Shown one piece after another: positions 1-64,000 of a stretch of DNA of 64,000 bases. The stretch is from positions 183,230-247,229 of the forward strand of contig JAZNOU010000012.1 in NCBI GenBank assembly GCA_045589295.1, in the 5' to 3' direction. Source of the stretch: Clostridia bacterium (GTDB lineage: Bacteria; Bacillota; Clostridia; RGIG6154). Positions within the stretch are counted from its first letter, which is position 1, and the number at the start of each line of letters is the position of its first letter. The position numbers were made by a program, and so were the translations under genes. Below the pieces are notes generated by a model. That model was not told where the DNA came from, searched no databases, and saw only the letters and a program-made list of their open reading frames with translations.

Positions 1-3000
1 AAGGGAATTGAAATAGTTGAACCTGGTATGATTTTCGCCGAAGATGGCGAAATCTTAAAGCAACATATCAGATTTAATGCATTTGCATATCTTGATGAAG
101 CAAGTGTTAAGACTGTTGTTGTAAACGCAATCAGAACAACATTCAAAAATGATCCTTTAAGAATGCGTGGCGTTATCGATGAAATGATGACAGAACAGGA
201 TGAAGACGTTGTTAACCTTATGGATACAATGCTTGTATCTATGCTTTCAGGTTCAGATGCTGCAAGAATCAAGGGTATTATTGCAGATGCGGTGGAAGAT
301 GCGGTTGCAAATGATACAACCGGTGAGTTCAAAAACAAAATTAAAGACATCATAACAACACAGCTTGATGCAGGTAATACAACAGTTGAAACAAGCATTA
401 AAAAGGCAATTAAAGATTACTTTATGAACAGCGCAAATGATGCTAAAATCAGAGAAATCGTTTCAGACCTTATTGATGATGCTTATAAAACTGATGATGA
501 AACCGATCCGGTAAGGAATTTCGTGAAGAGTTACATAAAGACATATCTTAACGAAAACCCAACAGTTTTAGATGATATGATCAGAGAAATGGGCGAAAAT
601 TTAGATCCTAATGATCCTAACGATGCGCACATTATTGATCTTATTCATGAAGTTTTAGACGAAAATGTAATATATCTTGAAAAACTTGTTGATGATGCTA
701 TCAAGAACCTTAAAAACACAATAGGCGAACCAATACACAGCTTTATCGTTGATGCCATCACAACAGAGCTTTCAACTAATGCTGCTGAGCTTGATATTTT
801 GATTGATGAAATCTCAAATGCAAACGTAACTGATATTAAGTCGGTGCTTGCAACAGTTATGGAAGATAACGATACATTTGAAATTATTGTTAAAGATGCA
901 ATTGCCGATGAAGCGGTATTTAATAAGGTTATCAAAGCTGCTCTTGACAACGCAAGTGTATTTGATGCAATCGTAAGCGAACTTTGCAGCGGCGATACGA
1001 GCTTCTATAATATGCTTGTAGACATTGCACTTTCGTCAGATTCACTTAAGGGCGAGGTTAAAAATGCAGTTGTTAATAATGATGATGCACTTATAAGCGT
1101 ACTTAATGAAGTGGCATCTGATGCTTCACTTAAAGCTGAAATGGTTGAAGAAATTTTAGTTGCTTCTGATGCTAAGCTTAAAGATCAGCTTACAAGCCCG
1201 CTTTCTATAACATCGGATTATTATGCAGACGTTAAAGCTCAGGCACTCAGTCAGGCTGAAACTGAAATAATAGGCATAATCGAAACAGGTATCAATGAAG
1301 ATGAACACCCAGATTACTGGCCGATTGCTTTTGAAAAGGCTATGGAAATAGCAGAAGCAAGAGTTAGACAGGATCTTATTGCTGGCAGTGTTGATCCTAA
1401 CGGTTCACTTTGGGATACAATGTATGCAGAGGCAATGGCTCAAGCAGCAATTGATGTCAAAGCAGAGCTTAACGGAGGTATTACTGATGCTTCAGAATAC
1501 TACGCAGCTGCTGTAAATGGTGCTAAAGAGCAGGCAGAAAAAGAAATTACAGACTTACTTTCAACAGGTATTACTGAGGGTAGCAAGTACTGGGATGTTG
1601 CATATAGTACTGCAAAAGGAATTCTTAGAACCGAAATTGACACATCATTCGATTCAAAGATTGTAGAAATCAAGACAGATGCTAATCTTAAAGCACAGGT
1701 GGTAGCTTGGGCACAGACAGCGATTAATAACACTAATATAGAAAGTGCTATTAAGAACTATGCTAAAGGCTTGGCTACAAGCACAGACTCTGCGGATGTT
1801 AGCCTTAGAACATCAATTATTGACACTGTAATCAATACAGCAGATAGCTTAGAACCAGGTAAAAAAGAGACATTGGTTAGTGATATTATCACAGAGCTTT
1901 TGAAACCTGCAAATGCAACAGTTAAAGAGACTGTTGAAAACAAGGCTATTGAAGTATTAAACAGAGCTGAAAACAATGCACTTAAAACTACGCTTATCGA
2001 TAGTGTGCTTGAAGATATCTTTGCTGACAACACACTTAAAGGCGATTTGATTGCAAGACTTAAGACTAAGGTTAAGGACCCTGCACAGGAAGCATTTAAG
2101 TTAACTGTTATTAGCGAAGCTATCAATGCAGTTGTTAATGATAGCTCAGTTAATGCAAGGGCAGTTATAATAATAAATGACCTGATTGAAACAGATACTG
2201 CATTTAAGGCAGACATTATAGAGCACATCGTCGACTATATCTTAGAAGATGCTACTGTTAGAGCTGAAGCTATGGAAAAGGTTGTCGAAATGATTGAAGA
2301 TCCGGAAGATGACAGCCATAAGCAGGAAGCAATCGACTTTGCGTTTGACACCCTTAAGGGCGACACAACGAAACGTGCAGAAATTGTGGATAAGTTCTTA
2401 ACAAACATCTTAGGTAATAATGACAAGAGAGAAGATATGGCAACAGAAGTTATCGACATTATGTTCTCTAACGATACCTTAAGAAATAGGATTTTAGATC
2501 TTGGGTTCGAACAGATGTTCGCAGGTGAAGATACAATTGCAGAAATTGTTTCACTTGCACTCGACGAACTCATTAGTGACGATACCGTAAGACGTGATAT
2601 GATTATTGCAGTAATCAGCACTGAAAGCGGAAGAAGAAAGATTTTAGACATTCTCTTTGATGAACTTGAAAGGGATCCTGAGTTCATTGACGAAATAGTT
2701 GACATCGCAATGAACGGCAAGTATGGCGATTTGGTTGATATATTTGTATCCGACCTTATTTACAACGGAAAGATTCAGATTAATCCAGACAACAGACAAA
2801 TCGCAGAAGAAATCGTTCTTCCAATGTTAGACGACATTTCTCTTGATACTGTTTTAGGCAAATTGCCCGCAAAAGTTACAGATGTTTTACCAACATCTGT
2901 AATCGAAAAGGCGTTTAACAAGTTTAAGTCAAAAGCAAGAGAACTTTTGGTTGAAGGTATAAATGAAGCTAAAGAAGGCAACTGGAAAGACATTTCAGTT

Positions 3001-3837
3001 ATGGTGGACAACGAGCTTGATATAATTAATGAAGTTTTAGTTCCGCTTTATAATAAAGTATTCCCGAAAGTTGTTGACAAAGCTGAGGACTTCTACTACT
3101 ACAACGAAAATGTTTACTTAAAAGCAATAGTTGACATGATTGACCCTGAGTTCTTGCTTGATAACACAAAACCGGCATCAATTGGTGGAACAGGATACAG
3201 ATTAAGAACAACAGAAGAATATTATGAAATTATCAGAAATATCTCTGTTTTAGTTGATGATGCAGCAAACTGGTATATGGAAAACATTTCTGATGACCAG
3301 ATTAACGGTGCTATTGACAAAGTTGCAGGAAAAGTTAATACTTTACTTGCAAAGGTTAATGGACTTGTGGGCGGAAGAATACCAATGTCTAAGATTGACA
3401 AAGTGGTTGAATACACCAAGAAGGCTCTTGATAAGAGAGAAAGCGTTTATAATATTACAACAAATGGTGTATTTGAAAAGGTTGACAAGGTTTATAACAA
3501 GCTTATTGAAATTGTTAAAAACAAAACCGGTGTTGATATTACTAAGTCTACTACGATAGAAGTTACTTTTGACGGAAGTGAAATCGACGTAAACGGTAAG
3601 GATGTCAACATTGACAATCGTAAGATAAGCATCAGTGTTAAAGGTTACAAATTTGAACTTGATTCAGAATCAATCACAGCACTTAACAAAACTGTTAATA
3701 TTGACAGATTTGTTCAAAAAGCTGCCGATTTATTCGGAACAAGAAGTGTAACATTTAAAATTATAAATGATGCTCCGTACAGCTACGGTGCTTATGTGGG
3801 CAATAACTACATAAAGTTAGCTGCTGAGTACAAATAA
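1..3837 (+). CDS. Giant acidic alpha-helical repeat protein, 5' end outside the window; probable surface/structural protein
   Basis: Frame 1 is open from base 1 (KGIEIVEPGM...), so the ORF-track start at 28 is probably internal. D/E/I/A-rich, with 14-, ~30- and 18-residue repeats; no catalytic motif recognised. Confidence 0.8.
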   Translation, partial: KGIEIVEPGMIFAEDGEILKQHIRFNAFAYLDEASVKTVVVNAIRTTFKNDPLRMRGVIDEMMTEQDEDVVNLMDTMLVSMLSGSDAARIKGIIADAVEDAVANDTTGEFKNKIKDIITTQLDAGNTTVETSIKKAIKDYFMNSANDAKIREIVSDLIDDAYKTDDETDPVRNFVKSYIKTYLNENPTVLDDMIREMGENLDPNDPNDAHIIDLIHEVLDENVIYLEKLVDDAIKNLKNTIGEPIHSFIVDAITTELSTNAAELDILIDEISNANVTDIKSVLATVMEDNDTFEIIVKDAIADEAVFNKVIKAALDNASVFDAIVSELCSGDTSFYNMLVDIALSSDSLKGEVKNAVVNNDDALISVLNEVASDASLKAEMVEEILVASDAKLKDQLTSPLSITSDYYADVKAQALSQAETEIIGIIETGINEDEHPDYWPIAFEKAMEIAEARVRQDLIAGSVDPNGSLWDTMYAEAMAQAAIDVKAELNGGITDASEYYAAAVNGAKEQAEKEITDLLSTGITEGSKYWDVAYSTAKGILRTEIDTSFDSKIVEIKTDANLKAQVVAWAQTAINNTNIESAIKNYAKGLATSTDSADVSLRTSIIDTVINTADSLEPGKKETLVSDIITELLKPANATVKETVENKAIEVLNRAENNALKTTLIDSVLEDIFADNTLKGDLIARLKTKVKDPAQEAFKLTVISEAINAVVNDSSVNARAVIIINDLIETDTAFKADIIEHIVDYILEDATVRAEAMEKVVEMIEDPEDDSHKQEAIDFAFDTLKGDTTKRAEIVDKFLTNILGNNDKREDMATEVIDIMFSNDTLRNRILDLGFEQMFAGEDTIAEIVSLALDELISDDTVRRDMIIAVISTESGRRKILDILFDELERDPEFIDEIVDIAMNGKYGDLVDIFVSDLIYNGKIQINPDNRQIAEEIVLPMLDDISLDTVLGKLPAKVTDVLPTSVIEKAFNKFKSKARELLVEGINEAKEGNWKDISVMVDNELDIINEVLVPLYNKVFPKVVDKAEDFYYYNENVYLKAIVDMIDPEFLLDNTKPASIGGTGYRLRTTEEYYEIIRNISVLVDDAANWYMENISDDQINGAIDKVAGKVNTLLAKVNGLVGGRIPMSKIDKVVEYTKKALDKRESVYNITTNGVFEKVDKVYNKLIEIVKNKTGVDITKSTTIEVTFDGSEIDVNGKDVNIDNRKISISVKGYKFELDSESITALNKTVNIDRFVQKAADLFGTRSVTFKIINDAPYSYGAYVGNNYIKLAAEYK

Positions 3838-3846
3838 TTAATGGTC

Positions 3847-3875
3847 AGCGGGTAAACAGTATAAGTTTACCCGCT
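3847..3875 (+). other. Intercistronic stem-loop without U-tract
   Basis: agcgggtaaac-agtataa-gtttacccgct: perfect 11-bp stem between the giant ORF stop and the next RBS. Confidence 0.7.
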
Positions 3876-3902
3876 TGATTAAAAAAGAGAGGATGATACA
3901 TT

Positions 3903-5468
3903 TTGAAAAAAGCATTATGTCTTGTTTTAGCTTTAATGTTATGTCTTCCATCTGTGGTTGCTTTTGCAGACATAGAAGGAACTGTACAGGGCGATATAAT
4001 GCTCACTTCAACAGAGGGCGAAGCTTTGCCTGAGGATAAAGAAACTGCAACTGAAACATCAGATGCGCTTAAGTTCAGCGATATTATTGCAGATTCGGTT
4101 CTTGGTGAGGCTGTATACAAGCTTGTTGATGCAAAGGTGATATCGGGGTATCCTGATGGCACATTCAGACCTGATTCAGGGGTGACTCGTGCCGAACTTT
4201 GTAAAATGATAAATCTGGTTTATGATTTAGATGTAAAAGCGACAAGTATGTCTTTTAAAGATGTAACAGAAGAAGACTGGTATTATGATTACGTTTTGGT
4301 TGCGGTCCAGGCGGGATATATTAAAGGCTTTACAGATAACACATTCAGAGGGGACGACCCTGTTACAAGAGAACAGGCGTGTGCTATTATAAACAGAGTA
4401 ACAACAGCAAAAGGTGCAAGTCTTTTTGACTTACCTTTTACAGATAACATAACAGATGCTGTGTCAGATTGGGCATTGGAAGATGTTAAAAAAATTATTG
4501 CAAACTATGTAATGCCTTTGGAAGCAGGCGGTAAATTCCGTGCAACAGAGGATATTACAAGAGGCGAGCTTGCGCTTGCATTAGAAGGTTTTGTTGTTAT
4601 AGTTCCTGAATATACAGTAACTTTTGAAACAAATGGAGGAAGTGAGATTGCTTCTGTTGTGGTTAAAGAGGGTAAAACAGTTGCAAAACCTGAAGATCCG
4701 AAAAAAGATAACTATACTTTCAATGGTTGGTATACAGACAGTAAGCTTAAAACTGCTTATGATTTTGAAAAAACGGTTTCAGATAACATTACACTTTATG
4801 CAAAATGGCAGGCAAAAGTAACAGGCGGTGGCGGTGGAGGAGTTTATATTCCGCCTTCAGGTGGTACACCTTCATCGTACACAGTAACCTTTAATTCAAA
4901 AGGCGGCAGTGCAGTTGACAGCGTAACGGTTACATCGGGCGCAACAATTTCAGCACCTGCAGAGCCTACAAAAGAAATGAAAGTGTTTACAGGCTGGTAT
5001 ACAGACTCTGCTTGCACAAATCTTTTTGATTTTACAACTCCAATAACAGGCAATATTACGCTTTATGCGGGTTGGGAAGATGACCATGCGGCTATGAATG
5101 GTCAAAAAATATCCGACCTTACAATATTTAAAGAGGCGTTGGTTGCTACTACATTTGACATTCAGCCTCATACAGACATGGCAAGCATAATTGTTTCCAC
5201 GTTTGAAAGTGTGATTTCTGATGGTGAGTCCGGAATAATTCTTACAAATGACTATATTAAAACAACGTACGAAGCAAATATGCTCCAGATAAAAGATATT
5301 TGGGAGAATCAGCTGTTTGTAGATACATTCTCAGACGAGCAACAGGATTTTAAAGATAAAATAGCGCTTGTTTTAACAGATGCACAAGCAAACGGCTATT
5401 CAATGTCACTTTCAGAAACTTATGTATTGTTCAGAACAATAATAGGTGATTTTATAAATTGGGAATAA
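3903..5468 (+). CDS. Secreted SLH-domain protein with two InlB B-repeat (Listeria-Bacteroides repeat) domains and an unknown helical C-terminal domain
   Basis: Signal peptide MKKALCLVLALMLCLPSVVAFA; SLH motifs (GYPDGTFRPDSGVTRAE, GFTDNTFRGDDPVTREQ, FRATEDITRGE); two YTVTFxxxGGS...FxGWYTD...ITLYAxW repeats joined by a Gly linker. Confidence 0.9.
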   Translation: MKKALCLVLALMLCLPSVVAFADIEGTVQGDIMLTSTEGEALPEDKETATETSDALKFSDIIADSVLGEAVYKLVDAKVISGYPDGTFRPDSGVTRAELCKMINLVYDLDVKATSMSFKDVTEEDWYYDYVLVAVQAGYIKGFTDNTFRGDDPVTREQACAIINRVTTAKGASLFDLPFTDNITDAVSDWALEDVKKIIANYVMPLEAGGKFRATEDITRGELALALEGFVVIVPEYTVTFETNGGSEIASVVVKEGKTVAKPEDPKKDNYTFNGWYTDSKLKTAYDFEKTVSDNITLYAKWQAKVTGGGGGGVYIPPSGGTPSSYTVTFNSKGGSAVDSVTVTSGATISAPAEPTKEMKVFTGWYTDSACTNLFDFTTPITGNITLYAGWEDDHAAMNGQKISDLTIFKEALVATTFDIQPHTDMASIIVSTFESVISDGESGIILTNDYIKTTYEANMLQIKDIWENQLFVDTFSDEQQDFKDKIALVLTDAQANGYSMSLSETYVLFRTIIGDFINWE

Positions 5469-5474
5469 GTTGTT

Positions 5475-5506
5475 AAAAGGTGAAAGTTTTATCTTTCGCC
5501 TTTTTT
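5475..5506 (+). terminator. Rho-independent terminator
   Basis: aaaaggtgaaag/ctttcgcctttt stem followed by T-run. Confidence 0.8.
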
Positions 5507-5522
5507 ATGTACTAAAATACTA

Positions 5523-5551
5523 TTGACTTTATTTGCTAAATATTATATAAT
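5523..5551 (+). promoter_or_regulatory. sigmaA promoter of secDF
   Basis: TTGACT-17 nt-TATAAT. Confidence 0.8.
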
Positions 5552-5590
5552 ATTTATACATGTGGACAAAGTTTTAAGGAGGAAAAAAGC

Positions 5591-6892
5591 ATGGGAAAAA
5601 GTTTTGCAAAGCTTTTGGTTGCAGTACTCTTGATTGCAGTTATTATTTATCTTGCATTCTTTGATGTTACAATCGGAAGTTTCAAAAAACCGGGCGTTTT
5701 CAGTGATGAAAGTGGTGTTGGCTCGGTTATTAAAGGTTTGGATTTAACAGGTGGTTCTGTTCTTACATTTGAGGCACAGGCAGACTCTGTTACAACAGAA
5801 CAAATGTCAACTGTTATCAATATTATGAGAACACGTCTTGACAGCCTTGGTTATACAGAGGCTACAGTTAGAAGTCAGGGCGACAAGAAATTTGTTGTTG
5901 AAATGCCGGCTATTACAAATCCGGATCAGGCAGAAGCTCTCTTAGGAAGAACAGCGCAGCTTAGATTTGTTGATGCTGATGGAAATGAAGTTTTGAGCGG
6001 AACAGATGTTAAAAAAGCTGTAAAATCATATGGACAGCTTTCACAGACAGCTGCTGCTGAAAACTATGTTGAACTTCAGCTTAATGATGAGGCTATTGCA
6101 AAGTTTGCTGCAGCAACAAAAGCAGCGGCTAACGCACAGCCTGATGAAAACGGAAATGCTAAAAACTTTATAGCTATTATGCTTGATGAGGAAGTAGTTT
6201 CTGCTCCTTCAGTTAGTGCTGAATATGCAGCAGAAGGTATTAATTCAGATACTGCTATTATTTCAGGTGGTTTCACTGCGCAAGGCGCAGAAGAGCTTGC
6301 AAGCATCATTAATGCAGGTCAGCTCCCGTTTGCCTTAAAGACAGTTTCTAAGTCATCTGTTGGTGCAACACTTGGTGAAAGAGCTTTAGAATCAAGCCTT
6401 TTTGGTGCATTAATCGGTCTTATCATCATTTTGGCGTTTATGCTCATTATCTATAGAGCAATGGGATTAGCTGCTGATATTGCGCTTGCTTGCTACATCG
6501 GTATCTTAATGCTTATCATGGGACTTTTAAGAGTTAACTTAACACTTCCTGGTATTGCAGGTATCATTCTTTCGATCGGTATGGCAGTTGATGCTAATGT
6601 TATCATCTTTGAAAGAGTTAAAGAAGAATTAAAATCAGGCAAAACAACAAAGGCTGCGGTTGCAGCAGGTTTTAAAAGAGCGTTTGCCGCAATCGTTGAC
6701 TCAAACATTACAACTCTTATCGCTGCAGTTGTACTTTATGTAGTTGGCGCGGGTCTTATCAAAGGTTTTGCTATCACATTGGGATTAGGTATTATTGTAA
6801 GTATGTTTACTGCAATTTTTGTAACTAAGTTCTTGCTTAAACAGGTTGTTGAGCTTTTTGGCAAGAATCCTAAGTTGTACTGCGGAAGATAA
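5591..6892 (+). CDS. secD: Protein translocase subunit SecD
   Basis: GLDLTGG, AIMLD, GQLP, SVGATLG, LTLPGIAGIILSIGMAVDANVIIFERVKEE. Confidence 0.97.
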   Translation: MGKSFAKLLVAVLLIAVIIYLAFFDVTIGSFKKPGVFSDESGVGSVIKGLDLTGGSVLTFEAQADSVTTEQMSTVINIMRTRLDSLGYTEATVRSQGDKKFVVEMPAITNPDQAEALLGRTAQLRFVDADGNEVLSGTDVKKAVKSYGQLSQTAAAENYVELQLNDEAIAKFAAATKAAANAQPDENGNAKNFIAIMLDEEVVSAPSVSAEYAAEGINSDTAIISGGFTAQGAEELASIINAGQLPFALKTVSKSSVGATLGERALESSLFGALIGLIIILAFMLIIYRAMGLAADIALACYIGILMLIMGLLRVNLTLPGIAGIILSIGMAVDANVIIFERVKEELKSGKTTKAAVAAGFKRAFAAIVDSNITTLIAAVVLYVVGAGLIKGFAITLGLGIIVSMFTAIFVTKFLLKQVVELFGKNPKLYCGR

Positions 6893-6905
6893 GGGGGGCT
6901 GAAAA

Positions 6906-7793
6906 ATGTTTAATATTGTAAAAAATAAAAAGATTTTCTATATCGTTTCAGCAGTTATTATCCTCGCAGGTATTGTTTCAATGCTTACACAGGGCTTTAA
7001 AATGGACATTGATTTTGCTGGCGGTATTGAATGTACAGTAAATGTAGGCGCTGAAGTAGACAGTGCTAAATTAAGTGAAATTGCAAGTATTGTAAAAGAA
7101 GCAACAGGTTCTAATGCAACTGTTATTAAAACAGGTGTAAATGGTACAGAAGCACTCATTAAAATTTCTGATGAGCTTACAACAGAAAAAGAACTTTCTA
7201 TGAAAGCTGCACTTAAAGAAAAGCTTGGCATCGAGGATAATGCAATTACAAACTTTGAGGTTGTTTCACCTACAGTAGGAAAAGAAATGCAGACTTCTGC
7301 TTTGTTGGCGGTTATTATCGCAGTAGCTTTGATGCTTGTTTACATTTCTGTAAGATTTGAATTTTTGTCAGGTTGTGCTGCAGTATGTGCACTTATCCAT
7401 GACGTTTTGATTATGCTTTCATTCTACTCAATTTTTGGAATTGCAATCAATACAACATTTATTGCTGCAATTCTTACAATTTTGGGTTACTCAATCAACG
7501 CAACTATCGTTCTTTTCGACAGAGTAAGAGAAAATCAGAAACTTACAAGAAAAGAAACATTTTCAAACATCGTAAATACAAGTGTGTGGCAGACAATGTT
7601 TCGTTCATTAAATACTTCAATCACAACACTTGCAACAATTATTGTATTGTTCTTTGTTGGTGTTGATTCAATCAAAGAATTTGCACTTCCTATTACAGTT
7701 GGCGTTGTTGCAGGCTTTTACTCATCAGTATTCCTTTCAGGTAACATCTGGGTTGAGTTTAAAAAACTTGCTAAGCACAAAAATGTTGCATAA
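6906..7793 (+). CDS. secF: Protein translocase subunit SecF
   Basis: IDFAGG, VSPTVG, LIHDV, LTILGYSINATIVLFDRVREN, RSLNTS. Confidence 0.97.
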   Translation: MFNIVKNKKIFYIVSAVIILAGIVSMLTQGFKMDIDFAGGIECTVNVGAEVDSAKLSEIASIVKEATGSNATVIKTGVNGTEALIKISDELTTEKELSMKAALKEKLGIEDNAITNFEVVSPTVGKEMQTSALLAVIIAVALMLVYISVRFEFLSGCAAVCALIHDVLIMLSFYSIFGIAINTTFIAAILTILGYSINATIVLFDRVRENQKLTRKETFSNIVNTSVWQTMFRSLNTSITTLATIIVLFFVGVDSIKEFALPITVGVVAGFYSSVFLSGNIWVEFKKLAKHKNVA

Positions 7794-7811
7794 AATATTA
7801 GTTTAAATTAT

Positions 7812-7845
7812 AGCTTCCCGACTTAAATAGTCGGGAAGCTTTGTT
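7812..7845 (+). terminator. secDF terminator
   Basis: agcttcccgact-taaat-agtcgggaagct: perfect 12-bp stem followed by ttgtt. Confidence 0.8.
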
Positions 7846-7879
7846 ATATATTTTTTGTTTTTGCACGGTTTGGGTCAAT

Positions 7880-7897
7880 AATGTATAAATATTCATA
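7880..7897. promoter_or_regulatory. Putative ARG box (ArgR/AhrC operator)
   Basis: aaTGTATaaatATTCAta versus the TGMAT-N4-ATKCA consensus; lies just upstream of the -35 of an operon that contains argR. Confidence 0.45.
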
Positions 7898-7903
7898 AAT
7901 CAG

Positions 7904-7932
7904 TTTACTTTTTTGAATAATTGTGGTATACT
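7904..7932 (+). promoter_or_regulatory. sigmaA promoter of the OLE operon (extended -10)
   Basis: TTTACT-17 nt-TATACT with TGn extension; predicted start about 7939. Confidence 0.75.
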
Positions 7933-7946
7933 ATTGTTGTAAAATT

Positions 7947-8549
7947 GGGTGGTGCAGTATTCTAGTCAGATTTTTTCATTCCCAGGACGGGCCTAAAAAT
8001 CCGTTGAAGGGCACATCGATGAAGTTTCTGGTGCGGGCTTTCGACGCCCAGTCGAGGGTTTGTGCTGGGAGTTAAGGATTAAGGGCGGTCGGCAATGGCA
8101 TGCAGAATTCGACCCTTCTTCCGTGGAGACCTATACTTGTGCCGTATTGGCCGACTAGTCTGTGAAGACTCGGCTGAAAAGGTACGACTTAGGATTAAAC
8201 CTGCGTTGCGGTCTTTTTTGGCTGTGCGCAGAGTAGCCTGCCTTGAGCGGTTGTGGTGGATTGCAAGATCAGGTTTTGTCTGGTTGGCCGACCGGACAAA
8301 ACTATTGCTTCATGAAACCACATTTGCAAAAGAGGCTAAGATTGATTAAATCTGTCGAGGAAATCTCCTAGACTGTTGGAAACAGATACGCAAAGGATTG
8401 AAGTGCGGACTAAGTGGCAATCGGGTACAAAGTTGAGCGATCGCTTTGGTCTTCTTTTAAAGGGAAACCGCTTACATCGGCGACGAGTGAGCAAGAAGGC
8501 GGGAAAGCCAACCCGACCTAAGCCGTAAATTTTACTTTGTGTATTACCC
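7947..8549 (+). ncRNA. ole: OLE RNA (ornate, large, extremophilic)
   Basis: ~600-nt GC-richer non-coding block; closing stem gggtggtgca (7947-7956) / tgtattaccc (8540-8549); OLE-like segments GUAUUCUAGUCAG, GGGCCUAAAAAUCCGU, GGGCACAUCGAUGAAG, GUAGCCUGCCUUGAG, GACUAAGUGG, GACCUAAGCCG; immediately followed by oapA-dxs-tlyA-nadK-argR-recN, the known OLE gene context. Confidence 0.93.
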
Positions 8550-8582
8550 CTTAAATTTACATTTATTTGGGAGAAATGATAA

Positions 8583-9152
8583 TTGAAAAAGAAAATTAGA
8601 TTTAAACCGGGAAAGAAACAAATAAGCATAAAATATATTTTTGTGATTTCTTTAATAACTCTTGCTATTGCCGTTTTAATGAAAGCAATAAGCGATGCTA
8701 TTTTGGAAAATATTGTATTAACATACAGCTATTTTATTCTGCTGGGAATAATTTTAATTGGTATTATATTTGACATAGTAGGCGTTGCGGTTACTTCAAG
8801 TGACGATACAAAATTTCACGCTATGGCGGCAGACAAAGTGTATGGAGCAAAAGAAAGCATTATGCTTATAAAAAATGCGGAAAAAGTTTCCAGTATCTGC
8901 AATGACGTAATAGGTGATGTGTGTGGTATTGTAAGTGGAGCAGTGTCCTCTTGGGTTGTAGTGCAACTTGCAATGGGGGCACTAAAAGGCGAAGAAATTC
9001 TCGCTCTGGTTATGACAGGCGTTGTTTCGGCATTAACTGTAGGTGGCAAAGCTCTTGGTAAGTTTTTTGCACTTAATTACAATTGCAGTATTGTGTATAT
9101 TGCGGGGAAAATAATACGATTTTTTAAGTTTTCCAAGAACTATAGGAGGTAG
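8583..9152 (+). CDS. oapA: OLE-associated protein A (CNNM/DUF21-like membrane protein)
   Basis: TTG start, about 4 TM segments, FDIVGVAVT, FHAMAA, SSICNDVIGDVCGIVSG (DxxxD), TVGGKALGK; directly downstream of OLE RNA. Confidence 0.9.
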   Translation: MKKKIRFKPGKKQISIKYIFVISLITLAIAVLMKAISDAILENIVLTYSYFILLGIILIGIIFDIVGVAVTSSDDTKFHAMAADKVYGAKESIMLIKNAEKVSSICNDVIGDVCGIVSGAVSSWVVVQLAMGALKGEEILALVMTGVVSALTVGGKALGKFFALNYNCSIVYIAGKIIRFFKFSKNYRR

Positions 9153-9155
9153 ACC

Positions 9156-10970
9156 GTGGGCATTATTGATAACATTAATTCGCCAAAAGACGTTAAAAAA
9201 CTTAATAATGCCGAGCTTAAGAGGTTAGCTGGTGAGATAAGAGAAAGCTTGCTTAAGTCAGTGTCAAAAACAGGGGGACATTTGGCTTCAAATTTAGGAA
9301 TAGTTGAAGTTACTCTTGCGCTTTTTAAGGTGTTTAATTTGCCTGAAGATAAGATTGTATATGACGTTGGACATCAGTGCTATGTACATAAAATTTTGAC
9401 CGGCAGAAAAGACCGTATGGACAGTTTAAGAACGCATGGCGGTTTGGCGGGATTTCCCAAAATTCAGGAAAGCGAGTATGACTTTTTTAACACAGGACAT
9501 TCAGGAAATTCGGTTTCTGTCGCAATGGCACTTGCCGAGGCAAACAGATTGAATGAAAAAGATGCATTTGCAATTGCAGTAATTGGTGACGGCTCGTTAT
9601 CAAATGGACTTGCTTTTGAGGGGCTTAATAACGCAGGCAGAAAAAAATCAAATCTCGTTGTTGTTTTAAATGACAACGAAATGAGCATATCACAAAATGT
9701 TGGCAGTCTTAGCAATTACTTGAGTATGCTCAGAACTAAACCTGAGTATTCAGGTTTTAAGAAGAAAGTTGAACGAGGACTTGGACATATAAAGGGAATT
9801 GGTGAGGGTATTGCCAAGGCGCTTTCTGTTACCAAAGACAGTCTAAAGCACCTTTTAATTCCAGACACAGTGTTTGAAGCACTGGGTTTTACCTATGTTG
9901 GTCCTATAGATGGACATGATATTGAGCTTTTAACAACAGTGTTTGAGCAGATTAAGACTATTGACAAGCCTGTTTTAGTTCACGTTATTACCAAAAAAGG
10001 TAAGGGGTATTCTTTTGCAGAAAACAATCCTGCAGCGTACCACGGAATTGGCCCGTTTGACATAAAAAAACCATTGTTTTTACAGCAAAAAAAAGAGTCT
10101 TATGCATTTGCACTTGATGAAATTTTATGCAAAGAGGCGGAAGTAAATAAAGATGTAATAGGAATTTGCGCGGCAATGGAACATGCTGTTGGAATGAACA
10201 AATTCCACAAAAAATTCCCTGACAGATTTTATGATGCAGGAATATGCGAAGGACATGCTGTGACTTTTGCAGCGGGGCTTGCTGCAGCAGGTAAAATTCC
10301 TGTGGTTGCAATTTATTCAACCTTTATGCAAAGGGCGTACGATAATATAATAAGCGATGTTGCGCTGACTAATCAGCACGTTGTATTTTGTATGGACAGG
10401 GCAGGAATAACAGGTCAGGACGGGGAAACTCATCATGGTGTTTTTGATGTTTCTTTTATGCTTCACATACCGAATATGACGGTCTTGACACCTAGAAATT
10501 CAAATGTGTTCAGACTTGCTCTTAAGGCGGCGATTAACGATATAAATGGACCTGTTGCAATAAGATATCCTAAATCGGAATCAAACGATATGTCATCTCC
10601 GGATGATATTTTCAAGGCGGAATTTTTGCGCGAGGGTAAAAATGTTACCGTTATTACAATGTCGCAGATGACTGAAGTGGTTATGGCTCTGGATTTTGAT
10701 GGTGACCATATAAATTTAAACAGTATAAAACCTATTGACAAGGATGCTATTATCAAATCTGCAATAAAAACCAAAAGAGTTGTAACTGTTGAGGACAATA
10801 TTGTAAAAGGCGGAATGGGTGAAACGATTTCAGATATTTTAAAAGAACTTGACGTGAAAGTTGTTAATCTAGGCATAAAAGACAGTTTTGTCAAGCATGG
10901 TAAAACAAGTGAGCTGTTAGATGAAATTGGACTTGGCGGTAAGGATATTCAAAAGGTGATTTTAGAATGA
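9156..10970 (+). CDS. dxs: 1-deoxy-D-xylulose-5-phosphate synthase
   Basis: GGHLASNLG, DVGHQCYVHK, GDG...LNDN TPP motif, YSTFMQRAYD, DGETHHG. Confidence 0.97.
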   Translation: MGIIDNINSPKDVKKLNNAELKRLAGEIRESLLKSVSKTGGHLASNLGIVEVTLALFKVFNLPEDKIVYDVGHQCYVHKILTGRKDRMDSLRTHGGLAGFPKIQESEYDFFNTGHSGNSVSVAMALAEANRLNEKDAFAIAVIGDGSLSNGLAFEGLNNAGRKKSNLVVVLNDNEMSISQNVGSLSNYLSMLRTKPEYSGFKKKVERGLGHIKGIGEGIAKALSVTKDSLKHLLIPDTVFEALGFTYVGPIDGHDIELLTTVFEQIKTIDKPVLVHVITKKGKGYSFAENNPAAYHGIGPFDIKKPLFLQQKKESYAFALDEILCKEAEVNKDVIGICAAMEHAVGMNKFHKKFPDRFYDAGICEGHAVTFAAGLAAAGKIPVVAIYSTFMQRAYDNIISDVALTNQHVVFCMDRAGITGQDGETHHGVFDVSFMLHIPNMTVLTPRNSNVFRLALKAAINDINGPVAIRYPKSESNDMSSPDDIFKAEFLREGKNVTVITMSQMTEVVMALDFDGDHINLNSIKPIDKDAIIKSAIKTKRVVTVEDNIVKGGMGETISDILKELDVKVVNLGIKDSFVKHGKTSELLDEIGLGGKDIQKVILE

Positions 10971-11764
10971 AGACAAGGCTTGATGTATATCTTTTTGAAA
11001 ATAATCTGGCAGAAAGCAGAGAAAAAGCAAAAAGCATTATTATGAGTGGAAATGTGTATGTCAACAATCAAAAAGCCGACAAGGCGGGGTTTGTAGTAAA
11101 TGATGGTGATAGTGTTGAAGTAAGAGGCAAGCAAAATCCTTATGTAAGCCGAGGCGGATTAAAGCTTGACAAGGCAATGAAGGTATTTGACATAACACTT
11201 AAGGATAAGGTTTGTATGGACATCGGTGCTTCAACCGGCGGATTTACAGACTGTATGCTTCAAAACGGGGCAAAAAAAGTTTTTTCTGTTGATGTTGGCT
11301 ATGGTCAACTTGCATGGAAGTTAAGATGCGACGAAAGAGTCGTTAATATGGAAAGAACCAACATAAGAAACGTAACAAAGGAGCAAATTGCACAAGATAT
11401 TGATTTTGCATCTGTTGATGTTTCGTTTATTTCACTAAAACACGTTTTGCCTGTTGCAAAACAGCTTTTAGCAGAAGGAGGCGAAATGGTTTGTCTTATA
11501 AAACCGCAATTTGAAGCGGGAAGAGAAAAGGTTGGTAAAAAGGGCGTTGTAAGGGATATTAATGTTCACTACGAGGTAGTTTATAACATAATTGAGCTTG
11601 CAAAAAGCGAGGGCTTTTATCCCAGTGCACTTGACTATTCACCAATCAAAGGACCAGAAGGGAATATTGAATATATAATTCACTTAAAAACAATTGAAAC
11701 AGAAAGTGAAATTGATGTTAAAAAAGTGGTGGATTTAAGCCACGAAAATTTATCAGCACTTTAA
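10967..11764 (+). CDS. tlyA: TlyA family rRNA 2'-O-methyltransferase
   Basis: S4 domain, YVSRGGLKL, DIGASTGGFTD, DVSFISL, LIKPQFE, GNIEY. Confidence 0.95.
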   Translation: MKTRLDVYLFENNLAESREKAKSIIMSGNVYVNNQKADKAGFVVNDGDSVEVRGKQNPYVSRGGLKLDKAMKVFDITLKDKVCMDIGASTGGFTDCMLQNGAKKVFSVDVGYGQLAWKLRCDERVVNMERTNIRNVTKEQIAQDIDFASVDVSFISLKHVLPVAKQLLAEGGEMVCLIKPQFEAGREKVGKKGVVRDINVHYEVVYNIIELAKSEGFYPSALDYSPIKGPEGNIEYIIHLKTIETESEIDVKKVVDLSHENLSAL

Positions 11765-11777
11765 GAGGTGTATGTTT

Positions 11778-12620
11778 ATGAAAAAAATTGCACTTATAAC
11801 AAATTTAACAAGGGACAAAGATTTAGAGCACACAAGAAATGTTGCAAAGAGTCTTTGTGAGTTTGGTGCGCAAATTTTTTCAAATATAAAGGAAATAGAA
11901 AACACTACTTATGCAGAAATTGAAGATGCCTTTAAAAATGCAGATATGGCGGTTGTTTTAGGCGGCGACGGAACACTTATAAGAGCGTCTAAGTATGCTA
12001 TAAAATATGATGTTCCCATTTTGGGATACAATATAGGAAATCTCGGATTTTTAGTTGAACTTGAAAAAGGCGAGAAAGATGAACTTTCAAAGATTTTTAC
12101 CGACGAGTATGAAATTGAAAACAGAATTATGCTGCATGTAAGTGTTTCAAGAAACGGTGAAGAGATTTTCAAATCAACTGCATTAAATGATGTTGCAGTT
12201 TCGCGCGGTGTTATCTCAAAAATGACACATCTTAAACTTAGTGTTGATAACAAATACGTAAGTGACTATTATGCAGACGGCATAGTGATTGCAACACCTA
12301 CAGGTTCGACCGCATATTCGTTGTCGGCGGGAGGACCGGTTGTAGCACCAAACCTTGATGTTATGATTATAACACCCATTTGTGCACACACCGTAACTTC
12401 AAGACCAATGGTTATTTCAGATAAAAGCACAGTGGATATAAGCGTTGATATTTACCACAGTGAAGATGTTGTGGTTATGTGCGACGGGGAGCGCGGCATT
12501 GAGCTTAAAAGCGGTGATGTTGTTACAGTTACAAAAGAAGAAAGATGCGCAAAGCTTATAAGGTTTGGAAAGAGAAGCTTTTTTGATGTGCTTCATCAAA
12601 AACTTTCGGAGAGAAAATAA
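11778..12620 (+). CDS. nadK: NAD kinase
   Basis: GGDGT, GNLGFL, DGIVIATPTGSTAYSLSAGGP; start chosen from RBS spacing. Confidence 0.95.
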   Translation: MKKIALITNLTRDKDLEHTRNVAKSLCEFGAQIFSNIKEIENTTYAEIEDAFKNADMAVVLGGDGTLIRASKYAIKYDVPILGYNIGNLGFLVELEKGEKDELSKIFTDEYEIENRIMLHVSVSRNGEEIFKSTALNDVAVSRGVISKMTHLKLSVDNKYVSDYYADGIVIATPTGSTAYSLSAGGPVVAPNLDVMIITPICAHTVTSRPMVISDKSTVDISVDIYHSEDVVVMCDGERGIELKSGDVVTVTKEERCAKLIRFGKRSFFDVLHQKLSERK

Positions 12621-12636
12621 TTTTGGAGGAATAAAA

Positions 12637-13092
12637 ATGTCCAAAAAGAGAAGACATGACGAAATTTTGAGACTTATCAGTGAAAATGTAATAGAAACAC
12701 AAGGTCAGCTTACTCAGCTTTTGTTGGATGAGGGTTTTGATGTTACGCAGGCCACAGTTTCAAGAGATATAAAAGAATTAAGGCTTGTTAAGGTTTCTGA
12801 CTACGACGATAACTACAGATATGCAATGTCAAGAAATGAAAACCATGCTTCAATTATGTCAAGAAACGTTCAGCTTTTAAAGCATGTTATTTTAAGCGTT
12901 GAAAGTGCGAAAAATATTGTTGTTATTAAAACTCTGGCAGGTTCAGCACAGGGGTGTGCAAGTGCTTTAGAGTCAATGAATTTTGAAAAAATAGTTGGAG
13001 TTATTGCAGGGGATGATACCATTTTTGCAGTAGTTCCTGATGATTCGGATGCTAACAGACTCATTCGAAAAATAGAAGAGGTATTAAAGTAA
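12637..13092 (+). CDS. argR: Arginine repressor
   Basis: TQATVSRDIKEL and IAGDDTI; RBS ggagga before ATG at 12637. Confidence 0.95.
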   Translation: MSKKRRHDEILRLISENVIETQGQLTQLLLDEGFDVTQATVSRDIKELRLVKVSDYDDNYRYAMSRNENHASIMSRNVQLLKHVILSVESAKNIVVIKTLAGSAQGCASALESMNFEKIVGVIAGDDTIFAVVPDDSDANRLIRKIEEVLK

Positions 13093-14765
13093 TGCTCAGC
13101 CATTTACACATTGAAAACATAGCCATTATGGATAACGTAGACATAGAGCTTGAAAACGGCTTTCTTGCACTTACAGGTCAGACTGGTGCGGGAAAGTCTA
13201 TTATCATTGACTCTATTAATCTCTTAACAGGCGAAAGAAGTTCACGTGAGCTTGTTAAAAGTGGTAAAGACAAGGCTTTTGTTGAAGGTGTGGTTTATAC
13301 TGAAAATAAAGAGGCACTTGAAATTTTATCGCAAAACGGAATTGACGCTTTCGAGGGTGAGCCGCTTGTATTAAGCAGAGAAATTACCAAAGACGGCAGA
13401 AGCACAGTAAGAATTAACGGGAGAATTTCAACTACCCACGTATTAAAAGATGTTTGCTCTAAAATTATCAATATTCATGGTCAAAACGATAATCAAAGCA
13501 TTTTAGACACTAAATTCCACGGCCTTTTTTTAGACAGTTTTGCTTCTCTTTCAGATGAAATTGAAGAATATCAAAGCATTTTTGACGAGTTTGTAAAAAC
13601 GCAAAATCTTTTAAAGCAAACAGACCAGGATGAAGAACAAAAAGAGCAAAGGAAAGAATTTTTAGAGTTTCAGATAAATGAAATCGAGCAGGCAAATCTT
13701 ACTCTAGGAGAAGATGAAGAACTTTTAACCCAAAGACAAAGATTTTTGAACAATGAAAAGTTTGAAGAAAGCGTTAACAAAAGCTATTATGCCTTGGCGG
13801 GCTCGGAAGATTTTGATGGTGCGTGCTCTTTAGTGAAATCTGCACAGAAAGGTTTAGATGACCTTGCAAAGTTTGAACCCAGAGCAGAAAAAATTTCAGA
13901 GAAAATAAAAGACATTTTAAGTGAGCTTGAAGATATAAAGGAAACAGTTTACGACCTTAAAAATGATGATGACTTTGCAGAAATAGATATTAACTTTGTT
14001 GAGTCAAGAATAGATGTAATTAACCGCCTTAAAAGGAAATATGGGGGAGAAATTGAAGACATTTTAAGCAAAAAAGAAGAACTTACAGATGAACTTTCAG
14101 CTATTGAAAACAGTACAGAAAATAAAAAGGCTCTTAAAGAAAAAGCAGAAAAGTTAGAGCTTGAGCTTACAAAGAAAGCAGTAAAAATTGAAGCGGCAAG
14201 AAAACTTTCAGCAGAAAAACTTAAAAAAGAGGTAGCAAATCAGCTAAAAGACCTTGAGATGGAAAAGGTTGAGTTTGACACCAAGATTTCAAGATGCGAA
14301 TTTTCAAGACGCGGCTTTAACGATATTCAGTTTTTAATTTCAACAAACCCAGGTGAGCCTTTAAAACCGCTTAACAAAATCGCATCAGGCGGTGAACTTT
14401 CAAGAATTATTTTAGCATTAAAAGTTGTGCTTTCAGGAAAAGACAGCGTTTCAACTATGATTTTTGACGAGGTTGACGTAGGTGTCGGTGGAAGCGCGGC
14501 GCAGAAAATTGCAGAAAAGCTTAGAAGCATTTCAAAGGACAAGCAGGTTATTGTTATAACTCACTTGGCGCAAATTGCAAGTTTTGCAGATAACCACTAC
14601 CTTATTTCCAAAAAGGTTGAAAACGGAAATACTTATTCTGAAATAAATCTTTTGTCAGATACACAAAGAATAGATGAAATTGCTAGAATTATGAGTGGCA
14701 GCGTTATTACAGAAAGCACAAGGGGTGCTGCTGAAGAAATGATTAATATGGCAAAACAATTTTAA
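13092..14765 (+). CDS. recN: DNA repair protein RecN
   Basis: TGQTGAGKS, IHGQ, coiled coil, IASGGELSR, FDEVDVGVGG, ITHLAQIA. Confidence 0.97.
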   Translation: MLSHLHIENIAIMDNVDIELENGFLALTGQTGAGKSIIIDSINLLTGERSSRELVKSGKDKAFVEGVVYTENKEALEILSQNGIDAFEGEPLVLSREITKDGRSTVRINGRISTTHVLKDVCSKIINIHGQNDNQSILDTKFHGLFLDSFASLSDEIEEYQSIFDEFVKTQNLLKQTDQDEEQKEQRKEFLEFQINEIEQANLTLGEDEELLTQRQRFLNNEKFEESVNKSYYALAGSEDFDGACSLVKSAQKGLDDLAKFEPRAEKISEKIKDILSELEDIKETVYDLKNDDDFAEIDINFVESRIDVINRLKRKYGGEIEDILSKKEELTDELSAIENSTENKKALKEKAEKLELELTKKAVKIEAARKLSAEKLKKEVANQLKDLEMEKVEFDTKISRCEFSRRGFNDIQFLISTNPGEPLKPLNKIASGGELSRIILALKVVLSGKDSVSTMIFDEVDVGVGGSAAQKIAEKLRSISKDKQVIVITHLAQIASFADNHYLISKKVENGNTYSEINLLSDTQRIDEIARIMSGSVITESTRGAAEEMINMAKQF

Positions 14766-14774
14766 AGGTGAATT

Positions 14775-15182
14775 ATGGAACAGGCATTTGGCAGGATTGA
14801 AAGTATAAAAGGCGATTTAGCAGTTGTTTTAATACAAAGGGGAAGTATGTGCGGTGAAAATTGTTCATCTTGCGGTATGTGCGGCGGAGCAAAAACAAAA
14901 ATCACGGCAAAAAATACAATTGGTGCAAATGTTGGCGACAGTGTTGTTTTAAGCGTGCCTACTTCAAAGGGCTTGAAGGCAACATTGCTTGTTTACGGAG
15001 TTCCTGTTTGTATTTTGATATTGTCTGCTATATTGTTTCAAAATGTAGGTTTTTCGGAAAGCATTTCTGTGCTTTTTGGGTTTTTATTAATGGTAGTATG
15101 GTTTTTAGCTATATTTTTTTTAGAAAAAACAGGTAAATTTGAAAAAGATATATTGGCAAGTATAGTTAAAAAGAGGGGCTAA
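14775..15182 (+). CDS. RseC/MucC (SoxR-reducing system) family membrane protein
   Basis: RGSMCGENCSSCGMC Cys cluster, AKNTIGANVGDSV, LLVYGVP followed by two TM segments. Confidence 0.8.
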   Translation: MEQAFGRIESIKGDLAVVLIQRGSMCGENCSSCGMCGGAKTKITAKNTIGANVGDSVVLSVPTSKGLKATLLVYGVPVCILILSAILFQNVGFSESISVLFGFLLMVVWFLAIFFLEKTGKFEKDILASIVKKRG

Positions 15183-15196
15183 GGTCTCTCTTTTTT
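15168..15196 (+). terminator. Terminator of the OLE operon, overlapping the last stop codon
   Basis: aaaaagaggggc-taag-gtctctcttttt. Confidence 0.6.
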
Positions 15197-15247
15197 AATA
15201 AAACCACTTTTTTGTGTATATAATTACTACAGAAAGGTGGTAATTTT

Positions 15248-15781
15248 ATGACTAAAATTTTAAAGAAGTGGGAAATAGCAGGTTTTTTCTTTGTTGTCGC
15301 ACTTGGTACACTTGGACATTTTTTGTATGATTTAACAGGGCAAAATGAGATTATCGGAAAATTTTTTGCGACCAATGAAAGTACATGGGAGCATTTAAAA
15401 CTTTTGTTTTTTCCATGTGTTGTTTTTATGATTATAGAGTGGTTTTTTATCGGGAAAAACTACAAGGGATTTGTTTTTTCAAAGCTTGTAGGAGTGCTTT
15501 CGGGGCTTGTTTTGATTGTGGTGCTTTTTTACACATACACAGGTGTTTTGGGACAAAACGTTGACTTTTTAAACATTGCTATTTTTGTTATCGCTGCGGC
15601 ATTTTCGTTTTATATAAGCTACAGACTTTTATCAGGCGGTATAAGAGTAACGCTTACATTGCCGTCTTTGATTGCATTTATAGTAATTGCTGTGCTTTTT
15701 GTAACCTTTACAACCAATCCTCCAATGATTAATCTTTTTAAAGACCCTGTAACAGGAAGCTACGGAACTCAAAAACAATAG
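15248..15781 (+). CDS. DUF6512-like membrane protein
   Basis: GTLGHFLY...NESTWEHLKL...FYTYTG...LFKDP; about 5 TM segments. Confidence 0.75.
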   Translation: MTKILKKWEIAGFFFVVALGTLGHFLYDLTGQNEIIGKFFATNESTWEHLKLLFFPCVVFMIIEWFFIGKNYKGFVFSKLVGVLSGLVLIVVLFYTYTGVLGQNVDFLNIAIFVIAAAFSFYISYRLLSGGIRVTLTLPSLIAFIVIAVLFVTFTTNPPMINLFKDPVTGSYGTQKQ

Positions 15782-15834
15782 ACAAAGTACCTGCTTTGTG
15801 ATACAATAGAGAAAAAGTGTTTCAGGAGTACGTT

Positions 15835-17511
15835 ATGAAGAAAAAACTTTTTAAAATTTGCATATTACTGGCGGCAGTTTTTATCTGTCTTATTTTAGGC
15901 GCAAAAATTTCACCTGCATTTAAAAACTGTCTAAAAACAGCGCTTTTGCCTATTTTACCTGAGTCAAAGCCTGTGATTTTTTACTATGCAGATGCCAAGA
16001 AAGTGCACAGCTTAAATAACGTTGATATAAACAAAGTGGATTTTAAAGAAATTCAGAAAACAAAAGAAAAAACTTATGTAATAAATCATTCAAGGGGATA
16101 TGCATTAGAGTTTTCCAATGATACAAAGTTTGATTTTACAAAAGACAGCGACTATTTTACAGCCATCCAAAAGGATATGACAATCACTGTTTCAAAGGAG
16201 TTTTCACCATACCTTGATACAAAACAGTTTGTTGATGAGTCTTTGAATAAGTATTTTTTAAATGAAAAATTTGCTGAGCATAACAGAATTGAAATTCACA
16301 AAAATGCTATGGAAAAAATAGGGGACTACTGGATGCAGATTTCGGTTTTGTCAAGAACTAAGGCTCCTGGCAGTGAAGTTAAGTACAACACCTATGCACA
16401 GTGTATTATCTACACAGGTACAAGGCATTTTTACAGAATTTTATTTAAAACGGATAAGTATGATGAAAATCTGAAGGAGCAGATTTACAAAACTTTATAC
16501 TCATTTACGGATGGCATTGAAATTAAGGGTAAATCGGGCATCTTTACTGATTTTAAACCTATTCAGAATAAAAACTGGTCGGAAGAAACTAAAAAGCTAT
16601 ATGATGAAATTAAAAATTCAAGCGATGTAAAATGGGGCATTTTTGTTCCGTGGGCTGTTACAAACAGTGATTTTGAAGAAATCAAAACGATTGAAAAAGA
16701 AATAAACCATAAATTCTCAGGCGTTTTGGAGTATATGTATTTAGGGCAAAATGCACCGATTGAGGGTATGAAAAAGGCGTATGATGATGGAAAAATAATT
16801 GAACTTACTTTACAGACTTCAACCGTTATGAATCAAGATCTTGACAGTTATAACATAATGTTTGATATTATTGACGGGAAAAAGGACGACGAGATTATGG
16901 CGTTGGCTCAAAGTTTAAAAGAATTTGAGCACCCGTTTTTGTTCAGGCTTAATAATGAAATGAATTCTGATTGGACTACTTACGGGGGAAACGTAACTTT
17001 AAATGACCCTGAAATATTTGTCAGCGTATGGAGAAGAATTTACGACATCTTTGAAAAGGTAGGAGTAAACAATGCTATATGGGTATTTAATCCTAACGAC
17101 CAAAGCTTTCCTACAATGGGCTTTAATTCGAGCACTGCTTATTACCCGGGTAACGGATATGTGCATATTTTCGGAGTAACAGGCTACAATACAGGGACAT
17201 ACTATGAAGAAAAATATATGGAAAAATGGGAAGAGTTCGACGAAATTTATTCTGAAATTGTAAAGTCGAGCCAAAAAACATATGGTAAATTCCCCTGGAT
17301 AATAACTGAATTTGCATCGTCAGGAATTGGCGGAGATAAAGCAAAGTGGATTGAAAATATGTTTGTTTCAATTAAGAATTATCCGCAAATTAAAATGGCT
17401 TTCTGGTTTTCAAGCGCTGACTACGATGAAAACGGAAATGTTGCCCGTTCTTATTGGTTGAATGAAAATGAAACATGTTTGGATGCATTTAAAAGGAATT
17501 TGAATAAATAA
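15835..17511 (+). CDS. Membrane-anchored GH26-like glycoside hydrolase
   Basis: N-terminal hydrophobic segment; PFLFRLNNEMNSDW, WVFNPN, YYPGNGYVH, GYN, ITEFAS. Confidence 0.85.
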   Translation: MKKKLFKICILLAAVFICLILGAKISPAFKNCLKTALLPILPESKPVIFYYADAKKVHSLNNVDINKVDFKEIQKTKEKTYVINHSRGYALEFSNDTKFDFTKDSDYFTAIQKDMTITVSKEFSPYLDTKQFVDESLNKYFLNEKFAEHNRIEIHKNAMEKIGDYWMQISVLSRTKAPGSEVKYNTYAQCIIYTGTRHFYRILFKTDKYDENLKEQIYKTLYSFTDGIEIKGKSGIFTDFKPIQNKNWSEETKKLYDEIKNSSDVKWGIFVPWAVTNSDFEEIKTIEKEINHKFSGVLEYMYLGQNAPIEGMKKAYDDGKIIELTLQTSTVMNQDLDSYNIMFDIIDGKKDDEIMALAQSLKEFEHPFLFRLNNEMNSDWTTYGGNVTLNDPEIFVSVWRRIYDIFEKVGVNNAIWVFNPNDQSFPTMGFNSSTAYYPGNGYVHIFGVTGYNTGTYYEEKYMEKWEEFDEIYSEIVKSSQKTYGKFPWIITEFASSGIGGDKAKWIENMFVSIKNYPQIKMAFWFSSADYDENGNVARSYWLNENETCLDAFKRNLNK

Positions 17512-17516
17512 ATTTT

Positions 17517-17575
17517 GGCTTTTTCAGGAGATTTCAAATGATGAAATTTTTGTGAAAAAGCCGTTCTTTTTTTAA
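17517..17575 (+). terminator. Long hairpin, probable terminator
   Basis: ggctttttca-ggagatttca...tgaaattttt-g-tgaaaaagcc followed by a T-rich run. Confidence 0.55.
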
Positions 17576-17580
17576 AAAAA

Positions 17581-17609
17581 TTGACTTTATTATTTTAAAG
17601 GTGTATAAT
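17581..17609 (+). promoter_or_regulatory. sigmaA promoter of the ABC exporter
   Basis: TTGACT-17 nt-TATAAT. Confidence 0.8.
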
Positions 17610-17639
17610 TTTATAGTTAATAAAATGTTTGGAGGCAGT

Positions 17640-19376
17640 ATGATAAAGGAACTTTCAAAATGCATAGGTAAGTATAAATTGCCGTCAATTTTATCACCTC
17701 TTTTCATAACAGGAGAGGTTATACTGGAGGTTTTAATTCCATTTTTGATGGCAACTATTATTGACGAGGGCATAAATAAAGGAAATATGAAGGTTGTAAC
17801 GGTGACAGGTGCAGTTTTGACGTTTTTGGCGCTTTTATCACTTGTTTGCGGTGCACTTTCAGGAAAATATGCAGCGATTGCATCAGCGGGTTTTGCGAAA
17901 AATTTAAGAAAGAAAATGTTTTTTAAAATTCAGGACTACTCTTTTAAAAACATTGATAAGTTTTCAACGGCAAGCTTAGTCACAAGAATGACAACTGATG
18001 TTACAAATATTCAAAACTCTTATCAGATGATTATACGTGTTGCGGTGCGTTCGCCGATTATGATGGTAACTTCTTTGGTTATGGCGTTTTCGGTACACAC
18101 TAAGCTTTCTTTAATTTTTCTTGCAATTCTTCCTGTTTTAGGTATAGGACTTTATCTTATTATGACAAATGCTCACCCTATTTTTGAAAGAGTTTTTAAA
18201 ATTTATGATAAGTTAAACACAATCGTTCAGGAGAATTTAAGAGGTATCCGTGTTGTTAAGGCTTATGTAAGAGAAGAATACGAAAAAGATAAGTTTTTTG
18301 ATGCCTCAGAGGGAATGTATCAGGGCTTTTCAAATGCGGATAAGCTTTTAGCATACAATGCGCCTTTAATGCAATTTTGCGTGTATACGGCCATGCTTTT
18401 GATTTCGTGGTTTGGTGCACACTTAATTGTAAGTGACGTTTTTACAACAGGTAAGCTTGTAACACTTATTTCCTATGTAATGCAAATTCTTCACAGCCTT
18501 ATGATGCTTTCAATGATATTTGTTATGATTACCATGTCAAAGGCATCAGCTAAAAGAATTGTTGAAGTTATAAAAGAGGAACCTGATATTAAAAATCCTG
18601 AAAATCCTGTTATGGAAGTAAAATCAGGTGATATTACATTTGAAAATGTACATTTTGGATATTCTGAAAACAAAAATTGTTTGCAAAACATTAACTTAAA
18701 CATTAAAAGCGGAGAAACAATTGGCATTTTAGGTGAAACGGGAAGCGGAAAATCAAGCCTTGTTCAGCTTATTTCAAGACTTTATGACGCAACCGAAGGA
18801 AGCGTTAAGGTTGGCGGAGTAGACGTAAGAGATTATGATATTGCCGTTCTTCGCGATGCGGTTTCTGTTGTTTTGCAGAAAAACGTACTTTTTTCAGGTA
18901 CAATAAAAGAGAATTTAAGATGGGGTAACAAAGAGGCAACTGATGAAGAAATTGTAAATGCCTGCCGTCTTGCTCAGGCAGATGAGTTTATAAATTCGTT
19001 TCCTGATAAATATGATACTTTTATCGAACAGGGAGGAAGCAATGTGTCGGGCGGACAAAAACAAAGACTTTGTATTGCCCGTGCGCTTTTGAAAAATCCT
19101 AAAATCTTAATTTTAGATGACTCAACAAGTGCGGTTGACACAAGGACAGATGCAGCCTTAAGAAAAGCATTCAAGGAGGCAATCCCAAGTACAACCAAGC
19201 TTATTATTGCCCAAAGAATTTCATCTGTTATGGATGCAGATAAAATTATTGTTATTGATGGCGGAAAAATTTCAGCATTCGGCACACACGACGTGCTAAT
19301 TAAAACTAACGAAATATACAAGCAGGTGTACGAATCTCAAAGTAAAGGGGGATTAAGCGATGGGACCGATGCCTAG
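17640..19376 (+). CDS. Heterodimeric ABC exporter subunit (degenerate site)
   Basis: TMD plus NBD; GETGSGKS, SGGQKQR, Walker B LILDD (D for E), switch AQR (Q for H). Confidence 0.92.
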   Translation: MIKELSKCIGKYKLPSILSPLFITGEVILEVLIPFLMATIIDEGINKGNMKVVTVTGAVLTFLALLSLVCGALSGKYAAIASAGFAKNLRKKMFFKIQDYSFKNIDKFSTASLVTRMTTDVTNIQNSYQMIIRVAVRSPIMMVTSLVMAFSVHTKLSLIFLAILPVLGIGLYLIMTNAHPIFERVFKIYDKLNTIVQENLRGIRVVKAYVREEYEKDKFFDASEGMYQGFSNADKLLAYNAPLMQFCVYTAMLLISWFGAHLIVSDVFTTGKLVTLISYVMQILHSLMMLSMIFVMITMSKASAKRIVEVIKEEPDIKNPENPVMEVKSGDITFENVHFGYSENKNCLQNINLNIKSGETIGILGETGSGKSSLVQLISRLYDATEGSVKVGGVDVRDYDIAVLRDAVSVVLQKNVLFSGTIKENLRWGNKEATDEEIVNACRLAQADEFINSFPDKYDTFIEQGGSNVSGGQKQRLCIARALLKNPKILILDDSTSAVDTRTDAALRKAFKEAIPSTTKLIIAQRISSVMDADKIIVIDGGKISAFGTHDVLIKTNEIYKQVYESQSKGGLSDGTDA

Positions 19377-21267
19377 AGGACCGAGAGGCAGAATGATGCA
19401 TGGCAAAAAAGCTAAAAACCCTAAAAAGACATTAAAAAGACTTCTTGGAATAATTATAAAAGAGAACAGGTTTAAGTTTATCGGAGTTATAGTAGGAATA
19501 GTTGTAAGCGCACTTACAGGTGTTGCAGGCTCTATGTTTACAGGTGTTTTGATTGACGACTACATTGTTCCCTTAACACGCATGCAAAACCCAGTGTTTG
19601 GCGGACTTTTAAAAGCAATTTTAATGATGGCGGTTATTTATTTCATAGGTCTTATTGCAACTTTTGCATATAACAGATTTATGGTTACAATTACGCAAGG
19701 TACGCTTAAAAAAGTGAGAGATGATATGTTCTCGCACATGCAAACGCTCCCCATCAAGTATTTTGATACTCATTCACACGGCGATATTATGAGCCATTAC
19801 ACAAATGATGCCGACACACTCCGTCAGCTTATTTCTCAGAGTATTCCTCAGATGTTTTCATCATTAATTACTATTGTTTCGGTATTTTGCGCTATGGTGT
19901 CAAAAAGCATATATTTAACTTTATTTGTGCTTGTGTTTATCTTTTTTATGACTAAAATTGCAGGTACTGTGGGACGCAGAAGCGGCAAAAACTTTGCGGC
20001 ACAACAAAAAACCATAGGTAAGCTTAATGGATATATTGAAGAAACAATTCACGGGCAAAAGGTGGTTAAGGTTTTCTGCCATGAAAATGAAGCTAAACAA
20101 AAAATGGAAATGCTCAACGAAGAGCTTTGCCAAAATGCAACAAAAGCTAACACTTATGCAAATATTTTAATGCCTATTATGGGCAATTTAGGCCATCTTC
20201 AGTATGTTTTAATTGCAGTTATCGGAGGACTTTTTGCAATTTATAATGTTGGTGGGGTAACAGTTGGTGTAATTGCGACTTTTTTGCAACTGAGCAAAAA
20301 CTTTTCAATGACAGTTACACAGATATCACAGCAGATTAATTCTGTTGTAATGGCACTTGCAGGTGCTGAAAGAATTTTTGAAGTAATGGACCAAGAGCCT
20401 GAAGCAGATGACGGATATGTAACTTTGGTTAATGCAAAATATGACGGCGAAAATTTGACAGAAACTGAAAAAAGAACAGGCATCTGGGCGTGGAAACATC
20501 CTCACGAAGACGGAAGCATAACATATAAGGAACTTAAAGGTGACGTAAGATTTTATGATGTGGACTTTGGCTACACAGAGGAAAAAGTTGTGCTGAAAAA
20601 TGTTTCTATTTATGCAAAGCCGGGCCAGACAGTTGCATTTGTAGGTGCAACCGGGGCTGGGAAAACCACCATCACTAATCTTATAAACAGATTTTATGAT
20701 TTGGCAGATGGCAAGATAAGATACGACGATATTAACATTAATAAAATCAAAAAGAGAGATTTAAGACGTTCACTTGGTATTGTGCTTCAGGATACAAATC
20801 TGTTTACCGGTACAGTTATGGAAAACATTAGGTACGGAAAACTTGATGCTACAGATGAAGAAGTTTATGCGGCAGCACGCCTTGCAAATGCAGATGGTTT
20901 TATAAATATGCTTCCACAAGGGTATAACACACATCTTTCAGGTGACGGCTTGGGGCTTTCACAAGGTCAGCGTCAGCTTTTAGCTATCGCAAGGGCTGCG
21001 GTAGCAGATGCTCCTGTTATGATTTTGGATGAGGCAACATCAAGCATTGACACAAGAACCGAGGCAATTGTTCAAAGCGGTATGCAAAAGCTTATGAACG
21101 GCAGAACGGTATTTATTATCGCCCATCGACTTTCAACTGTTCAAAATGCAGATGTTATTATGGTATTGGAGCAGGGAAGAATAATAGAGCGCGGTAACCA
21201 CGAGGAATTAATTGCGCAAAAGGGCAAATACTATCAGCTTTATACTGGTGCATTTGAATTGGAATAA
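19360..21267 (+). CDS. Heterodimeric ABC exporter subunit (consensus site)
   Basis: GATGAGKT, LSQGQRQ, ILDEATS, IAHRLST. Confidence 0.92.
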   Translation: MGPMPRGPRGRMMHGKKAKNPKKTLKRLLGIIIKENRFKFIGVIVGIVVSALTGVAGSMFTGVLIDDYIVPLTRMQNPVFGGLLKAILMMAVIYFIGLIATFAYNRFMVTITQGTLKKVRDDMFSHMQTLPIKYFDTHSHGDIMSHYTNDADTLRQLISQSIPQMFSSLITIVSVFCAMVSKSIYLTLFVLVFIFFMTKIAGTVGRRSGKNFAAQQKTIGKLNGYIEETIHGQKVVKVFCHENEAKQKMEMLNEELCQNATKANTYANILMPIMGNLGHLQYVLIAVIGGLFAIYNVGGVTVGVIATFLQLSKNFSMTVTQISQQINSVVMALAGAERIFEVMDQEPEADDGYVTLVNAKYDGENLTETEKRTGIWAWKHPHEDGSITYKELKGDVRFYDVDFGYTEEKVVLKNVSIYAKPGQTVAFVGATGAGKTTITNLINRFYDLADGKIRYDDININKIKKRDLRRSLGIVLQDTNLFTGTVMENIRYGKLDATDEEVYAAARLANADGFINMLPQGYNTHLSGDGLGLSQGQRQLLAIARAAVADAPVMILDEATSSIDTRTEAIVQSGMQKLMNGRTVFIIAHRLSTVQNADVIMVLEQGRIIERGNHEELIAQKGKYYQLYTGAFELE

Positions 21268-21278
21268 AAAGCAAGTAA

Positions 21279-21313
21279 AAAAGGTTGTAAAACTTTACGT
21301 TTTACAACCTTTT
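21279..21313. terminator. Bidirectional terminator
   Basis: aaaaggttgtaaaac/gttttacaacctttt perfect 15-bp stem between convergent genes. Confidence 0.85.
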
Positions 21314-21315
21314 AA

Positions 21316-22140
21316 TTATAGTTTATTTAAATATATTTCTTCACCTGGTTTGATTTCTAATGTAATACCGCTATTTATAAAGTCCTGATCGCTGTAAATG
21401 AGCGAGAGTGTGGTTGCGGTAGGGTTATAGATATAATTACTGTCAACCGACATAATAAGACTTTTAAATGCAGAAATGTAGTCGCAAATTTCAATGTTTG
21501 TAGCAAGCCATATATCATCACACGCAGTTACTTTTTTGAAAATATTTTCCATTACTTCCCAGTTGTTGTCTCTGTCTAATTCATAAGCATGACCATAAAT
21601 ATAGAACATAGTGCATTGGTTAAACAAGGGCGGGTTATATGCTAAGAAACCGTCACAAAGCTCCATAATTTTCGGGTTTAAAACAGAACAGGTCGGATTG
21701 AGATAATACCAATCATTTGGAAGCGAAAATTTTTCAGACTGAACGGCGGTTCTTGCATACTTGATTCCGCAGTTTTCCAAAAGAGCGGGAGTTTTACTGT
21801 TGTATGCAGTATATGGATATGCAAACCCTCTTACGGTCTTTCCAAAAACGCGTTCAAGATTTTCTCTGTCTTTAATTACTTCGTATGTAGCAGTCTGAGG
21901 TGCTACCCTGTCAAGATAAGCGTGAGTAAGGCAATGTACTGCAACTTCGTGACCTGCGTATAGCTCTTTTGCATCTTTCATGCTGGTGAATTTCTTTTCA
22001 CCGCTGTTTAAGTTGAATGTGCCTTTTACACCATATTTGTTCATAAGTGCAATAAGAGGTCTATCCTGTGGCCATCCATCGTCAAAACTTAAAGTAAATG
22101 CTCTTCTTTTTCCACCCGGGAAAATTGGGTAAATTGCCAT
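21316..22140 (-). CDS. Polysaccharide deacetylase (CE4) family protein, cytoplasmic
   Basis: TLSFDDG, HEVAVHCLTH, FAYPY, YIYGHAYE; no signal peptide. Confidence 0.88.
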   Translation of the reverse strand: MAIYPIFPGGKRRAFTLSFDDGWPQDRPLIALMNKYGVKGTFNLNSGEKKFTSMKDAKELYAGHEVAVHCLTHAYLDRVAPQTATYEVIKDRENLERVFGKTVRGFAYPYTAYNSKTPALLENCGIKYARTAVQSEKFSLPNDWYYLNPTCSVLNPKIMELCDGFLAYNPPLFNQCTMFYIYGHAYELDRDNNWEVMENIFKKVTACDDIWLATNIEICDYISAFKSLIMSVDSNYIYNPTATTLSLIYSDQDFINSGITLEIKPGEEIYLNKL

Positions 22141-22198
22141 TTTTATCACCTTTTTTCGTTTTTTTTCATTATATCACAGTTGGTGATGATAGTCAATA

Positions 22199-23104
22199 TT
22201 ACACAAAAAATCTTCCAAAAGAAAAAAGCCCGTAGCCAAGCTGGTTGTCTTTGCCGTAAAAACCCAAATCATCGGCATAAATGTTCATAACAAGGCTAAG
22301 CTCATCAGGGGTTAAAAATCGACCAAAGCGTATTTTAGATTTACCCTGAAGAATTGCGGCTGCACCTGAAATTAAAGGCGTTGCCATTGAAGTCCCGCTT
22401 AAAACCGCATAAGTGTTATTTTTGTAGGTTGAAAGAATATTTGTGCCTGCAGCTGCAACTTGAGCCTTTTGCCCCTGTGAAGAAAAAGGCGCTCTGTTTA
22501 AATTCATATCAACTGCGGTTACTGCTATTACCTTATCATATTTTGCCGGATATCCTATGGTGTCTTCATCATCATTGCCACCATCATTGCCTGCAGCGCC
22601 TACCAAAATAATTCCATTTTCATAGCATTTTCTTATCATCATTTTCTCATATTCGTTGGGTTTGTCTGCTGAAAATGACATATTTATAACGTGTACTTTT
22701 TTTGAAATAAGCCAGTCAAAGCTTTTGATAATGCTTTCTGTTTCTGCGTTACCTTTCTCATTAAAAGCTTTTGCAACATAAAGGTCGCATTTTGGTGCAG
22801 CTCCCACAATGCCTATTCCGTTTTTATTTGCACATATTGTTCCTGCCACGTGTGTTCCATGACCGTTTGTGTCTTTTACATCTTTTTCATCTTTAGAGGT
22901 AAAGTTAATATATTCTTTTATTCTTCCCCTTAAATCCTCGTGGTCCAGATCTATTCCGGTATCAATTATGCCAACCTTTATGCCTTCCCCCATTGTTTCG
23001 TGCCATTCATACGTAACCCCAAGCATTTTTACTCCGTAGTCGATGGTTTCTTTAGGGAGGTGTCCTGAGGTTGCCAGAATTTTATAATCAGAAATTTTAT
23101 ACAT
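22199..23104 (-). CDS. S8 subtilisin-like peptidase without signal peptide
   Basis: Catalytic triad motifs IIDTG, HGTHVAG, SGTSMA, plus AAGN. Confidence 0.92.
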   Translation of the reverse strand: MYKISDYKILATSGHLPKETIDYGVKMLGVTYEWHETMGEGIKVGIIDTGIDLDHEDLRGRIKEYINFTSKDEKDVKDTNGHGTHVAGTICANKNGIGIVGAAPKCDLYVAKAFNEKGNAETESIIKSFDWLISKKVHVINMSFSADKPNEYEKMMIRKCYENGIILVGAAGNDGGNDDEDTIGYPAKYDKVIAVTAVDMNLNRAPFSSQGQKAQVAAAGTNILSTYKNNTYAVLSGTSMATPLISGAAAILQGKSKIRFGRFLTPDELSLVMNIYADDLGFYGKDNQLGYGLFSFGRFFV

Positions 23105-23107
23105 AAA

Positions 23108-23152
23108 AACTCCCCTTTAAAGCCAATATATGACTTTTTAAGGGGAGTTGTG
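23108..23152 (-). promoter_or_regulatory. RBS-sequestering hairpin/terminator containing a sigmaK-like promoter
   Basis: Minus strand: CACA-16 nt-CATATATT; stem aactcccctt/aaggggagtt covers the RBS of the S8 gene. Confidence 0.55.
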
Positions 23153-23171
23153 ATTACTATTAATTTATGAC

Positions 23172-24665
23172 CTATATTTCAAGTGAAGTTTCCGAAACAG
23201 GGAGCATAATATCTGATTTTGCTGATTTGTTCATCACTTCAATTGCAGAATCGCAAATCTTTTGTGCAAGTTTTATTATAAATTCATCGTCCATTAAAAG
23301 TGCAAGGTCACTTTGGTTTGACATAAATGCACTTTCTACAATGATTGAAGGCATATTCGCCTTGTATATAACAATGTAACGTGGATTATCCAAAAGTCCT
23401 GCTTTTCTTAAACCAAGGGATGCGATGTTGTTATAAAAAATTCCTGAAATTTCGCGGTTTGTAATATCAGAAAATTCTGCAGTGGATGATGCGTAGCAAA
23501 TTTGTACACCGTTGGCATCGCTGCTTTCTGCCGCGTTGTTATGGAGTGACATATAGAAATGTGCACCCATTTCGTTTGCTATTTCAGGACGGCGGGATAC
23601 TGAGATGGCTTCATCATCTGTCCTTACCATATAGGTGTTAACTCCATTATTTATAAGCATTTCATTTACTAAGAGAGCAAGTTTGATATTAACATCTTTT
23701 TCGTAAATATCTTTGCCGTTCCATTTCCCTATTGTGCCGACTTCGCTTCCGCCATGACCGGGGTCGATAAACAAAAGCTTGTCTTTGGCAGAATCTTTAA
23801 GGGTTAAGTGGCTTACATATGAGCCAGCCTCTGAAATGTCACTGCCTGCTGTAGTATTATTTTTAAAAGTAATAACAAGATTTTTGCCTGACTTTGAAAG
23901 AGTGTAGTTTGCAAATTCTTTTAAGTCTATAACAATTCTCGTTGTATTTTCTGAGAACTGACCGCTTCTTATACTTGAAATATTAGGGTTTTCACTTTTG
24001 TATGTAGAAGCGTTACCCATAAGTGAGCAGTTTTTAAAGTCAAAAACAATTCTTGCGGGATTTTCAAGTTTTAGAACAGAGGGGGTAATGCTTGATACAC
24101 CGCTTAATGTAATTGTTGTTTGAGTGCTTGTGTCTCTTACTGAAATTTCTGACAAAAGATGCTCATTTTCAAGTTGGGGTATGTCAGGTTCCGGCTCCGG
24201 TTCGGGAGTTGGTTCAGGTTCTGGCTCAGGTAGTGGAGTTATGTCTTTACCTACTATTGAAACGGTAGAGGTGGTATCGTTCCAGCTTACCTGCATATTA
24301 AGCTCGGTTGCAACAAATCTTACAGGAATAAGGGTTCTACCGTTAACGATTTTTGCAGGAACGTCAAGATTTTTGATGTCAGTGTTTACAACAGATATTG
24401 TTTTTTCTGCAAAGAGCATTATCACTGTGGTGTCATATTTAATTGTAACACATTTTGTAGCAGGCTCCCATGACACTGTGGCTCCCAAATCCTCAAACAC
24501 TGCTCTTGCAGGGATAAGCGTTCTTCCGTTTTCAATAATGGGTGCAGTGTCTGTTTTAACTGCTTCGCCGTTTACTTCTAAAGTAATAGCCCTGTCTGCT
24601 AAAACAGGGGTAAATATATTTAAAATAATTACTATTGCCAAAACTAGTGGTTTTATTATTTTCAT
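23172..24665 (-). CDS. N-acetylmuramoyl-L-alanine amidase (copper amine oxidase-N-like + AMIN + Amidase_3 domains)
   Basis: Signal peptide, GRTLIPARAVFEDLG, PE linker, PARIVFD/RIVIDL, IDPGHGG, EKDVN, SLHNN, IVESAF. Confidence 0.92.
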   Translation of the reverse strand: MKIIKPLVLAIVIILNIFTPVLADRAITLEVNGEAVKTDTAPIIENGRTLIPARAVFEDLGATVSWEPATKCVTIKYDTTVIMLFAEKTISVVNTDIKNLDVPAKIVNGRTLIPVRFVATELNMQVSWNDTTSTVSIVGKDITPLPEPEPEPTPEPEPEPDIPQLENEHLLSEISVRDTSTQTTITLSGVSSITPSVLKLENPARIVFDFKNCSLMGNASTYKSENPNISSIRSGQFSENTTRIVIDLKEFANYTLSKSGKNLVITFKNNTTAGSDISEAGSYVSHLTLKDSAKDKLLFIDPGHGGSEVGTIGKWNGKDIYEKDVNIKLALLVNEMLINNGVNTYMVRTDDEAISVSRRPEIANEMGAHFYMSLHNNAAESSDANGVQICYASSTAEFSDITNREISGIFYNNIASLGLRKAGLLDNPRYIVIYKANMPSIIVESAFMSNQSDLALLMDDEFIIKLAQKICDSAIEVMNKSAKSDIMLPVSETSLEI

Positions 24666-24739
24666 AGCACACCTCGCTATTCTAATAATAACAGAAAAAG
24701 TGAGCTATTTCAATATTTTTCACCAAATTTCCATAAATT

Positions 24740-25219
24740 TTATAAAGTGATACTTTCTGTATCGCTGTTGGTTAGTTTAATAAGGTCAGATGGATTAAGT
24801 TCCATTTGATATCCCGGTTTTCCCGCGCTTACCAGCATTGTAGACAGCTCAAGACAGCTTGAGTCAATAACTGTTTTAAACGGTTTTTTCATACCAACAG
24901 GCGAACACCCGCCCCTGATATAGCCTGTGATTTTTGTAATGTCGGAAAGTTTGATAAGCTCAATGCTTTTTTCACCTACAACCCGTGCACACGCTTTAAG
25001 GTCAAGCTCTTTTGCTACGGGAACTACAAAAACAAAATGTTGCTTTGATGCGCCAACGCATACTATGGTTTTAAAAACCATATTTTGTGGCATGCCTGTT
25101 ATTCGTGCAATTTCAGTTCCATCCAAAAAATCTTTGCATTCATAAGTGTGCATAACATAGTCTATATTGTTTGTTTCTAAAATTCTTAATGCGTTTGTTT
25201 TAAAATTTGCTTTTACCAT
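24740..25219 (-). CDS. ybaK: Cys-tRNA(Pro) deacylase
   Basis: KTNALRIL, VFKT, ELDLK, TGYIRGGCSPVGMKK, VSAG. Confidence 0.93.
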   Translation of the reverse strand: MVKANFKTNALRILETNNIDYVMHTYECKDFLDGTEIARITGMPQNMVFKTIVCVGASKQHFVFVVPVAKELDLKACARVVGEKSIELIKLSDITKITGYIRGGCSPVGMKKPFKTVIDSSCLELSTMLVSAGKPGYQMELNPSDLIKLTNSDTESITL

Positions 25220-25281
25220 TTTAATCACCTGATAAAAGTATACAACAGTTTTAAGAAAAATAAAGCGACTTGGAAAGTCGC

Positions 25282-25782
25282 TTAAAAATTGATTATAACT
25301 ATTTTTTTGTTAAGACTTTTTGCGTAGCGGATTGTGTATGCAGTGCCCCCTGTTGGTGGATTATCGCATATGGCAATAACAAGGGAAGAATTATCAACCA
25401 TATATCTGTTTCTGGCAAAGTAGGCCTCTTTCGAGTTTTGTGAGTCAAGGATAATTTGTTCGTCACTTTGTTTTAATATGTTTTTATATCGTTTTTGCTG
25501 GTCAAATGTCCAGGAAACAGGCTGGTCTTTGTAGGGGATTGCACATATAAGTTTGATTTGTGGGTAGTTACTTTTGAGTTCCAATACCGCCTCGGCGGCC
25601 CAGGTGTCAACGCCTAGAGCCATTCCTGTTATAAAGTTTCTATATCCTGCCATAATTGCAAGTTCAATTTTGTCATATAGTTTGTTTTTTAAGTTTACGC
25701 AATCATTGTCCGTTTCATCAAATTTGAAAGAAAAACTCTGAGGCCGTTTTCCTGTGAAACAACAAGTTTTATTTATATCCAT
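25282..25782 (-). CDS. SLOG superfamily (YspA/DUF1273-like) protein
   Basis: CCFTGKRP, FITGMALGVDTWAAE, RNRYMVDNS, GGTAYT. Confidence 0.85.
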   Translation of the reverse strand: MDINKTCCFTGKRPQSFSFKFDETDNDCVNLKNKLYDKIELAIMAGYRNFITGMALGVDTWAAEAVLELKSNYPQIKLICAIPYKDQPVSWTFDQQKRYKNILKQSDEQIILDSQNSKEAYFARNRYMVDNSSLVIAICDNPPTGGTAYTIRYAKSLNKKIVIINF

Positions 25783-25913
25783 AATTCACCTCGTAAAGTA
25801 AGATAAATAAATTATAGTTTATGAGATTATTAAAGTCAACAATATGTTGAAAGTTACACAACGTAACATATTAAATGTAACAAATTGTTACAATAATGTC
25901 AAGAGGTGTTTTG

Positions 25914-26117
25914 ATGATCGGGTTAAAGAAAGTAAGGCAGGAAAGAAACTTAAATCAGCTTAAGGTTGCTATGGATTTAAATATTTCACGCGAAGCACTT
26001 TCGCATTATGAAACGGGAAGACGTGAGCCGAGTATCGATATGTTAAGAAAACTGTCGGCATATTTTAATGTATCAATAGATTATCTTATAAACGGTAAAG
26101 AGTTTTCTGGAAAATAA
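25914..26117 (+). CDS. Small XRE-family HTH regulator
   Basis: LKKVRQERNLNQLKVA...LSHYETGRREP...FNVSIDYLI. Confidence 0.9.
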   Translation: MIGLKKVRQERNLNQLKVAMDLNISREALSHYETGRREPSIDMLRKLSAYFNVSIDYLINGKEFSGK

Positions 26118-26208
26118 CTTTATAGAGCGAAAAATTTACAAAAACATCTTTACAAAATAAAAATATTGTGATATAATACCATTTCGTGAGGGCGATACGC
26201 TTTAACAT

Positions 26209-26284
26209 GCACCATTAGCTCAGTTGGTAGAGCACCTGACTCTTAATCAGGGTGTCCGGGGTTCGAGCCCCCGATGGTGTACCA
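26209..26284 (+). tRNA. tRNA-Lys(CTT)
   Basis: Cloverleaf, anticodon arm cctga-ctCTTaa-tcagg, TTCGA T-loop, encoded CCA; promoter upstream, terminator hairpin downstream. Confidence 0.97.
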
Positions 26285-26392
26285 AAGAAGAACACGATAG
26301 TGTTCTTCTTTTTTTATTCTTTGCGTTGCAAATTGTAGTAATGTGTGATAAAATAAAGTTTAAAGAAAACAAAAAAATGGCTAGGTGGCAGA

Positions 26393-27208
26393 ATGGGGAA
26401 GTTTGAAGGAATTTTAATTTGCACCGATTTGGATGGGACACTTTTTAAAAATGACAAAACCATTTCAGAAGAAAACATAAAAGCGATTGATTATTTTAAA
26501 TCTGAGGGTGGAATTTTTACATTTATAACAGGGCGTATTGCTTTTCTTGCTACCGATGTTTATAATATGATAAAGCCAAATGCACCTGCAGGGTGTATTA
26601 ATGGCGGAGCACTTTTTGACTATTGTAGAAATGAGTATATTTTTAAAACTGCTATTTCAGACAGATGGAGAGAGATTATCCAAGAGGTTGAAGAAATAGT
26701 ACCAGAGGTGGGAATTCAGATAGTTTGTTATGAAAATGTTTATTTTTACAGAGAAAACGATGCTGTAAGGCAATATAGAAAAATGACAAACTTGCCACAC
26801 CTTACTTGCCACTATAATGACATAACAGAGCCTGTAGCAAAAGTGCTTTTGGTTGATTCAAATGAGGATAATCTTAACAAGGTAAAGAAGTTTTTAGAAA
26901 ACCACCAACTTTTTGATGAATTTGATTGTTGTCGTTCTGAAAAAACACTTTATGAAATTCTCCCTAAAGGCGTCAATAAAGGGAATGGTCTTAAAGAAAT
27001 TGCAGCTTTTACAGGTGCAGTTAAAACCATTGCAATCGGCGATTACGATAACGATGTTTTAATGCTTGAAGCTGCAGATATCGGTGTTGCTGTTTCAAAT
27101 GCGTGTGAAAAAGTAAAAAAAGTTGCCAATTACATCACGGTAAGCAACCAAGAAAGCGCAATAGCTAAAGTGATTTTTGATATCGAAAATGGAGAAATAA
27201 AGTTCTAA
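26393..27208 (+). CDS. Cof-type HAD-IIB phosphatase
   Basis: DLDGTL, ITGR, NKG, IGDYDND. Confidence 0.92.
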   Translation: MGKFEGILICTDLDGTLFKNDKTISEENIKAIDYFKSEGGIFTFITGRIAFLATDVYNMIKPNAPAGCINGGALFDYCRNEYIFKTAISDRWREIIQEVEEIVPEVGIQIVCYENVYFYRENDAVRQYRKMTNLPHLTCHYNDITEPVAKVLLVDSNEDNLNKVKKFLENHQLFDEFDCCRSEKTLYEILPKGVNKGNGLKEIAAFTGAVKTIAIGDYDNDVLMLEAADIGVAVSNACEKVKKVANYITVSNQESAIAKVIFDIENGEIKF

Positions 27209-27301
27209 TAGGAAATAAAAAATTAATATATTAAGCCTTAACTCGTGAGGACTGATTGCATTAAATGCGAGAAGGGTATAGCAAAGGAGAAATTATAAAT
27301 T

Positions 27302-28477
27302 ATGGATTTTACAAATCTTAAAACCTGCATGGACAAGCTGATTGATGAACATAATGTTCCGGGACTTGATGTAATTGTAAATTATGATCACAAAGAAGTT
27401 TTTAGGTACACCAGAGGTTTTTCAGACATTGAGAATAAGAGAAAAATGCAAGGCAATGAACTTTACGATATTTATTCCATGACCAAGCTGATTACCTGCG
27501 TTTGTGCTCTTCAACTTGTGGAAAAAGGCAAAATTTCACTTGATGATGAAATTTTTAAATTTCTTCCCGAGTTTGAAAAAATGAAAATATCGGAGCATGA
27601 TTTTGATGACGGAACTAAAGTTATGACAGGTACAGGCGAGGAGAAACAGATAAAAAGCGATTTCACTGGGTTTGCCAAAAATCAAATTACCATAAAGCAC
27701 CTTTTTACCATGTCGGCGGGGCTTGATTATGCCATTGGTTCAGATTATATTCAAAATGCAGTTTCAAGCGGTGTTAAAAGCACCAGAGAAATTGTAAAAA
27801 CATTTTCTCAAACTGTGCTCGGTTTTGAACCAGGAACAAGATTTCGCTACAGCCTTTGTCACGATGTGCTGGGGGCTATAATTGAAGTAGTTTCGGGCAA
27901 AAAGTTTGGCGATTATATGAAAGAAAATGTGTTTGAACCGCTTGGTATGAAAAACACATCTTTTGATGTGTCAACCGATGAAAGAGTTATGGTAAAATAC
28001 CGCAAAGAGAACGGAATTGTAAAAAAAGTTGAACAGGGCAACTGGTTCAGGATTACAGATGAATATCAAAGCGGTGGAGCAGGTCTTGTTTCCACAACAG
28101 AGGATTATGCCTTGTTTTTAGATGCGTTAGCTTGCGGTGGGGTTGGTAAAAACGGCAATAGAGTTCTTTCTGAAGAACTTGTGGAACTTATGGGTACAAA
28201 TCAGATTGGTGGAAAGGCATTGGAGGATTTTGACAAATTAAGAAAAGGTTATGGCTACGGACTTGGGGTTCGCACTCATTTAGATCCGGCATCAAGTGGT
28301 TCTTTGAGCCCTGTAGGTGAGTTCGGATGGGATGGTGCAGCTGGGGCTTTTGCACTCATTGACACTAAAAACAAGCTTTCACTTACATATTTACAGCAGA
28401 TGTATGGTTGGAGTCTAGAAACACAAAATCTTATAAGAAATGCGCTTTATTCTTGCTTAAATAGGGGGATTTTATGA
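27302..28477 (+). CDS. Beta-lactamase-fold serine hydrolase (family VIII esterase-like)
   Basis: SMTK, HLFTMSAG, PGTRFRYS, PLGM, GGAGL, FGWDGAAG; no signal peptide. Confidence 0.88.
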   Translation: MDFTNLKTCMDKLIDEHNVPGLDVIVNYDHKEVFRYTRGFSDIENKRKMQGNELYDIYSMTKLITCVCALQLVEKGKISLDDEIFKFLPEFEKMKISEHDFDDGTKVMTGTGEEKQIKSDFTGFAKNQITIKHLFTMSAGLDYAIGSDYIQNAVSSGVKSTREIVKTFSQTVLGFEPGTRFRYSLCHDVLGAIIEVVSGKKFGDYMKENVFEPLGMKNTSFDVSTDERVMVKYRKENGIVKKVEQGNWFRITDEYQSGGAGLVSTTEDYALFLDALACGGVGKNGNRVLSEELVELMGTNQIGGKALEDFDKLRKGYGYGLGVRTHLDPASSGSLSPVGEFGWDGAAGAFALIDTKNKLSLTYLQQMYGWSLETQNLIRNALYSCLNRGIL

Positions 28478-29946
28478 ATTATATTACACACAAAAATTCG
28501 GTTGTTTTATATTGGGATTTGCCGGACAACTATAAAGCAGGTGATAAATTCACAGTGCTTTTAAATGGTGAAGAAATAGGTCAGACCGAAAAATGTCATT
28601 TTAAGACACAGGATTTAAACAGGGGGCCAGAGTATAGATTTGAAGTTTTGGGTGTTGGCAAAATTACAGCTAAACTCCAACCTGAAAAAAACAGGATCGA
28701 CATATCCAAACCTCCATATAATGCAACAGGTGATGGAAAAACTTTGAATACAAGGGCTATCCAGCAGGCGATTAATGATTGTAAAGCGGGAGAATGTGTT
28801 TATATTCCTGAGGGGGATTTTATGACAGGTTCGCTTTATCTTCACTCAGATATGGAGCTTTATCTTGAAAAGGGCGCAATTCTTCATGGAACAACTTGTG
28901 TTGAAGATTACACACCCAAAATTAAAAGCCGTTTTGAGGGCATTGAAATGATGTGCTATGCTGCACTGCTTAATATCGGCGAGCTTGACAGAGCAAAGGG
29001 AGTAACATGCCAAAATGTGAAAATTACAGGCGAGGGAATGATTTGCGGAGGCGGAAGAGAGCTTTCTGACAATGTTATTGCGCTTGAATTTGAACTTATG
29101 AAGGATGAACTTGCCAAAATGGGAGATGAAATAAAAGAGTGTGAAACTTCTTGGACAATCCCTGGAAGAGCAAGACCAAGACTTGTTAATATAAGCTGTG
29201 CAAAAAATGTTGAGATTTCAGGTGTTACAATTGCATACGGCCCGTGCTGGAATGTTCATATGATTTATTCTGATAACATTGTTACATATGGATGTGAGTT
29301 TCATTCCAAAAATGTTCACAATGGTGACGGGTGGGATCCTGACTCGTCAACTAATTGCACACTTTTTGGCTCAGAGTTTTACACTGGTGATGATTCTGTT
29401 GCAATAAAGTCGGGCAAAAATCCTGAGGGAAATATAATAAACAAACCAAGTGAGCACATAAGAGTTTTTGATTGCATCAGTCACTCAGGGCACGGAATTA
29501 CAATAGGAAGTGAAATGTCGGGAGGAATTAACGACGTTAAAATATGGAATTGCGATGTCAATAATTCAATGTTTGGCGTTGAAATAAAGGGAACAAGAAA
29601 ACGTGGCGGATATGTTAGAAACGTAAGCGTGAGAAATTGCGAGGTTGGAAGAATTATTTTCCATTCCGTTCCTTATAATGATGACGGTGAGGGTTCAAAA
29701 GTCCCGCCTGTTTTTGAAAATTGCTTGTTTGAAAACATCAAAATTTCTGCTGTAAAACAGGAAGATGATGGTGCACTTACCCCGTGTGAAGCAATTGAAG
29801 TTGCGGGATTTGACGAAGAAGGACATTTTGTCAAAAATGTCAAGTTTAAAAATATTTGCTTAGATAATGGCAAGGGCAGCCAAAGGCAGACAATTTATCT
29901 TCAGTGCTGTGAAGGTGTAAGCTTTGAAAATATTTATGCCAGATAA
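28474..29946 (+). CDS. GH28 (exo)polygalacturonase-like enzyme with N-terminal FN3-like domain
   Basis: NGDGWDPDS, TGDDSVAIKSG, HGITIGSEMSGG, EIKG; ATGA overlap with upstream gene; no signal peptide. Confidence 0.9.
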   Translation: MNYITHKNSVVLYWDLPDNYKAGDKFTVLLNGEEIGQTEKCHFKTQDLNRGPEYRFEVLGVGKITAKLQPEKNRIDISKPPYNATGDGKTLNTRAIQQAINDCKAGECVYIPEGDFMTGSLYLHSDMELYLEKGAILHGTTCVEDYTPKIKSRFEGIEMMCYAALLNIGELDRAKGVTCQNVKITGEGMICGGGRELSDNVIALEFELMKDELAKMGDEIKECETSWTIPGRARPRLVNISCAKNVEISGVTIAYGPCWNVHMIYSDNIVTYGCEFHSKNVHNGDGWDPDSSTNCTLFGSEFYTGDDSVAIKSGKNPEGNIINKPSEHIRVFDCISHSGHGITIGSEMSGGINDVKIWNCDVNNSMFGVEIKGTRKRGGYVRNVSVRNCEVGRIIFHSVPYNDDGEGSKVPPVFENCLFENIKISAVKQEDDGALTPCEAIEVAGFDEEGHFVKNVKFKNICLDNGKGSQRQTIYLQCCEGVSFENIYAR

Positions 29947-30129
29947 AAAAGTAGTTAAACGTAAAATATTATAGAAAGAAACTAAATATTGTGGTTTTAG
30001 TTGTTTGACGTGCGATATATTATATAGGAAGAAATCCGTAGCTTTTCATAAGAAAAGGTGCGGGTTTTCCTTTATACATAGCCATTTTGAAAAAATTTGA
30101 AAAAAAACAAGAAAAATTTAAAAAAACAC

Positions 30130-30158
30130 TTGATTTTTTCAGACTTTTATAGTATGAT
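30130..30158 (+). promoter_or_regulatory. sigmaA promoter of the S10 operon with A-tract UP region
   Basis: TTGATT-17 nt-TATGAT. Confidence 0.75.
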
Positions 30159-30165
30159 ATACGAG

Positions 30166-30220
30166 TTGTATGCTGCAGAACTATGTGTGGTGTGATATGA
30201 AACACCCGGGGCAGTTGCAA
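30166..30220 (+). promoter_or_regulatory. Structured rpsJ leader (probable clostridial S10 r-leader)
   Basis: Outer stems ttgta/tgcaa and gctgc/gcagt enclose an inner ggtgt/acacc hairpin. Confidence 0.55.
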
Positions 30221-30247
30221 GAATATAAAAGAAAAGGAGGATAAAAA

Positions 30248-30562
30248 ATGGCATCAGAAAAGAAAATCAGAATCAAGATTAAAGGTTATGACCATGCGTT
30301 AGTTGACCAGTCAGCAGAAAAAATTGTTGATACTGTTAAAAGAACAGGCGCTGAGGTTGCAGGTCCTATCCCGCTTCCAACTAAAAAGGAAATAATCACA
30401 ATCTTAAGAGCTGTTCATAAGTACAAAGATTCCAGAGAGCAGTTCGAAATGAGAACACACAAAAGACTTATTGATGTGATCTCACCTAAGCAGAAGACCA
30501 CAGAAGCTTTAGGTAAACTTGATTTGCCTGCCGGAATTAATGTTGAAATCAAGGTCATCTAA
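30248..30562 (+). CDS. rpsJ: 30S ribosomal protein S10
   Basis: [22 protein letters not shown]. Confidence 0.99.
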
Positions 30563-30626
30563 CCGGTAAGGTAGTGGGTCATGTTCGCAATACGGGCGAA
30601 CCAATAACCATAAGGAGGAAAAAATA

Positions 30627-31259
30627 ATGAAAAAGGCAATACTTGGCAAAAAGCTCGGTATGACTCAGCTTTTTGACGAAGCTGGAAAACTTATTCCAGT
30701 TACAGTAGTTGAAGCCGGCCCATGCGTTGTTGTTCAGAAAAAGACAGTTGACAACGATGGTTACGAAGCAGTTCAGATTGGCTACAAAGACATTGAAGAA
30801 AGAAAAGTTTCAAAGCCTTTGAAAGGTCACTTTGACAAAGCTGGCGTTGGCTACAAAAGATTTTTAAGAGAATTTAAACTTGAGGATGCTGCCTCAATGA
30901 ACATCGGTGACGAAATTAAAGTTGATGTGTTTGCAGCTGGCGAAAAAATCGACGTTACAGGCACAAGCAAAGGTAAAGGATATGCCGGTGTAATCAAGCG
31001 TTACAACGCACACAGACTTAAAGAAACTCACGGTACAGGTCCTGTACATCGTCATGCCGGTTCAAACGGTGCATGTTCAGATCCTTCAAGAGTATTCAAA
31101 GGTAAGAAAATGGCCGGTCATATGGGCTGCGAAACAGTTACCATTCAGAATCTGGACGTTGTAAATGTTGACGTTGAAAAGAACTTGCTTTTAGTTCGCG
31201 GAGCAATTCCGGGACCAAAAGGCGGATTAGTAATAGTTAAAAACTCAGTTAAAGCGTAA
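30627..31259 (+). CDS. rplC: 50S ribosomal protein L3
   Basis: [21 protein letters not shown]; operon order. Confidence 0.99.
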
Positions 31260-31285
31260 GTTTTTAAGGAAGGAGGAAGTTACAC

Positions 31286-31909
31286 ATGCCTAACGTGGCT
31301 TTATATAACATGGATGGTAAAGAAATCGGAACCATCGAGTTAAACGAAAGCTTGTTTGCTGCTGAAGTAAACGGTTCTGTTTTGCACGAAGTTGTTAAAA
31401 ACTATCTTGCTAACCAGAGACAGGGTACTCAGAGCACAAAAACAAGAGCAGAAGTTAGAGGCGGCGGCATTAAGCCTTGGCGCCAGAAGGGAACAGGCAG
31501 AGCTAGACAGGGTTCTATCCGTTCACCACAGTGGATTCACGGCGGTATCGCATTGGGTCCAAAACCAAGAGATTACAGATATTCAATTAACAAGAAGATG
31601 AAACTTGTTGCTTTAAAATCTGCTTTATCTTCAAAGGTTGCTGACAGTAAGATTTTTGTTATCGATACATTAGCACTTGATGAAATCAAAACTAAGAAAG
31701 TTGTTAACCTCCTTGGAAACGTTGGAGCTACAAAAGCTCTCATCGTAACAAGCGAAATTAACGAAAACGTATACAAATCAGCAAGAAACATCGAAGGTGT
31801 TAAAGCATCTTATGTTGGCGAACTTAACGTATATGAACTTTTGAAATATGACAGCCTTGTTATTTCACAGGATGCTGTTAAGAAATTAGAGGAGGTGTAT
31901 GCTATATGA
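31286..31909 (+). CDS. rplD: 50S ribosomal protein L4
   Basis: [19 protein letters not shown]. Confidence 0.99.
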
Positions 31910-32196
31910 TGTATCATGATATTTTAAGAAGACCTATCATATCAGAAAACTCAATGGAAGATATAGCAAACAAAAAGTACACCTTTGAAGTTGCAGCAAA
32001 AGCAACAAAAGTGGATATTAAAATCGCTGTTGAGCAGGTTTTTAAAGTACAGGTTGCTAAAGTTAACACAATGAACTATCTTGGCAAAACTAAGAGAATG
32101 GGTGTTCATGTTGGTAAAAGACATGACTGGAAAAAAGCAATTGTTACTTTGAAACCAGATAGCAAAGCAATTGAATTTTTTGACGGAATGGCTTAA
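31906..32196 (+). CDS. rplW: 50S ribosomal protein L23
   Basis: [17 protein letters not shown]. Confidence 0.98.
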
Positions 32197-32229
32197 TTGA
32201 ATGAATTGAAATGAAGGAGTTGAAATTAA

Positions 32230-33063
32230 ATGGCTATAAAAAAATATAACCCGACTACTCCGGCAAGAAGAAATATGACCGTTTCAACATTTGAGGAAAT
32301 TACCAAAAAGTCTCCTGAAAGAAATTTGGTTGAAACAATCAAAGAAAAAGCCGGAAGAAACTCATACGGTAGAATCACTGTTCGTCACAGAGGCGGCGGT
32401 GTAAAAAGAAAGTACAGAATCATTGACTTTAAGAGAAATAAAGACGGTATCGAAGCTAATGTTATAGCAATCGAGTACGATCCAAACAGAAGCGCTAATA
32501 TCGCGCTCTTGGAATATGCTGATGGCGAAAGAACATACATCATCGCTCCTCTTAATCTTAAAGTTGGCGATAAAGTTATCTCAGGCGAAGGCGCTGACAT
32601 TAAACCTGGTAACGCATTGTTCATTAAAGATATCCCAGTTGGTACTTTAATTCACAATATCGAACTTATGCCAGGCCGTGGTGCTCAGATGGTTAGATCT
32701 GCAGGTAACTCAGCACAGCTTATGGCTAAAGAAGGCGCTTACGCTCAGGTTAGACTTCCATCAGGCGAAGTTAGAATGGTTAGCGTTAAGTGTAAGGCTA
32801 CAATCGGTGAAGTTGGTAACCAGGATCACGAAAATATTTCTATCGGTAAAGCTGGTAGAAAAAGACATATGGGCTTCCGTCCAACAGTCCGTGGTGTTGT
32901 TATGAACCCGAATGACCATCCGCACGGTGGTGGTGAAGGTAAATCACCTATCGGCCGTCCAAGTCCTGTTACTCCTTGGGGTAAACCTGCACTTGGTCTT
33001 AAGACAAGAAAGAAAAACAAAAAATCAGATATGTTTATTGTTAGAAGACGTAACGGTAAATAA
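32230..33063 (+). CDS. rplB: 50S ribosomal protein L2
   Basis: [21 protein letters not shown]. Confidence 0.99.
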
Positions 33064-33081
33064 TATATATGGAGGTAAAAC

Positions 33082-33360
33082 ATGGGTAGATCAGTTAAAA
33101 AAGGCCCTTTCGTGAACGAAAAGCTCCTGAAAAGAATTGTTGAAATGAACGAAGCAGGCGAAAAAAGAGTTTTAAAGACCTGGTCAAGAAGCTCAACAAT
33201 CTTCCCTGATATGATTGGTCATACAATCGCTGTTCATGACGGAAGAAAGCATGTTCCGGTATATATCACTGAGGACATGGTTGGTCATAAATTAGGTGAA
33301 TTTGCTCCCACAAGAACTTATAAGGGACATGCCGGAGCAAAAACATCTGGAGTTAAATAA
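33082..33360 (+). CDS. rpsS: 30S ribosomal protein S19
   Basis: [21 protein letters not shown]. Confidence 0.99.
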
Positions 33361-33389
33361 TTTAGTAACGTAAGAGAGGAGGGCATAAC

Positions 33390-33725
33390 ATGGAAGCAAG
33401 AGCAGTCCTTCGTTATGCACGTATTTCACCGCGTAAAGTGAAAATCGTGATTGATTTAATCAGGAATAAGTCTGTTGCTGAAGCAATCGGTATTATCAAC
33501 AATACTCCGAAAGCTGCATCAGAATATCTTATAAAGCTGTTAAACTCAGCTATCGCAAATGCAACCAACAACCACAATATGGATGCTGAAAAGTTGTATG
33601 TTGCAGAAGTATTCGCTAACCCCGGCCCGATTTTGAAGAGAATTATGCCAAGAGCTCAGGGTAGAGCGTTCAGAATCAGAAAAAGAACTAGTCATATTAC
33701 AATTGTTCTTAAAGAAAGACAATAA
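33390..33725 (+). CDS. rplV: 50S ribosomal protein L22
   Basis: ISPRK, PRAQGRA, SHITI. Confidence 0.99.
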
Positions 33726-33745
33726 TCTTGTAAGGAGGTAATACA

Positions 33746-34405
33746 ATGGGTCAGAAGGTACATCCACACGGACTCAGAGTCGGCGTTATCAAAGATTGGG
33801 ACTCCAAATGGTATGCTGATTCAAAAAACTTCGGCGACAGCTTAGTCGAAGATTACAATGTGAGAGAATATCTTAAAAAGACTCACTTTGATGCCGGTGT
33901 TGCAAAAGTTGAAATTGAAAAACCATCAAACAGACTTAAAATCAACATCTATGCAGCTAAACCTGCGTTTATTATCGGCAAAAAAGGTGAAGGTATAGAA
34001 AAGACAAAACAGGCAATCGTTAAAATGACAGGCAAAAACGTTTCAATTAACATTATTGAAATCAAACAGCCTGACATGTGTGCACAGCTTGTTGCTGAAA
34101 ACATCGCTGCACAGCTCGTAAAGAGAGTTTCTTTCAGACGTGCTATGAAGCAGGCAATGGGAAGAACAACAAAAGCAGGTGCTATGGGTATTAAGGCTGC
34201 TTGTTCAGGTCGTTTGGGCGGTGCTGAAATTGCTCGTACAGAACAGTATCACGAAGGCACAATTCCGCTCCAGACAATCAGAGCTGACATTGACTATGGT
34301 TTTGCAGAAGCTGATACAACATTCGGTAAAATCGGTGTTAAAGTTTGGATTTATAAAGGCGAAGTTCTTCCTGGAACTGGTAAGAAGAAGGGAGAGAATA
34401 AATAA
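33746..34405 (+). CDS. rpsC: 30S ribosomal protein S3
   Basis: [23 protein letters not shown]. Confidence 0.99.
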
Positions 34406-34845
34406 TGTTATTGCCTAAAAGAGTTAAATACAGAAGAGTTATGAGAGGTCGTATGACCGGTAAAGCTACAAGAGGTAACAAAGTAAGCTACGGCGAATTT
34501 GGTATCCAGGCTGTTGAGCCAGGTTGGATCAAGAGCAATCAGATCGAAGCTGCCCGTATCGCTATGACAAGATACACAAAAAGAGGCGGTAAGGTTTGGA
34601 TCAAGATTTTCCCTGATAAGCCTGTTACAGAAAAGCCGGCTGAAACACGTATGGGTAGCGGTAAAGGTTCTCCTGAGTACTGGGTTGCAGTTGTTAAACC
34701 AGGCAGAGTAATGTTTGAAATCGGTGGTGTTTCAGAAGACATTGCAAGAGAAGCTCTCCGTCTTGCTATTCACAAGTTGCCTATCAAATGTAAAATAGTT
34801 ACAAAGGCTGATACAGAAACGGAAGGTGAAGCTAATGAAGGTTAA
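34405..34845 (+). CDS. rplP: 50S ribosomal protein L16
   Basis: [18 protein letters not shown]. Confidence 0.99.
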
Positions 34846-35035
34846 TGAAATAAGAGATTTATCTTATGAAGAATTAGCGGTAAAGCTTGCTGACCTCAAG
34901 GCTGAACTTTTTAATTTAAGATTTCAGAATGCTACAAGCCAGTTGGATAACCCGATGCAGCTTGTTGAGGTTAAGAAGTCAATCGCTAGAGTTAAAACAG
35001 TTATGAGAGAAATTGAGCTTAAAGAAGCTCAGTAA
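34835..35035 (+). CDS. rpmC: 50S ribosomal protein L29
   Basis: [14 protein letters not shown]. Confidence 0.98.
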
Positions 35036-35071
35036 TAATTCCTTGTTATATATAGGAAAGGAGGAGCCGAC

Positions 35072-35329
35072 TTGTCAGAACGCGGATACAGAAAGACAAG
35101 AATAGGAAAGGTTGTTAGCAACAAAATGGACAAAACAATCGTTGTTGCCATTGTTGATAGTGTTAAACATCCTTTATACGGAAAAATCGTTAAAAAGACC
35201 TACAAATTAAAAGCACACGACGAACAGAATGTTTGCGCAGTGGGCGATAGAGTTAAGGTTATGGAAACAAGACCTCTTTCAAAGGATAAGAGATGGCGTC
35301 TTGTAGAAATCGTAGAAAAAGCTCAGTAA
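35072..35329 (+). CDS. rpsQ: 30S ribosomal protein S17 (TTG start)
   Basis: [19 protein letters not shown]. Confidence 0.99.
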
Positions 35330-35357
35330 TTTTAAAGAGCGGAAAGGAGATTTTGCC

Positions 35358-35726
35358 ATGGTACAGCAACAGTCATTGTTGAAGGTAGCAGACAACACCG
35401 GTGCAAAAGAACTCATGTGCATCCGTGTACTCGGCGGTACAAGAAGACGTTATGCCAATGTTGGCGACGTTGTAGTTGCTTCTGTTAAGAAAGCAACACC
35501 GGGCGGAGTTGTTAAAAAAGGCGAAGTAGTTAAAGCTGTTATTGTTAGAACTGTTAAAGGCTTAAAAAGAGCTGACGGTTCATATATAAAATTTGATGAA
35601 AATGCAGCAGTTATTATCAAAGAAGATAAAAATCCAAGAGGTACTCGTATCTTTGGACCTGTTGCAAGAGAATTGAGAGATAAAGAATATATGAAAATAT
35701 TATCTTTAGCTCCAGAAGTATTATAA
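35358..35726 (+). CDS. rplN: 50S ribosomal protein L14
   Basis: [22 protein letters not shown]. Confidence 0.99.
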
Positions 35727-35741
35727 TAGGAGGTACAACCA

Positions 35742-36062
35742 ATGAAAATGCATATTAAAAAAGGTGATACAGTAGTTGTACTTTCAGGTAAAGATAAAGG
35801 CAAAAAAGGTAAAGTACTTGCTGTATTCCCAAAAACTTCAAAAGCTATCGTTGAAGGCGTTAACGTTGCTACAAAGCACTCTAAGCCAAGAAGACAGGGT
35901 GAAGAAGGCGGAATTATCAAGCAGGAAATCGCTATTAATGCTTGCAAATTGATGCACGTTTGCTCAAAATGTAACCAAGCTACCAGAATCGGACGTAAAG
36001 TTTTAGATGATGGTTCAATCGTTCGTTATTGCAAAAAGTGCAATGAATTATTTGCAGATTAA
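35742..36062 (+). CDS. rplX: 50S ribosomal protein L24
   Basis: KKGDTVVVLSGKDKGKKG (KOW). Confidence 0.99.
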   Translation: MKMHIKKGDTVVVLSGKDKGKKGKVLAVFPKTSKAIVEGVNVATKHSKPRRQGEEGGIIKQEIAINACKLMHVCSKCNQATRIGRKVLDDGSIVRYCKKCNELFAD

Positions 36063-36085
36063 TCAAAGGAAGGAGGAATTTTTAA

Positions 36086-36628
36086 ATGACCCGACTTTAT
36101 GAAAAGTATGTTAATGAAGTTGCACCTGCTCTTATGAGCAAGTTTGGTTATAAAAGCCCCATGCAGATTCCAAAGATTGAAAAAATCGTTATTAACATGG
36201 GCGTTGCAGAAGCAAAAGACAATTCTAAAGCATTAGATGCTGCTGCAAATGACTTGGCTATCATTACAGGTCAGAAGCCTCTCATTACTAAAGCTAGAAA
36301 ATCTGTTGCTAACTTTAAAATCAGAGAAGGCATGAACTTAGGATGCAAAGTTACTTTAAGAAAAGACAAAATGTACGAATTTATGGACAGATTGTTCAAC
36401 ATCGCGCTTCCGCGTGTTAGAGACTTCAGAGGTATTAATCCTGATTCCTTTGACGGAAGAGGAAACTATGCTTTCGGTCTTAAAGAACAACTCATTTTCC
36501 CTGAAATTGAGTACGATAAAATTGACAAAATCAGAGGTATGGACATTATCTTTGTTACTACCGCTAAAACTGATGAAGAAGCGAAAGAGCTGCTCACTCT
36601 TATGGGTGCTCCGTATGCACATAATTAA
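36086..36628 (+). CDS. rplE: 50S ribosomal protein L5
   Basis: [22 protein letters not shown]. Confidence 0.99.
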
Positions 36629-36642
36629 GGAGGTAACATATC

Positions 36643-36828
36643 GTGGCTAAAAAAGCAATGATTATTAAACAGCAGAGAACTCCTAAGTATGCAACAAGAG
36701 CTTACACAAGATGTAAGATCTGCGGAAGACCGCATGCTTATTTAAGAAAATTCGGTATTTGCCGTATTTGCTTCAGAGAATTAGCGTACAAAGGTCAGAT
36801 TCCTGGTGTTAAAAAAGCAAGTTGGTAA
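36643..36828 (+). CDS. rpsN: 30S ribosomal protein S14 type Z (zinc-binding)
   Basis: RCKICGR...CRICFRE. Confidence 0.98.
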
Positions 36829-36881
36829 GATTTATCTTACTATGTAAGTTATGTTAAGTATTATGGAAGGAGGCAACATAT

Positions 36882-37280
36882 ATGCATATTACAGATCCTA
36901 TCGCAGATATGCTTACTCGTATCAGAAACGCAAATGACGCAAAGCACGAAACAGTTGATGTTCCTTGCTCAAATATGAAAAAGGCTATTGCTGACATTTT
37001 GCTTGAAGAAGGATATATTAAAAATTATCAGATCATTGATGATAATAAGCAGGGTATTATTAGAATTACTCTTAAGTATGCTGCTAACAAGAAAAAGGTT
37101 ATTTCAGGTCTTAAGAGAATTTCAAAACCCGGTCTCAGAATTTACGCATCTAAGGAAGATCTTCCAAGGGTGTTAAGAGGTTTAGGTATTGCTATCATCT
37201 CTACTTCTAAAGGTATTATGACCGATAAGAAGGCTAGACAGAACAATGTAGGCGGCGAGGTTTTAGCATACATCTGGTAA
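36882..37280 (+). CDS. rpsH: 30S ribosomal protein S8
   Basis: [21 protein letters not shown]. Confidence 0.99.
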
Positions 37281-37323
37281 TCATTGATTTCCAGATAAGC
37301 ACAAAGTTAAGGAGGTGTATACG

Positions 37324-37866
37324 ATGTCCAGAATAGGAAGAATGCCAATCGAGGTACCACAGGGCGTCGAAGTAAAACTTGGTGCGGGTAATGAAATTAC
37401 AGTTAAAGGTCCTAAAGCTACTCTTTCAAGAGTATTGCATCCTGAAATGCAGATCGCTGTTGAAAACGGACTTGTTACTGTTACAAGACCTTCGGAGAAT
37501 AAGACACACAAGTCACTCCACGGACTTACCCGTACATTGATAAATAATATGATTATCGGTGTAACTGAAGGTTACACAAAAACTCTTGAAATTAACGGCG
37601 TAGGTTACAGAGCTCAGAAACAGGGCAACAAGCTTGTTATGAACCTTGGTTATTCACACAACGTTGAAATGGAAGAACCAGAGGGCGTAAAAGTTGAAGT
37701 TCCTAACCCTAACCAGATTATCATTTCAGGTAGTGACAAACAGGCTGTTGGTCAGTTTGCTGCTGTGGTTAGAGAAAAGAGACCGCCTGAACCATACAAA
37801 GGCAAGGGTATCAAGTACTCTGATGAAGTTATCAGACGTAAAGAAGGTAAGACAGGTAAGAAATAA
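37324..37866 (+). CDS. rplF: 50S ribosomal protein L6
   Basis: [14 protein letters not shown]. Confidence 0.99.
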
Positions 37867-37900
37867 TGCTGCCTGACACTTTAGAAAGGAGTGGAGAGTT

Positions 37901-38260
37901 TTGATTAACAAAACTGCAAGTAACGTTGCAAGAGTTGCAAGACATGCTAGAGTTAGAAAACATATCTCAGGAACACCTGAAAGACCTCGTCTTTGTGTTT
38001 TCAGAAGCTCTAAGAATATATACGCTCAGATTATCGACGATGTTAATGGCAACACTTTGGTTTCAGCTTCTTCATTAGAAGCAGGCTTTGAAGGTGTTGG
38101 TTCTAACAAAGAAGCTGCTAAAGCAGTTGGTAATATGGTAGCAAAAAAAGCACTGGATAAGGGTATCAAGAATGTTGTATTTGACAGAGGCGGATATGTT
38201 TATCACGGTAGAGTAAAAGAATTAGCAGAAGGTGCCAGAGAGGGCGGCCTGGAATTCTAA
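37901..38260 (+). CDS. rplR: 50S ribosomal protein L18 (TTG start)
   Basis: [17 protein letters not shown]. Confidence 0.99.
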
Positions 38261-38274
38261 TTAGGAGGTAAACT

Positions 38275-38775
38275 ATGGCAGAGTTAAACACAAACGGTAT
38301 GGAATTAAAAGAAACCGTTGTTAATATCAACCGTGTTGCCAAGGTTGTAAAAGGTGGTAGAACCTTTAGATTTAGTGCTTTGGTAGTAGTAGGTGACGAA
38401 AATGGTCATGTAGGTTGCGGAATGGGCAAAGCTGCTGAAATTCCGGAAGCTGTTAGAAAGGCTATTGAAGACGCTAAGAAAAACATGGTTTATGTTCCAA
38501 GAGTAGGAACAACAATTCCGCACGAAATCATCGGCGAATTCGGCGCAGGCAGAGTATTACTTAAACCTGCTGCACCTGGTACCGGTGTTATCGCGGGCGG
38601 TCCTACCAGAGCAGTACTTGAACTTGCTGGTATCAGAGATATCAGAACAAAGTCATTACGTTCAAACAATCCTAAGAACATGGTAGGCGCAACAATCGCA
38701 GGTCTTGCTAGTCTTAAAGAAGCTAAAGACGTAGCAGAACTTCGCGGAAAAACAGTAGAAGAATTATTAGGTTAA
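38275..38775 (+). CDS. rpsE: 30S ribosomal protein S5
   Basis: [18 protein letters not shown]. Confidence 0.99.
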
Positions 38776-38788
38776 GGAGGAGATTTTA

Positions 38789-38968
38789 ATGGCAAGCATC
38801 AAAGTTACTTTGGAAAAGAGTCTTATCGGAAGAAAGAAAGACCAGATTGCCACTGCACATGCTTTAGGTCTTAAGAAAATCAGACAGACAGTTGTGCATG
38901 AAGCAACTCCTCAGATTTTAGGCATGGTTAATAAAGTTTCACACCTTGTCAACGTAGAGGAAAATTAA
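38789..38968 (+). CDS. rpmD: 50S ribosomal protein L30 (59 aa, absent from ORF track)
   Basis: Manual translation: [59 protein letters not shown]; RBS aaggagg. Confidence 0.97.
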
Positions 38969-38989
38969 TTTTTAAGGAGGTGCACTAAT

Positions 38990-39430
38990 ATGAAGCTTAG
39001 TGAATTATCACCAGCTCCAGGTTCTGTTAGAGAACACTACAGAAAAGGAAGAGGTCATGCTTCAGGTAATGGTAAACAGGCTGGCCGTGGTCACAAAGGT
39101 CAGAACGCTCGTACAGGCGGCGGTGTAAGACCGGGTTTTGAAGGCGGACAGATGCCATTATACAGAAGATTGCCTAAGAGAGGCTTCACAAATATTTTTG
39201 CTAAAAAATATGTAGAAGTTAACCTTTCAGCACTTAACGTATTTGAAGAAGGTTCAGTTGTTACAGCTGAATTGTTAAAGAATATGGGTATTATCAGTAA
39301 AGTATGCGATGGTATCGTTATTTTAGGTAACGGTGACATCGAAAAGAAACTTACAGTAAAGGCCGCTAAATTCACCAAGTCAGCACAGGATAAAATAGTT
39401 GCTGCCGGCGGAAAGGCAGAGGTGGTATAA
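38990..39430 (+). CDS. rplO: 50S ribosomal protein L15
   Basis: [24 protein letters not shown]. Confidence 0.99.
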
Positions 39431-39431
39431 G

Positions 39432-40709
39432 ATGTTTCAGACATTAGCAAATGCCTGGAAGGTACCGGAACTTAGAAAAAAAATGATTTATACTATCTTA
39501 CTTTTGGTAGTATTCAGGTTTGGTTCAATTATCCCTGTTCCGGGACTTGACAAATCAGTTTTGGCAGCACTTGTTGCTGAAGGTTCAAACTCATTGTTTG
39601 GTTTCTTTGACACCATCAGTGGTGGTGCATTCGGAAATGCAACAATTTTCGCAATGAGCATCACACCATATATCAACTCATCAATTATTATGCAGCTTTT
39701 GACAATAGCCATTCCGGCTCTTGAAAGATTGTCAAAAGAAGGCGAAGAAGGCAGAAAGAAAATTGCAACTTACACAAGATATTTAACTGTTGTTTTGGCT
39801 TTCATTCAGGCATCAGGCCTTTATGCAGCACTTCAGGCGTCTGTTTCACAGACAGGTTTCTTGTCATTTGTTACAATTACACTTACTTTCACAGCAGGTA
39901 CTGCATTCTTGATGTGGTTGGGTGAAAAAATGACCGAAAAAGGTGTTGGTAATGGTATTTCGCTCATCATCTTTGTAGGTATTATTTCAAGAGCAGATGA
40001 CGGCGTTAAGGCACTCTTTAGTTATATGGCTGGTAAGATGTATAGCTTTTGGAGTATTGTTGCAGTAGTAGTTTTCTTATTACTTGCACTTGCAATCGTT
40101 GGTTTCGTTGTTCTTATCAATGCAGGTGAAAGAAGAATTCCTGTTCAGTACGCTAAAAGAGTTGTTGGCAGAAAGATGTATGGTGGCCAAAGCACACACA
40201 TTCCGCTTAAGGTTTGTATGGCAGGCGTTATTCCGATTATCTTTGCAATGTCAATCCTGGCATTCCCTGCAACAATTGTTCAGCTCTTCAGCGCGAACCC
40301 TACAGGATTCTGGAAAGGCTTTTTGGACTTGTTTAATTCAAACAGCTGGTTCTATGCAGTAATTTATTTCTTGCTTATAATTTTCTTCACTTATTTCTAC
40401 ACTTCAATACAGTTTAATCCTATTGAAATGGCGAATAACATGAAGGCAAATGGCGGATTTGTTCCAGGTATCAGACCTGGCAGACCTACTTCAGAATATA
40501 TTGCTAAAGTATTGTCTAGAGTAACATTAATCGGTGCTATTGCACTCGGTATTGTTGCTATCATTCCGATTGTATTAAGCAATGTTACAAGCATGAACAT
40601 TGGCATTGGCGGAACTTCAATCCTGATTGTTGTAAGCGTTGCGCTTGAAACAGTAAATCAGCTTGAATCCCAGATGCTTATGCGTCACTATAAAGGGTTT
40701 TTAGAGTAA
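39432..40709 (+). CDS. secY: Preprotein translocase SecY
   Basis: ITPYINSSII, GVGNGISLIIF, AGVIPIIFA, PGIRPG, GGTSILI. Confidence 0.99.
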   Translation: MFQTLANAWKVPELRKKMIYTILLLVVFRFGSIIPVPGLDKSVLAALVAEGSNSLFGFFDTISGGAFGNATIFAMSITPYINSSIIMQLLTIAIPALERLSKEGEEGRKKIATYTRYLTVVLAFIQASGLYAALQASVSQTGFLSFVTITLTFTAGTAFLMWLGEKMTEKGVGNGISLIIFVGIISRADDGVKALFSYMAGKMYSFWSIVAVVVFLLLALAIVGFVVLINAGERRIPVQYAKRVVGRKMYGGQSTHIPLKVCMAGVIPIIFAMSILAFPATIVQLFSANPTGFWKGFLDLFNSNSWFYAVIYFLLIIFFTYFYTSIQFNPIEMANNMKANGGFVPGIRPGRPTSEYIAKVLSRVTLIGAIALGIVAIIPIVLSNVTSMNIGIGGTSILIVVSVALETVNQLESQMLMRHYKGFLE

Positions 40710-40738
40710 AAAATACAACTTATTTAAGGGGCTTTGTT

Positions 40739-41377
40739 ATGAAAATTATTTTACTTGGAGCGCCCGGCGCCGGAAAAGGTACTCAGGCCGAACAAATTTC
40801 TCAGAAATTGAATATTCCGGCTATATCAACAGGCTTTATCATAAGACAGGCAATAGCTGATAAAACACAGGTTGGTATTATGGCTAAGGATTACATTGAT
40901 AAAGGCTTGTTGTTGCCAGATGATGTTGTAATAAAACTATTACTGGAAAGACTTGAAAATGATGATTGCAAAAACGGATATATCTTAGACGGATTTCCGA
41001 GAACAATTGCTCAGGCAGAGGCGTTGGAAACACACAATATCTTAATTGATAAAGTGGTTGACCTTGAGCTTGAAGATGAAGAAATCATCAGAAGACTTTC
41101 AGGAAGAAGAGAATGCTCAAATTGCGGCAGAACATACCACATTGAGCATAACAAACCAAGTGTAGACGGCAAATGTGATTCTTGCGGCGCACATTTAGTG
41201 TGTCGTAAGGATGACGAGCCTGAAACTATAAAAAACAGACTGGCAGTTTACCACAAACAAACAGAACCTTTGAAAGAATTTTACAGTAAAAAGGGACTTT
41301 TGATTAAGGTAGACAGTCAAGGTGGAGTAGCAAAAACTACTGACAAGGTTTTTGAAGCGATGGGAGTAAGTTTATGA
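40739..41377 (+). CDS. adk: Adenylate kinase (zinc lid)
   Basis: GAPGAGKGTQ, LDGFPRT, CSNC...CDSC. Confidence 0.98.
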   Translation: MKIILLGAPGAGKGTQAEQISQKLNIPAISTGFIIRQAIADKTQVGIMAKDYIDKGLLLPDDVVIKLLLERLENDDCKNGYILDGFPRTIAQAEALETHNILIDKVVDLELEDEEIIRRLSGRRECSNCGRTYHIEHNKPSVDGKCDSCGAHLVCRKDDEPETIKNRLAVYHKQTEPLKEFYSKKGLLIKVDSQGGVAKTTDKVFEAMGVSL

Positions 41378-42129
41378 TAAGCGTTAAATCACTTCGGGAG
41401 ATTGAACTTATGAGGTCAGCAGGCAAAATAACTGCTGAAACATTAATGCTTTTGGAAGAAAGCGCAGTTCCCGGAATTTCAACGCTTGAGCTTGACAAAA
41501 TTGCTGAAAACTATATCAGAAAGTGCGGTGCAGTGCCGTCATTTAAGAATTACGGTGGTTTCCCAGGAAGCATTTGTGCTTCTGTTAATGATGAGGTTAT
41601 CCACGGAATTCCGTCTAAAAACAGGATGCTTAGGGAAGGCGATATTATAAGCTTTGATGTTGGCGCTTGTTTTAAAGGCTATCATGGTGACGCTGCAAGA
41701 ACAGTTGGTATTGGTAAAATATCCGATGATGCACAAAAACTGATTGATGTTACAAAACAGAGCTTTTTTGAAGGAATTGAATTTTGCAAACCTTCAAATC
41801 GTGTTTCTGACATCTCTGCTGCAGTGCAGAAGTATGCCGAAAGTTTCGGTTACGGCGTTGTAAGAGATTATGTGGGGCACGGTATCGGCTCAAATTTGCA
41901 TGAGGCTCCTGAAGTTCCTAATTTTGCGGATATTTCAAGGGGAAGAGGTGCAAGACTTGTCGCAGGTATGACGATTGCAATTGAACCTATGATTAATATG
42001 GGCGACTACAGAGTTAAAGTTTTAGATGATGATTGGACAGTCAAAACTCTGGACGGCTGCTTGTCTGCCCATTATGAAAATACCGTTCTTATTACAAGCG
42101 GAAAACCTGAAATTTTAACGCTACTTTAA
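41374..42129 (+). CDS. map: Methionine aminopeptidase type I
   Basis: SVNDEVIHGIP, GHGIG, LHEAP, IEPM, SAHYENT. Confidence 0.98.
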   Translation: MISVKSLREIELMRSAGKITAETLMLLEESAVPGISTLELDKIAENYIRKCGAVPSFKNYGGFPGSICASVNDEVIHGIPSKNRMLREGDIISFDVGACFKGYHGDAARTVGIGKISDDAQKLIDVTKQSFFEGIEFCKPSNRVSDISAAVQKYAESFGYGVVRDYVGHGIGSNLHEAPEVPNFADISRGRGARLVAGMTIAIEPMINMGDYRVKVLDDDWTVKTLDGCLSAHYENTVLITSGKPEILTLL

Positions 42130-42150
42130 AATTCGTAGAGGTGATTTTAA

Positions 42151-42423
42151 TTGGACGTTTACCCCGGGCTTATTGTTAAATCAACAGCTGGAAGGGATAA
42201 AGACAAATTTTTCGTGGTTCTAGGCATTATAGATGATATTTATTGTCTTATAGCCGATGGAAGAACCAGAAAAGTGGATATGCCCAAAAAGAAAAAAATT
42301 AAGCATTTAGTTTTTTTAGATGCTTGTTCTGAGGGTATAAAAGACAAAATTGAAACCGCTCAGACGGTTACCAATTCAATGGTCAGAAAAGAATTAAAGT
42401 CTTTTGAAGACTTTGAAATGTAG
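42151..42423 (+). CDS. oapB: KOW/L14e-like RNA-binding protein (YbzG), OLE-associated protein B
   Basis: [30 protein letters not shown]; located between map and infA. Confidence 0.85.
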
Positions 42424-42452
42424 CTAAATTTCTTATTAAGGAGTGTGTATCC

Positions 42453-42671
42453 ATGTCGAAAGACGATATGCTGGAACTTGAAGGAACAGTTGTAGAATCA
42501 CTTCCTAATGCGATGTTCCAAGTTGAACTTGAAAACGGACATGTGATTTTGGCTCACATTGCAGGTAAACTTCGTATGAATTTCATAAGAATTTTACCAG
42601 GTGATAAGGTTACGGTTGAAATGAGCCCGTATGACCTTACTCGTGGCAGAATAACATGGCGTGCTAAATAA
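42453..42671 (+). CDS. infA: Translation initiation factor IF-1
   Basis: [25 protein letters not shown]. Confidence 0.99.
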
Positions 42672-42737
42672 TTATAAAAATTGCGTTAAGGCAAATATCG
42701 CCGTAAATTACGGCTGAAAAAATGGAGGTTATTTTTT

Positions 42738-42851
42738 ATGAAAGTCAGACCATCCGTAAAACCTATTTGCGAAAAATGTAAAATCATTAAGCGCAAAGGA
42801 AACATTATGGTAATTTGTGAAAATCCAAAACACAAACAGAAGCAAGGCTGA
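42738..42851 (+). CDS. rpmJ: 50S ribosomal protein L36 (37 aa, absent from ORF track)
   Basis: Manual translation: [37 protein letters not shown]. Confidence 0.98.
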
Positions 42852-42872
42852 TAAAAGGAGGTGTAAGACTTT

Positions 42873-43241
42873 ATGGCAAGAATAGCAGGTGTTGACTTAC
42901 CACGTGAAAAACGTGTTGAAATCGGACTTACTTATATCTATGGCATAGGTGTTAGTTTATCGAGAAAAATTCTTGAAAAAACAGGTGTAAATCCTGACAC
43001 AAGAGTTAAAGATTTGACAGAAGATGAAGTTTCAAAACTTCGTGATATTATCGATAAGGAATGTACAGTAGAAGGTGATTTAAGACGTCAGACAGCTCTT
43101 GATATCAAGCGTCTTATGGAAATCGGCTGTTACAGAGGCTTAAGACACAGAAGAGGTCTTCCTTGCAGAGGTCAGAGAACAAAGACTAATGCGAGAACAA
43201 GAAAAGGTCCTAAAAAGACTATCGCAAATAAGAAGAAGTAA
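42873..43241 (+). CDS. rpsM: 30S ribosomal protein S13
   Basis: [24 protein letters not shown]. Confidence 0.99.
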
Positions 43242-43253
43242 GGAGGCAATGAG

Positions 43254-43652
43254 ATGGCAAAAACTGCTACAAAGAAAACCGTCAGAAGACGTAGAGAAAG
43301 AAAAAATATTGAAAAAGGTGCAGTTCATATTAATTCTACCTTTAACAATACTATTGTTACAATTACTGACACTCAGGGTAATGCTATTTCATGGGCAAGT
43401 GCCGGCGAATTAGGTTTCAAAGGTTCTAAAAAATCAACTCCGTTTGCTGCACAGATGGCAGCAGAAACAGCAGCAAAAGCTGCTCAGGAACACGGTCTTA
43501 AGAGCGTAGAAGTATACGTTAAAGGACCTGGTGCCGGAAGAGAAGCTGCAATCAGAGCACTTCAGGCAGTTGGACTTGATGTAAACATGATTAAGGACGT
43601 TACACCTATTCCTCACAACGGTTGCAGACCGCCTAAGAGAAGAAGAGTGTGA
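43254..43652 (+). CDS. rpsK: 30S ribosomal protein S11
   Basis: [23 protein letters not shown]. Confidence 0.99.
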
Positions 43653-43702
43653 TTTTTGATTAATAACTTTGTTAAATATTAAAAAACGGAGGTAAGAGTA
43701 AT

Positions 43703-44329
43703 ATGGCAAGATATACAGGTGCTGTATGCAGACTCTGCAGACGTGAGGGCATGAAGCTTTACTTGAAAGGCGAACGTTGCTATACTGACAAGTGCAGTAT
43801 CAAGAAAAGACAGTATGCTCCAGGTCAGCATGGTCAGGGAAGAAAAAAATTGTCAGAATACGGCGTTCAGCTTAGAGAAAAGCAGAAAGCTAGACGTTAT
43901 TATGGTATATTGGAAGGTCAGTTCAGACATTATTTTGAATTGGCTGAAAAGAAACAGGGTATCACCGGTGAAAACCTGTTGTCAATTTTAGAAACAAGAC
44001 TTGACAACGTTGCTTACAGATTGGGCATCGGTACTTCACGTGCTGAAGCAAGACAGCTTGTAAGACATGGTCACGTTTTGGTTAACGGTAAAAAAGTTAA
44101 CATTCCTTCTTTCTTAGTTTCAGTAGGCGATGTTATCACATTGAAGGAAGCTAGCAGAGGTTCTGAAAAAATTAAAGCTGTTTTAGAAGCAACCTCAGGT
44201 AGAGCTGTTCCAAAGTGGCTTGACTATAACAGAGATACTTTAGAAGCTAAGGTTATCGCTGCTCCTGCAAGAGACGATATTGATCTCGAAATTGCAGAAC
44301 ACTTAATCGTTGAGTTGTATTCTAAATAA
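43703..44329 (+). CDS. rpsD: 30S ribosomal protein S4
   Basis: MARYTG, PGQHG, RLDNV, IVELYSK. Confidence 0.99.
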
Positions 44330-44394
44330 TAAAATCAGCTCGTAGCAAGCGAACGTTCCTGCCCTAAAAGGTGGGCTTGTAAAGGAGGGTTAAT

Positions 44395-45348
44395 ATGTTA
44401 GAAATGCAAAAGCCTGAAATAGAGTGCGTCGAAATGGCTCCGGACGGAACTTACGGCAAATTTGTTGTAGAACCGTTGGAAAGAGGCTATGGTATTACAA
44501 TTGGTAACTCTTTAAGACGTACACTTTTATCCTCATTACCCGGTGCTGCTGCATCTTTCATCAAAATTGAAGGTGTTCAGCATGAATTTTCATCAATTCC
44601 GGGCGTAAAAGAAGATGTTGTTGAGATTATTCTTAACATTAAAAATTTACATGTAAAGCTCCATGAACCGGGACCGAAGCTCGTTTATATCGAGGCTTCA
44701 GGTAAAGGCGTTGTTACAGCAGGTGACATTAAAGCTGACTCAGGAGTTGAAATTTTAAATCCTGACCTTCATATTGCAACTTTAAATGAAGATGCAAAGC
44801 TTAACATGGAAATTACGCTTACATCAGGTAGAGGATATGTTTCTGCTGATAAAAATCGTATGGAAAGCCAGTCAATTATCGGAATTATTCCTGTTGACTC
44901 AATCTATACACCTGTTACAAAGGTTAACTATCAGATTGAAAACACCCGCGTTGGCCACGTAACCGACTATGACAAACTTACAGTTGAAGTTTGGACAAAC
45001 GGTACAATCCAGCCGGACAAGGCAGTAAGCCTTGCTGCACAGATTTTAACAGAACACTTAAAACTTTTCCTTGATTTGTCTGAAGGTGTGGCACATACTG
45101 AGGTGCTTGTAAGCAAGACAGATACTAAAAAAGAAAAAGTTATGGAAATGACAATCGAAGAACTTGATTTGTCAGTTCGTTCTTACAACTGCTTGAAACG
45201 TGCAGGTGTTAATACTGTTGAAGATTTAGCAGGAAAGACCGAAGAAGATATGATGAGAGTAAGAAATCTTGGTAAAAAATCTTTGGAAGAAGTGCTTAAC
45301 AAGATGGAAAGCCTCGGTCTTAATTTGAGAAAAGAAGAAGACGAATAA
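44395..45348 (+). CDS. rpoA: RNA polymerase alpha subunit
   Basis: [20 protein letters not shown]. Confidence 0.99.
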
Positions 45349-45391
45349 TTCGTCTACGTGAGTTTTATCCCTACAAAAAGGAGGTTTTAAA

Positions 45392-45733
45392 ATGCCGGGA
45401 ACAAGAAAGTTGGGCCGTGCAACTGCCCACAGACAGGCAATGCTCAGAAATTTAACAACATCACTTTTGGAAAACGGTAAAATGGTTACAACCGAAACAA
45501 GAGCAAAAGAAGTTAGATGCTTAGCTGAAAAAATGATCACTCTTGGTAAGAAGAATACTCTTCACACAAGACGTCAGGCTCTTGCTTTTATCACAAAAGA
45601 AGACGTTGTTACAAAGCTGTTCAGTGAAATAGCTCCAAAATATGCTGAAAGAAACGGCGGATATACCAGAATTATTAAAATGGCTCCAAGAAGAGGAGAC
45701 GGCGCTTCACAGGCACTTATTGAATTAGTATAA
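45392..45733 (+). CDS. rplQ: 50S ribosomal protein L17
   Basis: [18 protein letters not shown]. Confidence 0.99.
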
Positions 45734-45744
45734 TTTAATAACTT

Positions 45745-45775
45745 AAATCCACCCTTTTTAAGGGTGGATTTTTTG
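45745..45775 (+). terminator. Terminator of the ribosomal cluster
   Basis: aaatccaccctt/aagggtggattt followed by T-run. Confidence 0.85.
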
Positions 45776-45784
45776 TGCCTTATA

Positions 45785-45813
45785 TTGACAAGTTGGTTAC
45801 TGTGGGGTATAAT
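45785..45813 (+). promoter_or_regulatory. Consensus sigmaA promoter
   Basis: TTGACA-17 nt-TATAAT. Confidence 0.85.
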
Positions 45814-45845
45814 AAAATATATTTATATAGTAAAGGAGAAAGTAT

Positions 45846-47327
45846 ATGAGAAAGATTATTAGCATTTTATTGTGCCTTTCAATGCTTTTGAGTGTTACTT
45901 CTGTTTTTGCTGCAGAGCCAATCTCAAAGGTATTAGACGACACAAACATTGTAAATGTAACAGGCTATGTTGAAAGTGGCGATACTGTTAACATCTTGCT
46001 TTTAGATGATAATAAGGACGTTAAATACATCAACGAGTTCCCTGTTAACGCTACAGACAAAACCTACAGAGCCAAATTTAAGTATGAAGATAAAATTGAA
46101 GGTCTTACACTTTCTGTAAGGCAGGGCGAAGCTAATGTTACACCTTCAGTTGTTTCTGCCATTTCTGAAAAAGAACCGATTTCATACGAACTTAATGTTA
46201 CAAACACAGCAAGTAAAACAAAAATTCAAGCAGAAATTGGAAACTATTTCAATGTTGCAGATAAGACTTATACAGTTATGCTTGCATACTACGGCGAAAA
46301 TGACAGACTCTTAAATGTTTATGTAGAAGAAGAAAAAAGTGTTGCAAACGATAAAACAGAAGACAAATTAGAGTATGTTATTCCTCAAAATGCTAAGAAA
46401 ATCAAAGTGTTTATGTGGGACAGCGTTAAGACAATGATACCGCTTGCAAAAGAAATTACAGGAAAGAAGAATGATACTATTAAAGTTTTAGCAATTGGAA
46501 ACAGCTTTGCAGAAGATTCAACAAAGTATCTTAAAGATATTGCGCTGACGGACGGAATTACAATGCAGGTTGACACAGCACTTATCGGCGGTTCAACATT
46601 TAAAATGCATTGGGATGCATGGCAGAACGAAGAAAAGGCGTATACTATATATGACGCTGCGTGGAATGCAACATCGGTAGACATTAACTATTTCTTGGAT
46701 AATAATATATATGACTTCATTACAATTCAGCAGGTAAGCCAAGACAGCGGCAAATATGATACATACAGTGAATATGCTGACAAAATGCTTAAATATTTAA
46801 GAGAAAAACAGCCAACTGCTGAGTTTGTGCTTCATGCAACATGGGCTTATGAAGAAGGTTCAACACACGCTGGTTTTGCAAATTACGGAGGCAACCAGAA
46901 GACTATGCATGATGCAATTTTAGATGCAGTGACACGTTATTGTGACTATGCAAAAGACCTTACAACTGATGGAGAGGAAAAGCTTCCAATTTCTTTAGAC
47001 GGCAAGCCACTTCGTTATATTCCAACAGGCATTGCGTTTATGAATGCAAGACAAAATCCTATGTTTGACACAAAATATACAGGCACAGAAAACTCAGAAG
47101 TTGATACAACTATAGTTCGTACACTCCACCGTGACGGTTATCATTCAAGCTATAACTATGGAAGATATTTGGCAGCACTTACATGGTATGCCTGCCTTAC
47201 AGGAAACTCAGTTGTAAACAACACTTATACCCATTCAAATCCAAAATATCAAATTCCTGAAGATGCAAGACCTGTTATAAACAGAGCTGCTCAGGATGCA
47301 GTTAACAGCACAGGACTTTGGAACTGA
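45846..47327 (+). CDS. Secreted SGNH-fold (DUF4886-like) esterase with N-terminal beta-rich domains, copy 1
   Basis: Signal peptide; KVLAIGNSF, IGG, ITIQQVS, HATWAY, RDGYH, GRYLAALTW. Confidence 0.8.
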   Translation: MRKIISILLCLSMLLSVTSVFAAEPISKVLDDTNIVNVTGYVESGDTVNILLLDDNKDVKYINEFPVNATDKTYRAKFKYEDKIEGLTLSVRQGEANVTPSVVSAISEKEPISYELNVTNTASKTKIQAEIGNYFNVADKTYTVMLAYYGENDRLLNVYVEEEKSVANDKTEDKLEYVIPQNAKKIKVFMWDSVKTMIPLAKEITGKKNDTIKVLAIGNSFAEDSTKYLKDIALTDGITMQVDTALIGGSTFKMHWDAWQNEEKAYTIYDAAWNATSVDINYFLDNNIYDFITIQQVSQDSGKYDTYSEYADKMLKYLREKQPTAEFVLHATWAYEEGSTHAGFANYGGNQKTMHDAILDAVTRYCDYAKDLTTDGEEKLPISLDGKPLRYIPTGIAFMNARQNPMFDTKYTGTENSEVDTTIVRTLHRDGYHSSYNYGRYLAALTWYACLTGNSVVNNTYTHSNPKYQIPEDARPVINRAAQDAVNSTGLWN

Positions 47328-47336
47328 TAATGATTT

Positions 47337-47362
47337 AAAACGAGCCTTTTGGCTCGTTTTTA
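47337..47362 (+). terminator. Terminator
   Basis: aaaacgagcc-tttt-ggctcgttttt. Confidence 0.85.
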
Positions 47363-47375
47363 TTGTGAAAACTTA

Positions 47376-47404
47376 TTGACAAGCAAGTGGATATTTGATA
47401 TAAT
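47376..47404 (+). promoter_or_regulatory. Consensus sigmaA promoter
   Basis: TTGACA-17 nt-TATAAT. Confidence 0.85.
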
Positions 47405-47444
47405 ATATCATGTCTATACAGTAATTTGATAAGGAGAGATTTTA

Positions 47445-48953
47445 ATGAAAAAGATAGTAAGTATTTTGCTTGCCATTTCAATGCTTTTGAGTGTTACTTC
47501 TGTTTTGGCTGCAAAGCCTGAATCAACAGTGCTTGAAAGTACAAAAATTGTAAATGTTACAGGCAAATTAACAGATGGCGGCGAGAGTGTAAATATACTT
47601 CTTTTAGATGGCGGAAATGTTAAGTACATAAACGAGTTCCCTGTTGAAAAAGATGGTTCATACAGAGCAAAATTTAAGTATGAAGATAAAATTGAAGGTC
47701 TTACACTTTCTGTAAAGCAGGGCGAAGCTGATGTTACAGCTTCAGTTGTTAGTGCTGTATCAGATAAAGAGGCTGTTGTTTATGAATTAGATGCAGTAAA
47801 CTCACCTATTAATACAGAAGTTATTGCAAAAATTGAAAACCACTACAACGTTACAGGAAAAGCATATCAGGTTGTTGTTGCATATTACGATGCAAACAAC
47901 AAGCTTCAGAACATTATTATAAATAATAAAACAGTTGAAGAAGGACTTAATATTTTTGCAGAAGACTTTAAAATTCCTGATGATGCTAAAAAAATAAAAG
48001 TATTTATGTGGGACAGCGTTAAAACAATGATTCCGCTTGCCAAAAGCGTTGAAGCTAAGGACACAATAAGAGTTTTGGCAATTGGTAACAGCTATGCGGT
48101 AGACGCTTTTGAATATCTTGATGATATTGCGGCAAAAGAGGGTGTAAATTTAGAGCTTCGTATTGCTCAAATCGGCGGTGCCACATTTACAACACACTGG
48201 AATGCTTGGACAGCAGAAACCCCTGAAGGAAGAAACCGATATTATGAAAATGATGTAAAATATGACATCGCACACTTCTTAGAGGATGGTTCGAGATATG
48301 ATTATATCACCATTCAGCAGAGTAGTGCAAACAGCGGTGATGTTAATAACTATATGAATGACGCAGAAAATGTTGTTAAATATATCAGAGAAAAACAGCC
48401 TACCGCTGAAATTTTAATCCACAAGACATGGGCAAATGAAAAAGGTTCACCGGTTGATGCATTTGTGAAAACATATAACAGTGATCAGGCATATATGACA
48501 GAGCAGATTGATAAGTGCGTAGAGAATGCAAGAATTGAGCTTGGCAAAGTAAAGACTGCTTCAGGGCTTGAAGTTTCACCGGGAGGAAAGCCACTTCGTT
48601 ACATCCCGTCAGGTGATGCGGTTGTTATTGCAAGACAGAGTAAGATGTTTGATACAGAATATACAGGCGAAGCTATTTGGGATGATGTTAACAAATACAG
48701 TGCACCGGAAGATATGGAATGGAAGGCTATTGAAAATAATGAGGAGTACATTTCACTCCATCGCGACAGTTATCACTGCAGCAGAAGATTTGGCAGATAT
48801 TTAGTTGCTCTTGTATGGTACAGATGTTTAACAGGAAATTCTGTTGCAAACAACACATATACACACTCAATGTATCCTATTACTGATGAAGGAAGAGCTA
48901 TTATAAACGCAGCTGCAGAAAAAGCAGTTGTAGACTCAGGTATTTGGGACTAA
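47445..48953 (+). CDS. Secreted SGNH-fold (DUF4886-like) esterase, copy 2
   Basis: Paralog of 45846-47327; RVLAIGNSY, ITIQQSS, HKTWA, RDSYH, GRYLVALVW. Confidence 0.8.
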   Translation: MKKIVSILLAISMLLSVTSVLAAKPESTVLESTKIVNVTGKLTDGGESVNILLLDGGNVKYINEFPVEKDGSYRAKFKYEDKIEGLTLSVKQGEADVTASVVSAVSDKEAVVYELDAVNSPINTEVIAKIENHYNVTGKAYQVVVAYYDANNKLQNIIINNKTVEEGLNIFAEDFKIPDDAKKIKVFMWDSVKTMIPLAKSVEAKDTIRVLAIGNSYAVDAFEYLDDIAAKEGVNLELRIAQIGGATFTTHWNAWTAETPEGRNRYYENDVKYDIAHFLEDGSRYDYITIQQSSANSGDVNNYMNDAENVVKYIREKQPTAEILIHKTWANEKGSPVDAFVKTYNSDQAYMTEQIDKCVENARIELGKVKTASGLEVSPGGKPLRYIPSGDAVVIARQSKMFDTEYTGEAIWDDVNKYSAPEDMEWKAIENNEEYISLHRDSYHCSRRFGRYLVALVWYRCLTGNSVANNTYTHSMYPITDEGRAIINAAAEKAVVDSGIWD

Positions 48954-48962
48954 TTAAAATTT

Positions 48963-48986
48963 AAACGAGCCGAAAGGCTCGTTTTA
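48963..48986 (+). terminator. Terminator with the same stem as 47337-47362
   Basis: aaacgagcc-gaaa-ggctcgtttt. Confidence 0.85.
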
Positions 48987-49047
48987 TTTATACATAAAAG
49001 TTTTTAGTAAGAATATACTTTAGTAACTTGTGTATAAGAGGTGTAGT

Positions 49048-50178
49048 ATGAAGAAAAGAATATTTGTTCTTTTACTGGCTTTAAGTTTGATTACCTTAAA
49101 TACAGAAGCTAAAGATATAAGCAGTCTTGTTTCGCCGTCAGCTATTTTAGTGGACGGATACACGGGCAAAGTGCTTTTTGAAAAAAATCCTGATGAAAAG
49201 ATGCCACCAGCATCGGTTACCAAAATAATGACAATGCTTTTGGTTATGGAAGCAATAGACAGAGGAGAAATAAGCTTTGATGATATTGTGACTGTTTCTG
49301 AAAATGCTGCAAAAAAAGAAGGCTCACACATTTTTTTAGCATCGGGTGAACAAATGAGCGTGCGCGATCTGATGAAAGGTGTGGCGGTTGCATCAGGAAA
49401 TGACGCGTCTATTGCACTCGGAGAGTATCTTTCTGGCAGTCACGAAAAGTTTGTTGAAAAAATGAACCAAAGAGCAAGTGAACTTGGGATGACAAACACA
49501 CATTTTGTAAACTGTAATGGTCTTGATGCTGACGGGCATTTGACAACGGCACGTGATATTGCAAAAATGACGGTAGAACTTTTAAAGCATCCTAAGATTT
49601 TTGAGTTTACTACCATTTGGATGGACACATTAAGAAATGGGGCATTTGGTCTTGCCAACACAAATAAGCTTATAAGATTTTATGACGGCGCTAACGGAAT
49701 GAAAACAGGTTCAACGTCAAAGGCGGGGTGCTGCATATCGGCAACAGCTTTAAGAGATGGAATGCAGCTTGCCGCGGTTATTATGGGTGCACCAAACTCA
49801 AATGAAAGGTTTTCTGATGCATCTACTCTTTTGAATTATGGATTTGGGGGATTTGAAAACGTAGTTTTAGGCAAATCAAGTGAGACTTTAAAGTATATAG
49901 ATGTAAACAAGGGAATAAAAAAGACGGTAAAAGTTTGTCTTAAAAACGATTTTTCAGCAGTTCTTCCAAAAGGTAAAGCAAAGGGGATAACAAGTGCCGA
50001 AAATCTGCCTGAGAAAATTGAGGCACCTGTGAAAAAGGGGGAGGTTGTTGGTAAGATTACCTTTTATGATGGACAAAAGCCTATAGGAGAGGTTGAAATA
50101 ACCGCAAATGAAGACATAGAAAGAATCGATTTTTCGTATTCGTTAAAACAACTTCTTCTTAATTTTTTTAGCTTGTAA
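49048..50178 (+). CDS. dacF: D-alanyl-D-alanine carboxypeptidase (DacF-like, S11)
   Basis: PASVTK, SGN, KTG motifs; FTTIWMDTLRNG.FGLANTNKL segment resembles the sporulation DacF group. Confidence 0.75.
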   Translation: MKKRIFVLLLALSLITLNTEAKDISSLVSPSAILVDGYTGKVLFEKNPDEKMPPASVTKIMTMLLVMEAIDRGEISFDDIVTVSENAAKKEGSHIFLASGEQMSVRDLMKGVAVASGNDASIALGEYLSGSHEKFVEKMNQRASELGMTNTHFVNCNGLDADGHLTTARDIAKMTVELLKHPKIFEFTTIWMDTLRNGAFGLANTNKLIRFYDGANGMKTGSTSKAGCCISATALRDGMQLAAVIMGAPNSNERFSDASTLLNYGFGGFENVVLGKSSETLKYIDVNKGIKKTVKVCLKNDFSAVLPKGKAKGITSAENLPEKIEAPVKKGEVVGKITFYDGQKPIGEVEITANEDIERIDFSYSLKQLLLNFFSL

Positions 50179-50656
50179 AATCTTCAATAAATGAACTTAA
50201 AGCTTCTTCTGAGTCAATGGTTAAACCTTCTGTGAGAAGCTTTTTTTCATGTTCTGACAGACTAAGACCGAATGTTTTTATAACCGCAACGGTTTTTGCA
50301 TCAAAAAGGCTTGTGACGGTAATTTTATTGTTATTTAAAACGGCAATAAAATGAGATGGACAATATCCTTTTATATTTTTCGTAAGCACTATTTTTTCGC
50401 TGTTCGATGAGGTGATGGTATAGTCTTCAAATCTTCTTAAAAGTTCATCTTCTGACGAATATGAAACTCGTTGGGATTTGTTATCAGTTACAATATGACC
50501 GCATTTTTGATAGTTTTGTGCAAGCGAAATTTGGGTTTCATATATTTTGCTACTTACATCTGTTTGTTTTTTGGGAACTTGTATAAAACGGCTTGCTATA
50601 AACAGGAAAACAATAAAAATAATTGTATTAAATAAAATAAATTTTAAGCTTTTCAT
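50168..50656 (-). CDS. BofC C-terminal-domain-like sporulation protein
   Basis: N-terminal TM segment, YQKCGH, YCPSHF, C-terminal LTEGLTIDSEEALSSFIEDFTS. Confidence 0.65.
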   Translation of the reverse strand: MKSLKFILFNTIIFIVFLFIASRFIQVPKKQTDVSSKIYETQISLAQNYQKCGHIVTDNKSQRVSYSSEDELLRRFEDYTITSSNSEKIVLTKNIKGYCPSHFIAVLNNNKITVTSLFDAKTVAVIKTFGLSLSEHEKKLLTEGLTIDSEEALSSFIEDFTS

Positions 50657-50687
50657 AAAACTCTCCAATAATCAGTACACTTTTGCT

Positions 50688-50716
50688 TATTATTCGCAAA
50701 AAAATACTATTTATAC
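50688..50716 (-). promoter_or_regulatory. sigmaF/sigmaG-like forespore promoter
   Basis: Minus strand GTATA-17 nt-AATAATA upstream of the bofC-like gene. Confidence 0.4.
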
Positions 50717-50744
50717 CACTATGTTAAATTGTGGTATAAAAATA

Positions 50745-50775
50745 TATCCCCCAAAAGCCACAGGTTTTGGGGGAT
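50745..50775 (-). terminator. nrdDG terminator
   Basis: tatcccccaaaa/ttttgggggata stem. Confidence 0.75.
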
Positions 50776-50778
50776 AAT

Positions 50779-51273
50779 TTATACATTTGCTTCAACTGCT
50801 TTATTTAGTTTTAATGATTTTTGTATGTCAATAATTCTTTGATTATGTGAGCCTTTAAATCTCAAATTAAGACCTTTTTGATTAATGTCAAATTTTCCGT
50901 CTACCAAAACATCACAAAGTTCTAAAAGTTTTAATTTTTCAGGGAATTTTATAAGCTGTTCAAAGGTGTAACCGCTATATACCCAAATGGTTTTGCCTTT
51001 TGCTTTCAGCATTTTTGCCAGAATTGCAAGTGCTTCCGCTTGCTCAAAAGGTTCACCGCCCGAAAAGGTGACATTTGTTATTTCGCTTTTTGTCAGGTTT
51101 TGATATGCTTCTTCAATGGTTACGTCGTGGCCGTTTGCCTTATCCCACGATTCAGGATTGTGACAACCTTCACAGTGATGGGGACAGTAATTTACAAATA
51201 ATACATCTCTAAACCCTGTTCCATCTACCGAAGAGCTGTACACATAATCCATTATTCTTATCTTATTTTGCAT
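50779..51273 (-). CDS. nrdG: Anaerobic ribonucleotide reductase activase (radical SAM)
   Basis: CPHHCEGCHN, SGGEP, LVDG, GSHNQR. Confidence 0.96.
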   Translation of the reverse strand: MQNKIRIMDYVYSSSVDGTGFRDVLFVNYCPHHCEGCHNPESWDKANGHDVTIEEAYQNLTKSEITNVTFSGGEPFEQAEALAILAKMLKAKGKTIWVYSGYTFEQLIKFPEKLKLLELCDVLVDGKFDINQKGLNLRFKGSHNQRIIDIQKSLKLNKAVEANV

Positions 51274-53473
51274 CGTGTTTTACTCTGTCTCTGAGTTCAG
51301 CCTGTTTTGCACTGTTCCAGCTTTTTACGCTTCCAACTAAGTAACCTGTAATTCTCTGGATAACGTCAACATTTTCGCTTCCGCAAACAGGACAAACTTC
51401 AAAGTCTGCATCTGAATTCTCAAATCCGCAGTCTAAACATCTGTTTCTTGTGTGGTTAACAGAACCGTAACCTAAGTTGTATTTATCCATAAGGTCTACT
51501 GTCTGCATAATGCAGTCAGGATTATGAGTAGCGTCGCCGTCGAGTTCAACGTAGAAAATGTGACCTGCGTTTTCAAGTGCATGGTATGGTGCTTCTACTT
51601 TTGCTTTGTGCTCTACGCTACATTTGTACCAAACAGGAACGTGTGATGAGTTGGTGTAGTATTCCTTATCTGTAATATTTTCAATTTCACCAAATGCTTC
51701 TCTGTCACGCTTTGTAAACTTGCCGCTTAGTCCTTCAGCAGGTGTAGCTAAAAGTGTGTAGTTTAAGTTCTTTTCATCTGCAATCTGGTCAATGCGTTTT
51801 TTCATATGGGTTATAATTTCAATACCAAGCTTTTGTGAATCTTCACTTTCACCGTGGTGTTTGCCTGTAAGTGCGATTAAGGTTTCAGCAAGACCGATAA
51901 AGCCGATTGAAAGTGTACCTGATTTTAATATGTCTTCCAATTTGTCGTTAGGACCTGCATCTTCACTGCCAAACCACATTCCGCTCATCAAAAGTGGGAA
52001 CTGTTTTTTAAGAGCAGTTCTCTGGAAGCAGTATCTGTCATAAAGCTGGTCAGCGGTAACTTCAATACATTTATCAAGCTTTTTGTAAAATGCCTGAATT
52101 CTTTCTTCTGTATCAGCAATATTCATAACTTCTAATGCAAGACGAACAATGTTGATTGTTGAGAAAGAAAGGTTACCTCTGCCGATTGAACAATTTTCAC
52201 CGAAGCGGTTGCCGTAAACTCTTGTTCTGCAACCCATTGTTGCAACTTCGTGGTTGAATCTCTTAGGATCATCTGCTTTCCATAACGGGTCTTGGTTATA
52301 TGTTGCGTCAAGGTTTAAGAAGTTAGGGAAAAATCTTCTTGCTGTAACCTTGCAAGCAAGCTGATAAAGGTCGTAGTTTCTGTCCTCAGGCAAGTAGTTT
52401 ACACCGCGTTTTTTCTTCCAAATCTGGATAGGGAAGATAGGTGTTTCGCCATTTCCTACACCTCTGTAGGTTGAGTTTAAGATTTCACGCATAATACATC
52501 TGCCTTCTGCTGATGTATCTGTACCGTAGTTGATTGATGAAAATACTACCTGGTTACCACCACGTGAATGGATTGTGTTCATATTATGGATAAATGATTC
52601 CATAGCCTGATGAACTCTGTTTACTGTCTGGTTAACTGCGTGCTGAATAAGTCTGTCTTCGCCTGTTAAACCATCAAGTGATTTTTCAAAATAGTCATCA
52701 AATTGAAGATTTTTGAGGTGTGTAAAATCTTTACCTTCGATTTTTTCAAGCTTTTCAATTTCTTCAACGTAAGTATATTTTACATAAGGTGCAAGATAGA
52801 AGTCAAAAGCAGGAATAGCCTGACCGCCATGCATTTCGTTCTGAACAGACTCCATTGAAATACAAGCAATTATTGCTGCGGTTTCAATTCTTTTTGCAGG
52901 TCTTGAAGAACCATGCCCTGCGCGGAATCCGTTTTCTAAAATCATATCAAGAGGATGCTGTAAGCAGGTGAGTGATTTTGTTGGATAGTAGTCAGCATCG
53001 TGGATATGAATATAGTTGCTTTTAATGTAATCTCTTGTCTGCTGAGAAACGAGCATATCCATAACGAACGCTTTTGATGTTTCACTTGCAAATTTCATCA
53101 TCATACCTGCAGGTGTTTCAGCATTCATATTCGCGTTTTCTTTTGTAATGTCATTTGCAATTGTATTAACAATGCCCATATACATTTCATAAGTTTTTCT
53201 GCCTCTGGCAATATTTCTCTTTTCGCGGTAGAGGATATAGTCTTTGGCAACGTTTTTGTACTGAGATTTCATAAGTTCAGCTTCAACTAAATTCTGAACC
53301 TCTTCAATTTCAATAACGTCAACATTTAAACTTTCGATTTTTTCTGCGATGGATTCTGCGCATTTAATGTCATTTACAAAGTTATGGTTCATCGCTTTGA
53401 TGATGGCATTAACGATTTTTTGCTTGTCAAAATTTTCGATTCTGCCGTCACGTTTTCTGATGTTGGTAATCAT
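51263..53473 (-). CDS. nrdD: Class III anaerobic ribonucleoside-triphosphate reductase
   Basis: ATP cone (KRDG), HIHD, MGCRT, TPAEGL, YYTNS, CxxC..CxxC, RITGYL glycyl-radical loop. Confidence 0.97.
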   Translation of the reverse strand: MITNIRKRDGRIENFDKQKIVNAIIKAMNHNFVNDIKCAESIAEKIESLNVDVIEIEEVQNLVEAELMKSQYKNVAKDYILYREKRNIARGRKTYEMYMGIVNTIANDITKENANMNAETPAGMMMKFASETSKAFVMDMLVSQQTRDYIKSNYIHIHDADYYPTKSLTCLQHPLDMILENGFRAGHGSSRPAKRIETAAIIACISMESVQNEMHGGQAIPAFDFYLAPYVKYTYVEEIEKLEKIEGKDFTHLKNLQFDDYFEKSLDGLTGEDRLIQHAVNQTVNRVHQAMESFIHNMNTIHSRGGNQVVFSSINYGTDTSAEGRCIMREILNSTYRGVGNGETPIFPIQIWKKKRGVNYLPEDRNYDLYQLACKVTARRFFPNFLNLDATYNQDPLWKADDPKRFNHEVATMGCRTRVYGNRFGENCSIGRGNLSFSTINIVRLALEVMNIADTEERIQAFYKKLDKCIEVTADQLYDRYCFQRTALKKQFPLLMSGMWFGSEDAGPNDKLEDILKSGTLSIGFIGLAETLIALTGKHHGESEDSQKLGIEIITHMKKRIDQIADEKNLNYTLLATPAEGLSGKFTKRDREAFGEIENITDKEYYTNSSHVPVWYKCSVEHKAKVEAPYHALENAGHIFYVELDGDATHNPDCIMQTVDLMDKYNLGYGSVNHTRNRCLDCGFENSDADFEVCPVCGSENVDVIQRITGYLVGSVKSWNSAKQAELRDRVKHDAK

Positions 53474-53539
53474 AAAAATAACACTCCTATCTTAATTACT
53501 GTATGTAAACACTGTGTCTGACTTGATTTGCCAAGAAAA

Positions 53540-53597
53540 ACACAATATCTTGTTGCTGTGCATAAATTATTATAGTACATATTGCGCATAAAGTCAA
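53540..53597 (-). promoter_or_regulatory. nrdD sigmaA promoter with tandem NrdR boxes
   Basis: Minus strand TTGACT (53597-53592)-17 nt-TATAAT (53574-53569); box acacaatatcttgttg at 53540-53555 and a weaker box atagtacatattgcgc at 53572-53587, 32 bp apart. Confidence 0.75.
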
Positions 53598-53695
53598 CAA
53601 CAAATTTTGCTGCAAATGACTAATTATGTGTCATAATATGTGCCAAATGGCTATACAAGGCTATTTAAAAAATGGGAATTTTTTTTTGTGGATAC

Positions 53696-53733
53696 AAAAA
53701 ACGGCTACCACTATATCTTGTGGTAGCCGTTTT
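53696..53733 (-). terminator. SDR terminator with an NrdR-box-like core
   Basis: aaaacggctaccac-tatatctt-gtggtagccgtttt, 14-bp stem. Confidence 0.8.
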
Positions 53734-53744
53734 AAAACACAATA

Positions 53745-54485
53745 TCAGCTTTTTTTCTTTTTTTGTGACCTGAAAGTGAAAAAACAAATCAGATAATCGG
53801 GTAGGATTTTTCCTGCAAGACAACCAAGTTTTACACCAAAGGTGGGAATGATTGTTTTCTTTTTCTTAAACATTTGTTTTACGGCAAGGCGGGCAACTTT
53901 TTCACTGCTTATTGCCTTTAAGCTGAATGATACCCCTGCAACAGAGTCAAAGTTTGTTGCAACAGGTCCTGGACAAAGCGTTCCTATGTAGACGTTTTTG
54001 TTTTGTTTTTTAAGTTCGTAGCTGATGCCTCTTGAAAGCTTTAAAACATAAGCCTTTGTAGCGTAGTATGTAGCCATAAAAGGTCCTGTTAAAAATGAAG
54101 CGATTGATGCGGTGTTTAAAATATACCCAAAATTCTTTTTTGCCATATCTTTAAGGTAAAGTTTAGCTAAAATATGCATTGCAGTAATGTTGGTGTCTAT
54201 CATTGAAAGTTCTTTTTCCAAATCTGTTTCAGTAAAAAATCCAACATCACCAAAGCCGGCATTGTTTATTAAAATATCCACATCTCTTACGGCGTTGTAA
54301 AGCTCAATACAGTTTTCTCTTTTTGCAAGGTCTGATACAATAATTTCGCAGTTTATTTTTCTTTTTAACTCTTCTAAACGATTGGCGTTTCGTCCCACTG
54401 CAACAATATCTATATTTTTATTACTGAGTTGTATACAAATATCATATCCTATTCCTGAAGATGCACCTGTTACTAAGGCTTTCAT
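53745..54485 (-). CDS. Short-chain dehydrogenase/reductase
   Basis: TGASSGIG, NNAGFG, YYATK. Confidence 0.93.
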   Translation of the reverse strand: MKALVTGASSGIGYDICIQLSNKNIDIVAVGRNANRLEELKRKINCEIIVSDLAKRENCIELYNAVRDVDILINNAGFGDVGFFTETDLEKELSMIDTNITAMHILAKLYLKDMAKKNFGYILNTASIASFLTGPFMATYYATKAYVLKLSRGISYELKKQNKNVYIGTLCPGPVATNFDSVAGVSFSLKAISSEKVARLAVKQMFKKKKTIIPTFGVKLGCLAGKILPDYLICFFTFRSQKKKKS

Positions 54486-54578
54486 ATTAACCAATCCTTT
54501 CTATAGAATAAGTATACACTAAGGTTGACACCTGCGTCAAGGTTTGATATACTTTTTTAAAAAGAGAGGTGTTATTGC

Positions 54579-56207
54579 TTGAAGAAAAAAATTCTTTTTG
54601 GAGTTGTTATTGTTTTTGCAGTATTATGCGTTGTGTTTTTTTTAGTGTGTGCGCAAAAGGGGTACACTCCAACATATGTTATTTCAAGAGTTTTTTCCAA
54701 ATTAGAGGCAAAACTTTCAAATAAGCAGGTAGAAATAATTACTGATAATGGGAAAGTGATAAATGAATGGACAAAGGGGTATAGTTTAAAATTGCCGCTT
54801 GATATGGAAGTTGACACCTCGGATTATCAGGAATATATTACCGCGCAAAATGATACTTTAACAGTTACTGTTACCAGAGAATGGTCACCATATGAAGATG
54901 TTTTGTGGTATATAGAAAACTATCAGAACAACTATATTCTAAATGAGCATTATCAAAATGAAAATAGCATTGAAATTTTTGAAAATGACAGCTTTTTATT
55001 TAATGGGTGTAACGCCAGATTGATAAATCTTGAAAGAAAAACTGTTAATGCTAACCATAAGAACAATTACACATATTTTTATATGCTTGCAGAAAACGCT
55101 CCCCAGGCGTTTTTCAGGATAATGGCAAAAACAAGCGATTATGAAAAAGATGGAGAGAAAATAGAAGAAATAATAAATTCTTTTAAGGAGATCTCAATAA
55201 AGGGAGAGGCGAAGAGTCTTGAAAAACATAAAAGGGTTAAAAAAGAATTTGATAAAGAAACACAAAAACTTTATGACAGCATTTTAAACACAGAGAAAAT
55301 AAAGTGGGGACTTTTTGTCGATGGTGCTTACACAAGTCAAACCGAGATGGAACATCTTTTGGACATTGAGAAAAGGACGGGAGCAAATTTTGAATTTTCG
55401 CTTTATTATGTTAATTTAGATGGTGTTTTTCCAAGCAAGGAACTTGATAAAATGTATGAAAACGGGAAAATAACCGAGCTTACATTGCAAATTTCAAATC
55501 ATTACAATTCAGACCTTTTTGGTAAAAATCCCAATTTTGATGTTTACGATGGATTGGCTGATGATAAAATAAGAAGTTTTGCAAAAGGTGCAAAAGAATT
55601 TGGCAAACCGTTTTTGTTCAGGCTAAACAACGAAATGAATTCCGATTGGGTAAATTATTCCGGAGTTGCTGCACTTTCCGATCCTGAGATTTTTAAAAGC
55701 AACTGGATTAGAATTTATGAAATATTTAAACAAGAAGGCGTAAATAACGCAATATGGATTTTTAATCCAAATAACGAGGACTGTCCCCCAAGTCACTGGA
55801 ATTCGTATTTAGCGTACTATCCGGGTGATGAATATGTTGATATGATAGGGATGACGGGGTATAACACAGGAACATATTATTTTGAAGAATTTAATGAAAC
55901 CTGGCGTACGTTTGATGAAATAAACGAAGCACAATACAAAAAACTAATGGAAAGCTTTTCTGGTTTTCCGTTTATAATAACTGAGTTTGCGTCAAGCTCG
56001 GTAGGCGGAAATAAAGAGGAGTGGATTTTGGATATGTTTAATGCTATTAAAAAATATCCGAATATAAAAATGGCACTTTGGTGGTCAAGCAGAGACTATG
56101 ATTTCAGGGATGAAACGTACACACAAGTAGCAAGACCGTATTTCTTAGATGAAACACCCAAAACTTTACAAGCCTTTAAAAAGGGAATGGAAGAGTATTC
56201 GAAATAG
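54579..56207 (+). CDS. Membrane-anchored GH26-like glycoside hydrolase (paralog of 15835-17511)
   Basis: TTG start, N-terminal TM segment, PFLFRLNNEMNSDW, YYPGDEYVD, ITEFAS. Confidence 0.85.
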   Translation: MKKKILFGVVIVFAVLCVVFFLVCAQKGYTPTYVISRVFSKLEAKLSNKQVEIITDNGKVINEWTKGYSLKLPLDMEVDTSDYQEYITAQNDTLTVTVTREWSPYEDVLWYIENYQNNYILNEHYQNENSIEIFENDSFLFNGCNARLINLERKTVNANHKNNYTYFYMLAENAPQAFFRIMAKTSDYEKDGEKIEEIINSFKEISIKGEAKSLEKHKRVKKEFDKETQKLYDSILNTEKIKWGLFVDGAYTSQTEMEHLLDIEKRTGANFEFSLYYVNLDGVFPSKELDKMYENGKITELTLQISNHYNSDLFGKNPNFDVYDGLADDKIRSFAKGAKEFGKPFLFRLNNEMNSDWVNYSGVAALSDPEIFKSNWIRIYEIFKQEGVNNAIWIFNPNNEDCPPSHWNSYLAYYPGDEYVDMIGMTGYNTGTYYFEEFNETWRTFDEINEAQYKKLMESFSGFPFIITEFASSSVGGNKEEWILDMFNAIKKYPNIKMALWWSSRDYDFRDETYTQVARPYFLDETPKTLQAFKKGMEEYSK

Positions 56208-56209
56208 AT

Positions 56210-56239
56210 AAAAGACTGTTCAAACGAACAGTCTTTTTT
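56210..56239. terminator. Bidirectional terminator
   Basis: aaaagactgttc-aaac-gaacagtctttt. Confidence 0.8.
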
Positions 56240-56240
56240 A

Positions 56241-56750
56241 TTAAAAATCTAATTTTTTCTTAAAGTCTGATTTGTCAAGAGCAAGTGCAACAATGATATA
56301 AATAGCCATGCTACCAACGGATTGAACAACATTTCCGACAATTGATGCAAGAGGCGCCATAAAGTTTTGGTAAATTACGCCCTCTGCTATGTAGTAACCG
56401 CAAACTGTAATTATAATTCCTAATGCACAAGCCATATAGTTTCTCTTGTTTAAAATTGTTGCTTTTTTGCTTGTAAAACCAATGCACAGGAGCGCCTTTA
56501 TAATAAGCGTGGGCAAGGCATATATGCTGTAGCCTGAAATTATATCACAAAGCGCACCGCCTATGCTTGCGCAAAGCATAGAGTAGCTTAAAGGCAACAG
56601 GCTTGCACATATGTATATTATTGCATCACCTACATGGATAAAACCGCCGTTTGCATTTGGCATTGGGGTGTGAAAGTATGTGGCAATCAAAATCAGCGCT
56701 GTAAACAGACCTGCTGATGTTAAATTTTTTAAAGTTTTTGAATTATTCAT
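56241..56750 (-). CDS. ECF transporter S-component-like protein (TIGR04002-like)
   Basis: GLFTALI, GFIHVGDAIIY, IGGALCD, PTLIIK, GNVVQ. Confidence 0.75.
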   Translation of the reverse strand: MNNSKTLKNLTSAGLFTALILIATYFHTPMPNANGGFIHVGDAIIYICASLLPLSYSMLCASIGGALCDIISGYSIYALPTLIIKALLCIGFTSKKATILNKRNYMACALGIIITVCGYYIAEGVIYQNFMAPLASIVGNVVQSVGSMAIYIIVALALDKSDFKKKLDF

Positions 56751-56762
56751 AAATATGCTCCT

Positions 56763-58853
56763 TTATATGCTGAAAAGTAGGTCACCATATGTTGGGAAAG
56801 GCCAGTATTCTTTTGATACTATCAGCTCTGCTTCGTCTGCATATTGTCTTAGAAGATTCATTAAAGGAATGACAATGTCCTTGCAAAGTTCGGCTTCTGT
56901 TCTTGAGCAATCAGAAGATTTTGCGTTTTTAACAGCTGTATCAAGTTTTTCACAGGTGTTATAAAGCATCTCTGCGATTGCAGAAAGATTTTCAACGCAT
57001 TTTTCCTCAACAAGTGTTGAAATCTTTTTAGAAAGGCTCTTTTTATCCAAAGCAATTGAACTTAAATCACCAGAATATCTGATAATTGCAGGAATAATGT
57101 CCTTTTTAGCCATTTCAAGCATAGTGAGGGCTTCGAGTTCAACTGTTTTTGAGTATTCGTCAAGCATAATTTCGTATCTTGAATAAAGCTCTTTCTCTGT
57201 GAAAATTTTGTACTTTGTAAATAATTCTATATTTTTCTTTTCAATAATAGTTGGAAGTGCATCAACTGTGGTTTTGAGGTTTAGAAGTCCACGTTTTTCT
57301 GCTTCAATAACCCATTCGTCTGAGTAGTTGTTGCCGTCAAAAATAATTCTTGAGTGGTTTGTTAAAGTTTCCTTGATTAATGCTTTGCGTTCAGCTTTGA
57401 AATCTTCTGCATTTTCTAAGCGGGTTGCAAATTCATTTAATACTTCGGCAACAGTTGTGTTTAACACAATGTTAGGGTCAGAAATTGAGAATGATGAGCC
57501 GAGCATACGGAACTCAAACTTGTTACCTGTAAATGCAAGAGGTGAGGTGCGGTTTCTGTCTGTTGTGTCTTTGAAGAATGTAGGTAAAACCTTTGCACCG
57601 ATTTTCATTTTGTCTGCATCTTTTCTGTCGTAAGATGTGTCATTTATTATTGAATCAATAATTTCTGAAAGTTCATCACCCAAAAACATTGAGATGATAG
57701 CCGGCGGAGCTTCGTTCCCGCCAAGACGTAAATCGTTACCAGCGCTTGAAACTGTAACTCTTAATAAGTCCTGATATTTGTCAACAGCTTTAATTACTGC
57801 AGACAATAAAAGTAAAAATTGAGCATTTTTCTCTGGTGTGTTACCGGGGTTTAAAAGGTTTTCCCCTGTGTTTGTGGAAAGTGACCAGTTGTTATGCTTA
57901 CCGCTGCCGTTAACACCAGCAAATGGTTTTTCGTGCAAAAGACATTTAAGACCATGCTTGTCTGCAATTTTTTTCATAAGCTCCATAATGAGCTGATTGT
58001 GGTCAGTTGCAATATTTGTCTGAGTAAAAATCGGTGCAAGCTCGTGCTGAGCAGGAGCTGCCTCGTTATGCTCGGTTTTGGCAAGAACTCCAAGTTTCCA
58101 GAGTTCTTTGTCAAGCTCTTTCATAAATGCCATAACTCTAGGTTTTATTGTTCCAAAATAGTGGTCATCTTTTTCCTGACCTTTGGGAGCAGGCGCACCA
58201 AAGAGGGTTCTGTCGCAGAATTTTAAGTCTTCGCGTTTTTCGTACATCTGTTTGTCAATCAAAAAGTATTCCTGTTCAGGACCAACTGTAGTTATAACTC
58301 TTGTAGCATCTGTGTTGCCAAAAAGTCTTAAAATCCTTAAGGCCTGTTTGTTGATAACCTCCATTGAACGAAGGAGCGGAGTTTTTTTGTCAAGTGATTC
58401 GCCACCGTATGAACAAAAAGCGGTTGGTATGCAAAGAGTGTCATCTTTAATAAAAGCGTAAGATGTAGGGTCCCAAGCAGTATAACCTCTTGCCTCAAAT
58501 GTAGCACGAAGTCCGCCTGACGGGAAAGAAGATGCGTCAGGTTCGCCTTTAATAAGCTCTTTTCCTGAAAAGTCCATAATAATAGAACCATTTCCGTCTG
58601 GAGTTATGAAACTGTCGTGTTTTTCGGCAGTAACACCTGTAAGAGGCTGAAACCAGTGCGTATAATGAGTAGCGCCCTTTTCAATCGCCCAGTCTTTCAT
58701 AGCCTGTGCAACTTCGTTTTTAATGTCGGTGTCTAAAGTTTTGCCGTCGTGAATTGTTCTTATAAGAGTGTTATATGTTTCCTCTTTAAGACGCGCTTTC
58801 ATCGCCTTGTCGTCAAAAACAAGTGAACCGAAAATTTCAGGGATATTGTTCAT
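56763..58853 (-). CDS. glnA: Glutamine synthetase type III (GlnN)
   Basis: [65 protein letters not shown]. Confidence 0.96.
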
Positions 58854-58892
58854 ACAGCTTTCTCCTTAATAAAATATGTATCTAATATGCTA

Positions 58893-58921
58893 ATTATAAT
58901 GTAAAGTGCATAAAATGTCAA
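58893..58921 (-). promoter_or_regulatory. Consensus sigmaA promoter of the glutamine synthetase operon
   Basis: Minus strand TTGACA-17 nt-TATAAT. Confidence 0.8.
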
Positions 58922-59015
58922 GATTCAGCAATGTTTTAAATAAAAATATAAAAAGAAATATTTTCAAAATAATATGGACAAATAAAAAAATGTGTGATAT
59001 AATAAATTCTGTTAT

Positions 59016-59091
59016 GGGGGTGTAGCTCAGCTGGGAGAGCACCTGCCTTGCAAGCAGGGGGTCAGGAGTTCGATTCTCCTCATCTCCACCA
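59016..59091 (+). tRNA. tRNA-Ala(TGC)
   Basis: Cloverleaf, G3:U70 identity pair, anticodon loop ctTGCaa, encoded CCA. Confidence 0.97.
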
Positions 59092-59094
59092 TAC

Positions 59095-59125
59095 AAAAAA
59101 AGACACCAATTAGGTGTCTTTTTTT
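59095..59125. terminator. Bidirectional terminator between tRNA-Ala and tadA
   Basis: aaaaaaagacacc-aatta-ggtgtcttttttt. Confidence 0.85.
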
Positions 59126-59165
59126 GCATATAAGAAAGAGAATCGAACTCTAAGAGAAAAAACGA

Positions 59166-59630
59166 TTATGGACGGTCTTTTTTTCTCAAATTTTTAAAAA
59201 AATCATCTAATATATTTTTGCAATCAGTTTCCAAAATACCGCTTGTAATATCAAATGAGTGGTTTAGTATGTTTGATTTACTTAAATCGCAAAAACCACC
59301 GCAAGCACCGCTTTTGGTGTCGGGAGCGCCAAATACAACGCGAGGAATTCTTGCGTTTATAACAGCGCCTGTGCACATGGGGCATGGCTCTAAGGTAACA
59401 TAAAGTGTGCAGTCGGAAAGTCGCCAATTACCCAACTTTTTGCAAGCCTTTTCAATAGCAATCATTTCGGCATGAGCTGTTGCTATATTGCTTTTTTCAC
59501 GCTTATTATATCCCCTTGCTATAACTTTATCGTGCCTTACTATGACAGCACCGATTGGTATTTCGCCTATACTTTGCGCTTTTTTTGCCTCTTTTAAGGC
59601 TTTTCTCATAAATAAAATATCTTTTTCCAT
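59166..59630 (-). CDS. tadA: tRNA adenosine(34) deaminase
   Basis: GEIPIGAV, AHAE, WRL, TLEPCPMC, FFKNLR; start reassigned to MEKDILFM. Confidence 0.93.
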   Translation of the reverse strand: MEKDILFMRKALKEAKKAQSIGEIPIGAVIVRHDKVIARGYNKREKSNIATAHAEMIAIEKACKKLGNWRLSDCTLYVTLEPCPMCTGAVINARIPRVVFGAPDTKSGACGGFCDLSKSNILNHSFDITSGILETDCKNILDDFFKNLRKKDRP

Positions 59631-59636
59631 ACATAT

Positions 59637-59665
59637 ATTATAGGAAACAAACGGATTTTTGTCAA
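59637..59665 (-). promoter_or_regulatory. Consensus sigmaA promoter placing +1 at the tadA start codon
   Basis: TTGACA-17 nt-TATAAT-atatgt-ATG; no SD sequence. Confidence 0.75.
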
Positions 59666-59680
59666 TAAATCGGTGTTTAT

Positions 59681-59935
59681 TTAAGGATTGCACACTTTGC
59701 AGGGGGTTAGACCTAACTCTATTGCAGAAGGTTTGTCTATCGGAATTTTGCTGTAATTTAGATATTGGCAAGAACTTAAATGGTATTTTCGCCCTGTTTT
59801 GGTTTGATAAACAATTTCTTCAATAACGTTTTGTTGTTCTTGTTTGGTGGTATGTACAGCGATGTTTTGGTTAATGCAAGAAACGTTGGTTAAAACAACA
59901 ATTGTGAGCAAAAATGCAACTATGATTTTTTTCAT
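59681..59935 (-). CDS. Small exported/lipoprotein with an Ada-like zinc-binding C-terminal domain
   Basis: Signal peptide ending ...NVSC; VYQTKTGRKYHLSSCQYL...GLTPCKVC. Confidence 0.75.
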   Translation of the reverse strand: MKKIIVAFLLTIVVLTNVSCINQNIAVHTTKQEQQNVIEEIVYQTKTGRKYHLSSCQYLNYSKIPIDKPSAIELGLTPCKVCNP

Positions 59936-59952
59936 AAAACCACCTCAAAATT

Positions 59953-60130
59953 AAAAAATGCGCAACTCCGAAAACAGAGTTACGCACAAAAAACGTATCA
60001 ACTCAAGTTTCGAAGTCGCAACAACTCTCCAAAATGGTTTCAGCCAAAGTGGTATGAAAACAAGAGTGTACGCTTTTTACAATAGCGTACCCACTTTGTG
60101 CTGAAATATTTAATTGAAGAATTGTTGCAC
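59953..60130 (-). ncRNA. Putative ~180-nt 6S-like rod-shaped ncRNA
   Basis: Own promoter (TTGTAT-17 nt-TATACT with TGn extension, 60163-60135) and terminator (59953-59986); long closing stem, internal bubble, second stem and apical hairpin; G-U wobbles form only on the minus strand. Confidence 0.7.
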
Positions 60131-60164
60131 TTGTAGTATATCACAACTTTCAAAAAAATACAAC

Positions 60165-60195
60165 AAAAAAAGGCTGAAATATTTTCAGCCTTTTT
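60165..60195 (-). terminator. rny terminator
   Basis: aaaaaggctgaaa/tttcagccttttt. Confidence 0.85.
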
Positions 60196-60200
60196 GCAAT

Positions 60201-61742
60201 TTATTTAGCGTAATCAATTGCGCGTGTTTCACGAATAACGTTAACTTTAATCTGTCCCGGATATTCAAGTTCGCTTTCAATACGTTTAACAATATCGTGA
60301 GCGATAATTGTAACATCATCATCTGAAATCTTTTCAGGTTTAACCAAAATTCTGATTTCACGGCCTGCCTGAATAGCAAATGAATGGTCTACACCGTCAA
60401 AGTCATTTGCAATCTCTTCAAGCTTTTCAAGACGTTTGATATATGTTTCAACATTTTCACGTCTTGCACCCGGTCGTGCAGCAGAAATGGAATCTGCAGC
60501 CTGAATAATAAACGCAAGCGGAGTTTCGGCAACAACATCACCGTGGTGTGCGTGCACCGCGTGGATAATTTCTGCACTCTCTTTATGTTTGCGCAATATG
60601 TCAACACCGATTTCAATGTGTGAACCTTCGATTTCGTGGTCGACAGCTTTGCCGATATCGTGAAGCAAGCCTGCACGTTTAGCAGTTGTAACGTCAACAC
60701 CAAGTTCGCTTGCTAATATTCCTGAAAGCTGAGCAACTTCGATTGAATGCTTTAATACATTCTGACCGTAACTTGTTCTGAATTTGAGTTTACCCAATAA
60801 TTTGATAATATCAGGGTGAACACCATGAACACCTGTTTCAAATGTGGCACGTTCGCCCTCTTCTTTAATCGTATTATCAACTTCTTTTTTAGCTCTTTCA
60901 ACAGTTTCTTCAATTCTTGCAGGATGAATTCTTCCGTCACCAATGAGCTTTTCAAGTGAAACTCTTGCTACTTCACGTCTGATTGGGTCAAAACCTGAAA
61001 TAACGACTGCTTCAGGTGTGTCGTCGATAATCAAATCAACACCTGTAAGGGTTTCAAGTGTTCTGATATTTCTTCCTTCACGGCCGATAATTCTACCTTT
61101 CATATCGTCGCTTGGGAGAGAAACAACAGATACAGTGGTTTCTGCAACATGGTCTGCTGCACATTTCTGAATTGCTGCACTCAAAATATTTCTTGCACGC
61201 TTCTCAGATTCTTCTTTTACATTGTTTTCTACATCGCGAATTAAAATTGCAGCTTCGTGGCGAATTTCACTTTCCATATTTTTAAGCAAATATTCTTTCG
61301 CTTCTGCTGCGGACAATCCTGACAACTTTTCAAGTATAACAATTTCATCTTTCAGTGTTTGATTGATTTTTTCTTTCAGTTCTTCTGTTTCTTTGATTTT
61401 AATGTTGAGTAAGTCGTCTTTTTTGTCAAGAGCTTCAGTTTTCTTTTCAAGAGTTTCTTCCTTTTGCTGGATTCTTCTCTCCTGACGCTGAACTTCTGCT
61501 CTGCGTTCCTTTATTTCCTTATCAATTTCTGCTTTTAAATTTTGTGTTTCTTCTTTAGCTTCTAAAAGAAGTTCACGCTTTCTATTTTCTGCAGCTTTAA
61601 TTGCATCGTTTAATATATTCTTAGCCTGAGTTTCTGCACTTCCGATTTCGCTTTCTGCGATTTTTTTGCGATATGTCACGCCAAGGAAAAATGAGGCAAT
61701 TACAAAAACTATAGCTGCGGCTGAAATAATAATGTAAGGCAT
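60201..61742 (-). CDS. rny: Ribonuclease Y
   Basis: N-terminal TM segment, coiled coil, KH domain [15 protein letters not shown] domain [13 protein letters not shown]. Confidence 0.98.
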
Positions 61743-61933
61743 ATGTAGCACCTCCAATACTAAATATTTAGTTATAAAATTTATAAAAGAACTTTAAAAT
61801 TCACACAAAAAGATAATTATATTTTACATTGTTTTTATGAACTTGTCAAGAAAAATAATAAAAACTCTGTTCAAAACATTAAAATTATGATATACTGTTT
61901 CTACTGACGTTTATGAAAGGAGTGTTTGGGGAT

Positions 61934-62848
61934 ATGAGATTCAGCCTCGAAAAAGGTTATACAGGCGAAATTGCTGTTTCGGAGAACTTTTTAAGTGAAA
62001 AAATGAATGAACTTGAATATGATGAACTCAAAGTTTATTTGAAAATATGCCTTTTGAGCAGACACCAAAGAGAAGCTGATTTATCGCATCTTGCACACCT
62101 TGCAGATGTAAATCCTACGCAAATGCTCTATATTATGTCGGCTCTTGAAAAAAAGGGGCTTATAAAGGTGTCAAAGAGTGGAGTTAGGCTTGTGGGAAGT
62201 AATGCAGAGCCTAAAAAATCGCTAAATCCTGACGAGTTTTCTGACAAGGAAACCGATGATGTTAAAATAATAGCTCAGGCAACCGAAAAAGCCTTTGGTA
62301 AACTGCTTTCGCACGGAGACTTAAACTCAATAATGGGCATTTATAAATTTATAGGCCTTGATAAAGAAGTTTTTGTGCTTGCTGTTGAATATTGTTGTTC
62401 ACTTGGGATAAAAAAATTTAACTACATAGAAAAGACGCTTATCACGTGGAAAGAGGCAGGAATTACCGATGCAATTTCTGCTCATGAATATTTAAGAACT
62501 CAGGAAGAAAATGCCCAGTATTACAATAAATTGAAGAAAAATCTTGGGTTGTCGGCAAACCTTACAAAAAAACAAATGGAGTTTGCAGACAAATGGCGAA
62601 AAGATTTCACATTTGAACAAATAGTAGAAGCGTGTGAAAAAACTGTCGACGGAACAGGCAAAATCTCATTTCCACATACTGACAAGGTACTTTATAACCC
62701 TGATTATCAGTATCAAGGACAAAAGCAGGGCGGGGGAAAGATTGTTAAATCAACAGGCTTTACGAACTTTGACCAGAGAAAGGCCGATTATGAGGCTCAG
62801 GAAAAACGAAATCTTGAAAATTTGTTAAAACGAAAGAAAGGGGATTAA
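61934..62848 (+). CDS. DnaD/DnaB_2-domain replication protein
   Basis: FNYIEKTLITW and FPHTDKVL repeats; translationally coupled to the following ATPase. Confidence 0.75.
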   Translation: MRFSLEKGYTGEIAVSENFLSEKMNELEYDELKVYLKICLLSRHQREADLSHLAHLADVNPTQMLYIMSALEKKGLIKVSKSGVRLVGSNAEPKKSLNPDEFSDKETDDVKIIAQATEKAFGKLLSHGDLNSIMGIYKFIGLDKEVFVLAVEYCCSLGIKKFNYIEKTLITWKEAGITDAISAHEYLRTQEENAQYYNKLKKNLGLSANLTKKQMEFADKWRKDFTFEQIVEACEKTVDGTGKISFPHTDKVLYNPDYQYQGQKQGGGKIVKSTGFTNFDQRKADYEAQEKRNLENLLKRKKGD

Positions 62849-62849
62849 T

Positions 62850-63827
62850 ATGGCTTATTCAAAAAAAATATATAATAAAGTAACTAATGCGTTTCAGGAC
62901 AGAAAAAATGCCAAAAAAATGCTTTTGCAGCAACGTGAGATAGAAATATATAACAAAATCCCCGAAATAGAAAAAATTGACACGCAATTAAGAAAACTAG
63001 GGTTTGAACTTACAAAGAACATAATCGGCGGCGGTAATGTTGAGGAATCTGTTGAAAAAATCCGCAAAGAAAGTCAGAAACTTTCTGAAATCAAATGTGA
63101 AGAGCTTGTAAAAAACGGATTTGAACCTGACTATCTTCTTATTAAATATAGCTGCGATTTGTGCAAAGATGAAGGTCACATTGATGGGGCTATGTGCAAA
63201 TGCTTTGAAAGGGAATTAAAAGAAGAAGCATATAAGTATTCAAACCTTCCTCTTATGATGGATGCAAGAACTTTTGATGATTTTAATTTGGAACTTTATC
63301 CTGACGACGGAACAGAAACGTCGCCTAAGAATATAATGGAAGCTGTACTTGAATACTGCAAGGAGTATGCTTTTGGATTTAACGAAAAAAGCGGAAATTT
63401 GTTTTTGTATGGTGGAACAGGTCTTGGAAAAACATTTATGTCAAGTTGTATTGCGAAGATTGTCTTAGAGAAAGGTTACAGCGTTTTTTATCAGCCGGCG
63501 TATAAAATTTTCCCGATTTTTGAAGAACTTCGCTTTGGCGACAGGGATAAAGACATCTTAAGAATGCAGACTGATGAAATTTTCAAAACGGATTTGCTTA
63601 TAATTGATGATTTAGGTACAGAACTTACAACATCGTATACTGCAGAAGTATTCTTTGATTTACTAAACAGCAGAATGAATGATAAAAAGCAAACTATAAT
63701 AAATACAAATCTTTCTTTGGCAGATATGCAGGGTATTTATTCAGAAAGAATAACTTCAAGAATAATAGGAAATTTCACACAATTAAAGTTTTACGGCAAT
63801 GATATTAGAACAAGTTTTGAGAGCTAA
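62850..63827 (+). CDS. DnaC/IstB-like helicase-loader ATPase
   Basis: CDLCKDEG...CKC zinc site, GGTGLGKT, LLIIDDLG, NTN, SERITSRI. Confidence 0.88.
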   Translation: MAYSKKIYNKVTNAFQDRKNAKKMLLQQREIEIYNKIPEIEKIDTQLRKLGFELTKNIIGGGNVEESVEKIRKESQKLSEIKCEELVKNGFEPDYLLIKYSCDLCKDEGHIDGAMCKCFERELKEEAYKYSNLPLMMDARTFDDFNLELYPDDGTETSPKNIMEAVLEYCKEYAFGFNEKSGNLFLYGGTGLGKTFMSSCIAKIVLEKGYSVFYQPAYKIFPIFEELRFGDRDKDILRMQTDEIFKTDLLIIDDLGTELTTSYTAEVFFDLLNSRMNDKKQTIINTNLSLADMQGIYSERITSRIIGNFTQLKFYGNDIRTSFES

Positions 63828-63839
63828 AAATGCAACTTT

Positions 63840-64000
63840 AAAAATTTTTCAAAAAAATCAAAAAAAGTGTTGACAAAAGTTTTAAGTTGTGTTATCATAG
63901 TTAAGTCGCGTGTGAGCGACGGAATTGGACATTGAAAATTATATAGCAACCAGCAAAGGTTCTCGTAAAATTTTACAAAGCAGTAAAATCAATTAATTTG
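63840..64000 (+). promoter_or_regulatory. Probable rRNA operon promoter and leader (UP element, boxA)
   Basis: A-tracts, TTGACA (63870)-17 nt-TATCAT (63893), gtcgc/gcgac hairpin, boxA-like ggacattgaaaatt (63927-63940); no rRNA sequence inside the window. Confidence 0.6.

Follow-up and report, generated by a model that had tools for sequence, protein, structure and literature searches.

A structured RNA downstream of rny in a Clostridia bacterium is probably the leader of a small lipoprotein gene and a member of a large family of transcription attenuators

What kind of RNA is encoded directly past the RNase Y gene (rny) of a Clostridia bacterium (GCA_045589295.1), where a strongly folding stretch is framed by a promoter and a terminator of its own? 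An earlier note, made from the sequence, had taken it for an unannotated rod-shaped RNA whose structure is under selection, and had suggested that it is a further RNA of the 6S type, though a non-canonical one, or else serves RNase Y or RNase III as a decoy. We analysed the surrounding 64,000 nt (contig JAZNOU010000012.1, positions 183,230-247,229; hereafter the window) together with related copies in other genomes. The element lies on the minus strand of the window. Its parts and its neighbours are the following, in window coordinates.

60204-61757, minus strand: rny (RNase Y) ORF, upstream of the element (TIGR03319, 753 bits)
60195-60167, minus strand: rny terminator (terminator scan), with the promoter of the element 5 nt past it
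60135-60163, minus strand: sigma-A-type promoter, -35 box TTGTAT at 60163-60158, 17-nt spacer, TG at 60143-60142, -10 box TATACT at 60140-60135
60128-60114 with 60032-60018, minus strand: P1, closing stem of 15 bp with two G-U pairs (fold)
60113-60107 opposite 60037-60033, minus strand: internal loop of 7 x 5 nt, the 5' bulge (60113-60107) A/U-rich (fold, segment map)
60106-60091 with 60052-60038, minus strand: P2 (fold, segment map)
60090-60068, minus strand: P3, conserved hairpin with a 7-bp stem (60090-60084 with 60074-60068) and a loop (60083-60075) that ends in a run of A
60067-60053, minus strand: J, 15-nt single strand between P3 and the 3' strand of P2, unpaired in the fold
60078-60056, minus strand: X, which begins in the run of A of the P3 loop, takes in the P3 3' arm and extends into the first part of J; complementary to X'
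60017-59988, minus strand: tail of 30 nt between the P1 3' strand and the terminator
60011-59988, minus strand: X', switching strand of 24 nt within the tail, complementary to X and to T5 and ending in U6
59987-59953, minus strand: intrinsic terminator, T5 at 59987-59975, loop at 59974-59971, T3 at 59970-59959, U6 at 59958-59953 (13 pairs in the scan)
59946-59940, minus strand: Shine-Dalgarno sequence (SD) 5' of the ATG at 59935
59935-59681, minus strand: ORF of 84 codons, its product small and lipoprotein-like with a Cys/His motif at the C-terminus, its SD-led ATG 17 nt past the U-tract
59665-59637, minus strand: tadA promoter, TTGACA-17-TATAAT, inside the end of the 84-codon ORF
59169-59639, minus strand: tadA, tRNA adenosine(34) deaminase (169.5 bits)

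The promoter, the closing stem with its two G-U pairs, the 7 x 5 nt bubble and the terminator named in the earlier note are thus all found on the minus strand. Its description of the rod holds for the hairpin but not for the "apical" place given to it, as the single strand J, which had been left out, lies between P3 and the descending stem. What had been called a short tail is indeed there and contains the key part of the element, the switching strand X'. Past the terminator, which was read correctly, the SD-led 84-codon ORF had been missed.

The minus strand folds with -70.6 kcal/mol, as compared to a mean of -38.0 for shuffled sequences (z -8.08; none of 200 shuffles was as good). The plus strand folds more weakly (-54.8 kcal/mol, z -6.48), and both P1 G-U pairs turn into A-C when read from the opposite strand. 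The better fold of the minus strand fits an RNA that is read from it. The predicted transcript would start at about 60130, which would give a terminated product of about 178 nt. Beyond the nested fold, the 5' part of J pairs long-range with the first half of X' (60001-60011), as judged by duplex energies and column counts. By eye, only 4-6 A/U pairs are possible between the bulge (60113-60107) and the P3 loop. In contigs of public gut metagenomes, two strain variants occur at window positions 60011-60012, in the linker just before X'; a variant at 60101, seen in a single contig with a depth of 2.9, would break one G-C pair of P2.

Relatives of the element were searched for at increasing taxonomic distance. 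A blastn query of 216 nt found matches in 12 of 41 related genomes, often several in one genome and including a second place in the own genome; such paralogues are 69-75% identical, and this only where they can be aligned. A covariance model, whose E-values are rough, was then built from 17 aligned copies. P1, P3 and the terminator alone were given to it as structure, the pairing of X with X' (X:X') and the antiterminator being left out. It matches all 18 genomes of the order, which consists of one family, with 1-13 matches per genome. Three copies are present in the own genome, scoring 155.6, 155.5 and 96.9 bits. In an even sample of the class Clostridia, 37 of 151 genomes had matches, which cover 26 of 108 genera; at the level of the phylum, 2 of 151 sampled genomes matched, both within the class, and none of the 147 sampled genomes of other classes did. 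An exact-pattern scan of 185,579 species genomes returned 111 stretches. Among the 80 of these 111 that were listed, all titles denote metagenome-assembled genomes (MAGs), many naming animal gut or faecal samples, and the taxa are "Clostridia bacterium", Oscillospiraceae, Eubacteriales, Ruminococcus, Candidatus Ornithomonoglobus, Congzhengia, Ructibacterium, Candidatus Aphodoplasma and one Lachnospiraceae.

The RNA is unannotated, as had been claimed: a covariance search with Rfam 15 matches no family at the site. Neither RF00013, the 6S RNA, nor any other Rfam 15 family gave a relevant match on 59850-60260 (411 nt) at E <= 10, and at 20 further loci no family covers the element at gathering score. 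Over the whole window the gathering score was reached by the OLE (ornate large extremophilic) RNA and two tRNAs only. This OLE RNA is of full length (7933-8566, plus strand; 513 bits, model positions 1-616 of 616). The search for a canonical 6S RNA elsewhere in the genome, which the earlier note had recommended, was successful (RF00013 on a different contig, G000:C21:41005-41199; 89.9 bits with a cut-off of 46.4).

For the conserved anatomy, 40 further places were picked by score, lower-scoring matches staying outside the set, and 85 loci were searched again to yield 96 aligned copies. A -10 box is present in 81 of them, carries the TG extension in 69 of these 81 and in 71 is separated from the first P1 pair by exactly 6 nt, a fixed spacing which implies that the 5' end of the RNA lies flush in P1. 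In 93 of the 96 copies the minimum free energy fold retains the rod, its 5' and 3' strands being joined by 15 pairs or more (median 32), with sequence and length (49-166 nt) varying. Taken together, P1, P3 and the terminator are paired in 96.5% of cells, with double changes in 22 of 24 pairs, counts that lean toward these helices because the alignment was fitted to them. The same applies to the single helices: 97.9% of cells and both-side changes in five of six pairs for the six outermost pairs of P1, 95.1% and seven of seven for P3, 96.5% and ten of eleven for the terminator. A loose form of the A/U-rich 5' bulge motif is found in 66 of the 96 copies; the 3' side of the bubble is not conserved in sequence. 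These data bear out the earlier proposal of selection on RNA structure, and the sequence evidence as a whole supports an RNA, read from the minus strand, whose structure is selected for and which has a predicted promoter and terminator of its own.

In long-form copies (e.g. L025, L026) the 3' strand of the internal loop has a conserved word, U-A-U-G-A/G, which faces a 5' strand containing G-A. By bending the RNA in the manner of a kink-turn it could bring the tail to J; the short form of the window lacks it. Two coding candidates within the element were rejected. A leader peptide might begin at the AUG that long-form copies have in their 3' internal loop, but the frames opened there differ in length and phase; the window copy has no such AUG. 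Of an antisense ORF (59958-60104), no more than about 25 codons are conserved among four orthologues.

The gene that follows the element is of particular interest. In 58 of the 96 copies the U-tract is followed after 14-39 nt by the start of a co-oriented, SD-led ORF (45 aa or longer), a gap that leaves no room for a separate promoter; in 11 more copies the distance is 41-100 nt. Of the 90 copies with any candidate ORF, 18 are without a convincing SD-led one, and six copies have no candidate at all; several of the copies without a close ORF are followed by another copy of the element. Complete promoter-leader-terminator units are even found in tandem arrays, three of them in L048 (1264-1923; G009:C61) and four in L080 (301-1185; G117:C2:61475-62359). 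The units are about 50 nt apart with no ORF between them, and the last one precedes a small ORF.

Among 70 distinct downstream proteins the Pfam matches are SLH (9), BspA-type LRR (4), YpsA (4), Cu_amine_oxidN1 (3), Trypsin-like (2) and Ada_Zn_binding (2), the remainder having single matches or none. By a crude test, 31 of 71 downstream proteins begin with a signal- or TM-like N-terminus. The 84-aa protein of the window matches neither Pfam nor NCBIfam. It belongs with the proteins behind L031, L033, L045, L027 and L047 to a lipoprotein-like family of 80-95 aa with a C-terminal Tyr-His...Cys...Cys-x2-Cys motif; the family recurs behind the leader in several genera, and some members match the Ada zinc-binding domain (e.g. 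E 7.6e-8). As to the other copies of the own genome, G000:C12:113116-113296 (minus strand) precedes a 95-aa lipoprotein-like ORF in which the Cys/His motif looks degenerate, and G000:C2:8205-8394 (plus strand) lies ahead of the gene for a protein that has a condensation domain and is more than 480 aa long. In the window, tadA follows next. Its promoter agrees with the consensus at 12 of 12 positions, and tadA is probably transcribed independently of the leader; having this perfect promoter of its own, it should leave the 84-aa gene as the only one that the leader governs.

Of the three helices X:X', X':T5 and T5:T3, each excludes the next by sharing a strand with it. In the window, where the antiterminator is weak, the duplex energies are -17.4 kcal/mol for X:X', -8.0 for X' with T5 (X':T5, the antiterminator) and -19.5 for T5:T3 (the terminator). 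Over 88 distinct copies, X:X' has -19.8 kcal/mol with the native partner, -14.0 with that of another copy and -7.5 with a shuffled one; the corresponding values are -17.5, -11.8 and -6.2 for the terminator and -11.2, -9.25 and -6.4 for the antiterminator. In an alignment of J and X' that comes from the sequence-only part of the covariance model and may be off in distant copies, the X:X' columns are paired in 86.0% of 1236 cells, compared to 28-61% when slid against each other, and 12 of 16 pairs are compensatory. For X':T5 the figures are 82.8% of 896 cells, 23-65% when slid, and seven of eleven pairs. Doubly changed cells number 66 for X:X' against 30.3 in shuffles, and 42 for X':T5 against 27.3, values that none of 500 shuffles reached in either case; the copies being related to each other, these controls overstate the support. 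The number of X':T5 pairs with double changes is no better than in shuffles (230 of 500 reach it). Of the two, the antiterminator is the less secure helix. X keeps covarying with the X' of its own copy, with several variants side by side in one genome, a pattern that indicates pairing in cis.

Folded up to T5, the window transcript adopts the rod plus the antiterminator hairpin. The X:X' helix cannot nest with an intact rod; it could form only if the rod opened or if the RNA bent sharply into a pseudoknot. When the 5' strand was kept from pairing, the fold with X:X' reached -43.3 kcal/mol, versus -70.1 for the rod state.

A terminator between the promoter and a co-oriented ORF (U-tract ending at 59953, ATG at 59935), a conserved alternative helix on T5 and a further helix that competes with the latter are what an attenuator consists of. 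We therefore think it probable that the element forms the 5' leader of the gene for the small lipoprotein (59935-59681) and belongs to a large family of transcription attenuators that act in cis. The following mechanism is proposed. The first bases of the RNA (from about 60130) would pair into a rod of about 30 bp (P1/P2) that carries P3 and J at its tip. Five strands, namely the P3 5' arm, X, X', T5 and T3, would form a relay in which four helices compete in a chain: P3, X:X', the antiterminator X':T5 and the terminator T5:T3. As long as P3 and J are held, X' would pair with T5, no terminator would form and RNA polymerase would read into the gene. If instead X' captures J and invades the P3 stem, T5 would be freed, the terminator would form and transcription would stop. 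X:X', being a stem followed by U6, may itself act as a first terminator. Termination is presumably the default state, because J is a ready single-stranded toehold that is transcribed before T5 exists, and a factor bound at the junction of P2, P3 and J would then bring about read-through. The terminated product of about 178 nt is expected to be stable, both of its ends being base-paired.

Some of these properties would equally suit a trans-acting sRNA. The element could be a free-standing sRNA gene of a paralogous family with its neighbouring ORF incidental, or the stable terminated leader could act in trans as well. The element has an extended -10 promoter and a strong terminator of its own; paired ends on both sides predict a stable product; the tandem arrays are complete units without genes; and in the rod-plus-terminator state the 24 nt of X' are left single-stranded and could pair with other RNAs. 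What makes this unlikely, though a real share of probability stays with it, is the close SD-led ORF behind 58 of the 96 copies, where a promoter would not fit, the conserved and covarying pairing of X' with T5, which has no use in a plain sRNA, and the copy-by-copy covariation of X with X' among variants that share a genome, which speaks for pairing in cis.

A second alternative places the function in the DNA. Upstream of cwpV in Clostridioides difficile, inverted repeats are recombined by an invertase to form an invertible switch. The long inverted repeats of the element, its multiple copies and its frequent position ahead of genes for surface proteins (the SLH, BspA-type LRR and Cu_amine_oxidN1 matches above) recall such a switch or a miniature transposable repeat. 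We consider this highly improbable, as the core has the same orientation relative to the terminator in 96 of 96 copies, the G-U pairs are strand-specific with the minus strand folding better, compensatory changes run along the whole rod of paralogues that are only 69-75% identical where alignable, and blastn finds no match among phage and plasmid records. Contigs from four DNA runs, in which rare variants are dropped, show one orientation and no strand-switch joint inside 59953-60163.

Least of all do we expect a second 6S-type RNA, binding RNA polymerase holoenzyme as an open-promoter mimic, or an RNase Y/RNase III decoy: the element resembles 6S RNA in its size of about 180 nt, its own promoter and its paired 5' and 3' parts that form a rod with an internal loop, and it adjoins rny, but it fails the 6S model, lies in a genome with a canonical 6S RNA, is unlike a housekeeping gene of one or two copies with a large central bubble mimicking an open promoter (the definition used here) in having a bubble of 7 x 5 nt with an unconserved 3' side and three copies in the own genome and up to 13 in relatives, ahead of unrelated genes, carries a conserved switch region and terminator directly upstream of ORFs, and is next to rny at merely two of 85 loci, the window and its closest relative.

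If the element is an attenuator leader, the question arises what it senses. The rod-hairpin-junction domain may be the aptamer of a new orphan riboswitch class that responds to a small molecule or ion as a global signal and controls a regulon of surface and small proteins through an unusual double-terminator relay. The architecture is compatible with such a reading, which we advance tentatively and put well below even chances. Several candidate signals and factors were compared among the 37 carriers and 114 non-carriers of the class sample. Cyclic di-GMP was rejected as the signal: GGDEF domains are absent from seven carriers (G006, G066, G099, G112, G117, G128 and G162, 94-100% complete), and the c-di-GMP-I riboswitch coexists with the element in 21 of 37 carriers, compared to 48 of 114 non-carriers, so that there is no exclusion. 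The own genome has three GGDEF matches and neither a c-di-GMP-I nor a c-di-GMP-II riboswitch. As a trans factor, a NusG paralogue of the LoaP type was discarded, two or more NusG-domain matches being present in only 3 of 37 carriers. The YpsA-like SLOG protein is strongly associated with the element (30 of 37 carriers versus 21 of 114 others), an association that is confounded because YpsA-like genes sit behind the element; it is not universal, however, as an obligatory factor would have to be, being absent from G117 and G140, each with eight element copies.

The DAC domain of c-di-AMP synthases occurs in 36 of 37 carriers, the exception (G084) being 62% complete; this is a weak test, 143 of 150 genomes having the domain. 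The ydaO riboswitch (RF00379), whose regulon comprises genes for osmolytes, potassium and the cell wall, was found in none of the 37 carriers, compared to 41 of 114 non-carriers. At the family level, 19 of 62 sampled families have ydaO and 15 have the element, with zero overlap, an exclusion that may be purely phylogenetic. A functional replacement of ydaO by the element was rejected: the 20 ydaO copies sampled are followed by genes (GNAT 7, lysine aminomutase 4, DapB 3, NlpC/P60 2) that have no Pfam family in common with the 70 proteins downstream of the element. Of the candidates tested c-di-AMP is the only one to survive, and weakly so; that it is the very signal sensed has a slim chance at best.

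Attenuation leaders of Firmicutes that depend on a protein or the ribosome and comprise several hairpins are well known, among them the trp leader with TRAP and the pyr leaders with PyrR. The element shares with them a chain of overlapping helices (anti-antiterminator, antiterminator and terminator) in a 5' leader that decides between termination and read-through, as well as the use of one sensor by several leaders of a genome. It differs from them in that it has no leader peptide and no GAG/UAG repeats, its sensor is a rod of 120-170 nt with a hairpin-plus-single-strand junction, its anti-antiterminator ends in a U-tract of its own, and its genes encode unrelated surface and small proteins instead of one pathway. 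With the second-messenger riboswitches c-di-GMP-I (RF01051), c-di-GMP-II (RF01786) and c-di-AMP/ydaO (RF00379) it has in common a conserved domain, variable covarying stems, a terminator/antiterminator platform and many copies per genome ahead of envelope-related genes, yet it matches none of their covariance models. T-box leaders (RF00230) are likewise long, present in many copies per Firmicute genome and based on a terminator/antiterminator decision, whereas the element has no match to their model and shows no conserved T-box sequence and no specifier architecture, and its downstream genes are not related to aminoacyl-tRNA.

We take the element for a new family of RNA whose regulatory type, the terminator-switch leader, is known. 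No description of it was found in the literature or in passages of PMC8040213; the supplementary tables of that paper, with 3161 candidate RNAs, lay outside the search and may contain the family. A regulatory RNA that has no Rfam model occurs up to 13 times per genome and in about a quarter of the sampled genomes of the class (37 of 151), its carriers being mostly MAGs of uncultured bacteria from the animal gut. A curated model would prevent its copies from being annotated as sRNA or 6S-like genes and would put an orphan class with many members before those who look for new riboswitches. The relay of five strands, with an anti-antiterminator that is a stem plus U-tract in its own right, is a design that lends itself to direct testing in vitro. 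Finally, the genes marked by the family form a coordinated set, their products being surface proteins (with SLH, BspA-type LRR and Cu-amine-oxidase-N domains), lipoproteins of small size, SLOG proteins of the YpsA-like type and many tiny proteins, which points to a signal that governs the cell surface of the carriers.
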